Origin: Terriglobia bacterium
GTDB taxonomy: Bacteria; Acidobacteriota; Terriglobia; JAJPHL01; JAPKYU01
Direction: 5' to 3'
DNA length: 64,000 bases
Assembly (NCBI GenBank): GCA_965206645.1
Contig: CBDBKE010000002.1
Location: forward strand, 32,001-96,000
Below the pieces are notes generated by a model, which was not told the origin of the DNA, searched no databases, and saw only the letters and a list, made by a program, of their open reading frames with translations. Shown here piece by piece: positions 1 through 64,000 of the stretch. The number at the start of each line of letters is the position of its first letter. Position 1 is the stretch's first letter. Position numbers and translations under genes: made by a program.

Positions 1-155
1 TCTTCTGCGCGATGGCGATGAAGAACAAGATCGTGCGATGGCTGGACCCGCGCCCACAAACATATAGCAAGAAGCGAGCGAGTTATGAATAGAGTTATCG
101 ATTCAGCGCACGATGGAGCGCGCCAGGACGGGATGACAAAGAAGGCCTGTACTGA

Positions 156-1463
156 ATGCTAGCGGTCGTTGATTCCGTTGAAAAGCGGACGATGAAGAAG
201 ATCCGCTTTCGGATTCTTGCTCTCGTCTTTCTCCTCTACATCATCTCGTTCATCGATCGGGCCAATGTGGCCTATGCCAAGCTGACCATGTCCGTGGATC
301 TCGGCTTTTCCGAGGCCGCATACGGGCTGGGTTTGGGGCTGTTTTTTGTTGGGTACCCGCTGCTGGAAATCCCGGGCGCCTTAATTGTCCAAAAGTGGGG
401 TGCAAGGTTCTGGGTGGCCCGGATTCTGATCACTTGGGGCATCTGCACAATCCTGATCGGCTTCGTTCGAACTGCCAATGAGTTTTATCTGGCGCGTTTT
501 CTTTTGGGTGTGGCAGAAGGGGGCTTTTGGCCCGGCATGATCGTTTATCTCAATCAGTGGTTTCCCAGCCAATATCGCGCAAGAGCCATAGCGCAGTTCG
601 GGGCGGCGCATCCCGTGGCACTCATCATCGGAGGTCCCATTGCCAGTGTCATCTTGCAGCTCAACTGGCTTGGTCTTTCGGGTTGGCGCTGGGTGTTTAT
701 TCTGGAAGGCATCCCGGCGATCGTGATGGGCGTCGCGGTACTTTTTATCATGACCGATTGGCCCCGGGAGGCCTCGTGGCTGCAGCCAGAGGAGAAGGGG
801 TGGGTGATCAATGAGCTGGAGATGGAAAAACGAGGAAAGGCCGCCTTCGGCAAGTTCACCGTCTGGCAGGTCTTGCGCCACCCCGCTGTGCTTTTGCTCG
901 CCCTGGTTCATTTCCTCTCTACCGCCGGCATGTATCCGTTCGTCTTCTGGCTGCCCACCACGGTTCAAAGAGCATCAGGCCTGCCGGCCCATTTGGCGGC
1001 GCTCGTGTCAGGGCTTCCATACGTCTTTGCGGTGATGGGCCTGTTGCTAAACGCCTGGTCTTCGGACCGCACGGGAGAACGTTGCCTGCACACGGGGATT
1101 CCGCTGATGCTGGCGGCGGTGATTTTCCCGATTACGACCGTTCCCACGTCGTTCGGTTGGGTGCTGTTCTGGCTGTGCCTTTCAAGCCTCGCCATCTACG
1201 GATTCGGCCCCTCCTTTTGGGTGCTGCCGACGATGACCCTTGGGGAGTCGGCTGCAGCAGCCGCGATCGGCTGTATTACTGTCATTGGCAATGTTGGCGG
1301 ATTTCTAGGACCTGCCGCAGTAGGGTGGATTATGGACAACTATTCTTCTTCGCTCAGTGCGTTCTTCTTGTCGTTCTGCTTCCTCGGTGCCGGCATCGCC
1401 GCGATAAGTGTGCGGCCTCTGATTGCTCGGCAAAAAGGGGGTCTCCGTTCGACGGAAAACTAA
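156..1463 (+). CDS. MFS transporter, anion:cation symporter (tartrate/phthalate permease-like)
   Basis: ACS-family motifs FIDRANV, LLEIPG, RFLLGVAEGGF.PG and GWRWVFILEGIPA; about 12 hydrophobic segments. Confidence 0.9.
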   Translation: MLAVVDSVEKRTMKKIRFRILALVFLLYIISFIDRANVAYAKLTMSVDLGFSEAAYGLGLGLFFVGYPLLEIPGALIVQKWGARFWVARILITWGICTILIGFVRTANEFYLARFLLGVAEGGFWPGMIVYLNQWFPSQYRARAIAQFGAAHPVALIIGGPIASVILQLNWLGLSGWRWVFILEGIPAIVMGVAVLFIMTDWPREASWLQPEEKGWVINELEMEKRGKAAFGKFTVWQVLRHPAVLLLALVHFLSTAGMYPFVFWLPTTVQRASGLPAHLAALVSGLPYVFAVMGLLLNAWSSDRTGERCLHTGIPLMLAAVIFPITTVPTSFGWVLFWLCLSSLAIYGFGPSFWVLPTMTLGESAAAAAIGCITVIGNVGGFLGPAAVGWIMDNYSSSLSAFFLSFCFLGAGIAAISVRPLIARQKGGLRSTEN

Positions 1464-1493
1464 TGGCGAATCTCCGCCCCGGTTCTGAATAGC

Positions 1494-1517
1494 GCCTCGG
1501 TCAGAGAGGCTTTTTTT
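1494..1517 (+). terminator. Intrinsic terminator after the MFS gene
   Basis: GCCTC-ggtcaga-GAGGC stem followed by T7. Confidence 0.75.
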
Positions 1518-1658
1518 ATCTTGGCTTAGCTGGCAATATTGCAATGTAGGAGTTCTTCGCCTGGATTCTCCGGAGACAGCGCCTAGCTCCGTGGCGAATA
1601 AAGGACAAAAGGCCCTCGTGTCCCAGTGGTCCATTGAGCGCGGTGTGAGAGGACAGCG

Positions 1659-2579
1659 ATGAGCCGGCTAGTGGTACGCCTAGCCAACGCTCCAGCGAGT
1701 TGGGGGATCATAGAGGTGGAAGGGTGGAGCCTGCCCATCCCCTACGCGCGGGTGTTGGATGAAATTGCCGCCGCAGGTTACATGGGAACGGAACTGGGCC
1801 CCTATGGGTACTTCCCGACCGAGCCCATGCGGCTTCGCGATGAACTGGCCCGACGTTCACTGGTTCTGACCGCGGCAGCCGTACTGTTGCCTTTGAAGGA
1901 GCGGGAAGGTGCAGATCAGGTGATCGAGCAGGCGCTCGTCGTGGGGCGCCTGCTGGCAACTTGCGGCGCGCGTTTTATCGTGCTGGTCGACGCGATGTGG
2001 CCGGAACGGGAAGCGGTCGCCGGCCGGGCCGCCTCTGACGGCCCTTCGCTCGACGCCGGCGAGTGGAAGGTGCTTGTCGAAAACGTGCGCAAGGTGTCGT
2101 CCGCCTGCCGCGACCTGGGCCTGCGCTGCGTCTTTCACCATCACGCCGGCACCTACATCGAAACCCCAGCCGAGCTGGAGCGCCTTTTGACCGAGGTGGA
2201 CGAGAAGGAGGTCGGTCTTTGCCTTGATACCGGCCACTATGTCTACGGCGGCGGCGACCCAGTGGAGGCGCTGCGCCGCTTCGGCAATCGGGTGGAATAC
2301 CTGCACTTGAAGGACATCCGCCCCACAGTGCTCGAGCGAGCGCGCGTCGACCAAGTCGGATTCCTGGAAGGCGTTCGCCGAGGAGTTTTCTGCGAACTGG
2401 GCAGGGGCGCGGTGGATTTTGCTGCGCTCCGCAACGAACTCCAACGTCTCGGCTATGACGGATGGGCGGTCGTGGAGCAGGACGTGGACTTGAAAAATCC
2501 TGCGGCATCACCGCCGCGGGAAAGCGCTCACGCTAGCCGCCAGTATCTCTCCCAGGTCTTCGCCGAAAGCATCCACTAG
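1659..2579 (+). CDS. Sugar phosphate isomerase/epimerase TIM barrel, myo-inosose-2 dehydratase (IolE)-like
   Basis: ANAPASWG, G.ELGPYG, HHHAGTYIET, LCLDTGH, HLKD and GW.VVEQD motifs. Confidence 0.8.
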   Translation: MSRLVVRLANAPASWGIIEVEGWSLPIPYARVLDEIAAAGYMGTELGPYGYFPTEPMRLRDELARRSLVLTAAAVLLPLKEREGADQVIEQALVVGRLLATCGARFIVLVDAMWPEREAVAGRAASDGPSLDAGEWKVLVENVRKVSSACRDLGLRCVFHHHAGTYIETPAELERLLTEVDEKEVGLCLDTGHYVYGGGDPVEALRRFGNRVEYLHLKDIRPTVLERARVDQVGFLEGVRRGVFCELGRGAVDFAALRNELQRLGYDGWAVVEQDVDLKNPAASPPRESAHASRQYLSQVFAESIH

Positions 2580-2620
2580 TCCGCCGCAGATTTTGCTTAG
2601 TTGTTCTCGTACAGGCCGCC

Positions 2621-5035
2621 TCAGGGCGCTTGGACGGGGATGGTGATGGCCTGATCCGGGTTGGCGACAATGCCGTTCTGCGTGAGGACCAGCGGGACCG
2701 CATCGCCCGGCGCGACACCCGAGGGCACCACCACGTTCACTTGGTAGAGCCCCACAAAGCCGGGCGCTAGCCCCTGGAAGGCTACCGCGGCTTCAATCCC
2801 CCCGATGGTCACCGTCACCGGGTTGCTAACCGTGCTAAAGGGTGGCGCTGGCTCCCCACTACCCACTTCCGGGTCCGTTTCGCCCAGGCCGGTGGCGAAA
2901 ATCTGAATGGTGTCTCCAGGGCGCGCCGGGTTCTGCGCCGTCACTAGCTGGAACGAGGCATCCAGAATAGCGGCGTTTTCGCCCGCAATGAAGATGCCCG
3001 GCTGCGCAGGTGCAATCAAGTAGTTCTGCGGCGCCGTCAGCAGGCCACCCACACTGATGGCCACCGGAACGCTATCGCCCGTGCTGACCTCGAACGGTAC
3101 CTGCGCGTTAATCTGCCCCGGGCTGACGAAATACAGCGGCGCGTCCTGGCCGCCGATGCGCACGCTCACCCCGGCCAGCTCCCGCTCCAGCGGTAGATGG
3201 GTAGCGAAATTGTTCTCGCCCGCGAAGCGCGCTCCGAACAAGGAAACGATGCCGCCGGGAGACAGCGGCCGCCGCTTGGTGAAGCCGGCCCCTTCCACCA
3301 CCCCGTCGGCAAACAACGCCGGCAAACTGATCGCCCCCGGCGCGGCCGCCGTCGAAACCGTAAAGGAGCGCTGCACCTGGGCAAAGTCGGGATGCAGCGC
3401 GGCAAAGGTGATCGCCACCTCGGCCGCCGTGCTCTGCGGCACCCAGGTGCCGCTGTACAAGCCGGTCCCCAGCCCTCGCAACGGGATGTTCAAGCCTTCC
3501 ACGCTGGCCACCAACGTAGCATTGTCCACCCTGCTGCCGCAGTCGTCCACCACCAGCGCTGTCAGCACCCGCGGAAAGGAAACTGGCAGGCTCAGTCCAC
3601 TTCCGATGGTCGTGGACAGCAACTGCAGCCCCGATGGAGCGCACTGGGCCGCACCCGGCAGACCCGACTGCGTCTGCAGCGACGTGCCCGGCGGCGCCAC
3701 GATTAGCAACACTTCCACCTCCTGCGGGCCGCTGGAGGAGAAGCTGCCGTCAACAGTGCCCCGGTAAACGCCCGGCGCCAGCCCCACAGGATTCACCGAA
3801 ACCTGCGTCGGGAACGGTCCCCCCGATGCGGTCCCGCTCGGCGGGCTCACCATCAGCCACTCCCCGCCGGAACTGGTCGCAGTCACAAAATCAGCCGTGA
3901 GGGTTCCTCCCCCGGTGTTGTTCACCGTCAGGTCTTGCGCCCCCGGCACAGTGCCCGACTGCTGTAGAGTGACGCCCGGCTCGGCGACGAACAGCATCCC
4001 GTTGGGGCTTAGGTCTGCCAAAGCGGACGTGCTTGTTGGCACGACGTTCAGCGTCATCGAGACCAGTTGCGGATTGCCGCTTGCTCCGGGAGCGGATGCG
4101 GTCACTAATGCCTGGAAAACGCCGGAAGCCAGACCCGTCAGATTCGCTGTCAGCGTAACCACGGACGACGAGCCCGCACCTACCGTTCCCGACTGCGGCG
4201 AAGCTGTGAGCCACGGAGGAAGCCCCGCAAGCGACCAGTTCAACGTTCCCGTTCCTGCGTTGAATACCGTAAGGTTCTGCGGAGGAGGAGGCCAGTTGGT
4301 CACCCCCTGGAACACGAATGCCGTCTGGCTCAACGCCAGCCGGGCTACGGGAGCGCTCAAGACCACCGTCACCTGAACTGTGACCGAAGAGCCCGTCGCC
4401 GTATCGGTCACCGTAATCTCGGCCTGGAACACTCCGGCGCCGCCCAGCGCGCCGTAGTTGACCGTCGCGATCACAACCGCTGGCTGCGTCAGGCTGGCCG
4501 CGCCCGAGCTGGGAGAGATGGTGAGCCAACCGCTTCCGTTCAGCAGCCTCACCGTGGCGGTCCAGTTCACCGTCCTGCCGTCGCTGCCGATTTGAAAGCC
4601 CTGGCGCGCAGGCGGGTCTCCCACAGTCGCGGAAAAGCCCAGAATCCGGGGGCCCACGGTCAAGGCCGGAGGAACCTCGACCGTTCCCGCCTGGGTCACC
4701 GTCAGGATCTGCCCGCCGGTGATGGTCAGCGTCCCTATGCGCGAACCGGGGTCGGGATTGGCCTCTACCGAGTACTCCACCCGACCAGTGCCGCCGCCGC
4801 TGCTGCCTGATGTGATGGTGATCCAGCTCACGTCGATCTTAGCATTCCAGCCACAGCGCGGCGAGACGAGCACGCTGCCGGTTCCTCCGCTGGCCGGGAA
4901 CGATGCAGTGGTTGGAGAAATGGCGTAGGTGCAAGGTGGTACCGTTATAGTTGGGCCGATCTTGAAGACGAAAGCGTCCTCGCCTCCAGCATTAGCCGCC
5001 TGAAAGGGATTGACCGTGGGGAAGTCAGTCGAATC
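2621..5035 (-). pseudogene. 3' part of a large secreted SBBP-repeat/BACON/TIGR03437-domain protein, cut off by IS3
   Basis: Starts at a last SBBP repeat (DSTDFPTVNPFQ...DAFVFKI), then BACON-like repeats (WITITSG, WLTISPSSG) and the C-terminal APLYFVSPGQINAQVP...GLAPGFVGLYQVN domain. The ORF-track start at 5053 lies inside the IS end. Confidence 0.85.
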
Positions 5036-5111
5036 TGACCTGCCCCCCTTCAATCGGTCCAGTTGATAAGTTAGAGGTTAGGGTACGGACTGGACATGGA
5101 AGGGGGGAGGA

Positions 5112-5390
5112 ATGCCGAAGAAGCGATATCCAGCCGAACAGATCATCCGACATCTACGAGAGGCGGAAGTGGAGCTGGCCAAGGGCCAGACAACGGGAGG
5201 GGTCTGTCGGAAGTTGGGAATTACGGAGCAGACCTATTACCGATGGCGGAAGGAGTACGGGAGCTTACGAGTGGATCAGGTGAGGCGTCTGAAGGAACTG
5301 GAAGGGGAGAATGGCCGACTGAAGAAGTTGGTAGCAGATCAGGCGTTGGACCTTGCGATTCTGAAGGAGACATCCTCGGGAAACTTCTGA
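5112..5390 (+). CDS. IS3 transposase OrfA (HTH)
   Basis: GITEQTYYRWRKEYG...LKELEGENGRLKKLVA; ends on the slippery site GGGAAAC (5378-5384). Confidence 0.92.
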   Translation: MPKKRYPAEQIIRHLREAEVELAKGQTTGGVCRKLGITEQTYYRWRKEYGSLRVDQVRRLKELEGENGRLKKLVADQALDLAILKETSSGNF

Positions 5391-6283
5391 GCCCGCCCCG
5401 ACGGCGGCAGGCAGTGAAGCATGTCTGCCAAGCCATGGGGGTGTCGGAGCGGCGGGCGTGTCGGGTGGTAGGACAGAATCGATCCACGCAACGGCATCGA
5501 ACCTTGGCGCCACAGGATGAACCGAGCCTGGCAACTCGGACGCTGCAGTTAGCCGGCGAGTACGGCCGTTATGGCTATCGGCGGATCACGGCGCTGTTGC
5601 GCCGGGAGGGGTGGCGGGTGAACCACAAGCGGGTAGAGAGAATCTGGCGGCAGGAGGGACTGAAAGTGCCGAAGAAACAGCCCCGCAGAGGCCGGCTGTG
5701 GTTGAACGATGGGTCGTGCCTTCGGTTAAGACCGTGCTGGCAGGATCATGTCTGGGCGTACGATTTTGTGGCAGATCGAACCCACGATGGTCGTCCACTG
5801 AAGATCTTGACGGTGGTGGATGAATACACGCGAGAGTGTTTGGCGATCGACGTAGAACGGCGAGCCGATTCGATGAGTGTTTTGGAACGGCTAGCAGCCT
5901 TGTTTGTGGAGCGGGGAGTTCCCGATTACCTTCGCTCGGATAATGGGTCCGAGTTCACCGCTCGGTTGGTACGGGACTGGCTGGAACGGGTCGGGGTGAA
6001 AACCCTGTTCATCGAGCCTGCGAGCCCCTGGGAAAACGGGTATGTGGAATCGTTTAACGGGAAGTTTCGAGACGAGTTTCTGAATGGAGAGATCTTTTAC
6101 ACCTTGCGGGAAGCGAAGGTGTTGATTGAGGGATGGCGGCGGGAGTATAACAGAGTTCGCCCGCACAGCGCGTTGGGCTACCGGCCGCCAGCCCCGGAAG
6201 TGATCCTGCCGTTACCGCCGGGTTCCGCTCCGCTCCACCCGGCTGCAACGGCGTATGGACTAACATGGAAGGTGGACCAATAA
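5378..6283 (+). CDS. IS3 transposase OrfB (DDE integrase core), reached by -1 frameshift
   Basis: YGYRRI, WAYDF, VVDEYTRE, RSDNGSEF, PWENGYVESFNG and RPHSALGY motifs. Confidence 0.92.
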   Translation, partial: GKLLSPPRRRQAVKHVCQAMGVSERRACRVVGQNRSTQRHRTLAPQDEPSLATRTLQLAGEYGRYGYRRITALLRREGWRVNHKRVERIWRQEGLKVPKKQPRRGRLWLNDGSCLRLRPCWQDHVWAYDFVADRTHDGRPLKILTVVDEYTRECLAIDVERRADSMSVLERLAALFVERGVPDYLRSDNGSEFTARLVRDWLERVGVKTLFIEPASPWENGYVESFNGKFRDEFLNGEIFYTLREAKVLIEGWRREYNRVRPHSALGYRPPAPEVILPLPPGSAPLHPAATAYGLTWKVDQ

Positions 6284-6297
6284 CCGGGGGCAGGTCA

Positions 6298-6718
6298 CCC
6301 GTGGAGATGGGTTAGCGCCTACGAGCTTCATGCGCACTACGGCCGGCGGGACAGCATCAGCCAGCTCCGCTTCTGTGTTGCCTGGCGGCGCATGCGTTGT
6401 CCGCGCTCTGCTGGACGCGGCGGGCTTGCGCAAGGCCAACACAGCCTCAGCGGGGGTCAAGAACAGCGTGTAGCCGCTGCCCCGCGACAGGAAGTCCACC
6501 TGGCTGTCCGTCTGCCCCTGGTTCGCCTCGAAGCTCAGCGGCAGCTTGCCGTACGCCTCGACTACTTGCGGCTCGCCGGCCCCAGGAATTTTCGCTGCGG
6601 AGTATGGCTTGCGGGCAAGGATGGGACTGAAGTCCATTCCCACTAGGACGATGGCAACCAGCCCAAGCGCCAGCAGTGCCATTCCTGTTCCTACCCGACG
6701 AATCAAGGTCCTGTCCAT
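6298..6718 (-). pseudogene. 5' part of the SBBP-repeat secreted protein
   Basis: Signal/TM segment followed by YGKLPLSFEANQGQTDSQVDFLSRGSGYTLFL, the typical N-terminus of SBBP proteins; truncated at the IS end. Confidence 0.85.
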
Positions 6719-6862
6719 GGCTGTCCCCCCTCGGAGCGAATGACCAACGCTACACCCCCCGGGATCGTATGTCCATCTCGCCCGGTGAAATTTCCGAGTA
6801 GCAAGAGCGCAATCGGGCCTGCGCTCTTGCACTGCGGGATACGATTACACCTCTGTCACTCC

Positions 6863-7924
6863 TCAGGCCAGGGCAGCGGTTCGAACTTCCGCCCGCGTGC
6901 GAGGCAGGCTCTCCGGGCAACGCTCCTTCAGGAATGCAATCAACTTCTCGCGGACGTGGCAGCGCAGGTTCCAGGATGCTCCCGAGTCCACAGAGCTCAT
7001 CAGTGCCCGCAACTCCATGGTGTGCTCAGTGGCGTTGGTGACCTGCAGATTCCAGACCTTGCCGTCCCACATATCCGCAGATTGCAGAATACGGTGTAGC
7101 TCCTCGCGCACCTCCTGGACCGGCACGCTGTAATCGGCGCAGACAGAAACAGTGCCCAGGATGTCCGCTGCCGTGCGTGTCCAATTTTGGAACGGCTGCT
7201 CAATAAAATAAGAGAGCGGCAGCACCAGCCGCCGCAGGTCCCAGATGCGCACAACGACATAAGTCGGGTTAATCTCCTCAATCCATCCCCATTCCCCTTC
7301 GACAATGACCACGTCGTCGAGCCGGATGGGCTCCGACAATGCGATCTGGATTCCGGCGAGGAGGTTAGAAAGCGCCGGCCGCGCGGCCATGCCGACCACG
7401 ATGCCCACCATGCCCGCCGAGGCGAATATGCCGGCGCCGACATTCCAAACACGCGGAAAGGTCATCAACATCAGAGAGAGAGTCACGATACCAACGATGA
7501 CCACGCCAATGCGCCGAAGGGCTCGAACCTGCGTTTGGATCCGACGCGCTGCCAGATTGTCCGCGACGTCAACCCTGTATTTGATGGCAATGAGGTCGTC
7601 AAAGACCTTAAAGAGCCGCACAATGAGCCATGCGACCGAGGCAATCAAAGCCAGGCCAAGGCCGTGTCGGATCGCTCCCAACGGACCCGGTGGGAGCGGC
7701 ATGGCCGCCAGAGCCAGAAAAACCCCCAGAAGCGGGAAGATCAGCCGGGCCGGTTTTCGTCCGTGCTGGATAAGCAAGTCGTCGACGCGGCTTTCCGTTT
7801 GCGCAGCAACCCGCTTCGCCGCAGAAAAGACGAGATAGTGCCCGAGCAGGGCTACCAGAACCGCCACCACCAGGATGGCTCCTGACCACAGCCACGTTAC
7901 CCAACCAATCAGGAACTGTTCCAT
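6863..7924 (-). CDS. mscS: Small-conductance mechanosensitive channel family protein
   Basis: GIFASAG..GIVVGMAA, EPIRLDDVVIVEGEWG.IEEI and PFQNWTR motifs. Confidence 0.9.
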   Translation of the reverse strand: MEQFLIGWVTWLWSGAILVVAVLVALLGHYLVFSAAKRVAAQTESRVDDLLIQHGRKPARLIFPLLGVFLALAAMPLPPGPLGAIRHGLGLALIASVAWLIVRLFKVFDDLIAIKYRVDVADNLAARRIQTQVRALRRIGVVIVGIVTLSLMLMTFPRVWNVGAGIFASAGMVGIVVGMAARPALSNLLAGIQIALSEPIRLDDVVIVEGEWGWIEEINPTYVVVRIWDLRRLVLPLSYFIEQPFQNWTRTAADILGTVSVCADYSVPVQEVREELHRILQSADMWDGKVWNLQVTNATEHTMELRALMSSVDSGASWNLRCHVREKLIAFLKERCPESLPRTRAEVRTAALA

Positions 7925-8305
7925 TTCGCACTTCCTCCTTAGAGCAATCTTCTCAGAGTAACCTTAACTGATTGCCAACTTGCCCGACACGGACCTCATG
8001 CTTGACTCGTCCCGCAGCGTCCTTGGAACCCGTCGAGGCGTGCGGCCCGCGCCCGCTCACTTATTTTCCGCAAGATTACCTCTAACCAATATCAACAACC
8101 GGCATCAACAATTGGCATCAACAATCCGCGTACGTTCCCCCGTCCCGCGAAACGGGAGCTCACTAGTCACATATTAAGCCAGCCGCGGGATTTTCCGTGC
8201 TTCCCTTCCCCCGGCAGCCGCATTGCGGTTTCCTCCAGACTTGCTGTAGCCTGAGGAAAGGCATCGGTTCCAGGCCAGTCCTCCTCGGGGAGAAAGGAAA
8301 CGCTA

Positions 8306-10501
8306 TTGTCCAAATTGTCCAACCACGAGAACCGTCAACCGAATCGACTCGTCGAGGAGAAGAGCCCCTACCTGCTCCAGCATGCATACAATCCAGTGCA
8401 TTGGTACTCATGGAGCGAAGAGGCATTCCGCCAGGCCCGTGAGCAGGACCGTCCCATCTTTCTCTCCGTCGGCTACTCCACCTGCCACTGGTGCCACGTC
8501 ATGGAGCGGGAGTCGTTCGAGGATGCGGAGACAGCTGAGCTGATGAACCGGTGGTTCGTCAACATCAAAGTGGATCGTGAGGAACGCCCCGATGTGGACC
8601 GCGTGTACATGACCTACGTGCAGGCGAGCACCGGCAGCGGGGGCTGGCCGATGTCGGTCTGGCTGACGCCGGACTTGAATCCCTTCTACGGCGGCACGTA
8701 TTTCCCGCCCGAGGACCGCTTTGGACGCCCCGGATTCCGCACCGTGCTGGAGAAAATCGCCGAAGTCTGGCAGCAACAACGCGATGTGGTGGTGCGCTCC
8801 AGTGAAAACATGATCGCGCAGCTGCGCGGGGCGGCGGCCGTCTTTGGGCGGCAACTTGTGGACAGCAGTGTGCTCTACCGCACCTTCAAGATTTTCCAGC
8901 AGGCCTACGACCGCAGGCACGGCGGCTTTGGGGCGGCGCCCAAGTTCCCTCGCCCGGTGACCCATGATTTTCTGCTTCGCTACTTTGCGCGCACCGGCGA
9001 CGAAGAGGCGGCGCGCATGGTGCTGGCTACTCTGTCGGCCATGGCGAAAGGTGGCATGTACGACCACCTGGGCGGCGGCTTTCACCGCTATTCGGTGGAC
9101 GGCTTTTGGCACGTACCGCACTTCGAGAAGATGCTCTACGACCAGGCGCAGCTGGCTGTCAGCTACCTGGAAGGCTACCAGATCAGCCGCGACGAATTCT
9201 TCGCCCGGATCGCGCGGGAGACCATCGAATATGTGCTGCGCGATCTGACTGATCCTGCCTCGGGCGCTTTCTACTCGGCCGAAGATGCCGACAGCCCGCT
9301 GGAAGCCGGGCGCCCCGAACGTGCCGAGGGTGCTTTCTACGTTTGGACGCAGCTGGAAATCGGGCAACTTCTGGGCCCGGACGCCGAATTGTTCAATTCT
9401 CGCTATGGGGTCAAGGCCAAGGGAAACGCCGAAGATCCGCACGGCGAGCTGGCGGGCAAGAATGTGCTGCACGTGATGCGCTCGTTGGAAGAGATGGCGG
9501 CGTCCGGAAGGACGGCGGAGGAGGTGGAGGAGGCGCTGGAGGGAGCCCGCCAGAAGCTGCGGGCGGGTCGCGACCGCCGCCCGCGCCCCCACCTGGACGA
9601 CAAGGTCCTCTGCGCCTGGAATGGTCTAATGATTTCCACGCTGGCGCGGGCATACCAGGTGCTGGGGCACGAGCCCAACGCCTCACGCTACCTGGATGCG
9701 GCGCGCCGGGCAGCACGCTTTCTCACCTCCACCCTTTGGAACGAGCGGGAGGCGACTTTGCACCGGCGCTATCGCGACGGCCAGGTGGCTTTCCAAGGAT
9801 ACCTGGAAGACTACGCGTTCCTGATTCAGGCCCTGCTGGACCTCTACGAAGCCTGCTTTGAACTGGAGTGGCTGCGGTTAGCAAACCGGCTGACCGAGCG
9901 AATGACGGAGTTGTTCTGGGACGCTGAAGGCGGCGGGTTTTTTGCCACTTCAGGCCGCGACCCTTCGGTTCTGCTTCGTTTGAAGGATGACTACGATGGA
10001 GCCGAGCCCTCGGGCAACTCAATCGCAGCGTTGAACCTGCTGCGTCTGGCCGCGATGTTGGACCGTACGGAGTGGCGCCAGAAGGCGGAGCTAACTCTTC
10101 AGGCTTTTTCCGTGCGACTGACCGAAGCACCCCAGGCGCTGCCTCAGATGCTGGTCGCCTTCGCCTTTCAGCAAGATGAGCCAACGCAGATCGTTATTGC
10201 CGGCGAGCGCGATGATCCGCACACGCGGGCCTTGCTGCGCGTGGTGCACGAGCGGTTTCTCCCGAACAAGGTGCTGCTGCTGGCGGACGCGATGGCGCGT
10301 GCTGAACTGAGCTCCACCCTCCCTTTTCTGGCTGCCATGACTCCACGCAATAGCCGGTCCACCGCCTACGTCTGCCGGCACTACGCCTGCGAACATCCGG
10401 TGGACGAGCCTGCCGCGCTGTCTGAGTTGCTGGGCAACCCTCCCGGAGCTCTCCGCCCTGTATCACCTGGATCATGGGCCGGCAACCCTCGGAAAACATA
10501 A
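8306..10501 (+). CDS. Thioredoxin-domain YyaL/SPATA20-family protein
   Basis: [51 protein letters not shown] and DDKVL.AWNGL motifs. Confidence 0.93.
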
Positions 10502-10602
10502 TGACTGCCCTGGAACGTAAGAGAATCGCAAAAAAAGCCGTGCGCGCCAGGTGGGAGAAAGCGAAGAAACAGAAACCCAAAGACCCTACAGGGACAAAGT
10601 GA
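10501..10602 (+). CDS. Small basic ORF or remnant ([20 protein letters not shown]...), of the E.R..IA.KAA.ARW type seen near IS1-like elements
   Basis: Manual translation; TAATG overlap with the upstream stop; family link is from recall. Confidence 0.4.
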   Translation: MTALERKRIAKKAVRARWEKAKKQKPKDPTGTK

Positions 10603-11064
10603 ACTGGCCTGCTGGGCCGTTGTAGAAGAGGTTGCAATTCTGTAGAACATCGCGCCCGATGAGAACCAACAGACCTTGAGCCACCAATGCCGCTCCCATC
10701 GTGCGTGGGGAGTTAAAGTTCACTATAGGCGTGTTGATCAGCACGGGGTAAATATTACACGGAACCTTTTCGTGGCTTGCCGATAGCATAGTGCCGTGTC
10801 AATCACTGGAAGGCCTAGCTCCTGGGCTGCTTTCTCGTCTATGCAGGTGTTCGATGCACCCGTATCTATCAAGGCTAGACCGGCCCTGGGCTCGGGAACG
10901 GCCTTCCCTTGACTCATCAGCGCCTTGCCTGCATTCTGCTCAATGGTGACGGTGACCTGTAGCACAGGGCCGCGCACCCGGAGCGCTACTACGGGGGGTA
11001 TATCGACGGTTTTACCATCGGGTGTTTTTCCTTGTGCTCTTGTCTCACTGTGGAGAATCGGCAC
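10586..11064 (-). pseudogene. Retropepsin-like (clan AA) aspartyl protease, frameshifted
   Basis: ALIDTGASNTCID in one frame and LIGRDVL in another; one extra G near 10794-10795 would join them. Confidence 0.8.
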
Positions 11065-11285
11065 TGAGAATCCCCAACTTTTGAGCTGGCGCAGAAAACT
11101 CGATCTGCGCTTCGGACGGACGCCTGATGAGAACGCTGGTCAATCCGTGTTTCCCAACGGCACCCTGTAGTGCCTCTTCCATCGTATCGAACGCACCTGA
11201 AACTTCCTCTCCGAGGATTGACCTGACCTGCACTTTTTGTACCAAGTGGAAAGAGAGAGAATCCACTTGAGAAGGAAGTGAGGTC

Positions 11286-11564
11286 ATGCCGACAAGGAGT
11301 TACAAGCCGGAGCAGATTGTAGCGGTGCTACGGCAGATAGAAGTGCAGATGGGGAACGGGAAGACTGCGCCCCAAGCCTGCAAAGAAGCTGGAATCCACA
11401 CCCAAACCTACTACCGGTGGCGGAAGGAATACGGCGGGCTGAAGGTGGTGCAGGCAAAACGGCTGAAGGAGTTGGAGAAGGAAAACACGCGGCTGAAGCG
11501 GTTGGTAGCGGAGCTTTCTCTGGAGAAGCAGGTGCTGCGGGATGTGGCACAGGGAAACTTCTGA
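11286..11564 (+). CDS. IS3 transposase OrfA
   Basis: QTYYRWRKEYGG...LKELEKENTRLKRLVA; GGGAAAC at 11552-11558. Confidence 0.92.
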   Translation: MPTRSYKPEQIVAVLRQIEVQMGNGKTAPQACKEAGIHTQTYYRWRKEYGGLKVVQAKRLKELEKENTRLKRLVAELSLEKQVLRDVAQGNF

Positions 11565-12430
11565 GCCCTGAGCGGCGGCGTTGTGCGGTGGAGCGTGCGT
11601 GGGAGCAACACGGGTTGTCGGAACGGCATGCCTGCCGGCTGCTGGGGCAATGGCGAGGGACACAACGATACGAGCCGATTCATCGGGTGGACGAGGATGC
11701 TCTGACCCGAGCGATCATTGCCCTGGGAGCGAAGTACGGGCGATATGGCTACCGGAGGATCACAGCGTTGCTGCGGAGTGCGGGCTGGGAAGTGGGCAAG
11801 GACCGGGTGCAGCGGATTTGGCGGCGGGAAGGGCTGAAAGTGCCGCAAAAACAAAGGCCGCGAGGACGGCTGTGGCTGAACGACGGTTCCTGTGTACGAC
11901 TGAGGCCGGAGCGACCGAACCACGTGTGGAGCTACGACTTCATGAGTGCCAGAACGCACGAGGGGAGAACGCTGCGGCTGCTGACCTTGCTGGATGAGTA
12001 CACGCGGGAATGCCTGGCGATCCGGGTGGAGCGGAGGATGGGCAGCCAACAAATCATTGAGGCGTTGTCGGACGTGATGTTGTGGCGAGGGATACCGGAA
12101 CAGATTCGATCCGACAATGGTCCCGAGTTCATCGCCAAACAACTGCGCCAGTGGTTGGCAAATCTAGGGACCGGGACACTGTACATCGAACCGGGCAGTC
12201 CCTGGGAGAACGGGTACTGCGAGAGTTTCAATGGGAAGCTGCGGGACGAATGCCTGAATGGAGAGATCTTCTACTCGTTGAAGGAGGCACAGGTGGTGAT
12301 TGAACAGTGGAGGGTGCAATACAACACGGTGCGGCCGCACTCGGCGCTCGGCTATAGGCCCCCGGCGCCGGGGGCCTATAGCCCTCCCCTGCCACTGAAA
12401 CCAGTTTCACAGCCCCAGGCTGCGATGTGA
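11552..12430 (+). CDS. IS3 transposase OrfB (DDE)
   Basis: YGYRRI, WSYDF, DEYTRE, RSDNGPEF and PWENGYCESFNG motifs. Confidence 0.92.
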   Translation, partial: GKLLSPERRRCAVERAWEQHGLSERHACRLLGQWRGTQRYEPIHRVDEDALTRAIIALGAKYGRYGYRRITALLRSAGWEVGKDRVQRIWRREGLKVPQKQRPRGRLWLNDGSCVRLRPERPNHVWSYDFMSARTHEGRTLRLLTLLDEYTRECLAIRVERRMGSQQIIEALSDVMLWRGIPEQIRSDNGPEFIAKQLRQWLANLGTGTLYIEPGSPWENGYCESFNGKLRDECLNGEIFYSLKEAQVVIEQWRVQYNTVRPHSALGYRPPAPGAYSPPLPLKPVSQPQAAM

Positions 12431-12610
12431 ACTCTCACTACGGTTGGTACAAAAAATCGGTCTGGTCATTTCCGCCATACTGCTTTAGCAGTTCGTCCCG
12501 ATGGGAATCCAGATACTTGCGCTCTTTTTCCAGGGCTGGCATAGCTCGCACCTCTCTGGGAATAAAACAGACTACCGTAGCAGTATACTGCAAAAGCAAG
12601 CAACTGCTTA

Positions 12611-12735
12611 ATGCGGATTCAGCTTGACGGGCTATGGGCATTCAACTATTGCGAGCAGAAGAACCTCACAGAAGAGATTGGCTCAAGGATTCCTGGCGCT
12701 GACGACGTGTGGTTATGGGTTGCGATAGATGCCGG
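12611..12735 (+). pseudogene. Internal fragment of an IS1-family-like transposase
   Basis: RIQLDGLWAFNYCEQKN...DVWLWVAIDA matches the Q.DE.W.F...K.KN...GD.W.W.AID core; the Glu after Asp is replaced by Gly, and the fragment is truncated on both sides. Confidence 0.7.
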
Positions 12736-12881
12736 ATTCCCGCAGCTTAAAGCAGGCTCGTCGAAAAAAAGTCGCCGGCTCCGCAAGAAGAAGCCGCAGC
12801 GTCGACCCTGTAACTCTTTGAAAGCAAAGCGTGTATGGAAATGCGCAGCGGATCTATGCTAGCCTAGTTTCGGGTTAGCCT

Positions 12882-13208
12882 AGGGGCAGCGAACATCGCA
12901 AGCAATCCCGCCTGAGCGTCAGCATGCAGGCGCTGATCAAAGGCACAGACCGCTTAGGGAGCCCTTTCGATGAAGCCGCCAGCTCGGAGAATATCAGCCG
13001 AGGCGGACTGGCATTTCTCACCAAGCGCGAATTGGAGCCGGGAGCCGAACTCGACATCGTGATTCCCCGGCCGCACATCGGCCCGCGCGAGCAGGCCCCC
13101 TTCTTCACCACAGGAAAGATCATTCGGATTCTGCCGGAAGGCGATGAATTTCGCATCGCCGTCGAGTTTATCGGACCTCAGTTCCGCACGTTTGTAAAAG
13201 AAACGTAG
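12882..13208 (+). CDS. PilZ-domain (c-di-GMP-binding) protein; start uncertain
   Basis: RKQSR (RxxxR) at 12897-12911 and ENISRGG motif; first ATG is at 12924. Confidence 0.75.
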   Translation, partial: RGSEHRKQSRLSVSMQALIKGTDRLGSPFDEAASSENISRGGLAFLTKRELEPGAELDIVIPRPHIGPREQAPFFTTGKIIRILPEGDEFRIAVEFIGPQFRTFVKET

Positions 13209-13338
13209 TCGCATGTCCCCGAAAAGCCCTGTCTCTGAAAACCCCGTTTCTGAAAACGTTGGATCACGCACCTGTAAGACAGAACATCTGGGACGAAGAG
13301 GGGCGCCTGCTACTTCGGGCGAAACAGGAACAGCGCGG

Positions 13339-14226
13339 TTATTCTCCCCTCTCGTACTTCTGGTACGCCTGACGCTTGGAAATGCCTTGTTCCCGGGCCA
13401 CCCTCTTGAGCGCGGCCATCCGGTCCAGCCTTTCCTCTCGCATGATTTGCTCGACGCGCTGACGCAACGGCATCCGAGCCATGGGCCGGGGCTGCTTCTC
13501 TGCGCCGCGGATCAGCAAGGTGATTTCACCCTGCGCCTGACCCCGTTGGTGGAACTGCTCCAGCACTTCCAGGCAGTGCCCCCGTAGGAATTCCTCGTGC
13601 ACTTTGGTTAACTCGCGGGCCACCACGACCTGCCGGTTTCCCAGCACCTGATGGACGTCCTGGAGCGCCTCCAGGATGCGATGCGGAGCCTCGTAAAAGA
13701 TGAGCGTCTTGCGCTCCTCCCCGTACTCCTGGAGCATTTTGCGCCGCTGGATGCCTTTGGCCGGTAGGAAGCCGCCGAAGCGAAAGGCATCGGTCGGCAA
13801 GCCGGAGACCACCAGGGCAGCCACGACGGCGGAGGCCCCCGGAATGGGAATCACCGGGATATGGTGGCGGATACACAGTGCGATGAGCCGGTAGCCGGGG
13901 TCGGAGAGGCCGGGCATGCCGGCGTCGCTCACCAGGGCAACCCGGGCTCCCTGCTCCAGCTCCAGGATCAGTTCCGCTGCCTTGGTCAGCTCATTGTGCT
14001 CGTGGTAGCTGGTGGTGGGTGTGCTCAAGTGGTAGTGTCGAAGCAGCTGCTGCGTCCGGCGGGTGTCCTCACACGCCACCAAGTCCACTTCCTTGAGCGT
14101 TTTCAGAGCCCGCAGCGTGATGTCCTCCAGGTTGCCGATGGGGGTGCCCACGACGTACAGGACTCCCGCGAGCTGCTCGCTCAGCTTGCGTTCAGCTTCC
14201 GGACTCGGTTTGCGTCTCGGCTTCAT
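13339..14226 (-). CDS. rsmI: 16S rRNA (cytidine1402-2'-O)-methyltransferase
   Basis: LYVVGTPIGNLEDIT, ACEDTR, VSDAGMPGLSDPG, FYEAPHR and ARELTK.HEE motifs. Confidence 0.96.
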   Translation of the reverse strand: MKPRRKPSPEAERKLSEQLAGVLYVVGTPIGNLEDITLRALKTLKEVDLVACEDTRRTQQLLRHYHLSTPTTSYHEHNELTKAAELILELEQGARVALVSDAGMPGLSDPGYRLIALCIRHHIPVIPIPGASAVVAALVVSGLPTDAFRFGGFLPAKGIQRRKMLQEYGEERKTLIFYEAPHRILEALQDVHQVLGNRQVVVARELTKVHEEFLRGHCLEVLEQFHQRGQAQGEITLLIRGAEKQPRPMARMPLRQRVEQIMREERLDRMAALKRVAREQGISKRQAYQKYERGE

Positions 14227-14339
14227 TCCACCCACAATGCCTCGCCAGAGTGACACCGACAATCCGCCCGCCTACTGGAATTAGCCGACGGAGCGATCCC
14301 ATGGCTATCATCCTACCTCACGGGCTACCCCGCGGGCCG

Positions 14340-15362
14340 CTAATTGCCGATGTAGCGCGCGTAGAGGCTCCGTGCCACACCGGGATCGGTGGTCCCTTTG
14401 ATGATCGCACGCCCGTCGGGAAACAGCGTCATCTCGTAAGGCGCGACATCGAACTTCAGCACAAACTCGTTGTAACGTACTCGGCCCAGCGGCTTCAGGC
14501 GGGCGCTCAACAGGCCAAAATTCAGGGGGCGCGCTCGCTCGTGGATCTGCACTGAATTGCGGCCACACAGGGTAATGTGGGCACGGCGCTCGCCGGCCAG
14601 GTGGCGGAATTGCCGGCCCCCGCAAACCTGGCAGCCGGCTACCGGCGAGCCCACGCGCAGCGTGCGCACCCGGTTTTCCCATACGTCCACGGTGAACAAG
14701 CGCGCTTCCACCCGCTCCAGCGCTCCGCTCAGCACCTTAAGGGCGTCGGCTACCTGGAGGGAGGCCACAGCAGCCGCTGCGCTGCTGAGGATGCCTGCCG
14801 TCTCGCAAGTTTCTCCGGCGCCCGCGGGAGGCTCTGGGAACAGGCAGGCCAGGCAGGCGGTGCGGCCCGGCAGTACCGGCATCGTCGCGCCGTAGCTGCC
14901 CACTGCAGCCGCGTAGATCCAGGGAACCCCCAGCTTGACGCAGGCGTCATTGATTAAGTAACGGGTCTCAAAATTGTCGGTGCCATCCAGGACGACGTCC
15001 GCTCCTGAGACCAGTTCCTCGACGTTGTCGGGCGTGACGTCAGCCACGCGACCTTCCACGACGACGTCGGAATTGATCCGGCGCAGGTGCCGTTGGGCTG
15101 CAGTCGCCTTGGGCAGCGACTCGAGGGCATCGGCCTCGTCGAACAACATCTGGCGCTGCAAATTGCTGGGTTCCACGAAATCGCGGTCCACCACAGTGAG
15201 GCGGCCCACGCCAGCACGGACCAGGGCATTGGCGCTGAAGCTGCCCAGCGCGCCGCAGCCGACAACCAGCGCGCGCGACTCGTGCAAGCGCCGCTGTCCT
15301 TCGACTCCCAAGCCTGCAAACAACACCTGGCGCGAGTATTTTTCTCCCGCGACATCTGGCAC
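14340..15362 (-). CDS. ThiF/MoeB-family adenylyltransferase
   Basis: YSRQ, VVGCGALG, DRDFVEPSNLQRQ, DGTDNFETR and CLAC motifs; GTG start 6 nt after TATAAT. Confidence 0.92.
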   Translation of the reverse strand: MPDVAGEKYSRQVLFAGLGVEGQRRLHESRALVVGCGALGSFSANALVRAGVGRLTVVDRDFVEPSNLQRQMLFDEADALESLPKATAAQRHLRRINSDVVVEGRVADVTPDNVEELVSGADVVLDGTDNFETRYLINDACVKLGVPWIYAAAVGSYGATMPVLPGRTACLACLFPEPPAGAGETCETAGILSSAAAAVASLQVADALKVLSGALERVEARLFTVDVWENRVRTLRVGSPVAGCQVCGGRQFRHLAGERRAHITLCGRNSVQIHERARPLNFGLLSARLKPLGRVRYNEFVLKFDVAPYEMTLFPDGRAIIKGTTDPGVARSLYARYIGN

Positions 15363-15459
15363 GGGACTATTATACTTCTTGAAGAGACTGCGGGGCCGTC
15401 CCGGCGTTGGCAACGCGGCTGGCCGCATCGTGGTGCGAGTTTCTCCGGCCCAACCAAGA

Positions 15460-18360
15460 ATGGTGCTCCCTTGGATATCAAGGTTGCTCTTCGTCTCCCT
15501 TTTGCTAGCCGGGTCGGTTTTCGCGGACGAACTGCAAGGACTGCCCGTCCGCGAAATCCGCATCGAGACCCAGGCGGCTCTGGACAAGCAGCGCCTACAG
15601 GAATTGCTGGCCATCCAACGCGACGATGTGTACAGCGTGGGTAAGGTCCGCCAGAGCATCCAGCGGCTTTACGCGACCGGGCGTTTTCTCGATATCCAGG
15701 TGGACGCCCAACGGCAGGCGGATGGCCTCACCCTGACCTTCATCACCAGGGAAAACTACTTCGTGGGGGGTGTCTTCGTCGAAGGCGTCCAAGGGCCCCC
15801 GAACCGCGGGCAACTGGTCAACAGCACCAGGTTGCAGTTCGGTGAGCTGTGGACAGAGGGAAAGCACGCGCGGGCCATCCAAGGCCTGCGCCGGTTGCTC
15901 CAAGAGCATGGCTTTTACCAGGCAGGCATCGAGCCTCGGGTGCAATTGCATCCTGAAATCCAGCAGGTGGATCTCCATTTTCAAGTCCAAGCGGGCGAGC
16001 GAGCGCGCATCTCCCAAGTGCAGGTCACGGGCACGCCCCGCTTCCCACCGGAAAAGATCCTGCACGCTGCCAAGCTCAAGCCGGGTCAAGAAGTGACCCC
16101 GGAGCGACTCCAAAAGGCGCTCCGCCGTCTGCGAAAGCACTACAGGAAGAGAAAATACCTGGAAGCGGAAATTGCCATCGTCGAGCGGCGCTACCTTCCC
16201 CAGGAAAACGGGGTGCTGCTGGTGCTGGAAGTCAACGGGGGGCCCCAGGTCGAGGTCAATGTCGTCGGCGCCAAGCTATCTGGCAACAAGCGCCGCGAGC
16301 TGCTTCCCATCTACACCGAGGGCGTCGTAGACGCCGATCTGGTGCGTGAAGGTAAAAACAACTTGCTGGACTTCTACCAGCGCCAGGGCCACTTCGACGT
16401 CAGCGTGGAGGCACATACCCACTCGGAAGCCGGCAGCCCGGAAGCCGGCGGGGAAAAGATGGTGGTGGAATATCACGTCGAGCCCGGTCCCGACCATAAG
16501 GTGGAGCTGCTGGAGATCAGCGGAAATCGTTACTTCGACACGCCGACGCTCCGGGAACGTATGTTTGTGACGGAGAAGGGGCTGATGAGTGACGGCCGCT
16601 TTAGCGGCGATCTGCTGAAAAAGGATGTGATGGCAATCCGGAACCTGTATGTGGCCAACGGGTTCCGCAACGTGCGGGTCACTTCCGGTGTACAGGACGA
16701 CTATCAGGACAAGCAGGGGCACCTCGCTGTCCGGCTTCGTGTGGAAGAAGGTCCGCAGACGCTGGTGCGGAAGCTAACCATCAAGGGCGCCCTGGAAATC
16801 CCCGCCGAGGAGTTGCGAGGCTTGGTGGCCTGCGCCGACGGTCAGCCGTTTAGCGACTTCAATGTCCGGCTGGACCGAGCCAACGTGCTGAGCCAGTACT
16901 TCAACCGTGGCTTCCCCGAGGCCACCTTCAACTGGGAAGTCCAACCGGTCGAGGGCGGACAGGAACAGGTTGACCTGATTTACAAGATTTCCGAGGGGCC
17001 ACGGCAGTACATCGAACAGGTGTTGATCAGCGGACTCGACACCACGCGCAGCTACATTGTGGACCAGCAGCTTTTGCTAAAAGAGGGTGAGCCGCTCAGC
17101 CAATCAGACATCCTGGAGACCCAGCGCCGGCTCTATGACCTGGGCATCTTTGAAAAGGTCGAAATTGCAGTGCAGAACCGGGAGGGAAAGGAGCGATTCA
17201 AGAACGCCCTGGTGCAGGTCGAAGAGGGGGGGCGCTACACTGTATCGGTGGGGGGCGGCGGCGATGTTGCCCGCTTCGGCGCCGCAACCGAGGGGGTGAC
17301 CGATCCAGAAGGGCGAGCCGGCATCAGCCCGCTGGTCTCGTTTGAGGTCACCCGGCTGAATTTTCGCGGCCGCAACCACACGCTCTCGTTCAAGTCGCGC
17401 CTAAGCCGACTTCAGGAGCGCGCCCTGTTCAGTTACACGGCCCCGCGCTTCTGGCACTCACCGCGCCTGACGTTGCTGTTTAGCGGGTTCGTGGAGCGTA
17501 GCTTTGACGTGCTGACATTTGCGTCACCGCGGCTCGAAGGCTCTGTCGCCCTGCAGCAGAAACGGGGTCGCAGCGACACGCTGCTCTATCGCTATAGCTA
17601 CCGCCGGGTGGAGGCCGAGCGTGATACGCTAAAGGTGTCCGTCCAGGATATCCCGCTGTTTGCCCGACCGGTGCGGGTGGGGATGCTGGGCGCCAGCTTC
17701 GTGCGCGACCGCCGCAACGATCCGACGGAGTCCAGACGCGGCAGCTTCCTCACCATGGATGCCGGTTTGTCTTCCTCCCTAGTAGGCAGTGAAGCTAATT
17801 TTGTTCGCTTCCTGGGCCAGTTCAGCACATACCACGCACTGGGACCCAATCTGGTGCTGGCTCGCAACACGCGGTTCGGCGTGGCTGACCCGTTTGGGAA
17901 GTCACGTCAGGTCTTGAACGAACTAGGCGAGCCAGACATCCCATTGCCGGAAAGATTTTTCAGTGGTGGTGGGAATTCACATCGAGGCTTCGGCATCAAC
18001 CAGGCTGGGCCCCGCGACCTCGAGACCGGGTTTCCAATAGGAGGCCGCGCCCTGTTGCTGAACAGCCTGGAGCTGCGCTTTCCCCTCCTGGGCCAGACCA
18101 TCGGCGGCGTCCTCTTCCACGATATGGGGAATGTATTCGCCAGGCTGGACGACATCAGCTTCCGTGTCAAGCAACGCGATCTCACCGATTTCAGCTACAT
18201 GGTGCACGCGGTGGGCACCGGGCTGCGCTACAAAACTCCCATCGGACCGCTGCGCCTGGACTTGGCCTGGAGCATCAACCCTCCGGCCTTTGTGGGATCA
18301 ACGGGCACGGGTCGCCTGAACAATTTCCAGTTCTTTTTCTCGATCGGGCAGACTTTCTGA
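15460..18360 (+). CDS. Omp85-family (TamA/BamA-like) outer-membrane protein with multiple POTRA domains
   Basis: Signal peptide, repeated POTRA motifs (LYATGRF, LYDLGIF), RFFSGGGNSHRGF, GLRYKTPIGPLRLD and terminal SIGQTF. Confidence 0.92.
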   Translation: MVLPWISRLLFVSLLLAGSVFADELQGLPVREIRIETQAALDKQRLQELLAIQRDDVYSVGKVRQSIQRLYATGRFLDIQVDAQRQADGLTLTFITRENYFVGGVFVEGVQGPPNRGQLVNSTRLQFGELWTEGKHARAIQGLRRLLQEHGFYQAGIEPRVQLHPEIQQVDLHFQVQAGERARISQVQVTGTPRFPPEKILHAAKLKPGQEVTPERLQKALRRLRKHYRKRKYLEAEIAIVERRYLPQENGVLLVLEVNGGPQVEVNVVGAKLSGNKRRELLPIYTEGVVDADLVREGKNNLLDFYQRQGHFDVSVEAHTHSEAGSPEAGGEKMVVEYHVEPGPDHKVELLEISGNRYFDTPTLRERMFVTEKGLMSDGRFSGDLLKKDVMAIRNLYVANGFRNVRVTSGVQDDYQDKQGHLAVRLRVEEGPQTLVRKLTIKGALEIPAEELRGLVACADGQPFSDFNVRLDRANVLSQYFNRGFPEATFNWEVQPVEGGQEQVDLIYKISEGPRQYIEQVLISGLDTTRSYIVDQQLLLKEGEPLSQSDILETQRRLYDLGIFEKVEIAVQNREGKERFKNALVQVEEGGRYTVSVGGGGDVARFGAATEGVTDPEGRAGISPLVSFEVTRLNFRGRNHTLSFKSRLSRLQERALFSYTAPRFWHSPRLTLLFSGFVERSFDVLTFASPRLEGSVALQQKRGRSDTLLYRYSYRRVEAERDTLKVSVQDIPLFARPVRVGMLGASFVRDRRNDPTESRRGSFLTMDAGLSSSLVGSEANFVRFLGQFSTYHALGPNLVLARNTRFGVADPFGKSRQVLNELGEPDIPLPERFFSGGGNSHRGFGINQAGPRDLETGFPIGGRALLLNSLELRFPLLGQTIGGVLFHDMGNVFARLDDISFRVKQRDLTDFSYMVHAVGTGLRYKTPIGPLRLDLAWSINPPAFVGSTGTGRLNNFQFFFSIGQTF

Positions 18361-19004
18361 TGAAACGTCGCGCTCTCCCAATGACCCTCCTGCTCCTCAT
18401 CCTGCTGCCGAGCGGAGCGCTTCCGGTCATCGTGGACCGGATCGTGGCCACCCTGGGAGAACGGATCGTCACCCTCAGCGATGTCTGGGAAGACTACCGA
18501 ATCAAGAGCCTGCTGGAACAGCTGCCGGCGGAGCCCCTGGACGACGCTCACATCCGCATCATTGCTGAGCGCCTAGTGGACCAGGCGCTGCTCAAGCAGG
18601 AGATGGAAACCAGCCGCTTCCCGGAGGTCCCGGCAGCCGAGGTGGAAAGACGCATGGCGGAAATTCGGAGGGGCTTCGCCGGCAACGGGACTTTCCAGCG
18701 CGCCCTGCAAGAATATGAGCTGGGAGAAGCGCAGGTCCGCCGGCGTGTCGCTCTCGGGACCCGGATTCTTCGCTTTATTGACTTCCGTTTCCGGCCAGGA
18801 GTGCAGGTGGATGAGGCGGGAATCGAACGTTATTACCGCGAAATGTTGCTGCCGGATTTGCGCGCCCGGCAAGTTCGGGAACTGCCGCGGCTGGCCGAGG
18901 TGAAGCAACGCATCGAGGAGATTCTGGTCGAGCAGCGCATCAACCAGCGCTACTCCAGCTGGATTAAGGATCTGCGGGAGCAGGTGCCCATCCAGTTTCG
19001 ATAA
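18360..19004 (+). CDS. SurA N-terminal-domain chaperone-like protein
   Basis: Signal peptide, VDRIVA...IVTLSD, LVDQALL.QE and WIKDLR motifs; coupled to the upstream stop. Confidence 0.8.
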   Translation: MKRRALPMTLLLLILLPSGALPVIVDRIVATLGERIVTLSDVWEDYRIKSLLEQLPAEPLDDAHIRIIAERLVDQALLKQEMETSRFPEVPAAEVERRMAEIRRGFAGNGTFQRALQEYELGEAQVRRRVALGTRILRFIDFRFRPGVQVDEAGIERYYREMLLPDLRARQVRELPRLAEVKQRIEEILVEQRINQRYSSWIKDLREQVPIQFR

Positions 19005-19010
19005 GCCTTC

Positions 19011-22000
19011 ATGTCTCGACGGGCAAAAATAGGCATCGGCGCCGGCCTGCTCACACTGGCCACGCTAGGCGCAGTGCTGTATCTGCGCAGCGCGCATTTC
19101 CACCGGTACGTGCAGGCCCGCATCGTAAGCCAGATCGAACGCGCCACGGGCGGCCGCGTCGAGCTGGGCAGTTGCCGGGTGAACTTCACTGATCTGCCGT
19201 GGCTTCCACCGCCGGAGAACACCCTTTTTCGCTCCTACCTCCCCGCCTTGCCTGCCTTGGAAGTGAAACTCCAGCGCCTGGTCATTCGGGGCCGGGAGAC
19301 GGACCCAAACCTCCCCCTATTTGTCGCTGATTCCATTTTCATCCGGCTGAAGATTGCTTCCCTGCTCTGGCGGAAAATTGACTGGCGCCTGCTCCGGCTC
19401 GCTCGTCCACGCATCCACCTGGAAGTGGATACTACCGGGCGCTCCAACATTCCAGGGCCTGAACGTCGGCAGGCCACGGCTAAGCCACTGGCGGACAAGG
19501 TCCTGGATCTGGCCATCAAGCACCTGGAAGTAACCGATGGCGAGCTTAGTTGGAACGACCAGCGCCTACCGCTGGAGTTTGCCGCCGAGAACCTGCTTGC
19601 AGACTTCGCATATGAAACGGGCACTGACCTCTACCACGGGCGCATCGCTTTCGCCACGGCACTTTGGGAATCCACCGATGCCAGCAGGGAGGGTGGCCCG
19701 CGCACGTTGGCGGGGCCTCCTTTGCAGGCACACGCGGAGTTGCGCCTGGGTCGCACCGGGATTCAAATTGTGCGGATGAGCTGGGAGACGCCTCGCTCCA
19801 CTTTGTCGCTCAGCGGCCACGTCTTCGCTTCCGCACAGCCGAAAATCCTGCTGAACTACGAAGCCGGCTTGGATGTCGCGGAGATCGCCGCCGTCAGCCG
19901 GGTCAGCGAGCTTCGTAGCGGCCGGCTAGGATTGAAAGGCAGGCTGAGCTACGACGCTACCGGACAGGGGCTTGACTCCTCCGCGGACCTGCGCCTGGAG
20001 CGGCTGGCCGTGGAATCGCCCCCATTCCGGCTGTCCCGAATCCACGGCACAGGCAGGGTGCGGGTCACGCGGGAATTCGTTGAGATTCCCGACCTCCGGC
20101 TGCTCCTGCTGGGAGGAGAACTGGCAGGCAATTTCCGCGCGGATCACCTGCAAGAGCAGCCAAAACTGATCCTGGATGCCCAAGCTCGCGGCCTCAGTGT
20201 TTCTGAGCTGATGCGCTCGCTCACCACCCCACAACGGCCGCTGTCCAAACTTCTGTGGGCCGGCGCGGTGGACGGCGACATCAATGCCCAGTTTCTGTTG
20301 GGCGGCAGTGACGCAACGCCGAACCTGGAGGTGGAATCGAAGTTCTTGGTACGGCCGCCAAGCGCAGCACCGCCAGGGGTGCTGCCCGTTTCCGGCCGGG
20401 GAGAGCTCGCCTATGTTTCGGGCGCCGGACAGTTGGCATTGCGCAACGTTTCCCTCGAAACTCCCGGCTCGCGTATTTCCGCCGAGAGCGTGTGGGCAAC
20501 CGGTCCAAACTCTGAGCACGACCTTCAACTGAACCTTTCCACCACCAGCTCTCGGGAATGGGCACCGCTGATTGCCGTCCGGCTGCCAGCGGAGGCGCCG
20601 ATGGCGCTTGAACTCCAAGGACGGGCGCAACTCCAGGGGACGCTTCGCGGTGCTGCGCTCACGCCCCGCCTGGAGGCGCGTCTGGAGGCGACGGATTTCC
20701 GCTACGGAAAGACGCACTGGACAGGGTTCACCACCAACCTAGCCTACTCCCCCAACTTGCTCCGATTGACCGAAGCGCAGTTGCGGCGGGGTGGCTCCGT
20801 TGTGAGACTGAACTTTACTGCCCAGCTCGCGGAGGGTGGATTCACCGAGGCCAGCATCTTCAACTTGGAGGCAGTGGCGGAAGACGCGGATCTGGCCGAC
20901 TTAGCCGGGCTGACGGGTACACCGTATCCGTTGACGGGACGAGTGTCCGCCACGCTCCGAGCCGAGGGGACCAAGCGCAACCCGCAAGGCAGCGCTTGGG
21001 TGCGGGTCACTAGCGGTACGCTGGCGGGCGAGCCGTTTGATGCCCTGCGGGGCAAGCTGAATTTCGCGCAGGGCGAACTGCGGATCGCTGATATCGAACT
21101 CACAAAAGGCTCGGCCAAGATTACCGGTGAAGCTGAGTATCGCCCAGCCGACGGCAGCTACCAGTTCCAGCTTGGCGGTGCAGGCCTGGCCCTGAACGAA
21201 ATCAGCCTGTTTCGATCCCCTCGCTTCGTCTTAGGCGGCCAAGTGGGATTCCGCGCTTCCGGGGCGGGCGTGCCGGAGCGGCCACGGCTCGAGGCGGCGG
21301 TCGAAGTCTCAGACCTGGAAGTGAATGGGGAACCCGTGGGCCAGCTGACAGCGTCAGCCGAGACGCGCGACGGCCGGCTCGAAGCGCGCCTGAAATCCCA
21401 GCTCGTCCGGAGCAACATCGCTGGAACCATGTCGGTTCAGCTGACCGGCGAATTCCCGGCCCAGGGGCGCGTGGAGTTGACCGGCGTGGACCTGGACCCC
21501 CTGTTCGAAAAGGCCTTCGGTGGTTATCCGACGTCGCACAGTACCACTACAGGCTGGATCAGCATCTCTGGGCCGCTGAAGAAACCGGAGTCGCTGCTGG
21601 TGGCCACCGAAATCCGCGAGCTCCAGGTTGCGCTTGAGCAAGTTGAACTGCGCAACAAAGGACCCCTACGTGCCCCCTTTCGGGACGGGCGAATCCAGAT
21701 TGAGCAGGCCCGCCTGGCGGGCACCCAGACCAACCTCTCTGTGGCAGGCTGGCTGCGTGTGACGGGGCCTCCGGCCACGCGTACCATTGAGCTCCGCGCC
21801 GACGGCGAAATGAACATGGCTCTTCTGCGTACCCTGAACCCGGAGCTGATCGGGTCTGGGAAGCTGCGGCTGGATGCGACAGCCACCGGGACGCTCCAGC
21901 GCCCCCTGCTGAAGGGGCGCGCCCAAATCTACAATGGCGGCATGGCGCTCAGGGGGTTTTCCACCGGTCTCAGCAAAATGGAAGGCTCACTGGCCTTCGA

Positions 22001-23033
22001 CATTCACAGAGTCCGCATCGAGAAGCTTACAGCCGAGGCTGGCGGCGGCAAGGTGCATCTGAGCGGTTTTATGGAATACGCCAACAGTCCGCCGGTGTTG
22101 CGCCTGCGAGCCGAGGCCGAAGGAGTTCGCGTGCGCCATCCCGAGGGCACCAGCTCGCTGCTCAATGCCAGCCTGAACCTGGACGGGACAGCGCAGCACA
22201 GCGTGCTGGCTGGTGAAGCGGTGGTAACCCGCGCGAGTTTTAATCCGCGCTTTGACCTGGCCAGATCCCTGGGACTCGTCCGGGCGCGCGGACCCACCCT
22301 CGTCACCACTCCCCTGCTCGACACGATGCAACTGGACGTCCGGGTGACCTCCTCCCCCAGTCTGCGCCTGGAACTGGCCTCGGCCCGCGACTTGCAGGTG
22401 CAGACCAACCTGCGACTGCGTGGAACCGTTGCCCGTCCCGCCATCGTTGGCCGGGTGGAACTGTTGCAGGGAGAGATCCTGTTTGCCGGAACCCGCTACA
22501 TCGTGAACCCCAGCGACATCAGCTTCGTCAACCCGTTCCGCATCGAGCCCGTAGTCAACCTGCACCTGCAGAGCCGCGCGCAACAGTTCGAGATTTTCGT
22601 CGCGCTTAACGAACCGCTCGACAGACTCAACATCACCTATCGCTCGGAGGCGCTGCTGATCACCGGCCGGGCGCGGGAGGGCGCCACCGTCACACAGCCG
22701 GCGCAATCATTCCCGACCCTCGCCACAAGTGCCATCCTGGAGCAGGCGCTCAACGCGGCAGTGGGCAGCCGCATCGAGCGCCTGTTCGGCGGGGGTCGCG
22801 TGAAGATTGCCCCGCACGTCGGGGGCCCAGAAACCAGCCCGGGAGCTCAACTCACCGTGGAGCAGCAGGTGACGCCCGACGTCAGGCTCACCTACGTCAC
22901 CAACCTGACTTCCACCCAGCAGCAGGTGGTTCAATTGGAGTGGACGATCAACCGGCGCTGGTCGTTGAACGCGGTCCGCGACCGCAACGGACTGTTCGGC
23001 GTCGACTTCAAGTGGCGAAAGCAGTTTCGCTGA
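19011..23033 (+). CDS. tamB: Translocation/assembly module TamB (AsmA-like) protein
   Basis: N-terminal membrane anchor, 1340 aa beta-taco-like sequence, DUF490-like C-terminus (LRLRGT..RP.I.G, LTVEQQVT, GVDFKWRKQF). Confidence 0.88.
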   Translation: MSRRAKIGIGAGLLTLATLGAVLYLRSAHFHRYVQARIVSQIERATGGRVELGSCRVNFTDLPWLPPPENTLFRSYLPALPALEVKLQRLVIRGRETDPNLPLFVADSIFIRLKIASLLWRKIDWRLLRLARPRIHLEVDTTGRSNIPGPERRQATAKPLADKVLDLAIKHLEVTDGELSWNDQRLPLEFAAENLLADFAYETGTDLYHGRIAFATALWESTDASREGGPRTLAGPPLQAHAELRLGRTGIQIVRMSWETPRSTLSLSGHVFASAQPKILLNYEAGLDVAEIAAVSRVSELRSGRLGLKGRLSYDATGQGLDSSADLRLERLAVESPPFRLSRIHGTGRVRVTREFVEIPDLRLLLLGGELAGNFRADHLQEQPKLILDAQARGLSVSELMRSLTTPQRPLSKLLWAGAVDGDINAQFLLGGSDATPNLEVESKFLVRPPSAAPPGVLPVSGRGELAYVSGAGQLALRNVSLETPGSRISAESVWATGPNSEHDLQLNLSTTSSREWAPLIAVRLPAEAPMALELQGRAQLQGTLRGAALTPRLEARLEATDFRYGKTHWTGFTTNLAYSPNLLRLTEAQLRRGGSVVRLNFTAQLAEGGFTEASIFNLEAVAEDADLADLAGLTGTPYPLTGRVSATLRAEGTKRNPQGSAWVRVTSGTLAGEPFDALRGKLNFAQGELRIADIELTKGSAKITGEAEYRPADGSYQFQLGGAGLALNEISLFRSPRFVLGGQVGFRASGAGVPERPRLEAAVEVSDLEVNGEPVGQLTASAETRDGRLEARLKSQLVRSNIAGTMSVQLTGEFPAQGRVELTGVDLDPLFEKAFGGYPTSHSTTTGWISISGPLKKPESLLVATEIRELQVALEQVELRNKGPLRAPFRDGRIQIEQARLAGTQTNLSVAGWLRVTGPPATRTIELRADGEMNMALLRTLNPELIGSGKLRLDATATGTLQRPLLKGRAQIYNGGMALRGFSTGLSKMEGSLAFDIHRVRIEKLTAEAGGGKVHLSGFMEYANSPPVLRLRAEAEGVRVRHPEGTSSLLNASLNLDGTAQHSVLAGEAVVTRASFNPRFDLARSLGLVRARGPTLVTTPLLDTMQLDVRVTSSPSLRLELASARDLQVQTNLRLRGTVARPAIVGRVELLQGEILFAGTRYIVNPSDISFVNPFRIEPVVNLHLQSRAQQFEIFVALNEPLDRLNITYRSEALLITGRAREGATVTQPAQSFPTLATSAILEQALNAAVGSRIERLFGGGRVKIAPHVGGPETSPGAQLTVEQQVTPDVRLTYVTNLTSTQQQVVQLEWTINRRWSLNAVRDRNGLFGVDFKWRKQFR

Positions 23034-23040
23034 TACGCTT

Positions 23041-23745
23041 GTGTGGTTCAGAAACAACGGCGCGTCCAAAGGCGAAGCCGAGTATGCGCAGCGGCGGGCC
23101 CGAATGGTGGAGCGTCAGCTCCGCGGGCGCGGGATCCGCGACCCGCGAGTGCTGGAGTCTATGCGGGCAGTGCCACGGCATGAATTCATCTTCCCCGAGT
23201 ATCGCGTGCACGCCTACGAAGACCGGCCTGTCTCCATTGGGGTCGGCCAGACGGTCTCGCAGCCCTACATGGTAGCCGTCATGACCGAAGCACTGGAATT
23301 GCGTGGTTCCGAGAAAGTACTGGAAGTGGGCACCGGCTCCGGCTACCAGGCCGCGGTGCTGGCGACACTGGCCGCGCGCGTCTATACCATCGAGCGGGAG
23401 CAGGAGTTGCAGGAAAGTGCGCGCCGCACCCTGGAGCGCCTGCGAGCCGCCGGCTTTGCCGCTGCCGAACGCATCGAGTTCCTCGCGGGAGACGGCAGCG
23501 AAGGCTACGCGCCCGCGGCGCCCTACGACGGTATCCTGGTGGCAGCCGGCGCGCCCGCCGTGCCGACCAACTTGGAGCAGCAACTGGCCGAAGGGGGCCG
23601 CTTGGTGATCCCGGTGGGGGACCGCCACACCCAGATCCTCCGCCTGCTGCGCAAGACTTCCGGGCAACTGACCGGGCGCGCCATTAACGAATGCCGCTTC
23701 GTTCCTCTGGTCGGGAAACAGGCTTGGCCTGAGGAATGGCCCTGA
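23041..23745 (+). CDS. pcm: Protein-L-isoaspartate O-methyltransferase
   Basis: VPRHEF, GQTVSQPYMVA, VLEVGTGSGYQAAVL, APYD.I and RFVPLVG motifs. Confidence 0.96.
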   Translation: MWFRNNGASKGEAEYAQRRARMVERQLRGRGIRDPRVLESMRAVPRHEFIFPEYRVHAYEDRPVSIGVGQTVSQPYMVAVMTEALELRGSEKVLEVGTGSGYQAAVLATLAARVYTIEREQELQESARRTLERLRAAGFAAAERIEFLAGDGSEGYAPAAPYDGILVAAGAPAVPTNLEQQLAEGGRLVIPVGDRHTQILRLLRKTSGQLTGRAINECRFVPLVGKQAWPEEWP

Positions 23746-23846
23746 GTGATGGCCCTAAGTAATGGCTAGGTTGCTGGCGAGCGGCAAGAAGGACTGGACA
23801 GGCGCCATCCCGAACTCTGATACCAGCTACACAAATCTGATACCTG

Positions 23847-24698
23847 CTACACCGAGGCGAAGCCTTGCTGGCTGAAGACGATCTTGTCCGGAGGGAAGTG
23901 GCGTGACAGCGCCTCCAGCAAGCCTAGATGAGCGTCAGGGGTAAACCAGTCAGCGTAGCCGAGCCGCGCCAACAGCTCGTCTACGCCCAGGCGGGCGGTA
24001 CGGCGGCCGCCGCTGCCATCGCCGGCAAAGAAGGTGTCCACCAGCACCCGGGTGACCCGGCCTGCCAGCAGGGCCGCAAGGCGGGCAGGATCACAGGGCA
24101 GCACCGGCGCCACTGCCGCCTGCACCCGCAATCCGGCCCGCGTCAATCGCTCCAGCGTGTTCAGCCGCCGCTCGACCGAAGGGCTCAACGGCGTCAGCTC
24201 CTGGCGGACTCGCTCGTCGTCGGTCTCCAGTGTGAAGGAAACCCAGAGCTGATCGCGGAGGCGCCCCAGCAGGTCCAGGTCCCGTTCCACCAGCGGGGAG
24301 CGAGTCTGCAGCAGCACCACCTCAAAGGCCACCGGCATCTCTACCAGCACTTCCAGCAGCCCGCGTGTCAGGCGCAGGCGCGCTTCGGCCCCCTGGTAGG
24401 GATCGGTACTGGAAGAAAAGAAAATGCGGGGCCGTATGCCGCGGGCGTTGAGACGGGACAGCTCCCGGCGAAGCAGCTCAGCAGCGTTCGTCTTGGCCAG
24501 CACCCAGTCGCCCCAGTCGCGCCCACCTCCGGCCTGTGCTACCGGCAGAGCGCGCACGTAGCAGAACGGGCAACTGCCGCGGGCGCCGAAGGCACAACCC
24601 ACATAAGGATTCAACGAGTGCGTGTAGCCGGCCAGGAACCCCTTGTGTTGGGCCGTCAGAATGCCGCGGGCGCGGATTTCGGTGAGCTGGGCAGCCAT
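23847..24698 (-). CDS. Radical SAM protein, spore photoproduct lyase-like family
   Basis: SLNPYVGC...CPFCY, SSSTDPYQ, QTRSPLVERD and PSVERR motifs. Confidence 0.85.
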   Translation of the reverse strand: MAAQLTEIRARGILTAQHKGFLAGYTHSLNPYVGCAFGARGSCPFCYVRALPVAQAGGGRDWGDWVLAKTNAAELLRRELSRLNARGIRPRIFFSSSTDPYQGAEARLRLTRGLLEVLVEMPVAFEVVLLQTRSPLVERDLDLLGRLRDQLWVSFTLETDDERVRQELTPLSPSVERRLNTLERLTRAGLRVQAAVAPVLPCDPARLAALLAGRVTRVLVDTFFAGDGSGGRRTARLGVDELLARLGYADWFTPDAHLGLLEALSRHFPPDKIVFSQQGFASV

Positions 24699-24928
24699 GG
24701 AGTTGCTCAGTCAACTATACCGCGACCATACCGTGACTGTACCGCAAACAGGCCCACGTTGGTGATTCCTTACGCTGCGCAGGACAACTCTTGGGATGGT
24801 GCAGACAACAGGCACTGCCGGGCCATTTCTCGGCGCGACGGAGTTGGGATTTTGTTCGACAGGCGCGACTAATTTTTCTATGCTGATAGTGATAGGCGGA
24901 GACGCCTGTCACTGCGTTGCGACTCCCA

Positions 24929-25720
24929 ATGGGCACCTACTACCGCACCACCTCTTCCATGGGCTTCGGCGGGTTCCCCATGACGCCGGCCGTAAAGCTC
25001 CTGCTGATCGTCAATGCCGTGCTGTTTGTGATCCCGGCCCTGCTGGGCATTAACCCAAACCGCCTGTGGCTCTTGCTGGTACCCGGGCAGGCGGTGCGGG
25101 GAATGATCTGGCAGCCTTTCACCTACATGTTCTTCCACGGGGATCTTTGGCATTTCCTATTCAACATGCTCTTCCTGTGGATGTTCGGAACAGCGGTGGA
25201 GCAGACCTGGGGGACGCGCCGCTTCACACGCTACTACCTGGCCTGCGGAGTGGCCGCGGGAGTGGCAGTGGTGCTGGCGGGTCTGATGGAGGGGACACGA
25301 CAGGCGCTTTACACAGCTACCGTCGGCTCCTCCGGCGCCATTTATGGTCTCATCCTGGCCTTTGGCCTGCTATTTCCCGACGCGCCTATCTGGTTTATGT
25401 TCTTCTTCCGCATGCCCGCCAAGTACTTCGTCATCCTGCTGGCATGCATCGAATTCTTCTTGCAGCGCACGCAACCCGGGAGCACCATCAGCCACATCGC
25501 CCACCTGGGAGGCATGGCCTACGGCTTTGTTTACATCAAGTACTTCCTGAGGGGCCGGGCGTTGAGCTATGCCTCCCGCCGCCCTTCCCGTACCTCGCGC
25601 CTCGACCTGAAGGGCGCTTATCAACGCTGGAGGCTGCGCCGCGCCCGGAGAAAGTTCGAAGTTTACATGCGCCAAGCCGAGCGCGAAGACCCCCCCGATA
25701 AAGATCACTGGATAAACTAG
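24929..25720 (+). CDS. Rhomboid-family intramembrane serine protease
   Basis: WQPFTYMFFH, HFLFNM, GSSG (catalytic Ser) and HIAHLGG (catalytic His). Confidence 0.93.
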   Translation: MGTYYRTTSSMGFGGFPMTPAVKLLLIVNAVLFVIPALLGINPNRLWLLLVPGQAVRGMIWQPFTYMFFHGDLWHFLFNMLFLWMFGTAVEQTWGTRRFTRYYLACGVAAGVAVVLAGLMEGTRQALYTATVGSSGAIYGLILAFGLLFPDAPIWFMFFFRMPAKYFVILLACIEFFLQRTQPGSTISHIAHLGGMAYGFVYIKYFLRGRALSYASRRPSRTSRLDLKGAYQRWRLRRARRKFEVYMRQAEREDPPDKDHWIN

Positions 25721-25789
25721 CCGGGTGCCAGGCTGCCAAGTGGCGGAGTGCTACCCGACGGCCGACTCCGAACACCTCAAAGCTGCTTA

Positions 25790-26728
25790 TCAGTGAAGAT
25801 GAGGGTGGCTTCGGGCGCCGATGGGGATTCGGCACCCCTTTGCCGCCTCGCAGGGGACGTGCTCAAGCTGCACTGTCGTATGGCGGATGCAGAACTGCTG
25901 TTCCAGAACGGAATTCACCTGGCCCAAAATTGCCTCGCTCTCGAGGAGCGGAATGTCGGGGATGCAAACATGGCAGCTCAAAGCCTGAGCCTTGGCACCC
26001 AGGCTCCAGATGTGCAGATCGTGCACGTCCTCGACTCCCGGCACCCCGCGGATGGCTGTGGCCACCTGCTCCAGCTCGATCCCGCGAGGCAGTCCCTCCA
26101 GCAAGATGTTCAATGATTCGGTGACGATGTCCCAGGCGGTCCATACGATCAGTCCAGCAATCAGGATGCCGAGAAGCGGGTCGGCGGCACGCAGGCCGGT
26201 GGCGGCGATCACTACGGCGACCAACACGATACCGAGGGCAGTCAGGGTATCCGCCCACGTGTGGATCAACACGCTGCGCGGAGCGCGCTGGCTTTGGGAG
26301 TCGCGGCGAAGCGCCGAGGAGATAAACCAGTGCATCAGCACGCCCGCCGTCCCCATCGCCATCATCACCGTGGTGTTCGGGGTATTGGCCTCCGCAGGCA
26401 GCACGAACAGCCGGCGATACCCCTCGTAGAAGAGAAACCCCACCAGCCCGATCAGGGAAAGCGCGGCGACGAACGCGGCGAGCACACTGGCTCGCTGGTA
26501 GCCATAGGTTTTCCTTTCGCTAGGCGCTTTGGCCTGTACATGCCAGGCAAACCAGGTGCCCAGCAAAACCAGGGCGTCAGAAAAGTTGTGCCAGGCGTCG
26601 ATCACCAACGCCAGGCTGCGAGCCCAGTACCCAGCCGCCAGCTCCACCCCGAAAAACGCCAGCGTAGACAGGGTGGCCATCTTCAACACCCACCCGGGAG
26701 CATGCGCTCCGCGCTCGTGCGCCGGCAT
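25790..26728 (-). CDS. Cation diffusion facilitator (CzcD/ZitB-like) transporter
   Basis: DAWHNFSD, TYGYQR, HTWAD, VHDLHIWSL and HTTVQLE motifs. Confidence 0.92.
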   Translation of the reverse strand: MPAHERGAHAPGWVLKMATLSTLAFFGVELAAGYWARSLALVIDAWHNFSDALVLLGTWFAWHVQAKAPSERKTYGYQRASVLAAFVAALSLIGLVGFLFYEGYRRLFVLPAEANTPNTTVMMAMGTAGVLMHWFISSALRRDSQSQRAPRSVLIHTWADTLTALGIVLVAVVIAATGLRAADPLLGILIAGLIVWTAWDIVTESLNILLEGLPRGIELEQVATAIRGVPGVEDVHDLHIWSLGAKAQALSCHVCIPDIPLLESEAILGQVNSVLEQQFCIRHTTVQLEHVPCEAAKGCRIPIGARSHPHLH

Positions 26729-26738
26729 GGAACCCAGT

Positions 26739-27254
26739 TTAGCGCAGCCGGGACCGGCCCTGCTCCAGCTGGAGGAGAAATTGTTTTACTCGAAGTCCGC
26801 TCGCATACCCACCAAGACCGCCATCCGCAGCTATGACACGATGGCAGGGCACCAGAATCGCAACTGGATTCTGGTGATTGGCCATGCCCACCGCCCGGAA
26901 AGCGCGCGGGCGGCGGATCTGGCTCGCGATGTCGGCGTAGGATCGCGTTTCGCCGTAAGGAATCATTCGCAGCGCCTCCCAGACCTTCCGCTGAAAAGGT
27001 GTGCCCCGCAGGTCGTGCCGCACCGTGAACTTTCGACGACGTCCAGCGAAATACTCGGCAAGCTGCGTCTCAACCCGTTGGGTCTTTTTTCTCGAGCGGA
27101 CCCACTGAAGGCGGGGCTGCCGGTTGCCGTCGAGACTGCTTGGCTTGGAAGAGAATCTTCGGCCAGCTGCAACCTGCAGCACCCCACGTTCCGAGCAGCA
27201 GATGGTGAGCCGCCCCACCGGAGAGTCCATGGTGGAGTAGTAGACAGTTTCCAT
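26739..27254 (-). CDS. ogt: Methylated-DNA-protein-cysteine methyltransferase
   Basis: GTPFQRKVW, IPYGETRSY, RAVG.A, active-site PCHRV and LGGY motifs. Confidence 0.95.
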   Translation of the reverse strand: METVYYSTMDSPVGRLTICCSERGVLQVAAGRRFSSKPSSLDGNRQPRLQWVRSRKKTQRVETQLAEYFAGRRRKFTVRHDLRGTPFQRKVWEALRMIPYGETRSYADIASQIRRPRAFRAVGMANHQNPVAILVPCHRVIAADGGLGGYASGLRVKQFLLQLEQGRSRLR

Positions 27255-27324
27255 GCGGGCAAATCTATCACGCACCAGGGTCGCCTGGCGACCTGTAGAG
27301 AACGGGCCTGTATATAATGGCTCT

Positions 27325-28692
27325 GTGGCAGCCGAAATTCCGGAAATTGTCATTTTGGGCGGAGGGCTGGCTGGCTCTGAGGCCGCCTGGCAATTGGCCG
27401 CGCAGGGACTCCCCTGCACGCTGTACGAGATGCGCCCGACGGACGAGAGTTCGGGCGCGTCTACCAAGCAGACAGCCGCGCACAAAACCGGCTACTTGGC
27501 CGAACTGGTCTGCAGCAACTCGCTCAAGAGTGAGCAGCCCAATTCCGCGCCCTGGCTGCTGAAAGAAGAACTGCGCCGCCTGGATTCGCTGGTGTTGCGC
27601 ATCGCCGCCCAGGTGGCTGTGCCGGCCGGCCACGCCCTGGCGGTGGATCGCGAGCAGTTCGCCGCTCGAGTCACCGCCGCCATCGAGTCGCAGCCGCTGG
27701 TGACGATCCGTCGTGAGGAGATCCGTGAGATTCCAGCCTCCGGCCTCGTCATTGTCGCCACCGGACCGTTGACCAGCGATAGGCTAGTCGCTTCCATCCA
27801 GCGCCTGACCGGCAGCAAGCACCTCTTTTTCTACGACGCCATCAGCCCCATCGTGGACGCTGATTCGCTGGACTACACCAAGCTCTTCCCCGGCTCCCGC
27901 TACGGCAAAGGTGGCGAAGACTACTGGAACTGCCCACTGAGTCGGGAAGAATATGACCGCTTTTACGAAGCGCTTCTAGCTGCGGAGTCCTACCCGCTGC
28001 ATGAATTCGAGCAGACCTGTTACTTTGAAGCCTGTCTGCCGCTGGAAGAGCTGGCCCGGCGCGGCCGCGACACGCTTCGCTTTGGGCCGATGAAGCCCGT
28101 TGGGCTGCGCGACCCGCGCACCGGACGCGCGCCTCATGCGGTGGTCCAATTGCGACGAGAGAACCTTCGGGCCGACAGCTTTAACCTGGTCGGCTTCCAG
28201 AACCACCTGCGCTTCGGCGAGCAGACGCGAGTCCTGCGGCTGATCCCGGGGCTGGAAAGTGCCGTCTTCCTGCGCTATGGGCAGGTTCATCGCAACACCT
28301 ATATCAATGCGCCCGCCTTGCTGGACCAGACGCTGGCGCTGCGCACACACACCCACATCTTCTTCGCCGGCCAGATCTGTGGGGTGGAGGGCTACGTGGA
28401 ATCGGTCGCGACGGGCCTGGTGGCAGCCTGGCAGGCCGCAATCCGTGCCCGGGGGGAGGAGCCGGTCCCGCTGCCGCGCGAGACAGCGCTGGGCTCACTG
28501 TGCCTCTACGTCAGCCACGCCAACCCGCACCACTACCAGCCCGCCAACATCACCTTTGACCTGCTTCCCCCACCGCAAGGGCTTTCCCCAGCGGAACGCA
28601 AAGACAGACAGCGGCGGCGCGCTCATCAATGTCAGCGCGCGTTGGACGCGCTGGAGCAGTGGAAGCTCCGCCATACCGTGCTTTCCCTGTAA
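27325..28692 (+). CDS. trmFO: Methylenetetrahydrofolate-tRNA-(uracil-5)-methyltransferase
   Basis: GGGLAGSEAA, ELVCSNS, ATGPLTS, FYDAISPI, FGPMKPVGL and HRNTY motifs. Confidence 0.96.
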   Translation: MAAEIPEIVILGGGLAGSEAAWQLAAQGLPCTLYEMRPTDESSGASTKQTAAHKTGYLAELVCSNSLKSEQPNSAPWLLKEELRRLDSLVLRIAAQVAVPAGHALAVDREQFAARVTAAIESQPLVTIRREEIREIPASGLVIVATGPLTSDRLVASIQRLTGSKHLFFYDAISPIVDADSLDYTKLFPGSRYGKGGEDYWNCPLSREEYDRFYEALLAAESYPLHEFEQTCYFEACLPLEELARRGRDTLRFGPMKPVGLRDPRTGRAPHAVVQLRRENLRADSFNLVGFQNHLRFGEQTRVLRLIPGLESAVFLRYGQVHRNTYINAPALLDQTLALRTHTHIFFAGQICGVEGYVESVATGLVAAWQAAIRARGEEPVPLPRETALGSLCLYVSHANPHHYQPANITFDLLPPPQGLSPAERKDRQRRRAHQCQRALDALEQWKLRHTVLSL

Positions 28693-28746
28693 CCTCGACG
28701 CCGTTCTTTGGGAGCCTCCAGATGATTCTCCGCTACTGTATTGCTT

Positions 28747-29697
28747 GTGGACTTTGCTTCGGTGGCCGCGCAATACCTGGAGTACCTGCGCGTGGAGCGT
28801 AACTGCTCGGCACACACCTTGCGCAATTACGGCAGTGACCTGGAGCAGTTCGGCGCCTTCCTGCGAGCGCAACCTGACGGTGAGCCGCCGCTGGAGGCGC
28901 TGACCCATCTGGACATTCGCTCGTTCCTGGGCGAGCTATACGTCGGCCGGCTAAAATCGGCTTCCATTGCCCGCAAGCTAGCGGCGCTCCGCTCGTTGTT
29001 CCGCTTCCTGGGCCGTGAGGGCCTGCTACGCGACAACCCAGCACGTCTGGTCTCCTCTCCCAAGTTGCCCAAGACCCTGCCAATTGTGCCAACCGCAGAG
29101 GAAGTGAACCGTCTCCTGGACGCGATGGCCAAGGGCAAGGGCGCAACGGCAGCCCGTCGGGTCCGGCCCCCGAAATCCCCACTGCAGCCGGCGCGCGACC
29201 TCGCCCTGCTGGAGATGCTTTATGGCTGCGGCCTCCGTGTGGGCGAGCTGGTGGGGCTAAACGTGGCGGACCTGGATCTGCGCGACGGATTGGTCCGCGT
29301 GCGTGGCAAAGGAAAGAAGGAGAGGCTAGGGCCTCTGGGTAGCAAGGCTGTTGCCGCCCTGGAGCAGTACCTGGCAGCGCGCACTTCCGCGGTCCCGGCC
29401 GGGGGAAGCGGCGACAGCCAGCCAGCCCTGTTCCTGAACCAAACCGGCAGCCGGCTTACAGCTCGTTCTGTCGGGCGTATTGTGAAGCGCTATGCGCTGC
29501 TGCTCGGCAGCGATACCGGCCTGCATCCCCACTCCTTCCGCCACGCTTTCGCCACGCACCTGCTCAGCGACGGCGCCGACCTGCGCGCCATTCAGGAATT
29601 GCTGGGGCACGCCCGCCTGTCCACCACCCAGAAGTACACACACACCAACATCAAGCAGCTGATGGAAGTCTACGACCGTACCCATCCCAAGGCTTGA
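28747..29697 (+). CDS. xerC: Tyrosine recombinase XerC
   Basis: RD.ALLE.LYGCGLRV.E, GKGKKER, HPHSFRHAFATHLL, LLGH..LSTTQKYT and HPKA; conserved trmFO-xerC order. Confidence 0.9.
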   Translation: MDFASVAAQYLEYLRVERNCSAHTLRNYGSDLEQFGAFLRAQPDGEPPLEALTHLDIRSFLGELYVGRLKSASIARKLAALRSLFRFLGREGLLRDNPARLVSSPKLPKTLPIVPTAEEVNRLLDAMAKGKGATAARRVRPPKSPLQPARDLALLEMLYGCGLRVGELVGLNVADLDLRDGLVRVRGKGKKERLGPLGSKAVAALEQYLAARTSAVPAGGSGDSQPALFLNQTGSRLTARSVGRIVKRYALLLGSDTGLHPHSFRHAFATHLLSDGADLRAIQELLGHARLSTTQKYTHTNIKQLMEVYDRTHPKA

Positions 29698-29826
29698 GGT
29701 TCCGTTCTACAACAAAGCTCTTCAAGACAACTTCTGGGACGTGCCTCACTTTCGATTTGTACATGGAGTGTGATCCGCCGGCAAAGTGCCGGTCCCAGAC
29801 CGAGACGGCATCAGCAGAAAATCGGG

Positions 29827-29835
29827 TGATATACT
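29827..29835 (+). promoter_or_regulatory. Extended -10 promoter of the trp operon
   Basis: TG-a-TATACT about 120 nt upstream of the trpC ATG. Confidence 0.55.
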
Positions 29836-29956
29836 GGCCTGGGGACGTGGTCGGGGGCTTGATTCGCGGTGTTGGCGCCGGTGTTTTTACTGCCTCTTGA
29901 TGCAGCGAGGCAGTTTCTCTAACGCCGCAGACTCATCGAGCAACTTCACAAGGAAA

Positions 29957-30763
29957 ATGCACACCGTAGCAACCAACTATGGTTCCGGGGCTCACTTGTT
30001 GGCCGAGATTGTGGCGGCAAAACGTGCCGAAGTGGCTGAGCGCCGCGCCCGGGTTTCGGAAGCGGAGCTGGAGAAGCAAGCGCAGCGAGCCGCCGCAACC
30101 CGGCGGCCGTTCGCGGCGGCACTGGTGCGCGGCGGACGCGCCATCATTGCCGAAATGAAGCAAGCGTCGCCTTCCGGCGGCCTGCTTCGGCCCGATTACC
30201 GTCCCGCCGAGATTGCGCGCGCCTACGAAGCCGCCGGGGCGCGGGCCCTGTCGGTGTTGACTGACGGCCCCTTTTTCCGAGGCTCGCTGAATCACCTACA
30301 GGAAGCTCGCCAGGCCACCGGCCTGCCCGTGCTCCGCAAAGACTTCCTGTTGGATCCCTATCAGGTGGTTGAATCCGCCGCGGCCGGCGCCGATGCGGTG
30401 CTGCTGATTGTGGCTGTCCTGGATGCCGGTGCACTGCGTGAACTGCTGCGCTGCGCGACCGAACTTCTGTTGGACGCGTTGGTGGAAGTCCACACCGAAG
30501 AAGAAGTGGACCGAGCGGCCTCGCTCGGCGCAAAGCTCATCGGGGTGAACAACCGCAACCTCTCCACCCTGGCCGTGGACGTGGAGACTTCGCTGCACCT
30601 GCGGCCTCGGCTGCCCGCTGATGCGATCCTCGTAAGCGAGAGCGGCCTGCGGTCGCGGGAGGATCTGGACCGCCTGGAAGCTGCCGGCTACCGAGCCTTC
30701 CTGATTGGCGAGCGGCTGCTGACCGCCCCCGAGCCGGGCGCCGCGCTTCGCGCGCTGCTTTAG
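29957..30763 (+). CDS. trpC: Indole-3-glycerol phosphate synthase
   Basis: IAEMKQASPS, LSVLTD, PVLRKDF, LVEVH, GVNNRNL and VSESG motifs; AAGGA SD before ATG 29957. Confidence 0.96.
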   Translation: MHTVATNYGSGAHLLAEIVAAKRAEVAERRARVSEAELEKQAQRAAATRRPFAAALVRGGRAIIAEMKQASPSGGLLRPDYRPAEIARAYEAAGARALSVLTDGPFFRGSLNHLQEARQATGLPVLRKDFLLDPYQVVESAAAGADAVLLIVAVLDAGALRELLRCATELLLDALVEVHTEEEVDRAASLGAKLIGVNNRNLSTLAVDVETSLHLRPRLPADAILVSESGLRSREDLDRLEAAGYRAFLIGERLLTAPEPGAALRALL

Positions 30764-30859
30764 TCCCAGGTCCCAAGTCCAAGGTCTAAGGGGAAGGCGG
30801 ACCCTTTGAGGGAGCCTGCGCACTTTGGACTTTGGCCCCTGGACTTTGGCCCTTAGACT
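30762..30859. repeat. Inverted pair of degenerate heptamer tandem repeats between trpC and trpF
   Basis: AGTCCCA-GGTCCCA-AGTCCAA-GGTCTAA facing CTTTGGA-CTTTGGC-CCCTGGA-CTTTGGC-CCTTAGA. Confidence 0.75.
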
Positions 30860-30866
30860 TAAAGGT

Positions 30867-31517
30867 ATGGTTCACGTCAAAATCTGCGGCATCACTGACC
30901 TGGCCAGCGCGAGTGTCGCCGTGGAGGCCGGCGCCAACGCCCTGGGCTTTAATTTCTGGCGGCCCGGGCGGCGCTACGTCCCGCCTGAGCAGGCCGCGGA
31001 AATTATTGCTGCACTGCCGCCGCAGATCTGGCCGCAGATCTGGAGAGTAGGCGTATTTGTGGATGAGGAGCCCGCCCGGGTGCTGGAGATCGCTCAAAAG
31101 GTCGGGCTGTCGGCGTTGCAGCTGCACGGATCGGAAAGCCCCGAATACCTGGAAGCGCTGCAGGACTACTTGAAGGTGAAGGCATTCCGCGTGGACCACA
31201 GCTTCGCGCCCGAGTTGCTGGCTCGCTACCGTGCCGATGCTTTCTTACTGGACGGCTCGGGAAACTCGCCCGGCGGCACCGGAACCGCCTTCGACTGGCA
31301 GCGCGCCCTGGCAGCTAAGCAGTTCGGCCGCATCGTTTTGGCTGGAGGCCTGACACCGGAAAACGTTGGGGAGGCCGTGCGGCAGGTGGCTCCCTGGGGA
31401 GTAGACGTGGCCAGCGGCGTCGAACGGGAACCCGGCAAGAAGGACCCCCATCGGGTGCGAGAATTCATCCGGGCTGTTCGGGAGGAGGAGAAGGCACAGG
31501 TGGGACAGGCGTCCTAG
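30867..31517 (+). CDS. trpF: Phosphoribosylanthranilate isomerase
   Basis: VKICGIT, VGVFV, QLHGSE, GGTG.AFDW, LAGGL.PENV and GVDVASGVE motifs. Confidence 0.96.
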   Translation: MVHVKICGITDLASASVAVEAGANALGFNFWRPGRRYVPPEQAAEIIAALPPQIWPQIWRVGVFVDEEPARVLEIAQKVGLSALQLHGSESPEYLEALQDYLKVKAFRVDHSFAPELLARYRADAFLLDGSGNSPGGTGTAFDWQRALAAKQFGRIVLAGGLTPENVGEAVRQVAPWGVDVASGVEREPGKKDPHRVREFIRAVREEEKAQVGQAS

Positions 31518-31578
31518 CCTGCGTCCCGTTCGTGAAGTTAGGGAATTATAAGTCGTGAAATTGGGCAACTGAGAAACT

Positions 31579-32805
31579 ATGCCGAAACAGGCAAAAAGCC
31601 AGGCACGCAGCCAGGCGAGCGGCCACGCAAGAGGCCCCGCAGGAGGACGGTTCGGCACCTTCGGGGGCCGCTACGTCCCGGAAACGTTGATGGCGCCCCT
31701 GGAGGAGCTGGAGCAGGCTTACCTCGAGGCGCAGCAAGACCCGTCCTTCCAGAGGGAGCTTGAAGAACTACTGCGCTTGTACGCCGGCCGACCCACCCCG
31801 CTATTTTTAGCGCGCCGTCTGGGGGAACACCTGGGTGGCGCGCGCATCTACCTGAAGCGCGAAGACCTGCTGCACACGGGTGCCCACAAGATCAACAACT
31901 GCCTGGGACAGGCGCTGCTGGCGCGGAGAATGGGCAAGCGACGCATCATCGCGGAAACCGGTGCCGGGCAGCACGGCGTGGCCACGGCCACCGTCTGCGC
32001 CTTGTTCGGCATGGAGTGTGTCGTCTACATGGGGGAGGAGGACATGGCCCGGCAGCGGCTCAACGTCTTTCGTATGCGTCTGCTGGGCGCCGAAGTCGTG
32101 CCGGTTGGCTCAGGCAGCCGGACCTTGAAAGATGCTATCAATGAGGCCATGCGCGATTGGGTCACCAACGTGGAGACGACCCACTACCTGCTGGGTTCGG
32201 TGCTGGGCGCGCACCCCTACCCGCTCATGGTGCGCGACTTCCAGAGCATCATCGGCCGTGAGGCGCGGGCGCAAATCCTGGAAGCCGAGGGCCGCCTGCC
32301 GGACCTGCTGGTGGCCTGCGTGGGCGGCGGCAGCAACGCACTGGGCCTCTTCCACGAATTTGTGGACGACCCCGCAGTCAAAATGGTGGGCGTGGAAGCT
32401 GGCGGGCGAAGCCCGGAACTGGGCGAGCACGCGGCTCGCTTCCACGGCGGCAGTCCCGGGGTGCTGCAGGGAACCTATAGCTACGTGCTTCAGGACGAGG
32501 ACGGCCAGATTGCCTCCACTCATTCGGTTTCAGCCGGACTGGATTATCCCGCCGTGGGCCCCGAGCACGCCTGGCTGTTCGAGCAAGGACGGGCCGAGTA
32601 TTGCTCCTGTTCCGATGCCGAGGCACTGCAGGCGTGTCGCACGCTGTCCGAGCTCGAAGGGATCATCCCGGCGCTGGAGCCGGCGCACGCCGTGGCCGAA
32701 ACTATCCGCCGCGCTCCCGGCGCGCGTGACCAGGTGTTGCTGGTGAATATCTCGGGCCGCGGCGACAAAGACATGGAAATCCTGCAGCGTGAGCTGCGGC
32801 TATGA
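31579..32805 (+). CDS. trpB: Tryptophan synthase beta chain
   Basis: [40 protein letters not shown] and SGRGDKD motifs. Confidence 0.98.
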
Positions 32806-33650
32806 GCCGGATCGCAGACAGGTTTGTGGAGTTACGCAAGCGGGGAGAGATGGGGCTGGTGGCCTTCATCACCGCCGGGGACCCAGACCTGCGGGCCACC
32901 GCAGAATTCATCGTGGCGCTGGAGACAGCAGGCGTGGATGTGCTGGAATTGGGCGTGCCCTTCTCCGACCCGTTGGCTGACGGTCCGGTGATCCAGCGGG
33001 CCAGCGAGCGAGCACTGCGCTCGGGAACCACGCTGGCTGGGGTCCTCCGGACGGTGGCCGAAGCGCGGCAGCACGGCAGTCAGTTGCCGCTGCTGCTGTT
33101 CAGCTACCTGAATCCGATCCTTCGCTACGGCTTTGCCCGTTTCGCCAGCGAGGCTCGGCAGGCAGGGGCGGACGGCGTGTTGATCACCGACCTCAGCGTG
33201 GAGGAAGCCGACGCCTACCTGGACCAGATGCGAGAGGCGGAACTGGACACCGTCTTTCTAGCCGCGCCCACCTCCACCGGGGCGCGCCTTCGCCGCATCT
33301 GCCAGGTCTCGAGAGGCTTCGTGTACGCAGTCTCCCGCACGGGCGTTACTGGACCGCGCGAGGCGCTGTCAGCCCAGTTGTTGCCGCTGCTCGGTCGCAT
33401 CCGCGCCGCCACCGCATCGCCAGTGGCCGCGGGCTTTGGGATTTCGCGGCCTGAGCACGTCGAAGCGTTGCGCGGCCACGCCGATGCAGCAGTGGTGGGC
33501 AGCACTCTGGTGCAGGTGATCGAGCAGCACCGGTCGGCAGAACGGCTGGCCGAGCGCGCCCGCGAGTTGAAGCCGCGCGAGTCGAAGCCCAACGAATTGA
33601 AGAAAGGACGGGTGGGAGAGAAACTTGTGCCCGTGCCACCGAAACAGTGA
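32802..33650 (+). CDS. trpA: Tryptophan synthase alpha chain
   Basis: [35 protein letters not shown] and GFGIS motifs. Confidence 0.97.
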
Positions 33651-33691
33651 GAATCGTCTGGGGGCTTTAGCCGCCCCGCACCTGGAGCAGC

Positions 33692-34039
33692 ATGGATCTC
33701 AACGACTGGCGCACAAAAATTGACGAGGTGGACCGCAAGCTGGTGGCGCTGTTGAACCGCCGTGCACGCTACGTGCTGGAAATCGCCAGGCTGAAGAAAC
33801 CCCGGGGCCTGCCCATTTACGGGCCGCAACGCGAGAAAGAGGTTTTCCGTAATGTGGCCTCGGCCAATGGCGGCCCTTTGGATCAGGGAGCCTTGCGCGG
33901 CGTGTTCAAGCGCATCCTTTATCAGAGTCGCTCCATTCAGCGCCTGGCCATGAAACCGACGGGACGCGAGGAGCTGAATCGGGCCACCGGACCGGTCCGA
34001 ACAGGCGGGAAGAAAAAAAGAAGAAAGAAAGCCAGGTAG
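33692..34039 (+). CDS. Chorismate mutase (AroQ type)
   Basis: WRTKIDEVDRKLVALLNRRA...LK...PIY.PQREKEV. Confidence 0.9.
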   Translation: MDLNDWRTKIDEVDRKLVALLNRRARYVLEIARLKKPRGLPIYGPQREKEVFRNVASANGGPLDQGALRGVFKRILYQSRSIQRLAMKPTGREELNRATGPVRTGGKKKRRKKAR

Positions 34040-34154
34040 AAGACGGGCATCCCTGCCTGTCCCTGGACCGAACCTTGCTCTCCCAGGGTATGTGCGCTGC
34101 CAGTCACAGGTTGGCGGCCAGCGGCTTGCCGTGGCACAATCGGAAGCGGAAGTG

Positions 34155-35051
34155 ATGAAGCGCGTCACCATTCTCGGCGTTGGCCTGATCGGCGGTTCCC
34201 TGGGCATGGCTCTGAAGAAGCATGGTTTCCAGGGTGTCATCGCCGGGGTGGGACGGCGCGTCACGCTGGAGAAGGCACTGGCAGCCGGCGCGATTGACCA
34301 GGCTTACGAGGAGCTGGAACCCGGGGTCCGCGGCGCCGACCTGGTGTACTTGGCGACCCCGATTTCGACCATCCTGGACTTGCTGCCGCGCGTGCGCCAG
34401 GCTGCGGCGCCAGGAGCCCTGGTGACGGACGCAGGAAGCACCAAGACCCAGATCACGGACCGCGCCACCCTGCTTTTTTGCGACAGCCCGCAAAGCCCGT
34501 TGTTCATCGGCGGACACCCCATGGCCGGCAGCGAGAAACGGGGAGTGGAAAACGCCGAGGCGGACCTGTTCCGCGGCGCCTCCTACATTCTCACTCCCCT
34601 GCTGCGCGAGCATCTGGAAACGCTCATCGCACGAGAGTTCCGCGACTGGCTCGAGCGCATCGGCGCGAATGTGATGGTGATGGACGCCGAACTGCACGAT
34701 GAGGTGGTGGCCTGGACCAGCCACCTGCCACAGCTTGTGGCCACGGCGCTGGCCTCCACCGTTCTAGAGAGGCTGGTAACAGACGACCTCCCGCAGGCCG
34801 CCGGCGGCCTGGAGCTAGCCGGCGGCGGCCTGCGGGACACGACTCGGCTGGCCGAAAGCCCGTACTCGGTGTGGCGCGACATTTGTCTCACCAACACCGA
34901 CAACGTTGAGCAGGCACTCAACGCCATGCTCCAAAAACTAGAGCACTTGCGGGATAATCTACGCTCCCGCGCGCTGCAACCCGAATTCGAAGCCGGGCAG
35001 CAACTGCGGGAACGATTGAAGAACCTGCTGGAACGGGAGTCTCTTTCCTGA
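34155..35051 (+). CDS. tyrA: Prephenate/arogenate dehydrogenase
   Basis: GVGLIGGS, TDAGSTK, GGHPMAGSE, HD..VAWTSHLPQ and RDTTRLA motifs. Confidence 0.95.
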   Translation: MKRVTILGVGLIGGSLGMALKKHGFQGVIAGVGRRVTLEKALAAGAIDQAYEELEPGVRGADLVYLATPISTILDLLPRVRQAAAPGALVTDAGSTKTQITDRATLLFCDSPQSPLFIGGHPMAGSEKRGVENAEADLFRGASYILTPLLREHLETLIAREFRDWLERIGANVMVMDAELHDEVVAWTSHLPQLVATALASTVLERLVTDDLPQAAGGLELAGGGLRDTTRLAESPYSVWRDICLTNTDNVEQALNAMLQKLEHLRDNLRSRALQPEFEAGQQLRERLKNLLERESLS

Positions 35052-35218
35052 CAGTAGGCAGTATCTGGCAGGCAGACGCCGGAAGGTGGAAAGCACGGGG
35101 AGCAGTGTGAAAAGCGAATCGAGGAGCTGGCCGTCCGACGGGACGGGGCCGGCTGAGGCGGCGATCCGAGATTCGGGACCGCACCAGCGCCAGGCCCCCC
35201 GAGGCCAAAGAGGCTAGC

Positions 35219-35532
35219 ATGGAGATCCGCTCGATTGTGGTTTTGACGCTACATAGCCCAAAGGAAAAATCTGGGGTGAACTGGTGGCGCTGACGTCCGC
35301 CGGTATCACCGTGCGAGGAATTGAGCTGAATTCGTTTGACGAGGTGCTGCGTCAGATTGCCGCTGGCGAGGCCGGAGTTGGCGTGCTCTCCACTGTCTTT
35401 TACCCTATTCATCGTGTAGAGCGGATGGCGATGGACGAGACGGTAGGGGGGATTCCCTCCCTGGCGGAACGGTTTGAGAGAAAGGTTGGCCTTACGGTGG
35501 GGGAATTTCTGCGCGCTGGAGGGGACCTTTGA
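35219..35532 (+). CDS. Conserved hypothetical protein (~104 aa) with an apparent 1-nt frameshift
   Basis: MEIRSIVVLTLHSPKEK joins IWGELVALTSAGITVRGI...FYPIHRVERM if the A5 run at 35265-35269 is A6. Confidence 0.65.
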
Positions 35533-36122
35533 CACCAGCAGGACGTCCTCGCCAGGTTCTCAACCTGCCGAACTCGCTGACCCTGCTTCGGCTGGCCGTC
35601 CTTCCGCTGATCCTCTTTTTCCTGGTGAACGACGACCTGACGTGGGCGCTGCGGTTGCTTCTAGTTGCGGGCATCTCCGATGCCCTGGACGGCCTCCTAG
35701 CCCGCCGGCTCCGGCAAAAGACACAAGTGGGCAAGTACCTGGATCCGCTGGCCGACAAGCTGTTGCTCAGCTCTTGCTTTCTGGTTCTGGCCTGGAACGG
35801 GCGGGTGCCCTGGCTGGTGTCCGGGCTGGTGCTGGCTCGCGACGTTACCATTCTGGTGGCGGTGATGGTGCTGTTTCTGGCCGCCGGGATTCGTCCGTTC
35901 ACTCCCACGACCCTCGGCAAAGCCAACACGGCCGTGCAGATAGCCGCGATCTTTGCCGTTCTACTGGAGGCGGTCTACGGCTCCGGGTGGTTTCGCCAGG
36001 GGCGCGGAGTCCTCTTGCTGCTGACACCTGTGCTGGTTGTGGGAAGCGGCTTGCAGTACGCTCTGCTGACCGCGCGCAGGTTGCGGAGGCGCCCCAGCCC
36101 GCTACCTGCGGCTACCCGCTAG
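35529..36122 (+). CDS. CDP-alcohol phosphatidyltransferase (PgsA-like)
   Basis: NLPNSLTLLR and SDALDG.LAR...GKYLDPLADK motifs. Confidence 0.92.
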   Translation: MTPAGRPRQVLNLPNSLTLLRLAVLPLILFFLVNDDLTWALRLLLVAGISDALDGLLARRLRQKTQVGKYLDPLADKLLLSSCFLVLAWNGRVPWLVSGLVLARDVTILVAVMVLFLAAGIRPFTPTTLGKANTAVQIAAIFAVLLEAVYGSGWFRQGRGVLLLLTPVLVVGSGLQYALLTARRLRRRPSPLPAATR

Positions 36123-36163
36123 TTCTGGAGAGGAGAGAACCCCCTGGGACACTTGACCGAGAT

Positions 36164-36598
36164 TCAGCCGCCCGGGCCGTCGGCGGTGAGGTAGTTCTCC
36201 ATCGAATCCAGCTGCTGAGTCAGGTCCTCCACGCGGGTTTGGAGCAAGTTGCGGACGGAGAGAATGCCCACAACCCGGCCCTCGGAATTCAGGATGGGCA
36301 GGTGGCGAAAGTGACGCTCGATCATCACCCCCAAGGCTTCTCCAGCCGTCGTATCCGCGGTGGCCGACTCCACTGAGGCGCTCATTACGTCCATCATCTT
36401 GGTGGTCGCTGGATCGTGTCGAGCCAGCACAACCCGCAGCATCACGTCTCGTTCGGTAAAAATCCCCGCCAGCCGATCGCCTTGAACCACTGCTACCGCT
36501 CCCACCCGTTTGCTGACCATCACCTGGACGGCTTCCAGCACGGTTGTCGTCAAACTGACCACAGCTGGTGGTACGCCGGCAATTTTCAGGATCTCCAT
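36164..36598 (-). CDS. CBS-domain protein
   Basis: VGAVAVV..GIFTERD and FRHLPI...GILSVR motifs. Confidence 0.92.
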   Translation of the reverse strand: MEILKIAGVPPAVVSLTTTVLEAVQVMVSKRVGAVAVVQGDRLAGIFTERDVMLRVVLARHDPATTKMMDVMSASVESATADTTAGEALGVMIERHFRHLPILNSEGRVVGILSVRNLLQTRVEDLTQQLDSMENYLTADGPGG

Positions 36599-36718
36599 GG
36601 ATTAGAAGCCTTTCTCCGCTTGCCCCTCAGTGTAGTGGAACCGCCTGGGCCGGTAAAGACCATTCTGTGCGGGGCTTGTTCCATAACGGCACCTTATCCT
36701 ACTGATCAATTTTTCTCC

Positions 36719-36747
36719 TTGCAATCCTCGTGTGATTGTTCTACTCT
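36719..36747 (+). promoter_or_regulatory. Sigma70 promoter for the Cys leader and TSUP-cysH
   Basis: TTGCAA-N17-TACTCT. Confidence 0.7.
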
Positions 36748-36756
36748 ACTCGTGTC

Positions 36757-36822
36757 GTGATTGATTTAGCTAGTTCATTCCTGAGTAGCTGTTGTAGCCC
36801 GCCCATGTGCCGTGGCGGGTAG
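36757..36822 (+). CDS. Cys-containing attenuator leader peptide MIDLASSFLSSCCSPPMCRGG
   Basis: GTG 9 nt after the -10; TGT TGT and TGC codons placed on the first attenuator segment; lies upstream of sulfur-assimilation genes. Confidence 0.75.
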   Translation: MIDLASSFLSSCCSPPMCRGG

Positions 36823-36859
36823 TGCCTCCTTTTAGGTAGTTGGTTTCGCTTTAATTCCA

Positions 36860-36896
36860 GCCCGCCCGGTAACATCATGGGCGGGCATTTTGCTTT
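36860..36896 (+). terminator. Conditional (attenuator) terminator
   Basis: GCCCGCCC/GGGCGGGC stem followed by ATTTTGCTTT. Confidence 0.8.
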
Positions 36897-37124
36897 CCAG
36901 GGCCAGTCGAGAGCAACGCCCCCCGGACGGAAGCCAGCGGGACTTCTGCGGGGATGGATGAGGTTAGCAAACGAAGCTGTGCGGAATCGAAAACAGTCCA
37001 GAGGCCAGGACCAGCCCAGCGGTCGGCACCAGAGTGCTGGGCGCAGCCAGCCCGGCGCGGGCCGCTACCCGGGTCCGTTGGACGCCCAACGCATCCGGGA
37101 GCGGCATGAGATGGGAGCTGCTGC

Positions 37125-37925
37125 ATGAACGGTATCGGCGTCCTGATTGGCCTGGTTAGCGGAACTGTGGTAGGCGCCAGTGCCATTGGAAGCGGCTCCT
37201 TGGTGATTCCGCTGCTCTTGCTGTTCACCCCGGCGTCTGCGGGCACGGTCGTGGGGACCAGCGTGGCGCTGGCCACCGTGACCAAGCTCGCCGGTTACCT
37301 GTCCCATCGGCGGTTGGGGAACGTCCATCTGGGCCTGGGCCGGTGGCTCATCCTCGGCGCCGTGCCCGGGACGGCGGCTGCAGCCCTGTTGCTGTCCCGC
37401 GTGCAAGACGTCGTGCTGGTCAACGGTCAAGCGCGGCAACTATTTGGCCTGCTGCTCATCATGCTGGCACTTGTGCTGCTGGCCGCGACCGCGCGTCCCT
37501 TTAGCCTGGCTACTCCAGCACCACCCAGCGAGCAGCCGGCCAGCGAGCAGCCAGAACCTGTCGGCCGCGACATGCGCGTGTTTGCCTTATTGGTGGGCGC
37601 CGCCATTTCCTTTGCCGTAACGTTGACTTCGATTGGTAGTGGCGGCCTGTTGATGCTGGCGCTGCTGCTATGGCGGCCCGCCTGGCTGGGCCAGTTGGTG
37701 GGAACGGCCACCTTCTACGGCCTGATTGCCACACTGTTCGGTACGGTGGCCCACTTGGCTCTTGGAAACATTGATCTCTACTTGCTCGTGCCACTGGCGG
37801 CGGGCTCCATACCCGGGGTGCTGTTCGGCTCTCGGCTCACCCGGCGGATTCCTGAAGTCTACTACCAGACCGGTATTGCGGCCTTGACCCTGGCCTTGGG
37901 CCTGCGCCTGGCATGGGCGGCATGA
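37125..37925 (+). CDS. Sulfite exporter TauE/SafE (TSUP) family membrane protein
   Basis: Duplicated G...G.S.IGSG..L / LTSIGSGG halves, VGT motifs and GSIPGV..GS. Confidence 0.88.
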   Translation: MNGIGVLIGLVSGTVVGASAIGSGSLVIPLLLLFTPASAGTVVGTSVALATVTKLAGYLSHRRLGNVHLGLGRWLILGAVPGTAAAALLLSRVQDVVLVNGQARQLFGLLLIMLALVLLAATARPFSLATPAPPSEQPASEQPEPVGRDMRVFALLVGAAISFAVTLTSIGSGGLLMLALLLWRPAWLGQLVGTATFYGLIATLFGTVAHLALGNIDLYLLVPLAAGSIPGVLFGSRLTRRIPEVYYQTGIAALTLALGLRLAWAA

Positions 37926-37950
37926 GAGTCGCATACCGGAAGGAGCACTG

Positions 37951-38640
37951 ATGACCATCGCTTTGGACAACATTCCCCAACTGGCGATGCGGTTCGAAAC
38001 CGAACCGCCGGAGGCGCTGCTGGAGTTTGCCTATTCCCAGTTCGACGAGCGCATGGCGCTCGCCTGTAGCTTCGGCGCCGAAGATGTGGTGCTGGCCGAG
38101 ATGGCGGCGCGCGTCCATCCGGGCGCGCGCGTCTTCTACCTGGACACCGACTTCCTCTTTTCTGAGACCCATACCGTGCGCGAGCGCATTGCCGCGCAGT
38201 ACCCGCTGAAGATCGAAGCCTGCCGCCCGGCGCTGACGCCGGAGGAGCAGGCGTCGCGCTTCGGGGAAGCACTTTGGACCCGCCAGCCCAACCAATGCTG
38301 CGGCATACGCAAAGTCGAGCCGCTAACAGCTCACCTCTCCAAGCTGTCGGCCTGGATTACCGGCGTCCGCCGCGACCAGGCTCCCACGCGCGCGAACACG
38401 CGCAAGGTGGAGTGGGATGAAAAGTTCGGCCTGGTGAAGTTCAACCCCCTTGCGGACTGGACTTGGGATCGGGTCTGGGAACATATCCGGCTCCACAACG
38501 TCCCGTACAACGAAATGCACGACCACAACTACCCCAGCATCGGCTGCACCCACTGCACTCGCCAGGTGCTCCCAGGCGAGGACCCGCGGGCCGGGCGCTG
38601 GTCCGGCTCTGAGAAAACCGAGTGCGGCTTGCACAAGTAA
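37951..38640 (+). CDS. cysH: Adenosine 5'-phosphosulfate/PAPS reductase (4Fe-4S type)
   Basis: SFGAED, LDT..LF.ET, CCGIRKVEPL, WITGVRRDQ, SIGCTHCT and terminal ECGLH. Confidence 0.95.
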   Translation: MTIALDNIPQLAMRFETEPPEALLEFAYSQFDERMALACSFGAEDVVLAEMAARVHPGARVFYLDTDFLFSETHTVRERIAAQYPLKIEACRPALTPEEQASRFGEALWTRQPNQCCGIRKVEPLTAHLSKLSAWITGVRRDQAPTRANTRKVEWDEKFGLVKFNPLADWTWDRVWEHIRLHNVPYNEMHDHNYPSIGCTHCTRQVLPGEDPRAGRWSGSEKTECGLHK

Positions 38641-38898
38641 GATTCGGCTTGAATTCGGCCGGCCGGCCGGCAACACGATGGTTTTCTAGCGGGCCTCTGA
38701 ATCTCTACATCTCTCCGTTGGCTCAGGCGGGTTGGTGCGGCTTGGCAAGCCGGACTAGCGCAGGCGGGTAGGGCGCATTGCGGCGGGGCTTATTCGGGTC
38801 GAACAGCACCGCGACGATTTCCCCGCCTGCGTTGGATTCGGTAGACGTGGTCTTTCCGCTGACCGGGTTGCTTGCCAGGGCGCTTCTCTAATCACCCA

Positions 38899-39801
38899 TC
38901 ACCCTTCACTCTTCAACAGCCTCGGGCAAAGCTCCCGGACCAGTTTCAGGAACGCCTCCATCACCGGGCAGATGTCCTTGTCTCGGTGGTGAATCAGGCC
39001 CAGCTCCCGCACCAGCTTCAGGCCTTCCAGCGGGATCAGGCGCAGCGTGCCGTTGGCTGCCTCCTGCGCCGCGAAGCTTCGGCTGATCAGGGAAACTCCC
39101 AGCCCGACAGCCACGAATTTCTTGATGGCCTCGACGCTGGCCAGCTCCAGCGAGACGCGCGGCTCCAGGCTGCGGTTGGCGAACACCCGTTCGAACAGGG
39201 CCCGAGTGCGCCCGGTGCGAGGGAAGATCAGCCGGTGATCGGCCAACTGTTCCACCGTCACTGACCGCTGGCTGGCCAGCAGGTGCCTCGGAGGCACAAT
39301 CACGACCAGCTCGTCGCGGAACAGGGGCAGCACCGCCAGGTCCTTCTCGTCCACCGGCAACGAGACCACAGCGAAATCTAGCGTGTTGGCCAGCACGCGC
39401 TCCACCAGCTTGCGGGTGAAGTTACGGTGAATCCGCAGGCGCACTTCCGGATAGCGGGCACCGAAGGCGGCAAACACCGGCGGCAGCACGTAGAGCGAGG
39501 TGGCTTCGTTGGCCCCCACCGCCAGCCGCCCGCGCGGCACGTGACGCATCCGTTCCAGAGCTTCCTTGGCCTGGCGGCGCAGCTCGGCCAGTTGCTGGCA
39601 GTGCTCCAGCAGGATGCGCCCCGCCGTTGTCAGCTGCACCTGCTTGCCAGTCCGGTGGAACAGCTTCTGTCCCAGCTCCTGCTCGAGCGAGCGCACCTGC
39701 TTGGAGATCGCCGGCTGAGTCCGGTAGAGATGCTCGGCGGCCCGCGAGAAGCTGTTGTGCTTGGCAATCTCGATGATTGTGTCTATCTGGTCAAAATCCA
39801 T
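38899..39801 (-). CDS. LysR-family transcriptional regulator
   Basis: SFSRAAEHLYRTQPAISKQVRSLE HTH and E.IKKFVAVGLG motif. Confidence 0.95.
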   Translation of the reverse strand: MDFDQIDTIIEIAKHNSFSRAAEHLYRTQPAISKQVRSLEQELGQKLFHRTGKQVQLTTAGRILLEHCQQLAELRRQAKEALERMRHVPRGRLAVGANEATSLYVLPPVFAAFGARYPEVRLRIHRNFTRKLVERVLANTLDFAVVSLPVDEKDLAVLPLFRDELVVIVPPRHLLASQRSVTVEQLADHRLIFPRTGRTRALFERVFANRSLEPRVSLELASVEAIKKFVAVGLGVSLISRSFAAQEAANGTLRLIPLEGLKLVRELGLIHHRDKDICPVMEAFLKLVRELCPRLLKSEG

Positions 39802-40010
39802 CGCTGGTGTCAGGTCGTCAGATCCTGCTTGTTCCGAAATATGTCAATCCCGGACACTCGCGGCACCCGGAACCCATTTTCGGCACTTCCACTTTGCAGC
39901 TCTGGAAATCCACACAGCAAACCGCGACCCAAGCGTCCATAGAATTTCGCCGGGCCGGCTGTGCTGCGCCCGCTTAGTGCCCGCTTAGTGTATGATAGCC
40001 AACACCTCCC

Positions 40011-40946
40011 ATGAATTTTGACCAAATCCGCGCGGTGGTTGAGGTGGCTCGTCTGCGCAGCTTTTCGCGGGCCGCCGAAACGCTGGGTCTGACCCAGCCA
40101 GCTATCAGCGCGCAGGTGCGGCAGATCGAGGAAGAAGTTGACTACCGGCTCTTCGACCGTCTGGGACGAAGCGTACACCTGACCCAGCCAGGCATGGTTC
40201 TGCTGGAACACGCAGAGCGGATGCTGGACCTGCGCCGCCAGGCCATTCAGGCCGTAGCCGACCTGTGCGGTCCTTCGGTCCGGCTGACCATCGGGGCGAC
40301 CGAATCCATCTGCCTCTACGTGCTCCCTCCGGTGCTGGAAGAATACCGGGCGCGCTACCCTGCCGTCGCCATCAGCATTTTCCGGCATACTACCGATCGG
40401 ATCGTCCGCAAGCTGGTCGAGGGCGTCCTGGACATCGGCTTTATCTCGCTGCCCACTGAGCACCCCGACCTGCGCATCATTCCCTTCCTGCGCGACCGCT
40501 GGGTGGCAGCCCTGCCGCCGGCCCATCCGCTGGCGAGCAGGCGCTCGGTGGCCGTGGAGGAACTGCTGGATTTTCCTTTCATCCTCCCCGAGATGGGCCA
40601 CACCCGCACCGCGCTGGACCGGATTTTGCTCCCTCACCGGCGCCAGTTGAAAGTAGCCTTTGAACCCACCGGGATTGTGCTGGTCAAACGCTTGGTGGCC
40701 GCCGGCATGGGCATCACCATCATTGGCGAGACCTATGCCGAAGAGGAAGCCACCGCCGGCAAGTTGAAGCTGGTGCCGTTGCGCGGCCTCCGCCTCGCCC
40801 ACGAAATCGGCGTGGCCGTGCGCAAGGACTACCAGTTGCCGGAGGGAACACGCGCCCTGATTTCTGCCGCCCGGAGGCTGACTTCCCGCTCCAAACGACG
40901 ACCCACGCCGCGGGCCAGCACAATACCCACCAGCAGAAAAAAATAA
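40011..40946 (+). CDS. LysR-family transcriptional regulator
   Basis: SFSRAAETLGLTQPAISAQVRQIE HTH and VKRLVAAGMG motif. Confidence 0.95.
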   Translation: MNFDQIRAVVEVARLRSFSRAAETLGLTQPAISAQVRQIEEEVDYRLFDRLGRSVHLTQPGMVLLEHAERMLDLRRQAIQAVADLCGPSVRLTIGATESICLYVLPPVLEEYRARYPAVAISIFRHTTDRIVRKLVEGVLDIGFISLPTEHPDLRIIPFLRDRWVAALPPAHPLASRRSVAVEELLDFPFILPEMGHTRTALDRILLPHRRQLKVAFEPTGIVLVKRLVAAGMGITIIGETYAEEEATAGKLKLVPLRGLRLAHEIGVAVRKDYQLPEGTRALISAARRLTSRSKRRPTPRASTIPTSRKK

Positions 40947-41003
40947 GGATTGTTCGCCAGATTTCCCCAGAGGGCCAAGCGAGTTTCTAAGAACAGTACA
41001 GGC

Positions 41004-42485
41004 TTAGCGCGCTTTGGCGAACCCGTGCGCGTAGCGCGCTGGGGAGGCAAGCTTCACCAGTCGTTCGGTCTCTCCTACCTTGACTGGATGATGAGGCGAA
41101 ATGGGGGGAGGCTGCGCCACCTTGCCGGAGCCGTTCCCGTTCCAGGTCCAGTAATCTTTGCCCCAGCGGTATTTGAGAGCGCCATTCACGGCCAGGTTGG
41201 CAATCCAGAGGATCAGATCGCCACGGTTTTTCGGCATACCCAACCGCTTGATGATCGAGCGGACGGAGTAAAAGCGGCGCCAGGCATGGTTCTTTTCAAA
41301 ATGTAGCCGCTCGGCGGTGAGCAGAGGATGGTTGAAAACGATCGATCCGAGATCATATTTCGACCAATCCCGCTGAACGATCCGTTGCTCTTCCTCAAAC
41401 TGATGGAACAGGGCCGTGCCGGGCAACGGTGTCAGCAGCGAGAACTGCGCGAACTCCATCCTGGACTTCTCAATGAAATCGAGAGTCTCCCGAAACACGT
41501 CCAAGGCATCATTGTCAAAGCCGAAAATGAAGGATCCCCAAACCTTAATTCCGGCAGCGTGGATGCGGGCAATGTCGCGCATGTACTCGTCGGGCCGGTT
41601 GACGCCCTTGCCCGCGGCGCGGATGCTCTTATTAGAAAAGGTCTCAAAGCCAATGAACACTCCATGGCAGCCGCTCTCCTTAGCCAACCGCATCAGCTCC
41701 GGGTCGCGAGCGAAATTGATAGTGACCTGAGAGGCCCATGCCAGTTTCAGCGGCCGAAATGCCTTGAACAGCTCTTTGGCCCTCCGGGGCATCCCGATGA
41801 TATTGTCATCGACGAAGTAGATAAAGCGGCTGTCCAAAGCGCGAACCTCTTCCACCACCTTTTCCACCGGGCGGAAACGGTATTGGACGCCCGACATGGT
41901 GGTGACCGAGCAGAAGTTGCAATTGAAGGGGCATCCGCGGGTAGTTTGCACGGAATTGAAAATCACGTAGCCCTTCGGGTCAAGCAAGTCCCTGCGTGGA
42001 AGCGCAATTTTGGCCAGATCGATGGGTTCCGGATCGTGATAGCGTGACTTCATCCTGCCGTTCGCGAAGTCCTGGACCAAATCCGGCCAAAGCTGGTCGG
42101 CCTCACCCAACACCACCGCGTCGGCGTGTTCGGCAGCCTCATCCGGGCACATTGAGGGGTGAATCCCGCCCAGCACAACCGGGATGCCGCGGGCACGGTA
42201 CTGGTCGGCAAGAGCATAGGCAGAAGGCGCCTGCGCGGTCATCGCAGTAATCGCCACAAGGTCGGCCGACCTTGTGGCTGGCACCGGACCCAGGCAGCCA
42301 TCGTCAATGGCGACCTCATGCTCGGGCGGGGTGATCGCGGCCAGGGTCGCCAGGTTCAACGGAGGAAACAACGCCCCTTCCGCCGTAAAGTTCATACTGT
42401 CCGAGATCTTCGAGGCGTGACGGAAGAACTTCGGAGCGGCGTACATGTTCGAGTCGTTGTGAGGATTCACAAACTGGATCTTCAT
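41004..42485 (-). CDS. B12-binding-domain radical SAM protein
   Basis: PPLNLATLAA, VVLGGIHPS, GEA, TTRGCPFNCNFC, FVDDN, IGFE and TPLPGT motifs. Confidence 0.92.
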   Translation of the reverse strand: MKIQFVNPHNDSNMYAAPKFFRHASKISDSMNFTAEGALFPPLNLATLAAITPPEHEVAIDDGCLGPVPATRSADLVAITAMTAQAPSAYALADQYRARGIPVVLGGIHPSMCPDEAAEHADAVVLGEADQLWPDLVQDFANGRMKSRYHDPEPIDLAKIALPRRDLLDPKGYVIFNSVQTTRGCPFNCNFCSVTTMSGVQYRFRPVEKVVEEVRALDSRFIYFVDDNIIGMPRRAKELFKAFRPLKLAWASQVTINFARDPELMRLAKESGCHGVFIGFETFSNKSIRAAGKGVNRPDEYMRDIARIHAAGIKVWGSFIFGFDNDALDVFRETLDFIEKSRMEFAQFSLLTPLPGTALFHQFEEEQRIVQRDWSKYDLGSIVFNHPLLTAERLHFEKNHAWRRFYSVRSIIKRLGMPKNRGDLILWIANLAVNGALKYRWGKDYWTWNGNGSGKVAQPPPISPHHPVKVGETERLVKLASPARYAHGFAKAR

Positions 42486-42746
42486 AAGCTCGCAACCCCT
42501 TCCACCAACGAGATCAGGCAAGAGAAGCCGCACAACCGTAGCATAGAAAACTACTCAAGTACATCTAAAGTCATTGTTTATTCTGATGTTACCGAAGCAG
42601 GCAGGCGACCGTCAGAGGCAAAGGCGACCCGGCCTCATCTCTAGCCCGGGGCCGTGAGCCTGAGGAGCTGGCGGCCGCTGGGCCACCTACCGCGGGCACA
42701 CCGTTCCCTCCTGGGTCCTGGCGGAACGGGATCGTCCAGCGGTAGC

Positions 42747-44150
42747 CTACGACTGAACCGACCCCTCCGTCCCGGAAGCAGCCCAACCCGAGCCGCCAGC
42801 AAACTCCTCCATCACCAGGTCCAGCGGCGCCTCGCACATGAACTCCAGCCCCTGCATCTCCTCCAGCGCCGCTCGCACGCTGGCCGGCGGCGCTGGCTCC
42901 AGGGTGATGACAAATGGCAGGTGATCCTTGTCCCAGCCGCGCTCCTGGATCACCGCGTCAATGTTGATGCTGTGGCGCGCCAGGATGTCGGCCAGCGCAG
43001 CGATGATCCCCGGCCGGTCGCGCACCACAAAGCGCAGGTAGTGTCGCCCCACCGGCCCGAGGCCGGAGGGGGCTGTGTCGAGCGCCGATGGAACAAGCTC
43101 CGCCGCCTGGTAGCCGAACGGAGGAACACGGTGCTGGGCGCCGGAGCGCAGGTCGCGGGCGGCACGGATCAGGTCGGCCACTACCGCGATGCCGGTGGGG
43201 CCGCCGCCGGCCCCGCGCCCGTAGTAGAGCGTATCGCCTCCGCGGCGTCCCTGGACCCAGACGGCGTTGTACGCCCCGTCCACTTTGGCCAGCACATGCT
43301 CCTGGGGGATCAGCAGGGGTTGCACGAAAAGGTTCAAGCCGGCGCCAGCCCCTCGCCGGGCGGCGCCGATCAGCCGGATGGTCAAGCCCAGCCGATTGGC
43401 GTAGCGGAAATCGAGCGGAGTGACCCGCGTGATGCCGCAGCAGGGGATGCCGCCGGTGATAACGGGAACGCCAAAGGCCAACCGCGCCAGTATGGCCAGT
43501 TTGTAGCGGGCGTCGTAGCCCTCCACGTCGGCTGTCGGGTCGGCTTCGGCATAGCCGCGCTCCTGCGCTATTTTCAGGACGTCGCCTAGCTCCATTCCGG
43601 TCTTCTCCATGGAGGTCAGAATGAAATTGGCGGTGCCGTTGAGGATGCCGAATAGTGCTTCGATCCGCTCACCTGCCAGGCCTTCGCGTACCGCGGCCAG
43701 CACCGGGATGCCGCCGGCCACCGCTGCCTCAAACTCAAGGCCCACGCCGCGCCCGCGGGCCAGCGCTTCCAGTTCCGTACCTGCCTCAGCGATCAGGTTC
43801 TTGTTGGCGGTCACCACCGGCTTGCCCGCCTCCAGCGCTGCGGTTACTATCTGACGCGCCACTGTGGTCCCTCCCACCAGTTCGGCGACGATGTCCACGT
43901 CAGGCGAGGCAACCACCTCGTGCCAGTCCGGCGTGCGCCGCACGCCGGCGGGCAGCCAGCTTGTGTCGCGCTGCTGAATGTTGCGGCTACAGACAACGGC
44001 CATGTCAATCTCGAAACCCGCGCGTGCCCGAATCTCCTCCCGATGCTCCACGAGCGCGCGCGCCGCGCCCTGTCCCACGGTCCCGAACCCAACGATTCCG
44101 ACTTTCGTAATTGCGGCTTGCGGCTTGCGGATTGCGGACTGCTTCTTCAT
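42747..44150 (-). CDS. hom: Homoserine dehydrogenase with ACT domain
   Basis: GFGTVG, VVTANK, EAAVAGGIP, ILNGTANFIL, GYAEADP..DVEG, YGRGAG and DRPG motifs. Confidence 0.96.
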   Translation of the reverse strand: MKKQSAIRKPQAAITKVGIVGFGTVGQGAARALVEHREEIRARAGFEIDMAVVCSRNIQQRDTSWLPAGVRRTPDWHEVVASPDVDIVAELVGGTTVARQIVTAALEAGKPVVTANKNLIAEAGTELEALARGRGVGLEFEAAVAGGIPVLAAVREGLAGERIEALFGILNGTANFILTSMEKTGMELGDVLKIAQERGYAEADPTADVEGYDARYKLAILARLAFGVPVITGGIPCCGITRVTPLDFRYANRLGLTIRLIGAARRGAGAGLNLFVQPLLIPQEHVLAKVDGAYNAVWVQGRRGGDTLYYGRGAGGGPTGIAVVADLIRAARDLRSGAQHRVPPFGYQAAELVPSALDTAPSGLGPVGRHYLRFVVRDRPGIIAALADILARHSINIDAVIQERGWDKDHLPFVITLEPAPPASVRAALEEMQGLEFMCEAPLDLVMEEFAGGSGWAASGTEGSVQS

Positions 44151-45652
44151 TGTTTCCCGCGCCTCCCGGTTCGCAGGCCGGTTCGCAGGGAGGCAACAGC
44201 GGGTGTAACGGGCGCGCGTGCCGCGGGTGGCGCCAGTTCGAGCAGGGCGGCGTGCACGGCCCGTAGCGCCGGCGCTAACTCGGCTTCATCCACGGCGACC
44301 GAGATGTTGGTTTCCGTGGCGCCCTGAGCGATGGCGATCACGTTGATCCCCTCCCCCGACAGCGCCCCGAAAAGCTTGCCGGAGATGCCCACCGTGCCTC
44401 GCATGCCACTGCCCACCAGCGCCAGGATGGCGACGCCCGACTGCACCCGCAGTGGGCGCAGGTAGCCGTGGGCCAACTCGACGGCGAACGTCTCCTTCAG
44501 CCGGCACTCGACCGCGGCGGCGGCGCGCTCCTGGACAGCGAAACAAAAGCTCTCTTCGCGCGAGGCCTGCGACAGCATCAGCAGGTCCACCCGGTCGTGG
44601 GCCAGCACCGACAGGGCGCGGCTCATGATACGCAGCACGCTCAACTGCCCGCTGCTTTCCATGGTGATGAGCACGGCGCGCTTCAGTGCGGTGACGGCGC
44701 GGGCGCCAGAACCGCTGTCCAGCCCGAATGCGCCTCGCGGAGCGATCACCGTGCCGGGCAACTCGGGGCGAAAACTGGACTTGATCCACACCGGGATGCC
44801 CCGCTCGGCCAGCGGCGCCAGCGTCTTCGGGTGCAGTACCTTGGCGCCGTAGTAGGAAAGCTCGGCAGCCTCCTGATAGGTGACTGCCTCCAGCACGCGT
44901 GCCTGGGGGACCAAGTTGGGGTCGGCGCCCAGGATACCCTCCACGTCGGTCCAGATGATGACCTCCACCGCGTCCAGGCAGGCGGCCACCAGGCTGGCGG
45001 AGAAATCGGAGCCGCCGCGTCCCAGGGTGGTCGGCGTCCCTTCGACCGTAGCGCCGATGAACCCGGTGATGATCGGCACGACGCCGGTGCCGAGCAACGG
45101 TGGTATGGCTTGCCGGAGCTTGACGGCCGTCGGTTGCAACAGCGGGGCGGCTTCACCAAAATTGCCGTCGGTCACCAGCAGCGTGGTGGCGTCCAGTGCC
45201 TGAGCAGGGGTCCCCACTTGGGCTAGAGCCTCGGCCACGAGCAGCGCGCTGAGTTTCTCTCCGCAGCACAGCACCGCATCCAGCGCTCGCGGCGGGCAAT
45301 GGCCCAGCCGGGCGATTCCCTCGCAGGTGTTCTCCACCTCGCCGAAAATCTCCATCGCGGCAACCTCAAAAACTTCGCGTGGCTCGCCGCTCAGCAGCTC
45401 CCCGGCCGCTTCCCTGCTCCGCTGGCGGACGGCCTCCAGGCTTTGCTCCATTTCGGCTCTAGAGCCAGAGGCGGCCGCCTGCGCGGCCCGCTCCAGCAGA
45501 TCAGTCACACCCGACATGGCCGAGACCACCGTCACCGTCGGCCGCTGACGGCTGTGCTCGGCAATCAGCCTGGCGGTGGCTGCGATGCGCTCGGCACTGC
45601 CCACCGAAGTGCCTCCAAACTTCATCACCAGAAGATTTTCTACACCCTGCAT
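44147..45652 (-). CDS. Aspartate kinase (ThrA-like kinase domain with two ACT domains)
   Basis: VMKFGGTSVG, VVSAMSGVTD, TTLGRGGSDFSA, IWTDVEG, ELSYYGAKVLHP and AIAQG motifs. Confidence 0.95.
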   Translation of the reverse strand: MQGVENLLVMKFGGTSVGSAERIAATARLIAEHSRQRPTVTVVSAMSGVTDLLERAAQAAASGSRAEMEQSLEAVRQRSREAAGELLSGEPREVFEVAAMEIFGEVENTCEGIARLGHCPPRALDAVLCCGEKLSALLVAEALAQVGTPAQALDATTLLVTDGNFGEAAPLLQPTAVKLRQAIPPLLGTGVVPIITGFIGATVEGTPTTLGRGGSDFSASLVAACLDAVEVIIWTDVEGILGADPNLVPQARVLEAVTYQEAAELSYYGAKVLHPKTLAPLAERGIPVWIKSSFRPELPGTVIAPRGAFGLDSGSGARAVTALKRAVLITMESSGQLSVLRIMSRALSVLAHDRVDLLMLSQASREESFCFAVQERAAAAVECRLKETFAVELAHGYLRPLRVQSGVAILALVGSGMRGTVGISGKLFGALSGEGINVIAIAQGATETNISVAVDEAELAPALRAVHAALLELAPPAARAPVTPAVASLRTGLRTGRRGKQ

Positions 45653-45762
45653 TTCAGACTTGGGAGTTCTGTTTTGCACTCGTCCTCTCCGTTTGGATGA
45701 CAGATTCGACTCCCAAAGTAACACCGGCAATCGGATATCTAACAGGCTGTCAGCATCGTCCG

Positions 45763-45801
45763 AAAATAACAATGGCCACTGCCCGTTTTCGGACCGTGGC
45801 C
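45763..45801 (-). terminator. Attenuator terminator of the aspartokinase-hom operon
   Basis: GGCCAC-G-GTCCG-AAAA-CGGGC-A-GTGGCC followed by ATTGTTATTTT on the minus strand. Confidence 0.8.
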
Positions 45802-45838
45802 TGATTTGATTCCTGATTGTTCCCGCGCGCTCAGGCCA

Positions 45839-45898
45839 CTATCCCCACCCACCTGTTTGGGTGGCGATGCCTGTGCCTGTTGTGCGCGTTGAAAACAT
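45839..45898 (-). CDS. Thr-rich attenuator leader peptide MFSTRTTGTGIATQTGGWG (thrL-like)
   Basis: 6 Thr and 1 Ile in 19 aa; ATG 7 nt after TG-g-TAAGAT; antiterminator and terminator follow. Confidence 0.85.
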   Translation of the reverse strand: MFSTRTTGTGIATQTGGWG

Positions 45899-46005
45899 CG
45901 CTGCTATCTTACCAAAGCTCGTCTTTTACGAGCAAGCGGTTTGCCCGCTCAGACCCGTAATCCCAAGCTCGCAATCGGGACAGGCTGCATGCCCGTCCCC
46001 ACTCC

Positions 46006-47643
46006 TCAGACGCCCCAGGCGTAGTCCTCGGCGACCGCGGCTTTCATCGCTGGGTGCCTGTCGGTTTCTCGGACCAGCCAGAGCTGGTAGGCGCTCGCCA
46101 ACGCCTGCCAGCTGGCCTCAATGATGTTCTCCGAGACGCCCACGGTGACCCAGGTGTCTTCCCCGTCGCTCGACTCCACCAGCACGCGGACGCGTGAGGC
46201 GGTGCCGTGAGCGGCGCCCAGCACCCGCACCTTGTAGTCAATCAGGTGCACGGTCTTGACCCCCGGGTACAGCGCCGAAAGCGACTGGCGCAGGCAATCG
46301 TCCAGGGCGTGTACCGGGCCGATATGCTCTGAGGTGGAAGTGTAGGTGTGCCCACCTGCCTCCAGGCGCAGAAACGCGCGGGAGAGCGGAGGCGCACCCA
46401 CCTTCTTGTCGATGCTGAGGCGGAACTCGCCGAGGCGGAAGAACTCCGTAGGAGTTCCCTGAGCCTGGTGGGCCAGCAACTCCAGGGTTCCCTCGGCGGC
46501 CTCCAGGTCATAGCCCATTGATTCCAGTTGCTTGACCTGGCGGACCAGGTCGCCGGCGCTGGCACCATCGAGCTTGCCCTCGAAACCTAGCTCAGTGAGC
46601 CTGTACTGCACGTTACCCTTGCCGGACAGCTCGCTAACCAGCACGCGCCGCTGGTTGCCTACCAGCTCCGGGCCGATGTGCTCGTAGGTGGCCGTGTCTT
46701 TCATCACAGCGTTGACGTGGATGCCGCCCTTATGCGCAAAGGCGCTGCGGCCCACAAACGGCATATCGCCGCGCAGCGGCTGGTTGGCCAGCTCAGCCAC
46801 GTAGCGGGCCACCCCCGGCAGCGTGCGCAACTTCTCCGGCCCGACCATCCGTTTCTTCAGCTTCAGCTCCAGCACCGGGATCACCGAACACAGGTTGGCG
46901 TTGCCAGTGCGCTCACCGTAGCCATTGATGGTGCCCTGGATGTGGGCGGCGCCGGCCAGCACCGCCACCAGCGTGTTGGCCACTCCCAGCTCGCAATCGT
47001 TGTGGGCATGGATGCCCAGACGCACCCGGACCCGCCGGCGGGCCTCCGCGGTCGCCGCTGAAATAAACTCAGGCAAGCTGCCCCCATTGGTGTCACACAG
47101 CACGACCGCGTCTGCGCCGGCCTCCTGGGCCACTTCCAGGGTTCCCAGTGCGTAACCGGGGTCGGCGGCATACCCGTCGAAGAAGTGCTCGGCGTCGAAG
47201 ATGACCTCCCTGCCGTGCGCTTTCAGGTAGGACACCGTCTCGGAGATCAGCTTCAGGTTTTCCTCCAGGGTAATGCCCAAGGCCCGCTCCACGTGCAGCC
47301 GCCAGCTCTTACCGAACAAGGTGACGGTGGGCGTGTTGGCCTTCAGCAGCGAGCTGACGTTGGGGTCGCCCTCGATGGCGTTCCTGGGATGGCGTGTGCT
47401 GCCGAAGGCGGCCAGCCGGGCATGCTTCAGGTCGAGCTCGCCGGCGCGCCGGAAAAACTCCTCGTCCTTGGGGTTGGAACCTGGCCAGCCGCCCTCAATG
47501 TAGTGGGCGCCCAGCTCATCCAGCCGCCGGGCGATCATCAACTTGTCGTCGGCGGAAAACGAGATGCCTTCGCCCTGGGTCCCGTCGCGCAGCGTGGTGT
47601 CGTAGACTTCGACAAAATCTCCCAGATGGGTCTGTTCCGACAT
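46006..47643 (-). CDS. cimA: Citramalate synthase
   Basis: YDTTLRDGTQGEG, YIEGGWPGSNPKD, DAEHFFDGY, HAHND, GYGERTGN, FAHKGGIH and DYKVR motifs. Confidence 0.92.
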   Translation of the reverse strand: MSEQTHLGDFVEVYDTTLRDGTQGEGISFSADDKLMIARRLDELGAHYIEGGWPGSNPKDEEFFRRAGELDLKHARLAAFGSTRHPRNAIEGDPNVSSLLKANTPTVTLFGKSWRLHVERALGITLEENLKLISETVSYLKAHGREVIFDAEHFFDGYAADPGYALGTLEVAQEAGADAVVLCDTNGGSLPEFISAATAEARRRVRVRLGIHAHNDCELGVANTLVAVLAGAAHIQGTINGYGERTGNANLCSVIPVLELKLKKRMVGPEKLRTLPGVARYVAELANQPLRGDMPFVGRSAFAHKGGIHVNAVMKDTATYEHIGPELVGNQRRVLVSELSGKGNVQYRLTELGFEGKLDGASAGDLVRQVKQLESMGYDLEAAEGTLELLAHQAQGTPTEFFRLGEFRLSIDKKVGAPPLSRAFLRLEAGGHTYTSTSEHIGPVHALDDCLRQSLSALYPGVKTVHLIDYKVRVLGAAHGTASRVRVLVESSDGEDTWVTVGVSENIIEASWQALASAYQLWLVRETDRHPAMKAAVAEDYAWGV

Positions 47644-47665
47644 GAATGAATCCCTATTCCTACTT

Positions 47666-47835
47666 CCGTGATGAGTGATCAGCAAAGAGTGATGAGGAAA
47701 ATCAAACACAAAGGCACGAAGGGGACAAAGATCACAAAGGATTTCGGATTGCGGGTTGAAAGATTCCGAAATCAGCAATTCGCCACCCGCAACGGGCAGT
47801 TCTTTGTGTCCTTAGTTTCTTTGTGACTTTGTGTT
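47666..47835. repeat. Composite palindromic short-repeat element between ilvC and cimA
   Basis: CACAAAG/CACGAAG-type repeats at about 47706-47740 inverted against CTTTGTG repeats at about 47801-47835, enclosing GATTTCGGA/TCCGAAATC; GTGATGA heptamers adjacent. Confidence 0.7.
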
Positions 47836-47861
47836 GTCTTTTCCGCATCACTCTTGCTCTG

Positions 47862-48893
47862 TTAGCGGGAGACGGCCGCGCTCTTACCGAGGTAGCTCAT
47901 CATCTCGCGCAGCTTCTTGCCCACCTGCTCGATCGGATGCTCGGCCTCCTGCTTGCGGAGACGGTTCATGTTCGGCCGCCCGTTCTTGTTTTCCTCGACC
48001 CACTCCTTGGCAAAAGCTCCGGACTGGACGTCGGCCAGAATCTTCTTCATGGTGGCGCGAACGTGGTCGTCAACCACCACCGGACCACGGGTTAGGTCGC
48101 CGTATTCGGCCGTGTCGCTCACCGAGTAGCGCATGTAGGCCAGGCCGCCCTGCTGGATCAGGTCCACGATCAGCTTCAACTCGTGCAGGCACTCGAAGTA
48201 GGCGACCTCCGGCTGGTAGCCGGCTTCGACCAGCGTCGTAAAGGCGGCTTTGATTAGCGCCGAAGTGCCGCCGCACAGCACCGCCTGCTCGCCGAACAGG
48301 TCACTTTCGGTCTCCTCCTTGAAGGTGGTCTCGATCAGCCCAGCCTTCAGGGCGCCCAGCCCGTCGGCATAGGCCAGGGCGGTCTGGCGGGCGGTGCCGC
48401 TCGGGTCCTGGTGCACGGCCAGCAGGGCCGGTACGCCGACGCCCTCGACGTACAGTTCTCGCACCCGGTGGCCCGGGCCCTTCGGCGCTACCATCGCAAC
48501 GTCCACATCGGCTGACGGCATCACCTGCTTGAAGTGAATGTTGAAGCCGTGGGCAAACAGCACCAGCTTTCCCTTGCCCTTGCCCTTGCCCTGGCCCTTG
48601 CCCAGATGAGGCTGCATCTCGCTGTAGACTCCCGGAGCCTTTTCGTCCGGCACCAGGAGGGTAATGATGTCGGCGCTCGCGGCGGCCTCCGCGACGCCCA
48701 ACACCTCCAGCTTCTCCCGGCGGGCTTTCTCCGCCGACTTGCTGCCAGCGTAAAGCCCGACCACCACCTTCACCCCGCTATCGCGCAAATTTAGCGCGTG
48801 CGCGTGGCCCTGGCTCCCGTAGCCAATGATGGCCACAGTCTTCTTGTTGATATAGGCGCGATCCGTGTCGCCCTGGTAGTAGATTTTCGCCAT
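47862..48893 (-). CDS. ilvC: Ketol-acid reductoisomerase
   Basis: [48 protein letters not shown] and SDTAEYG motifs. Confidence 0.98.
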
Positions 48894-48974
48894 AGGCTCC
48901 TTTTCGCCGTCTGCCTACCGCCCGCTACCTGCTGCCCACCGGCATGGCGGGCTAAAGCCTGCCGCTACGAGATG

Positions 48975-49502
48975 CTACTTCTCTGCCGCGACCGCCGAAG
49001 TTTTCACCGGCCCGTTCTTGCTGACGCTAGCGCCACGCGGCAATGCCACCGAGCCGCTGCGCACCATGTCCACGCGCCCGTAGTGTTCCAGAACTTGCAG
49101 CAGCGCCTTCAGCTTGTCGCCGTCGCCGGTCACTTCAAGCGTGATGCTGGCCGGGTGGGTGTCTACCACCCGCGCCCGAAAGATTTCGGCTTCCTGGAGC
49201 AAGCGGGAGCGCTGCTCATGGGGCAAATGCACCTTGAGCAGCGCCAGCTCGCGTTGCACAGAGGGCATTCTTGAGAAGTCGAGCACCTGAACCACGTTGA
49301 TTTGCTTGTTGAGCTGCTTCAACACCTGCTCGCGGATCCTATCTTCCACGTCCACCACCATGGTGATGCGGGACAGCAAGGGGTCCGGAGTCCGGGCCAC
49401 CGTCAAGCTTTCAATGTTAAAGCCGCGGGCACTGAACACCCCAGCAATGCGGGCCAGCACGCCCGACTTGTTCTCGACCAGCACCGATAGGGTTTGCGCC
49501 AT
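48975..49502 (-). CDS. ilvN: Acetolactate synthase small subunit
   Basis: LVENKSGVLARIAGVFSARGFNIESLTV, KQLNK and RELALLKV motifs. Confidence 0.95.
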   Translation of the reverse strand: MAQTLSVLVENKSGVLARIAGVFSARGFNIESLTVARTPDPLLSRITMVVDVEDRIREQVLKQLNKQINVVQVLDFSRMPSVQRELALLKVHLPHEQRSRLLQEAEIFRARVVDTHPASITLEVTGDGDKLKALLQVLEHYGRVDMVRSGSVALPRGASVSKNGPVKTSAVAAEK

Positions 49503-49587
49503 GGTTCTTTCGTTTGTTCTATGCTTCGAGTGGCATCAAAACCGCTTAAGAACGGCCTTTTTTGCAAACGTCCTCATCCAAAATCCC

Positions 49588-51369
49588 TCAACTCATCTCT
49601 CCGGCTCCGCCGCCGCCGACTACGGCCGGCACCTGCCGCGCCGTGGTCAGACTGCGGGCCGCCCTTTCGTCCACGATAATGTCCGCAAGGGCGCCGCCAG
49701 CCGGGATCATCGGGTAGACGTTTGCTTCCCGCTCCACCCGCACATCCAAAAGGACAGGACCCGGTTCGGCCAGCGTCTCCCGGACGGCATCACGCAGCTC
49801 CTCCGGACGAGTCACCACGCGGCCCGGAAAGCCATAGGCTTCGCCCAACTTTTTCGCGTCGGGGAACACATCAAGCGCGACGGCCGAGTAGCGCCCCTCA
49901 TAGAAGAGCTCCTGCCACTGGCGCACCATGCCTAGATAGAGGTTGTTCATGACGATGACCTTGACGGGCAGGCGGTAGCTAACCAGGGTGGCCAGTTCCG
50001 GAAGGCTCATCTGGAAACCGCCGTCGCCCAGCAACGCCACCACGCAGCGGTCAGGGCGAGCAAACTGTGCGCCGATCGCCGCCGGCAGCCCGTAGCCCAT
50101 GGCCCCCAGGCCGCCCGAGGTGAGCCAGGTGCGCGGGTGGCGCAGTTTGATGTACTGCGCGCCCCACATCTGGTGCTGTCCCACATCGGTCACAATGATG
50201 GCCTCCCCGTCCACGGCGCTGGAAATCTCCTGACAGAGCCGCTGCGGCATGATTTCGCCGTCCCGGTCCTGATAGGCCAGCGGGTGCTCTTGCTGCCAGC
50301 CGTGCACCCGTTCGAGCCACCCCTGCCGCTCGGCCAGGTGCTTCTGCCCGCCCTGCGGCGACGACAGCGAGTCAGCCACCCGCCGGTTCAGCTTGGTCAG
50401 CACGCGGCTGACGTCGCCCACAATCGGCACGTCCGGCGTCACGTTCTTGCCGATTTCGACCGGGTCAATATCAATGTGAATGATCTTGGCGTGCTTGGCG
50501 AAGGCCTCCAGCTTGCCGGTGACACGGTCATCAAACCGCACGCCGATAGCGATCATCAGGTCGGTTCCCACCATTGCCTGGTTCGCTGAGTAAGTGCCGT
50601 GCATGCCCAGCATGCCGTTGAACAGCGGATGGTCACCGGGCAAGCCTCCCAGGCCCATCAGCGTCAGTCCCACCGGCACTTGCAGCATCTCGGCCAGTTC
50701 CTTGAGCAGCGGGGCGGCCCCGGAAGAGATCACACCGCCGCCGGCGTAAATCACCGGCCGCTGCGCCCCCCAGATGGTCTGGACTGCTTTCTTGATCTGG
50801 CCTTCATGGCCTTCATAGGTGGGCCGATAGCCCGGCAGGTTCAGGGTGTCTGGGTAGCGGAATTCTCCGCCCTCGGCCAGAAACACGTTCTTGGGCACAT
50901 CCACCAGCACTGGCCCCGGACGGCCGGTACGGGCAATATGGAAGGCTTCTTTAAGCACCTGCGGCAGTTCCCGGACGTCCTTCACCAGGTAGTTGTGCTT
51001 GGTGCAGGGACGGGTGATGCCCACCGTATCGGCCTCCTGGAAAGCGTCGTTGCCAATTAGATTGGTGGAGACCTGGCCAGTCAACGCCACTACCGGGATG
51101 GAATCCATCATGGCGTTGGTCAGCCCCGTCACCATGTTGGTGGCCCCGGGCCCCGAGGTGGCCATGGCGGTGCCCACCCGGCCGCTGGCTCGTGCGAAGC
51201 CGTCGGCGGCAAAGACGGCGTTCTCCTCGTGCCGCACCAGCACGTGCAGCAGATGCTTCGCACCCACCAGCTTGTCGTAGAAAGGTAGGACCACGCCGCC
51301 TGGATAACCAAACAGGACGTCTGCTCCCTCCCGGTGCAGACACTCTAGTATGAGGTTGGAGCCAACCAT
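49588..51369 (-). CDS. ilvB: Acetolactate synthase large subunit, biosynthetic
   Basis: FGYPGG, RHE, TSGPGATN, DAFQE, RFDDRVTG, DVGQHQMW, GDGGFQM and GMVRQWQ motifs. Confidence 0.97.
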   Translation of the reverse strand: MVGSNLILECLHREGADVLFGYPGGVVLPFYDKLVGAKHLLHVLVRHEENAVFAADGFARASGRVGTAMATSGPGATNMVTGLTNAMMDSIPVVALTGQVSTNLIGNDAFQEADTVGITRPCTKHNYLVKDVRELPQVLKEAFHIARTGRPGPVLVDVPKNVFLAEGGEFRYPDTLNLPGYRPTYEGHEGQIKKAVQTIWGAQRPVIYAGGGVISSGAAPLLKELAEMLQVPVGLTLMGLGGLPGDHPLFNGMLGMHGTYSANQAMVGTDLMIAIGVRFDDRVTGKLEAFAKHAKIIHIDIDPVEIGKNVTPDVPIVGDVSRVLTKLNRRVADSLSSPQGGQKHLAERQGWLERVHGWQQEHPLAYQDRDGEIMPQRLCQEISSAVDGEAIIVTDVGQHQMWGAQYIKLRHPRTWLTSGGLGAMGYGLPAAIGAQFARPDRCVVALLGDGGFQMSLPELATLVSYRLPVKVIVMNNLYLGMVRQWQELFYEGRYSAVALDVFPDAKKLGEAYGFPGRVVTRPEELRDAVRETLAEPGPVLLDVRVEREANVYPMIPAGGALADIIVDERAARSLTTARQVPAVVGGGGAGEMS

Positions 51370-51461
51370 AGCAAGTTCCCTGTCCCCAGCAAGTTCCCCG
51401 TCCTCCGACCGGGTGTGTGGCGAGGCCGCGGCCCACAGTCAGACGGCGGGGGCAAAACACA

Positions 51462-51517
51462 AGGCTAGTATTAAAAGCTACTTATGTCAACGGCCATCTG
51501 CATAAATTCTGCTTATG
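51462..51517 (-). promoter_or_regulatory. ilvB promoter with upstream LysR-type palindrome
   Basis: TTGACA-N17-TAGCCT (51490-51462); CATAA-N7-TTATG (51501-51517). Confidence 0.7.
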
Positions 51518-51860
51518 AGAAGCATGCTGCTCTCCGGTCGCCTCGGCTGATATTCGATCACAATAATTCTGTTCGCCACGCGACATGCAGATGCCGTACG
51601 GATCTGGTCATCTTGCGAGAGGGAAATTACCTCCAGCAATCGGTCACCTTCGGCGTCTAGCTTGTGCCGGTGTCCAGCCCGTGAATGGGCGTGGCCGACG
51701 GAGTGCGTCACCCACCTGCCCGGAGGCTCCCACGCCAGCCCTCACGTCAGGCGGAGATAGATCGGGATCTGGTTGGAGCAAACGAAACTTCTTTGGGTCA
51801 AACCTGCGACAGGTTTGGCAGCGTCAAGGAGGTTCCGGAGCGGCCCCAGCCTGCTTTCAG

Positions 51861-53132
51861 TTAGCAGGCTGTGGCCAGCCGGCCCGACTTGATCAGGCCG
51901 CCTTGCATCACCGCGATGAAGTTGGACGGATCCTCCAGTAGGGTAATGTCAGCCAGGACATCTCCAGCGACCACCAGCAAGTCGGCCAGCTTGCCCGACT
52001 CCAGGGTGCCGATTTCTTTCTCCCGTCCCATCAGCTCGGCTCCAATCTTGCTGGCCCCCCGGATGGTATCGAGCGGACTGAAGCCTACGTATTTCACAAA
52101 GAAGCTAAGCTCCTTGGCATAGTCCCCGTGCGGGTTCCACGCCAGGCCGAAGTCACCTCCTCCGGTGGCGACCCGCCCGCCGCCTTTGAGCACCTTCTGG
52201 GCAACCTCGGCGCCGCACTCTACGTGCTCCTTTTCTTCATCCAGGGCCTCTTGCGAGAACCCGAATTCCCGCCCACGCTCGTTCGCCGCCTGACAGTGGT
52301 ACAACGTTGGGACAATGGGCGTGTCGCGTTCCAGCAGCATTTCCACACCCTCATCGTCCAGGTAATTGCCGTGCTCGATCGAATCGTACCCCAGGCGCAA
52401 GGCGATCTTCGACGCTTTGGCGCCCCGGAGGTGACCGAAGACCTTGACTCCATAGTTATGGGCCTCCTCCGCGACGGCCCGCATCTCCTCTTCCGTCATG
52501 TTAAGAGTGTGAGAACCAGCATGGCCACAGCCCGCATCTCCGCCGGGGTAGGTCTTAATCCAGTCCGCGCCGGCCTTGATGATCCTGCGGGCTGCGGAGC
52601 GCGCCTCGATGGGTCCATCCACCACGAACGTCTCGCCCTCCATCCCCAACTTCAAGAAGTCGGGGTTGCAGTCCATCATCCCACCCCGGCCACAGATATC
52701 CCGGCCAGCGGCCGAGATCCGGGGCCCCGGCAGGTGGTCCTCCTCGACCGCCTTTTTGAGCGCGATGTCGATGTTGTGCATGCCTCCACCGGTGCGAGTT
52801 CCTGTATACCCACACTCCAGTAACAGGTGGGCGTGGGAGGCCGATCGAAGGGCCATATACTCCACGGGATACCGCATATCCAGATCCGATATGGTCGCCG
52901 CGTTCACGTAGGAGGGATGCCAATGAGGCTCGATGAGCCCGGGCATCAGGGTGCCGCCTTTTGCGTCAATCCGCCGGGCCTGAGGAGAAACCTCCGGCGC
53001 CCCCGAGCTTGGACCCGCGTAGGTGATTCGACCATCCCGAATCACCAGTGTGGCATTGGGCACGGCCGGTGCCCCGGTCCCGTCCACAAGCTGTCCATTC
53101 TGGATCACCGTCGTCCCTTGCGCAGTTTTCAT
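51861..53132 (-). CDS. Metal-dependent amidohydrolase (prolidase-like)
   Basis: TLMPGLIEPHWH (HxH), GADWIK, SIEHG and GTLESGKLADLLVV motifs; GGAGGT SD. Confidence 0.9.
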   Translation of the reverse strand: MKTAQGTTVIQNGQLVDGTGAPAVPNATLVIRDGRITYAGPSSGAPEVSPQARRIDAKGGTLMPGLIEPHWHPSYVNAATISDLDMRYPVEYMALRSASHAHLLLECGYTGTRTGGGMHNIDIALKKAVEEDHLPGPRISAAGRDICGRGGMMDCNPDFLKLGMEGETFVVDGPIEARSAARRIIKAGADWIKTYPGGDAGCGHAGSHTLNMTEEEMRAVAEEAHNYGVKVFGHLRGAKASKIALRLGYDSIEHGNYLDDEGVEMLLERDTPIVPTLYHCQAANERGREFGFSQEALDEEKEHVECGAEVAQKVLKGGGRVATGGGDFGLAWNPHGDYAKELSFFVKYVGFSPLDTIRGASKIGAELMGREKEIGTLESGKLADLLVVAGDVLADITLLEDPSNFIAVMQGGLIKSGRLATAC

Positions 53133-53416
53133 CGGACTGCACCTCCATTTCCTTAGAACTGCTCTTCTTCCCTGTCTCCAGAGAATCCAGCCGAAGAACC
53201 CCTACATTGTAACGTCGGCGACTAGGCGAAGATGCAAAAATCTTTCCCGGCACGGGGCGGGAGAAAAAGGGCGGGCGCACCCCGGTCCGCTTTCAGGTTG
53301 ACGTGCGGGTGTAGATTTGCTTTGCGCCTGACATTTGCGCCTGACTGGCGCAGTCAGTGGCTCGCAAGATCCGATTGGGATAGACTGAGCGACGACGAAC
53401 CACCGGGGGGTGACAA

Positions 53417-54352
53417 GTGTCCATGACCTTCGGCATTCACGTTGGGCATCTGGGTGGACCGCTCGACGAAATGCGCCGGCTCTGGAAGTTCGCCGACGAC
53501 CGCGGTTTCGACTGGTTCTCGGTTTCGGACCACTTCCAGGAGTCCCCACCGCGAGGAGGAGACCAGGACTGCTTCGAGGCGCTCGCTTCCATGACGGCCG
53601 CGGCGGTAGAAACCCGGAAAGTTCGGATCGGCTGTCTGGTCTTCTGCATAAACTACCGCAACCCTGGACTCCTGGCGAAAGCGCTTTCGACCATTGACCA
53701 CCTCTCCGGGGGCCGCGTGGAGTGCGGGATCGGCGCGGGATGGCATGAGCGGGAGCACCGGGCATTCGGCATTCCCTTCGCTCCGATCGGCGTCCGCGAG
53801 GATCAACTGGAGGAATACGCGCAGGTTTTGCGCCTCCTTTTCGATCAGGAGGCGTCCGACTTCGACGGCAAGCATTTCCAACTCAGTGACGCGCGCTGCA
53901 ATCCGAAACCATTACAGAAGCGTCTGCGGATCTGGATCGGCGGAATCGGAGAGAAGCGCACGCTACGCGCCACCGCACGCTATGCGGATGGCTGGAACGC
54001 GCCCTATCTCGATCCTCAAGCGTGGCGAGCGAAGAACGCAGTACTGGATGAATGGTGTCAAAGGGAAGAGCGCAACCCGAAGTCCATCCGACGCAGCGCG
54101 AACGTCGGCTTTTACATGGCCGCTGACACCAGCTCTGTCGCCCGGCAGGAAGAGATTCTAAAGGCCCACTGGGGCAGTCTGCTTGAGCACCGTCGCGGGT
54201 TTCTGCGCGGGACTCCGGAACAGGCAATGGAAATGGCAGCCGCGTATCGCGCCGCCGGCGTCCAGCGTCTGAACATCGGCTTCCGTCAGGGCCCCTACGA
54301 CTGGGAAGCCCTGGAAGCCTTTGCAGAGAAGGTACTCCCAGAGCTGGCATGA
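53417..54352 (+). CDS. LLM-class flavin/F420-dependent oxidoreductase
   Basis: SDHF, YRNPGLLAK...DHLSGGR...GIGAGW..EH, IGG.GEKRTL and YADGWN motifs. Confidence 0.92.
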   Translation: MSMTFGIHVGHLGGPLDEMRRLWKFADDRGFDWFSVSDHFQESPPRGGDQDCFEALASMTAAAVETRKVRIGCLVFCINYRNPGLLAKALSTIDHLSGGRVECGIGAGWHEREHRAFGIPFAPIGVREDQLEEYAQVLRLLFDQEASDFDGKHFQLSDARCNPKPLQKRLRIWIGGIGEKRTLRATARYADGWNAPYLDPQAWRAKNAVLDEWCQREERNPKSIRRSANVGFYMAADTSSVARQEEILKAHWGSLLEHRRGFLRGTPEQAMEMAAAYRAAGVQRLNIGFRQGPYDWEALEAFAEKVLPELA

Positions 54353-56628
54353 AGAATCATGGAATCAGACACATGTTTCGATCGCTTCAGGCAACACTTC
54401 CGGTAGCGCTCCTGACACTTCTCGGGTCAGCCAACCCCACGCTGGGCGCTGATGTCCAGATGGATAGCCCCTCGAATACCCTGATTGAAATCACGGGGGG
54501 CAGTGGACCGCAGGCCTGGCAGCTCCGCTACGGCACGCACGACAGTTACAAGAAACATTTGGTATCGGCGAATGAGAACCGCGCCTGGTTCAGCCATGGC
54601 GGTTGGCTGCGGCTGATTGACACAAGAAAGGGCGTTGCGATTGACCGGTGGCACTTTCCTGGGATGATCGTCTCGCTCAGTCCAGCCGGAAATCGGGTGC
54701 AAATTGAAGTGGAAGACAAGCTCAACGATCGAGCATTCCGCCGAACATTCGCCTCCTTCCCCAGTGCCGGGGAGGTTGTGCCCTATTGGCCTTCGGGCAA
54801 TCTATTGCTGAATCGAGTTCCGATGACCGAAGTGGAGTCGGCATGGCGCTCCGAGGAGTCGATCGGTCTTCTATCGGACACATGGAAGATTCCGAAGGGA
54901 GGAGAGGCTGAAGAGCTTCTAAGAGGGCTGGAGGAGGCAGTCGAGCGCGATCCGACTACCCCGGCGCTTCGCATCGCCCTGTGGAGGGTCTTGCGGGAAA
55001 TGGAAGACCCGCGGGCTCCGGCGGTACTCGAAGAAGCGCTACAGGTGCCCACGACAGATTTCACGGAAATGCTCCCACTCGCCGGCCTCCTCGACCGTCT
55101 AGGGGAGCGCGCGGCGGCACGTAGAGCATTTGAACTGGGGTGCCAGGATTTCTTGAGGCGCGGAAACGATCCGCGGCTGTTGCTGACGCTGATCGGAAAG
55201 ATGATCCTCTACCAACCTTGGAGAAAGAACCCCCCGGACTTGAACACCAACTACGGCCGGGAATTGATGGAGCGAAACTTTCGGCTTGCACCCCGCTGCG
55301 AAGCTGCTGATTTCGCGTGGCAGGCGTACGCCGCCTACCTCCAGCAAGGCGGGCAGACCGAGGCTGCGCGTGTATGGCGCGCGCGGGCCAAGGAGGCGGC
55401 CCGCACTTCGGTCTTCCTGATGCCAAGAGACTACACCCTCCTTGCCGACCTGCTGATCCTGGTGATTCTTTCAGCACCCATTGCCGCAGGGCTTTACGCG
55501 ACTCTGCTCAGTGTGCGGTACTTGAGACAGCGCCGGGCGGATTTGGCCGCGCAAAAGGGACAAGGCCTGCGGGTCCGCGCCTTCTCTCTTGTGAGCCTCC
55601 GGTACTGGACCCTCAGTCAACGCGTAGCGTTTCTTACAATTATCGTCACGGTTTGGGCTGCGGTGGGCTTGTTTACAGTAATTGTCCAGGGGGTCTCGCG
55701 TGCAGCAGGGATGCCGCTGGGCTCCGGGATGGGAAGCTTGGCAGGGCCAGTGACGGTGTGGCACCTGGAAAACCGGTTGCCCCCAACACCCGAACGCGAC
55801 CTCTTGTTAGCTGTCGCGTACCACCAAAGTGGTGAGAACGAAAAGGCCGAACGTCTCTACCGCAGCCTGCCGGATTTTGCCGAGAGCTGGAACAACCTCG
55901 GGGTGCTCTTGCGGGGTGCCGGCAGCGAGCAGGAAGCGCGGCAGGCATTCGAAAAAGCTCTCGCACTGGACCCGGGGTTGGCGGAGTCGGGCCTCAATCT
56001 GGGGCAACCGCCACAAGGAATCTGGGCGGAACAGTATTTGAAGTATCTGCCGGATCGGGCCATGATCGCCCCACCGCGAGCGGAGCGCTGGGCGCCCGTT
56101 TTCCTGGGTGGCTCCATCCTCTTGCAAGCAAAGGCCGGGCCGTTTGCGGGTTCTGGCCCAGAGGGATTGTTCAGCAACTCGGGCGTTGTGGGATCACCAG
56201 GCTCCATGATTGTTCTGAAGTTGATGCTGGTAGCCGCCTTGATTCTTGCTGTCGGGCTGCTGTTTCTTCCCCGATGGACGGCGACACAGTTGCCTCCCAA
56301 GGGCTTTAGCGTCCTGGAGGTGCTCCTGCCAGGCATCTCGTCAGGATGGAGTTTCCTGGGAGGGCTGGTGCTGGTGGCCTGGGGTTACCTGCTCTTGCAG
56401 GCTCTGCTGATGCTTGCGAGGGGAACACCGTACATCTTGACGTCGATTGCTTTGCCCAACCTGACAGGTTCTTACGGGGTCCCGGGGACAGATTTCGACG
56501 CTCTTCTTCGGATGATCAACCCTGGTTGGGTATGGGTGTATCTGGCGCCGGCGCTCTTGTTTGCAGTGAATCTTGTCTGGGTGTTGCGCGCCAGGCGAGC
56601 GACAGTCTCACCGACCTCAAGCGGGTAA
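54349..56628 (+). CDS. Membrane protein with signal peptide and TPR repeats
   Basis: AESWNNLGVLL...ARQAFEKALALDP TPR and several TM helices; ATGA overlap with the upstream gene. Confidence 0.75.
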   Translation: MKNHGIRHMFRSLQATLPVALLTLLGSANPTLGADVQMDSPSNTLIEITGGSGPQAWQLRYGTHDSYKKHLVSANENRAWFSHGGWLRLIDTRKGVAIDRWHFPGMIVSLSPAGNRVQIEVEDKLNDRAFRRTFASFPSAGEVVPYWPSGNLLLNRVPMTEVESAWRSEESIGLLSDTWKIPKGGEAEELLRGLEEAVERDPTTPALRIALWRVLREMEDPRAPAVLEEALQVPTTDFTEMLPLAGLLDRLGERAAARRAFELGCQDFLRRGNDPRLLLTLIGKMILYQPWRKNPPDLNTNYGRELMERNFRLAPRCEAADFAWQAYAAYLQQGGQTEAARVWRARAKEAARTSVFLMPRDYTLLADLLILVILSAPIAAGLYATLLSVRYLRQRRADLAAQKGQGLRVRAFSLVSLRYWTLSQRVAFLTIIVTVWAAVGLFTVIVQGVSRAAGMPLGSGMGSLAGPVTVWHLENRLPPTPERDLLLAVAYHQSGENEKAERLYRSLPDFAESWNNLGVLLRGAGSEQEARQAFEKALALDPGLAESGLNLGQPPQGIWAEQYLKYLPDRAMIAPPRAERWAPVFLGGSILLQAKAGPFAGSGPEGLFSNSGVVGSPGSMIVLKLMLVAALILAVGLLFLPRWTATQLPPKGFSVLEVLLPGISSGWSFLGGLVLVAWGYLLLQALLMLARGTPYILTSIALPNLTGSYGVPGTDFDALLRMINPGWVWVYLAPALLFAVNLVWVLRARRATVSPTSSG

Positions 56629-56834
56629 CCCTAGCGACTCGCGTGTATGATTGGCGAGCGCGAGACCTAGCGTCGAGCCATCTTCGGCGATCTCTTCCAT
56701 CCTCTCTCCAGGTATCTGTCTCGGGCACCTGAAGGATACCTAAACGAGGAGTCCGGCCTCCCTGCCCCCATTCGCTTAAACCGTGTCCGATCCGATGGCT
56801 TGACCCGCGCACTCGAAGGTAGTATTTGTCGGCC

Positions 56835-58697
56835 ATGCGCGCGCTGGCCGCTTCCCTTCTGTTGATCTTCTGCGGCCCGATCTTTGCCGGCGACTTCTCG
56901 CAGCGCTTTGAACTGACACTCAAGCGGGTTCTCCACGGCAAGTCACCGGCATACACAGACGAACTGTTGCTGGCTGACGTCATACCCCGGCACGTTCGCC
57001 GTTTTACCAACTTCAGCGGCGACCTCTCGGGCCGATACATCGGCGCCGTCGCGGCTGCGGCGCGGCATACCGACAGGCGTTTTGCTTCGCTTGACCGGGT
57101 CGCGCTCGAGATCCTTCGGCATCAAAAACCCGACGGCCATTTCGGCGATTCGATGAGCGCCTCTGGCGTCGAGGCGGATGACATGGCGAGACTTTGGGGA
57201 AACGGCCGCCTGCTAATCGGCCTGCTGGAGTACCATCGGTTGAATCCGCGGCCGGATGTGCTGGAAGCGGCACGCCGCATCGGCGACTTCCTAGTGAGCA
57301 TCGCGCCAGTCTACAACTCTGATGCGGTTCGCCGCCAGTATAGCGGCAAGCATTTTGCGGTGGGATACATCTGCTGGACTCAGAACATCGAGGGACTGGT
57401 GGAACTGTACCGCGTGACCGGCTCGGCCCGGTACCGGGAGTTGGCCCAACAAATGGCAGCGCGGGTCGCTCGCCACCCGTCGCAACATAGTCACGGCTTC
57501 CTGTCTTCTCTGCGGGGAATCGTCGAACTGTTCAAAGCGACGGGTGATGAGGCCTATCTGGAGCAAGCAGAGAGGGAATGGAAAGGCATTGGGGAATCCG
57601 GGAACCTACTGATCCAGGGCGCAGTTCCCGAGGCCTTTTACCCGCACATCCACCGCGATGACATCCGGCGCGATGAAGGTTGTTCGCACGCCGATTGGGT
57701 GCGCTTAAGCCTGGAACTGTGGCGGTTGACTGGCAAACTTCAGTATCTCGAGCAGGCCGAGGGGTCCCTGCTCAACGGATTCTCGTTTAACCAGTTTCCG
57801 AACGGGGACTTCGGCCATCACGTTCTGGAGGAAAACGGCATCGGCTCTACTGGCGTTCGCGCCTGGTGGTGCTGTACCCTGCACGGGCTGCGGGCCTTCC
57901 CGGATATCGCGGCGGCGGCGTTTCATTCTAAGGAAGGCGTGGTTTTCTACGACCTGCCGATCGACAGCCGCGTAGATGCAGATGGTTGGAAGATTCGCGC
58001 CGATTCTTCCCTGGCGCGGGACGGTACGGTGCGCCTGGAGGTAATCGAAGCCGACGGTCGCATAGGGACGTTGGCCATCCGGCGACCGGGTTGGGCCACG
58101 GCAATGGAGGCATCGGTGGACGGTCGGCCGGTGCCGGGGGAAATACACAATGGGTACCTGCGGCTGGACCGTGGGTGGAGAAGCGGTGAATCCGTCCAGG
58201 TTCGTTATCGTATGGAGACGCGACTGGTGCACCATTCAGAAAGGCCCAACCGCGTGGCGCTGTTCCATGGGCCGTGGCTGTTGGGAGTGGACGAGCGGAT
58301 GTCTCCCCAATTTTTTGGTGAGCTTGCTTCGCAGAACCGGGTTGCCCTGCCCGCCTCTGGTCCAGAAGGTACGGTAAATTTGGGCCTCGTTCCCGTTGAA
58401 GAAAACCAGGCCCGGCCTCTTACCGCTCCGATGGCGCGTTTCAATCTGAGTTTCTTGTCGGCCGGGTACCCGCTCCAGCCTGCCAACGCGATCCTGCGTC
58501 CCCTGGCAGAAAAGACGGCGACCGAGCCAGTCACTCGGTGGCGGTTCTGGTTGTCTGTCGGGCCCGACGAGGATCGACCTGCCTTGCTGAATCAATGGAG
58601 ACGCTGGCCTTGGCTGGTGATCTTTGCAGTGATTGGCTCTGTCCTGGTTATCTGGATCGGCCTGCGGGTCCTCCGCCGGGTCTCACGGACCTCCTGA
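56835..58697 (+). CDS. Glycoside hydrolase family 127 (beta-L-arabinofuranosidase-like), with C-terminal TM helix
   Basis: Signal peptide, H.H, DEGC, WWCCTLHG, RRPGWA, NGYL and GPWLL motifs. Confidence 0.82.
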   Translation: MRALAASLLLIFCGPIFAGDFSQRFELTLKRVLHGKSPAYTDELLLADVIPRHVRRFTNFSGDLSGRYIGAVAAAARHTDRRFASLDRVALEILRHQKPDGHFGDSMSASGVEADDMARLWGNGRLLIGLLEYHRLNPRPDVLEAARRIGDFLVSIAPVYNSDAVRRQYSGKHFAVGYICWTQNIEGLVELYRVTGSARYRELAQQMAARVARHPSQHSHGFLSSLRGIVELFKATGDEAYLEQAEREWKGIGESGNLLIQGAVPEAFYPHIHRDDIRRDEGCSHADWVRLSLELWRLTGKLQYLEQAEGSLLNGFSFNQFPNGDFGHHVLEENGIGSTGVRAWWCCTLHGLRAFPDIAAAAFHSKEGVVFYDLPIDSRVDADGWKIRADSSLARDGTVRLEVIEADGRIGTLAIRRPGWATAMEASVDGRPVPGEIHNGYLRLDRGWRSGESVQVRYRMETRLVHHSERPNRVALFHGPWLLGVDERMSPQFFGELASQNRVALPASGPEGTVNLGLVPVEENQARPLTAPMARFNLSFLSAGYPLQPANAILRPLAEKTATEPVTRWRFWLSVGPDEDRPALLNQWRRWPWLVIFAVIGSVLVIWIGLRVLRRVSRTS

Positions 58698-59094
58698 CGG
58701 CGCTTCCGAGAAGTGTTCTAAAGATACAGTTGCGCTGAGGTTACCCTCCTATTCTGAATTGTGGGACCCCGAACCGGGAGCTACTCTAGCTCGGTCAGTC
58801 AGATAGAGTCCATTAGCAACCCATCGAGCCGTCACGACAATTCCTTTTTAGTGGGGACAAGCCGTGGGGTTGTCTGGACAGCGACCCGACACTGCGGCGC
58901 TGGTCACTCTTACCGATCCATCGGCTAGGGTGGCCCGGTTTCTGTAGCTCCACGCTTCAGAGTCAGCGCTCCCGCCGCAGCAAGCTTTCTCAACAGCATC
59001 AAATGGTTTTGGCACGGCTTGGTCGGAGAATAAGCGTGGAAAAGCTATAATGGCGAATAGCTTCCTTGAGTCCCACTATAGCTGTGAGGGCACT

Positions 59095-60615
59095 ATGTAC
59101 TATGACTTCGATATGGTCGTAATAGGCGGAGGCGCGGCGGGTCTAACCGCTGCTGGACTTTCTGCTTCCCTGGGCGCCAAGACGGCGCTGGTGGAGGCGC
59201 GAAAGCTCGGAGGAGAGTGTACGTGGACTGGCTGCGTGCCGAGCAAGACCTTGTTAAAAGCGGCCAAGGTTGTGCATACCATGCGAATGGCTGACCGCCA
59301 CGGACTAGATCCTTCCACTCCCAACATTAACTTTGCGAAGGTGATGGAACACGTTCATGCCACACAAGCCCATATCTATTCGGAAGCCGACGCGCCGCCG
59401 ATCTATGAAAGCATGGGGGTACAACTGATCACCGCCCAGGCCAAGTTTCTGGATCCGCGCAGATTGGAAATTGTTGATGAACAAGGGACACGTTCGCAGG
59501 TGTCTTCCCGATATTTTGTGATCGCCACCGGCAGTGCGCCCCATATTCCTCCCCTAGAAGGACTCTCGACAACACGCTATCTGACGAATGAAACGATATT
59601 TACGTTGTCAGACCTTCCTCGAAGGTTAATTATTATCGGTGCGGGCCCCGTGGGGATCGAGATGGCTCAGGCCTTCCGTCGGTTAGGTTCGGAAGTGATT
59701 GTGTTCGACTTGGAAGATTCAATTCTGAGCCGGGATGACAAAGAATTGACCCGCCGGTTGCAGCAAAGCCTTGTTTCTGAAGGTATCCAATTCGCTCTGG
59801 CGAGGACAGTGAAGAAGGTGGAAAGAAGTGGCGCCGGCGTGCAAGTTACGGCTGGCACTGAAGCGGCGTCACCCGCACTTACGGTGAAAGGCGATGCTCT
59901 TTTACTTTCCAGCGGCCGCCGCGCCAATACGGACCAATTGAGTCTTGAGGCGGCCGGTGTGGCATTCAACAAAATTGGGATTCCTGTGGATAAGCATTGC
60001 CGGACATCAAGGAAACATATCTTCGCCTGCGGTGATGTGACGGGTCGTTATCAGTTTACCCACATGGCGGAACACATGGCGAAAATAGCTGTAAGCAACG
60101 CCTTGCTTCGTCTTCCTGTGTCGCTGGATTTCAAACATGTGACCTGGTGCACCTACACAGACCCCGAGTTGTCCCATGTAGGTGGGTCGGAAGAGGAACT
60201 CACAAGGCGAGGAATGCAGTATGAAGTCTATCGTTTTCCGTTCTCGAAAATCGATCGTGCCATAATCGACAATGAAACCACGGGAATGATCAAAGTGCTA
60301 GCCAGAAGTTTCACCGGCAAGATTCATGGTGTCAGCATCCTCGGTGCTAATGCCGGAGAGATGATTGGCGAGTACGCTCTGGCGATGCGGAACGGTGTCA
60401 CCCTGCGCCAGATTGCCGATACCATCCATCCGTACCCGACCTATGCCCTGGGCAATCGGCGTGCCGCAGACCAATGGTATGTCCGGAAACTCTCTCCTAC
60501 GTTCGTACGATGGCTGCAGCGCATCTTTGGTTACCGCGGACAATTACCTGATATCGCCGATCCCGCAGCAACGACTGGCATCAAGGGGGAGAAGCAATAT
60601 GGGAGTCACCGATGA
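59095..60615 (+). CDS. Class I pyridine nucleotide-disulfide oxidoreductase (mercuric reductase/LPD-like)
   Basis: IGGGAAG, GGECTWTGCVPSK, IATGS, GAGPVGIE, GDVTG, YTDPE and IHPYPT motifs. Confidence 0.92.
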   Translation: MYYDFDMVVIGGGAAGLTAAGLSASLGAKTALVEARKLGGECTWTGCVPSKTLLKAAKVVHTMRMADRHGLDPSTPNINFAKVMEHVHATQAHIYSEADAPPIYESMGVQLITAQAKFLDPRRLEIVDEQGTRSQVSSRYFVIATGSAPHIPPLEGLSTTRYLTNETIFTLSDLPRRLIIIGAGPVGIEMAQAFRRLGSEVIVFDLEDSILSRDDKELTRRLQQSLVSEGIQFALARTVKKVERSGAGVQVTAGTEAASPALTVKGDALLLSSGRRANTDQLSLEAAGVAFNKIGIPVDKHCRTSRKHIFACGDVTGRYQFTHMAEHMAKIAVSNALLRLPVSLDFKHVTWCTYTDPELSHVGGSEEELTRRGMQYEVYRFPFSKIDRAIIDNETTGMIKVLARSFTGKIHGVSILGANAGEMIGEYALAMRNGVTLRQIADTIHPYPTYALGNRRAADQWYVRKLSPTFVRWLQRIFGYRGQLPDIADPAATTGIKGEKQYGSHR

Positions 60616-60657
60616 AGTCCTGAAGACGAATGAAAGGCTACGCGAAGGACTTCAAGT
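60599..60657 (+). pseudogene. 5' scrap resembling a beta-carbonic anhydrase N-terminus
   Basis: SD AGGGGGAG then MGVTDEVLKTNE/(G)YAKDFK across a 1-nt shift; family call is from recall. Confidence 0.45.
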
Positions 60658-60669
60658 GCGAACGCGCCA

Positions 60670-60710
60670 ATGAAGATTGGGGTGAACCTCTGGATTTGGG
60701 AATCTCCCCT
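60670..60710 (+). pseudogene. 5' scrap resembling a sugar phosphate isomerase/epimerase
   Basis: MKIGVNLWIWESP, a typical TIM-barrel epimerase start. Confidence 0.4.
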
Positions 60711-60983
60711 CAAGGCTGCGGAAGCCCGTTGAGCCCCGTGATCGTCCAGTTCCCCGATATGCAATATCTTAACGCTGACCGAAGGGTCATACTTGATAGG
60801 CTCTTGTGATGGCGGCGGTTGGTGCAGCTGGTGACCAGGTTCCTCTCCGAAGAGGCCTGCCCATAGGCGGCTCGAAGTCGTTCTCGGGCCCGACTTCGCA
60901 AGAACCGTATCAGTAAAGAGGTACTGAAACAACGGACAATTACTCCAGGGTACTTCAAGACCAATGAAGTAGGGCATACGCTC

Positions 60984-63116
60984 ATGATTAGGCGCCTTGA
61001 CTGGCGAGTAATTGCGATTGTTTCTGCTTTTGTTTTCCAAGTATTCTTCTTTGTCCCGCTCCAAATATTTCTGAACAACATCACTGAATTCTCAGCGAGC
61101 CTCGCCCACTTGTGCTTCTTGTTCCTGCTTGCTTCATCCGGTTTGAGTGCCGTCTTATACTTTGCTGCCCGTAAGCTTCCCTCTCAGATATTCTTGTCAG
61201 CTGTTACATTCCTCAGCGTCGTGGCTTTCATTGGATCCAAGATATTGTTTGGTCTCGCGAGACATCGACCCTTTGACGGGACGTTGATTGATTGGGAGCC
61301 ACTAGTAGCGCTCTCACATTTCGAGCTGGCTACAATTGTCGCCCTTGCACTTCTGATTGCTGCACTCAGGCAGCACCAGGGGCTTTTCCATTCTGTTTCT
61401 CTCTTCATACTGCTATTCCATGGCATCGGGTTCCTTCATGCGACGATTACCAGGTTTGATTCGATTCGACAGTCCGCAAGAACCTTTCAAGATCTATCTC
61501 CTTACTTTAGAGATTTTTATCGCTTATCCAGAGAGCGCAACGTCATTCACATTGTGGCGGATAACACCCCGGGTGCCCTGATGTACGAGATTGTGGCTTC
61601 TAACTTCGATCGATACTCTGAAGTGTTCGATGGTTTCACTTTGTTTACTCGTGCTGCCGGGCGCTATCCACGCACTTTTGCTTCGATTTCATTTTTCATG
61701 ACAGGTCGGGGCCCGGACCCTGGGAAGGACTTTGTTCCATCTTTGCCTTTCACTCGTAAGTACATCTGGACGACTCTCAACGAACACTCCATCGTTAACA
61801 CGTTGGCCCTGCATGATTTCAGGACGTTCGCCTATCAGTGGCGCGGTTCCTATTGTGCAGGGAGTTACACGGCCTGTACGGCTGGGGACGTTTTCCACGG
61901 ACAGACGATTAGTTCGGGAAAAGCCACCCACACGGGACGGATCGGGCTTGAGCTTGTGGATATTGCCTTATTTCAGGTCACGCCGGTTCTGATTCGCCGT
62001 TACATCCATAATGACGAACGGTGGTTTCTGTCCCAGCTGGTGACAACAACGCGTACCTATTCGGCCATCTTTGATCTGTTTCTCGAAAACATGACAACCG
62101 ACGAGCGTGCAGGCTCTTACAACTATTTCCATGTCGCGGGCGGACATTCCCCAATACTGTTTGACGAGAACTGTGCCTACGTTGGGACGCAAAAAGAGAG
62201 CTACGAAAACATACGCGCCCAGGTCACCTGTACCTTATTGCAACTTGAGCGCTTGGTCCAAAAGCTCAAGCAACTAGGCATTTATGATGAAACTATGATC
62301 ATCATGCACAGCGATCACGGCAACCCATGGCTCACCCCATCGTTGAACTCTGTGGGGGACGCGGTTATGCTCCCGCGTGTGAGTGGAGGTGCAAACGCTG
62401 CTATATTGGTGAAACCGCCACAAATGCAGGGACCCCTAAGATTCTCACGTGCCCCAGTTAGCATAGGTGACGTCCCGGCGACGATCAACGATGCTTTTGG
62501 ACTGGATGGCCAATTCCCGGGTATTCCCATGGGTAGTCTTAATGAGACCTCCGAGCGTGAACGCGTATTCCTTTGGTATGAGCTTGAACCTGGAGGCCCA
62601 TGGGAAGATGTTCTGGAGGCGCTTCCCAAGGTTGTGCGCTATCGCATTCGTGGCGATCTATTCAGCCGCGAAGCCTGGATTCTGCCTTCCCCATCCGATC
62701 TAGAAGAGGCTCCTGCGGCCTTGACAATGGATCACCCGCGCTTCTCGCGTTTCGCTCTGGGTTTCAGCACACTTTGGGACCAAGAACGGCCAAAGCGCTG
62801 GGTTGAGGGTGCGCTAGCCCGCGCCTATCTTTCTTTCCCGACCGAAGGCAGGGCTCAGCTTGTGTTCGACACCGACCTACCCCCATGGATCACTGGGCAA
62901 TCAATGGAAGTTTCCGTCAATAACCTAATCGTCGCCAAATTGGACGAGCAAGACTTGGCTGGAAGCAAAAGGCACGTCACTCCCCTGCCGCACGACCTGC
63001 CCCGCAGAAAGGTCAATGTTATCGAATTTGCTATGGGAAAGGCAGCAAAGCTTGGTAACGATAACCGCCTTTTGTCAGTGGTATTTGCTTATGTCGGACT
63101 GGAACCGCTGGAGTAG
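60984..63116 (+). CDS. Membrane-anchored sulfatase/alkaline-phosphatase-superfamily (LTA synthase-like) protein
   Basis: About 5 N-terminal TMs; NVIHIVAD, YPRT, GHSP, YDETMIIMHSDHG and DVPATI motifs; lower GC. Confidence 0.82.
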   Translation: MIRRLDWRVIAIVSAFVFQVFFFVPLQIFLNNITEFSASLAHLCFLFLLASSGLSAVLYFAARKLPSQIFLSAVTFLSVVAFIGSKILFGLARHRPFDGTLIDWEPLVALSHFELATIVALALLIAALRQHQGLFHSVSLFILLFHGIGFLHATITRFDSIRQSARTFQDLSPYFRDFYRLSRERNVIHIVADNTPGALMYEIVASNFDRYSEVFDGFTLFTRAAGRYPRTFASISFFMTGRGPDPGKDFVPSLPFTRKYIWTTLNEHSIVNTLALHDFRTFAYQWRGSYCAGSYTACTAGDVFHGQTISSGKATHTGRIGLELVDIALFQVTPVLIRRYIHNDERWFLSQLVTTTRTYSAIFDLFLENMTTDERAGSYNYFHVAGGHSPILFDENCAYVGTQKESYENIRAQVTCTLLQLERLVQKLKQLGIYDETMIIMHSDHGNPWLTPSLNSVGDAVMLPRVSGGANAAILVKPPQMQGPLRFSRAPVSIGDVPATINDAFGLDGQFPGIPMGSLNETSERERVFLWYELEPGGPWEDVLEALPKVVRYRIRGDLFSREAWILPSPSDLEEAPAALTMDHPRFSRFALGFSTLWDQERPKRWVEGALARAYLSFPTEGRAQLVFDTDLPPWITGQSMEVSVNNLIVAKLDEQDLAGSKRHVTPLPHDLPRRKVNVIEFAMGKAAKLGNDNRLLSVVFAYVGLEPLE

Positions 63117-63574
63117 CGGCGACTGGCAGCTCCCTGTTTCCTTCGCTATAGCGCTTTCGCGATCAAGACATCGTTCGTCAGCAAAGGACTTTCGGCCCAC
63201 CAGGGCAGCAGGCTGCGAAAAGTTACTGAGGCACAGAAAGGAAGCTGATAAATGGTAATTTGCACTGAATGTATAGATCGTTCGGACTTGCAAATCGCTT
63301 TTACAATGTGGGACAGAAAACATCATACACGAGATTGCCAAGAGCAACGCTTAGACTACCAAAGTATAGAGCCCGCAATGAACTTATATCCTCCTGCGTG
63401 AAAATGAGCTGACAGTCTACTCACAAGAGGTGCAACAGCTATTATAGCAAAAGGTAAGACACTTTCAGTAAAGGGAGATTCTCCTCTGAGTTGTCTCGTT
63501 CACCCCGGCGGAGGTTAATTGCTGGGCAGGCGTGGATCAACCACGATGCGCGATCAAGTCATCCCTGTCGCCAC

Positions 63575-63790
63575 TTGGATGCATAACGGCCTTATCGGAA
63601 ACTGACCTACTACCCTGGCGTGCGTAGAGGGTCACTTGTCCGGTAAGCCGACTATACGGCCAAGTGACCGCTGACGTTAGAAAAGGAGCCGCAAGGCGGT
63701 GAGGTAGTTTCCGAGTCGCCGACTATTCGCCCAACTGAAACCGGGATTGATAAACGCCAGCCCGTTTGTGGGGACTATCGGCTTTGTGCA
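63575..63790 (+). ncRNA. Unclassified highly structured element (ncRNA or mobile-element terminus)
   Basis: Nested helices found by eye, a GCAA tetraloop and three GACTAT repeats. Confidence 0.45.
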
Positions 63791-64000
63791 TAGCTGACCT
63801 GGGAAAACCGGAGTCGCTACTTTCTACGGAAATCCAGACAATCTCGCAGGGAAAGATTCACCCGTCTCCGTCAGTTCACAGAGGTATCACACCTCGGTCT
63901 CGCCACTTGATGTTCCGTCGCTCCTTCGGCGAATCAAGTCTCCAACCCGGTTCATTTGAGCGATCCTTGGAAGAAATAAGCTAAAAGTGGATGTCCACCA

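What the first reader, a model, noticed from the sequence alone, without database searches (positions are those of the whole stretch)
36719..36896. Cysteine-sensing ribosome-mediated transcription attenuator ahead of TSUP-cysH
Seen: promoter TTGCAA-N17-TACTCT, then 9 nt later a GTG ORF encoding MIDLASSFLSSCCSPPMCRGG (36757-36822). It has no room for an SD, so it is near-leaderless. Four pairing segments follow: 1 GCCCGCCCATG (36797-36807, just after TGT TGT), 2 TGGCGGGT (36813-36820, at the stop), 3 GCCCGCCC (36860-36867) and 4 CATGGGCGGGC (36876-36886) plus a U-rich tail. Pairings 1:2, 2:3 and 3:4 are mutually exclusive, and 1:4 is a perfect 11 bp. Known: this is trp/thr-type attenuator logic, and Cys-codon leaderless sORFs regulate cysteine genes in mycobacteria. 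Inference: stalling at Cys-Cys covers segment 1 and lets the 2:3 antiterminator form, so a sulfur-anion transporter and APS reductase are induced when Cys-tRNA is short. I know of no description of an intrinsic-terminator Cys attenuator in Acidobacteria, and the ORF track misses it.
Basis: partly seen in the sequence, partly recalled or inferred. Interest (0 to 1): 0.9.

Follow-up and report, generated by a model that had tools for sequence, protein, structure and literature searches.

The report
Cysteine leader-peptide attenuator before TauE-cysH
A tiny cysteine-codon reading frame followed by a switchable terminator hairpin sits ahead of two sulfate-assimilation genes, and the same device recurs ahead of sulfur-assimilation operons across Terriglobia, so it most likely senses cysteine supply through ribosome stalling.

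Summary
These hold a weak sigma-70-like promoter, a 21-codon GTG sORF (Cys-Cys, then a third Cys), four pairing segments and a U-tailed hairpin. They lie 238 nt upstream of TauE (37125-37925) and cysH (37951-38640).

- Two congeners keep the sORF in frame, with an in-frame 3-nt indel. Seven of 9 substitutions fall at third codon positions.
- Poly-Cys sORF plus intrinsic terminator occurs in 19 of 30 TauE loci from a 151-genome sample of the class.
- It occurs in 14 of 15 Acidobacteriota-labelled public loci. Among 65 loci from other phyla there were 0 convincing cases.
- In 18 alignable leaders both the terminator and an antiterminator inside the sORF show compensatory changes.
- Related leaders precede sat, cysH, cysDN and sulfite reductase.
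- The window's own genome has a second copy before its sulfite reductase.

Weak points: equilibrium folding keeps the terminator formed even with a stalled ribosome, so the switch must be kinetic. No transcript ends or cysteine response were measured.

Cys-codon attenuators are already described or predicted. Mycobacteria have a translational type, and cysS has a terminator type in Rhodobacterales and Deinococcus. I therefore call this a new member of a known kind.

The parts
36719..36747 (+). Putative sigma-70-type promoter: TTGCAA (-35), 17 nt spacer, TACTCT (-10)
   Evidence: Sequence. The -10 is invariant and the -35 is TTGCAA or TTGAAA in three congeners. Other Terriglobia leaders carry TTGACA-N17/18-TAGAAT-like boxes 9-16 nt (some about 32 nt) before the sORF start, and one has TTGACA-N17-TACTCT. 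It is not listed by the consensus scan. Metatranscriptome contigs begin at 36763-36765 in 3 of 4 runs of one study, which is only a weak hint.
36757..36822 (+). Leader sORF, GTG start, 21 codons, MIDLASSFLSSCCSPPMCRGG*, with no Shine-Dalgarno sequence
   Evidence: G003 keeps the frame with a +3 nt indel. G000 versus G003 substitutions by codon position are 1, 1 and 7.
36790..36795 (+). Tandem regulatory Cys codons TGT TGT. A third Cys codon, TGC, lies at 36808-36810 in the 1:2 loop.
   Evidence: The Cys-Cys pair is invariant in congeners. Homologous leaders have runs of 3-6 Cys codons.
36797..36807 (+). Segment 1, GCCCGCCCATG. It pairs with segment 2, or with segment 4 over 11 bp. A ribosome stalled at the Cys-Cys codons would cover it.
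36813..36820 (+). Segment 2, TGGCGGGT, the 5' strand of the antiterminator. It overlaps the stop codon at 36820-36822.
   Evidence: It is the best complement to the terminator's 5' arm within the region from the Cys codons to the terminator (-16.5 kcal/mol; 5 of 200 shuffles as good). The GGC to GGT change in G003 keeps a G.U pair.
36860..36886 (+). Intrinsic terminator hairpin (segments 3 and 4): GCCCGCCCG, 9-nt loop, TGGGCGGGC
   Evidence: -18.4 kcal/mol with 9 pairs. It is conserved in congeners, and G003 has a 10-bp stem with a 7-nt loop.
36887..36898 (+). U-rich tail, ATTTTGCTTTCC
   Evidence: Invariant in three congeners.
36899..37124 (+). Non-coding spacer / 5' UTR of TauE, with GGGAG 7 nt before the ATG
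   Evidence: G003 lacks 108 nt and G001 has 18 nt extra. The 83-codon frame at 36877-37128 shows no third-position bias (8, 4, 8 and 3, 6, 6) and is broken in G003. There is no Pfam hit and no Rfam hit.
37125..37925 (+). TauE/SafE (TSUP) family membrane protein, the first regulated gene
   Evidence: Pfam PF01925, E = 2.4e-36.
37951..38640 (+). CysH-family (P)APS reductase, the second regulated gene
   Evidence: Pfam PF01507, E = 1.9e-50. NCBIfam NF002537 scores 265 bits against a cut-off of 154. CC, CTHC and ECGLH are seen.

Best explanation
This is a ribosome-mediated (leader-peptide) transcription attenuator that reports the supply of charged tRNA-Cys and controls the TauE-cysH sulfate-assimilation operon.

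Proposed mechanism:
1. Transcription starts a few nucleotides before the GTG at 36757, and the SD-less sORF is translated while RNA polymerase moves on.
2. When Cys-tRNA is plentiful, the ribosome runs to the stop codon at 36820-36822 and covers segment 2. Segment 3 then pairs with segment 4 and transcription stops at the U tract near 36890.
3. With no ribosome at all, either 1:2 + 3:4 or the nested 1:4 + 2:3 fold puts a G+C-rich stem against the U tract, so transcription also terminates.
4. When Cys-tRNA is scarce, the ribosome stalls with TGT TGT (36790-36795) in its A site and covers segment 1. Segment 2 stays free and pairs with segment 3 as soon as segment 3 is made. Segment 4 then has no partner, because segment 1 is occupied and segment 3 is paired, and polymerase reads through into TauE and cysH.

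Shown here: the parts, their conservation, the covariation of terminator and antiterminator in relatives, and the restriction to sulfate-assimilation operons.

Inferred: the transcription start, translation of the sORF, the stalling geometry, the kinetic choice between 2:3 and 3:4, and the response to cysteine.
For: 1. Anatomy as described, with a fold z of -4.68.
2. The sORF behaves as coding. Three congeners keep it open with an in-frame 3-nt indel. G000 versus G003 substitutions by codon position are 1, 1 and 7. The TauE control gives 0, 0, 3. The neighbouring non-coding frame gives 8, 4, 8.
3. In G006, another genus of the family (TauE 64% identical), the leader has a different sequence but the same build: MIMFRPVGSQPRMACCCCRRCWCGLTVSTG*, then AGCCCGCC-N13-GGCGGGCT and a T run.
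4. Of the 30 best TauE loci from 151 genomes of the class, 19 have a sORF with two or more consecutive Cys codons followed by a terminator, and 11 have none. One of the 19, L039, is from the unpublished genome G096; without it the count is 18 of 29.
5. Of 80 named public loci, 14 of the 15 labelled Acidobacteriota/Terriglobia have it. Among the 65 from other phyla, only 2 were flagged. Both had a bare Cys-Cys and a weak hairpin.
6. In all 17 leaders tested, the best complement to the terminator's 5' arm lies inside the sORF. It starts 16-38 nt after the first Cys codon and ends before the stop, or in the window's genus just over it. In 9 of 17 leaders, 5 or fewer of 200 shuffles did as well.
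7. Covariation in 18 aligned leaders. The antiterminator's 9 pairs are 89.5% paired, against 25-60% when slid. Eleven cells changed on both sides, and 0-1 of 500 shuffles reached this. The terminator's 14 pairs are 95.2% paired, with 15 such cells.
8. Gene context. A covariance model of these leaders found further copies. Pfam shows sat, cysH, cysD-cysN and sulfite reductase downstream of those copies.
9. The window's own genome has a second leader before its sulfite reductase at G000:C2:341425-341582: VQFGRRELRLCCPTPGCCCPCGRLSGGRFVS* plus a -21.5 kcal/mol terminator. Of 11 distinct Cys-Cys sORFs with a terminator in the 4.4 Mb genome, 2 are these two.
10. The leaders use TGT for 117 of 128 Cys codons. 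TGT is 975 of 4182 Cys codons (23%) in long ORFs of the window's genome.
11. RNA-library contigs from one study start at 36763-36765 in 3 of 4 runs and run across the terminator into TauE. This is a weak hint only.
Against: - Equilibrium folding with the ribosome footprint masked does not remove the terminator. In the window, P(3:4) is 0.54, 0.95 and 0.97 for a stall at Cys 1, 2 and 3. In the 14 leaders outside the window's genus it stays at 0.72 or more in every state. The switch works only if the 2:3 pairing forms first and persists.
- The window has only two adjacent Cys codons, and a stall at the third would cover segment 2.
- The promoter matches the consensus poorly and was not picked up by the scan.
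- The covariance model built from the best-aligned group does not hit the window's genome or its family (0 of 6). The link to those leaders is therefore by architecture and gene context, not alignable sequence.
- A conserved 1:2 hairpin could not be shown in that group: mean pairing probability was 0.54, against 0.41 with shuffled upstream sequence.
- Eleven of 30 TauE loci lack the leader.
- Contigs cannot show transcript starts, ends or levels, and DNA may be present in those libraries.
- No experiment exists.
Confidence: 0.85

Rival explanations
1. It is a translational attenuator of the mycobacterial type. The sORF region pairs with the TauE ribosome-binding site, and stalling at the Cys codons unmasks that site. 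The hairpin with a U tract would play no regulatory part.
For: Part of the sORF (CCCAU and GCCGU within 36798-36815) is complementary to AUGGG and GCGGC at 37101-37115, which overlaps the GGGAG box. Duplex energy is -28.9 against -21.9 +/- 3.3, with 5 of 200 shuffles as good. With a narrower window it is -27.1, with 13 of 200. The mycobacterial precedent works this way (passages read).
Against: - The pairing partners are about 300 nt apart.
- No compensatory change is seen in congeners.
- Across 14 leaders the sORF-to-SD duplex is not consistently better than shuffles (mean z = -1.1). Only 2 were clearly better, apart from one whose chosen start lies inside the terminator.
- Every leader carries a strong terminator with a U tract, which the mycobacterial elements lack.
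Confidence: 0.05
2. The sORF is an independent gene for a small Cys-rich peptide, for example a metal- or redox-active one, with its own terminator. TauE-cysH would be expressed from a separate promoter in the spacer.
For: The frame is conserved and evolves as coding. The terminator is strong. The 226-nt spacer could hold a promoter.
Against: - Peptide sequences are not conserved between genera apart from the Cys run and the residues encoded by the antiterminator strand.
- The sORF always lies on the same strand directly upstream of sulfate-assimilation genes.
- The segment inside the sORF covaries with the terminator arm.
- The spacer is variable, with 108 nt absent in G003.
- RNA-library contigs bridge the terminator into TauE (weak).
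Confidence: 0.05
3. The terminator is controlled by a metabolite-binding RNA or by a protein, for example the neighbouring LysR regulator or the divergent CBS-pair protein. The Cys codons would be incidental.
For: A LysR-family gene (38899-39801, minus strand) and a CBS-pair gene (36164-36598, minus strand) flank the operon. The CBS gene is conserved next to the leader in 4 of 4 loci of the family.
Against: - No Rfam family matches at E up to 10, beyond chance-level hits.
- The only features shared across families are the Cys run, the in-frame stop, the antiterminator strand and the terminator.
- The CBS and LysR neighbours are not found beside the leaders outside the family.
Confidence: 0.04

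Closest known systems
Classical leader-peptide attenuators of enterobacterial trp, his, thr, leu, pheA and ilv operons (recalled from textbook knowledge; described in the introduction of 10.1101/834739, passages read)
   Same: A short ORF is enriched in codons for the pathway's end product. The pairings 1:2, 2:3 and 3:4 are mutually exclusive. An intrinsic terminator precedes the first biosynthetic gene.
   Different: - The regulatory amino acid is cysteine.
- There is no Shine-Dalgarno sequence, and the start lies 9 nt after the -10 box (near-leaderless).
- Segment 4 can also pair with segment 1 (11 bp). Read-through therefore needs segment 1 covered as well as segment 3 sequestered.
- The phylum is Acidobacteriota.
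Polycysteine leaderless sORFs of mycobacteria (Canestrari et al. 2020, 10.1101/834739; passages read)
   Same: Cys-codon runs in SD-less sORFs at the 5' end of operons for cysteine or sulfur metabolism. Both are proposed to sense charged tRNA-Cys by stalling.
   Different: The mycobacterial element acts on translation, with the Cys tract pairing with the downstream SD. The authors report that it does not act by transcription termination. Here there is a strong intrinsic terminator with a covarying antiterminator, and no consistent SD pairing.
uORFC-8-2 motif upstream of cysS in Rhodobacterales (Brewer et al. 2021, PMC8632094; passages read)
   Same: A uORF with two tandem Cys codons, stems and a terminal U run. 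The authors interpret it as ribosome-mediated attenuation that senses Cys-tRNA.
   Different: It controls the tRNA synthetase gene, not the biosynthetic pathway. It occurs in Alphaproteobacteria. In it the Cys codons lie inside the first stem. It is a bioinformatic prediction only. I had no model of it to test against the window, and Rfam gave no hit.
Leaderless 10-codon leader peptide with two Cys codons before cysS of Deinococcus deserti (de Groot et al. 2014, PMC4007540; passages read)
   Same: A leaderless sORF with Cys codons, proposed to act in transcription attenuation.
   Different: The target is cysS. No structure or conservation analysis appears in the passages I read.
Candidate Cys leader peptides before cys/cbs operons of Actinobacteria (Seliverstov et al. 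2005, PMC1262725; passages read)
   Same: Runs of Cys codons near the end of short ORFs upstream of cysteine genes.
   Different: The authors found no terminators and suggested Rho. Here terminators are present in every positive locus.

Membership tests
Ribosome-mediated (leader-peptide) transcription attenuator | A short ORF in the 5' leader enriched in codons for the regulatory amino acid | tested here: met
   Three Cys in 21 codons, two of them adjacent. Cys is about 1% of codons in long ORFs of the genome. Homologous leaders have 3-6 consecutive Cys codons.
Ribosome-mediated (leader-peptide) transcription attenuator | An intrinsic terminator between the sORF and the first structural gene | tested here: met
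   A 9-bp G+C-rich stem of -18.4 kcal/mol followed by AUUUUGCUUU. It is present after the sORF in all 19 positive TauE loci and 14 public loci.
Ribosome-mediated (leader-peptide) transcription attenuator | An antiterminator pairing that excludes the terminator and involves sORF sequence | tested here: met
   In the window, 2:3 has 7 of 8 pairs and the region folds at -20.2 kcal/mol. In 18 relatives the equivalent helix is 89.5% paired with compensatory changes. It is not favoured at equilibrium.
Ribosome-mediated (leader-peptide) transcription attenuator | Regulatory codons placed so that a stalled ribosome frees the antiterminator strand, while a ribosome at the stop codon blocks it | tested here: inconclusive
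   The geometry fits. Segment 1 begins 2 nt after the Cys-Cys codons, and segment 2 overlaps the stop codon. The footprint sizes used are recalled values. Masked equilibrium folds give only partial loss of the terminator, P = 0.54 at Cys 1.
Ribosome-mediated (leader-peptide) transcription attenuator | The controlled genes belong to the pathway of the sensed amino acid | tested here: met
   TauE plus CysH in the window. Sat, cysH, cysDN and sulfite reductase lie behind related leaders.
Ribosome-mediated (leader-peptide) transcription attenuator | The sORF is translated, and read-through responds to the amino acid | not testable with these tools
   Only indirect support: third-position bias and an in-frame indel. 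The RNA data were available only as contigs.
Mycobacterial polycysteine leaderless-sORF translational attenuators | The Cys tract at the 3' end of the sORF pairs with the Shine-Dalgarno region of the next gene, and no terminator is involved | tested here: not met
   A terminator is present. The Cys codons themselves are not in the predicted sORF-to-SD duplex. That duplex is only marginally better than shuffles in the window and not in most relatives.
Rfam-curated cis-regulatory RNAs (riboswitches, T-box, known leaders) | A match to a curated covariance model | tested here: not met
   Across 36000-38000 on both strands at E up to 10 there were only 4 chance-level hits, all far below their gathering scores.

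The most novel reading that the evidence does not exclude
Terriglobia may run most of assimilatory sulfate reduction (sat, cysDN, cysH, sulfite reductase, TauE-type transporter) as a regulon of classical Cys-tRNA-sensing transcription attenuators. These would be built on SD-less or near-leaderless poly-Cys sORFs that use the rare, wobble-read UGU codon. That would be the first terminator-based attenuator for cysteine biosynthesis itself. It would take the place that CysB-type activators, S-box or T-box RNAs hold in other phyla.
Probability: 0.6. Interest if true: 0.7.

Novelty: new member of a known kind. Interest (0 to 1): 0.6.

Why it matters
Leader-peptide attenuation is textbook for Trp, His, Thr, Leu, Phe and Ile/Val. 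For cysteine biosynthesis I found only terminator-less elements described: candidate leader peptides in Actinobacteria and the translational attenuators of mycobacteria. Terminator-type Cys attenuators are predicted only for cysS.

This window, with more than 30 related leaders, gives a clear terminator-type cysteine attenuator with a covarying antiterminator. It lies in Acidobacteriota, a soil phylum whose gene regulation is almost unstudied.

Practical consequences:
- It offers a way to annotate sulfur-assimilation operons and unannotated sORFs in Terriglobia genomes.
- It flags TauE-family genes as likely sulfate or sulfite carriers of the pathway.
- It provides a compact, testable cysteine-responsive switch.

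Tried and rejected
- DNA search with the leader in 61 related genomes. Only the two congeners G001 and G003 match; all other hits are short chance matches with E above 0.001.
- Rfam at permissive threshold found nothing relevant.
- The consensus promoter and terminator scan lists neither element.
- Equilibrium folding with ribosome masks does not reproduce a switch. I therefore do not claim thermodynamic control.
- A conserved 1:2 hairpin enclosing the Cys run looked attractive in MFE folds of the 18-leader group. A fixed-column helix did not hold across the alignment. Pairing was no better than with shuffled upstream sequence, 0.54 against 0.41, and no leader was individually significant. I dropped it as a claim.
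- The 83-codon frame at 36877-37128 ends in an ATGA overlap with TauE, and its indels are multiples of three. I rejected it as a gene because it shows no third-position bias and has a lost start and a stop in G003. It also has no Pfam hit.
- A strict-stem scan of the window's genome gave 18 rows from 2007 candidates and missed the bulged terminator of the second leader. An RNAfold-based rescan found it.
- A genome-wide list of runs of three or more TGY codons was uninformative. The 685 hits are mostly CTG-repeat coding sequence read out of frame.
- sat in the window's genome (C4:163852-164997) shows no leader in the 500 nt upstream.
- One covariance-model hit, L176 in G062 (E = 0.003), has no Cys run and is taken as false.
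- RNA-library contigs leave 36613-36762 uncovered in some runs. I do not read this as a finding.
- Structure prediction, complex prediction and the protein-homology searches were not needed and were not run.
- Supplementary files of the papers were not opened. Tables of predicted attenuators or uORF motifs there could hold Acidobacteriota examples that I did not see.
Full report
**What is in the sequence**

The finding's coordinates are exact.
- TTGCAA lies at 36719-36724, followed by 17 nt, TACTCT at 36742-36747, and 9 nt.
- A GTG-initiated sORF at 36757-36822 encodes MIDLASSFLSSCCSPPMCRGG*.
- Segments follow: GCCCGCCCATG (1, 36797-36807), TGGCGGGT (2, 36813-36820), GCCCGCCC (3, 36860-36867) and CATGGGCGGGC (4, 36876-36886), then ATTTTGCTTTCC.

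Pairing and energies:
- 1:2 forms 7 of 8 pairs; the hairpin is -13.4 kcal/mol.
- 2:3 forms 7 of 8 pairs; the region is -20.2 kcal/mol.
- 3:4 forms 9 pairs, -18.4 kcal/mol.
- 1:4 forms 11 of 11 pairs.

The 153-nt leader folds at -58.8 kcal/mol against -42.75 +/- 3.43 for shuffles (z = -4.68; 0 of 200 as good). The simple consensus scan lists neither promoter nor terminator. The hexamers match at 7 of 12 positions, and the loop is 9 nt where that scan allows 8. Rfam has nothing here.

**Surroundings**

- Downstream on the same strand lie a TauE/SafE (TSUP) membrane protein (37125-37925; PF01925, E = 2.4e-36) and a CysH-family reductase (37951-38640; PF01507, E = 1.9e-50).
- CysH passes the NCBIfam cut-offs for phosphoadenylyl-sulfate reductase. 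It falls just below the thioredoxin-dependent APS-reductase cut-off, 231.5 against 235.3.
- It carries CC, CTHC and ECGLH. From memory these mark the iron-sulfur APS-reductase type, so 'APS reductase' is likely but not settled.
- A CBS-pair gene (36164-36598) diverges from the leader, and a LysR-family gene (38899-39801) converges on cysH.
- The 226 nt between the U tract and the TauE ATG are non-coding. The 83-codon frame there shows no third-position bias and is broken in a congener. G003 lacks 108 nt of this stretch and G001 has 18 nt extra.

**Close relatives**

Only two congeners share the leader at the DNA level: G001 at 91% and G003 at 83%.
- In G003 the sORF reads MIDFARSLLSMYCCSPPMCRGG*. 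It has an in-frame 3-nt insertion, and GGC to GGT in segment 2 keeps a G.U pair.
- Substitutions between G000 and G003 fall 1, 1 and 7 on codon positions 1, 2 and 3. This resembles the TauE control (0, 0, 3) and differs from the spacer (8, 4, 8). The sORF therefore evolves as a translated frame.
- The 11-bp 1:4 pairing drops to 10 of 11 in G003, while 3:4 grows to 10 bp. The perfect 1:4 may be a by-product of segments 1 and 3 being alike.

**Distant relatives**

I searched 151 genomes of the class with the TauE protein. Forty-nine have a match, and I examined the 30 best loci.
- Nineteen of the 30 carry, upstream on the same strand, a sORF with two or more consecutive Cys codons followed by an intrinsic terminator. 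Eleven carry none.
- One positive locus, L039, is from the unpublished genome G096. Without it the count is 18 of 29.
- In G006, another genus of the window's family, the leader has an unrelated sequence but the same build: MIMFRPVGSQPRMACCCCRRCWCGLTVSTG*, then AGCCCGCC-N13-GGCGGGCT and a T run.
- Other families have MCCCC, MACCCMCCC, AMCCCCCCICC and similar runs.
- CysH follows TauE in 19 of the 30 loci, including 14 of the 19 with a leader.

A scan of named public genomes returned 80 loci.
- All 13 of the best matches are Terriglobia or Acidobacteriota MAGs, and all 13 have the leader.
- So does a Candidatus Acidiferrales locus, L135, whose peptide (...RSCCSPCMGGV...) resembles the window's. 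That makes 14 of 15 Acidobacteriota-labelled loci.
- Of the 65 loci from other phyla, 2 were flagged. Both had a bare Cys-Cys and a weak hairpin.
- One class-level relative, G054, coincides in coordinates and sequence with a record titled 'Terriglobia bacterium'. This places the window in that class.

**How rare is this by chance?**

In the window's own 4.4 Mb genome, 2298 short frames contain Cys-Cys. Only 11 distinct ones are followed by a hairpin of -14 kcal/mol or better plus a T run. Two of those 11 are the window's leader and a second leader described below.

**Structure**

- In all 17 leaders tested, the sequence most complementary to the terminator's 5' arm lies inside the sORF. It starts 16-38 nt after the first Cys codon and ends before the stop codon, or in the window's genus just over it. 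In 9 of the 17, 5 or fewer of 200 shuffles did as well.
- Eighteen leaders from one large group could be aligned.
- In that alignment the antiterminator helix (9 pairs) is 89.5% paired, against 25-60% when the partner is slid by 1-3 columns. It has 2 pairs and 11 cells changed on both sides, and 0 or 1 of 500 shuffles reached this.
- The terminator (14 pairs) is 95.2% paired, with 4 pairs and 15 cells changed on both sides.
- The conserved Ser-Gly or Cys-Gly-Gly residues after the Cys run are the reading of this RNA strand.

**Promoters and start codons**

Most leaders have TTGACA-N17/18-TAGAAT-like boxes 9-16 nt before the sORF start codon. One family has about 32 nt. Most show no obvious Shine-Dalgarno sequence. 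In the window the gap is 9 nt, and in the genome's second leader it is 10 nt. Very short or absent 5' leaders are therefore plausible but unmapped.

Contigs from four metatranscriptome runs of one study begin at 36763, 36765, 36806 and 36763 and continue across the terminator to 37178 or 37378. The contigs of the CBS gene end at 36610-36724. Contigs cannot prove starts, and DNA may be present in those libraries, so I count this only as a weak hint.

**Regulon**

A covariance model of the 18 leaders matched 40 of the 151 class genomes, including second loci in several of them. These tallies include the unpublished genomes G096 and G077. Genes directly downstream of the full-length matches I examined are as follows:
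- cysH (L145);
- ATP sulfurylase (L150, L152, and L038 ahead of TauE);
- cysD-cysN (L175);
- sulfite reductase (L157, L171, L174);
- in one case a beta-carbonic-anhydrase-like gene (L148).

The window's own genome has a second leader outside the window, ahead of its sulfite reductase at G000:C2:341633-343882. It consists of TTGACA-N18-GAGAAT, 10 nt, and a GTG sORF starting at 341425 that encodes VQFGRRELRLCCPTPGCCCPCGRLSGGRFVS*. A bulged terminator of -21.5 kcal/mol lies at 341548-341582, followed by UUUUCGUU.

The leaders use TGT for 117 of 128 Cys codons. TGT is 23% of Cys codons (975 of 4182) in long ORFs of the window's genome. Codon usage in the other genomes was not measured.

**Mechanism and its weak points**

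The parts fit the classical scheme.
- A ribosome stalled at TGT TGT covers segment 1 and leaves segment 2 free to capture segment 3.
- A ribosome at the stop codon covers segment 2, so 3:4 forms.
- Untranslated RNA terminates through either 1:2 + 3:4 or the nested 1:4 + 2:3 fold, which is the MFE.
- Stepwise folds show 1:2 persisting until segment 3 is out. The MFE switches to an extended 2:3 at 36875.

Against this, equilibrium folds with the footprint masked keep the terminator. In the window, P is 0.54, 0.95 and 0.97 for a stall at Cys 1, 2 and 3. In the 14 leaders outside the window's genus it is 0.72 or more in every state. As in other attenuators, the decision would have to be kinetic, which I could not test. 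In the 18-leader group the stop codon lies well beyond the antiterminator strand. A 1:2 hairpin that would explain termination after ribosome passage is not statistically supported there.

**Rival readings**

- A mycobacterial-style SD-masking mechanism has a hint in the window. The sORF-to-SD duplex is -28.9 against -21.9 +/- 3.3, with 5 of 200 shuffles as good. It is not general: mean z across 14 leaders is -1.1. It also does not explain the terminators.
- A free-standing Cys-rich peptide gene does not explain the covariation with the terminator arm or the exclusive gene context.
- A riboswitch or protein-controlled terminator has no support from Rfam or from conserved neighbours outside the family.

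**What is known**

I read passages only, not whole papers or supplements.
- Canestrari et al. 2020 describe polycysteine leaderless sORFs in mycobacteria that act on translation, not termination. They state that uORF-mediated attenuation for cysteine had not been described.
- Seliverstov et al. 2005 predicted Cys leader peptides without terminators in Actinobacteria.
- de Groot et al. 2014 proposed a leaderless two-Cys leader peptide before cysS of Deinococcus deserti.
- Brewer et al. 2021 describe uORFC-8-2, a two-Cys uORF with an intrinsic terminator before cysS in Rhodobacterales.
- Naville and Gautheret 2010 note that predicted attenuators in Acidobacteria are almost all unannotated.
- Four full-text searches found no description of a Cys attenuator in Acidobacteria or before sulfate-assimilation genes with a terminator.
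- The library lacks most subscription journals, and supplements were closed, so absence from print is not proven.

**Verdict**

This is a cysteine leader-peptide transcription attenuator. It is one of a large and apparently undescribed set in Terriglobia that precedes sulfate-assimilation operons. It is a new member of a well-known kind of regulator, not a new kind.

Noticed in passing
G000:C2:341386-341590 (the window's genome, outside the window): A second Cys leader lies ahead of the sulfite reductase gene at C2:341633-343882. It has TTGACA-N18-GAGAAT, 10 nt, a GTG sORF encoding VQFGRRELRLCCPTPGCCCPCGRLSGGRFVS*, and a bulged terminator of -21.5 kcal/mol with a U tract.
   Followed up: yes
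Loci L145, L148, L150, L152, L157, L171, L174, L175, L038: Related poly-Cys leaders precede cysH, sat, cysD-cysN and sulfite reductase, and once a beta-carbonic-anhydrase-like gene. Leaders of the sulfite-reductase type end in ...P(A/T)CGG*.
   Followed up: partly
Leaders in L031-L073 and L135: Cys codons in the leaders are TGT in 117 of 128 cases. TGT is only 23% of Cys codons in long ORFs of the window's genome. This may be slow wobble decoding or avoidance of structure. Codon usage in the other genomes was not measured.
   Followed up: partly
Alignment A4/A5 columns about 55-90 (L035-L073 group): Between the antiterminator strand and the stop codon there is a conserved GGAGAU(A/G)A...ACUUGUAA block. 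It reads as ...(S/P)E(I/M)(T/N)xL*. Its role is unexplained; it might be a pause site, part of a structure, or a peptide effect.
   Followed up: no
window 36798-36815 with 37101-37115: Part of the sORF is complementary to the region holding the TauE ribosome-binding site. The duplex is -28.9 kcal/mol, and 5 of 200 shuffles are as good. It is not general among relatives.
   Followed up: partly
window 36993-37100: The spacer between terminator and TauE varies by whole blocks within the genus. G003 lacks 108 nt, and G001 has an 18-nt tandem duplication.
   Followed up: partly
window 36164-36598 (minus strand) and 38899-39801 (minus strand): A CBS-pair protein gene diverges from the leader and is kept there in all 4 loci of the family. 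A LysR-family regulator converges on cysH but reaches no specific NCBIfam cut-off. Either could add a second layer of control.
   Followed up: no
G000, many sites (for example C1:372377, C1:301864, C2:102986, C2:322154, C4:1278615): The genome-wide codon-run listing showed the same out-of-frame peptide strings at well over a dozen places. This points to multi-copy mobile elements in this genome.
   Followed up: no
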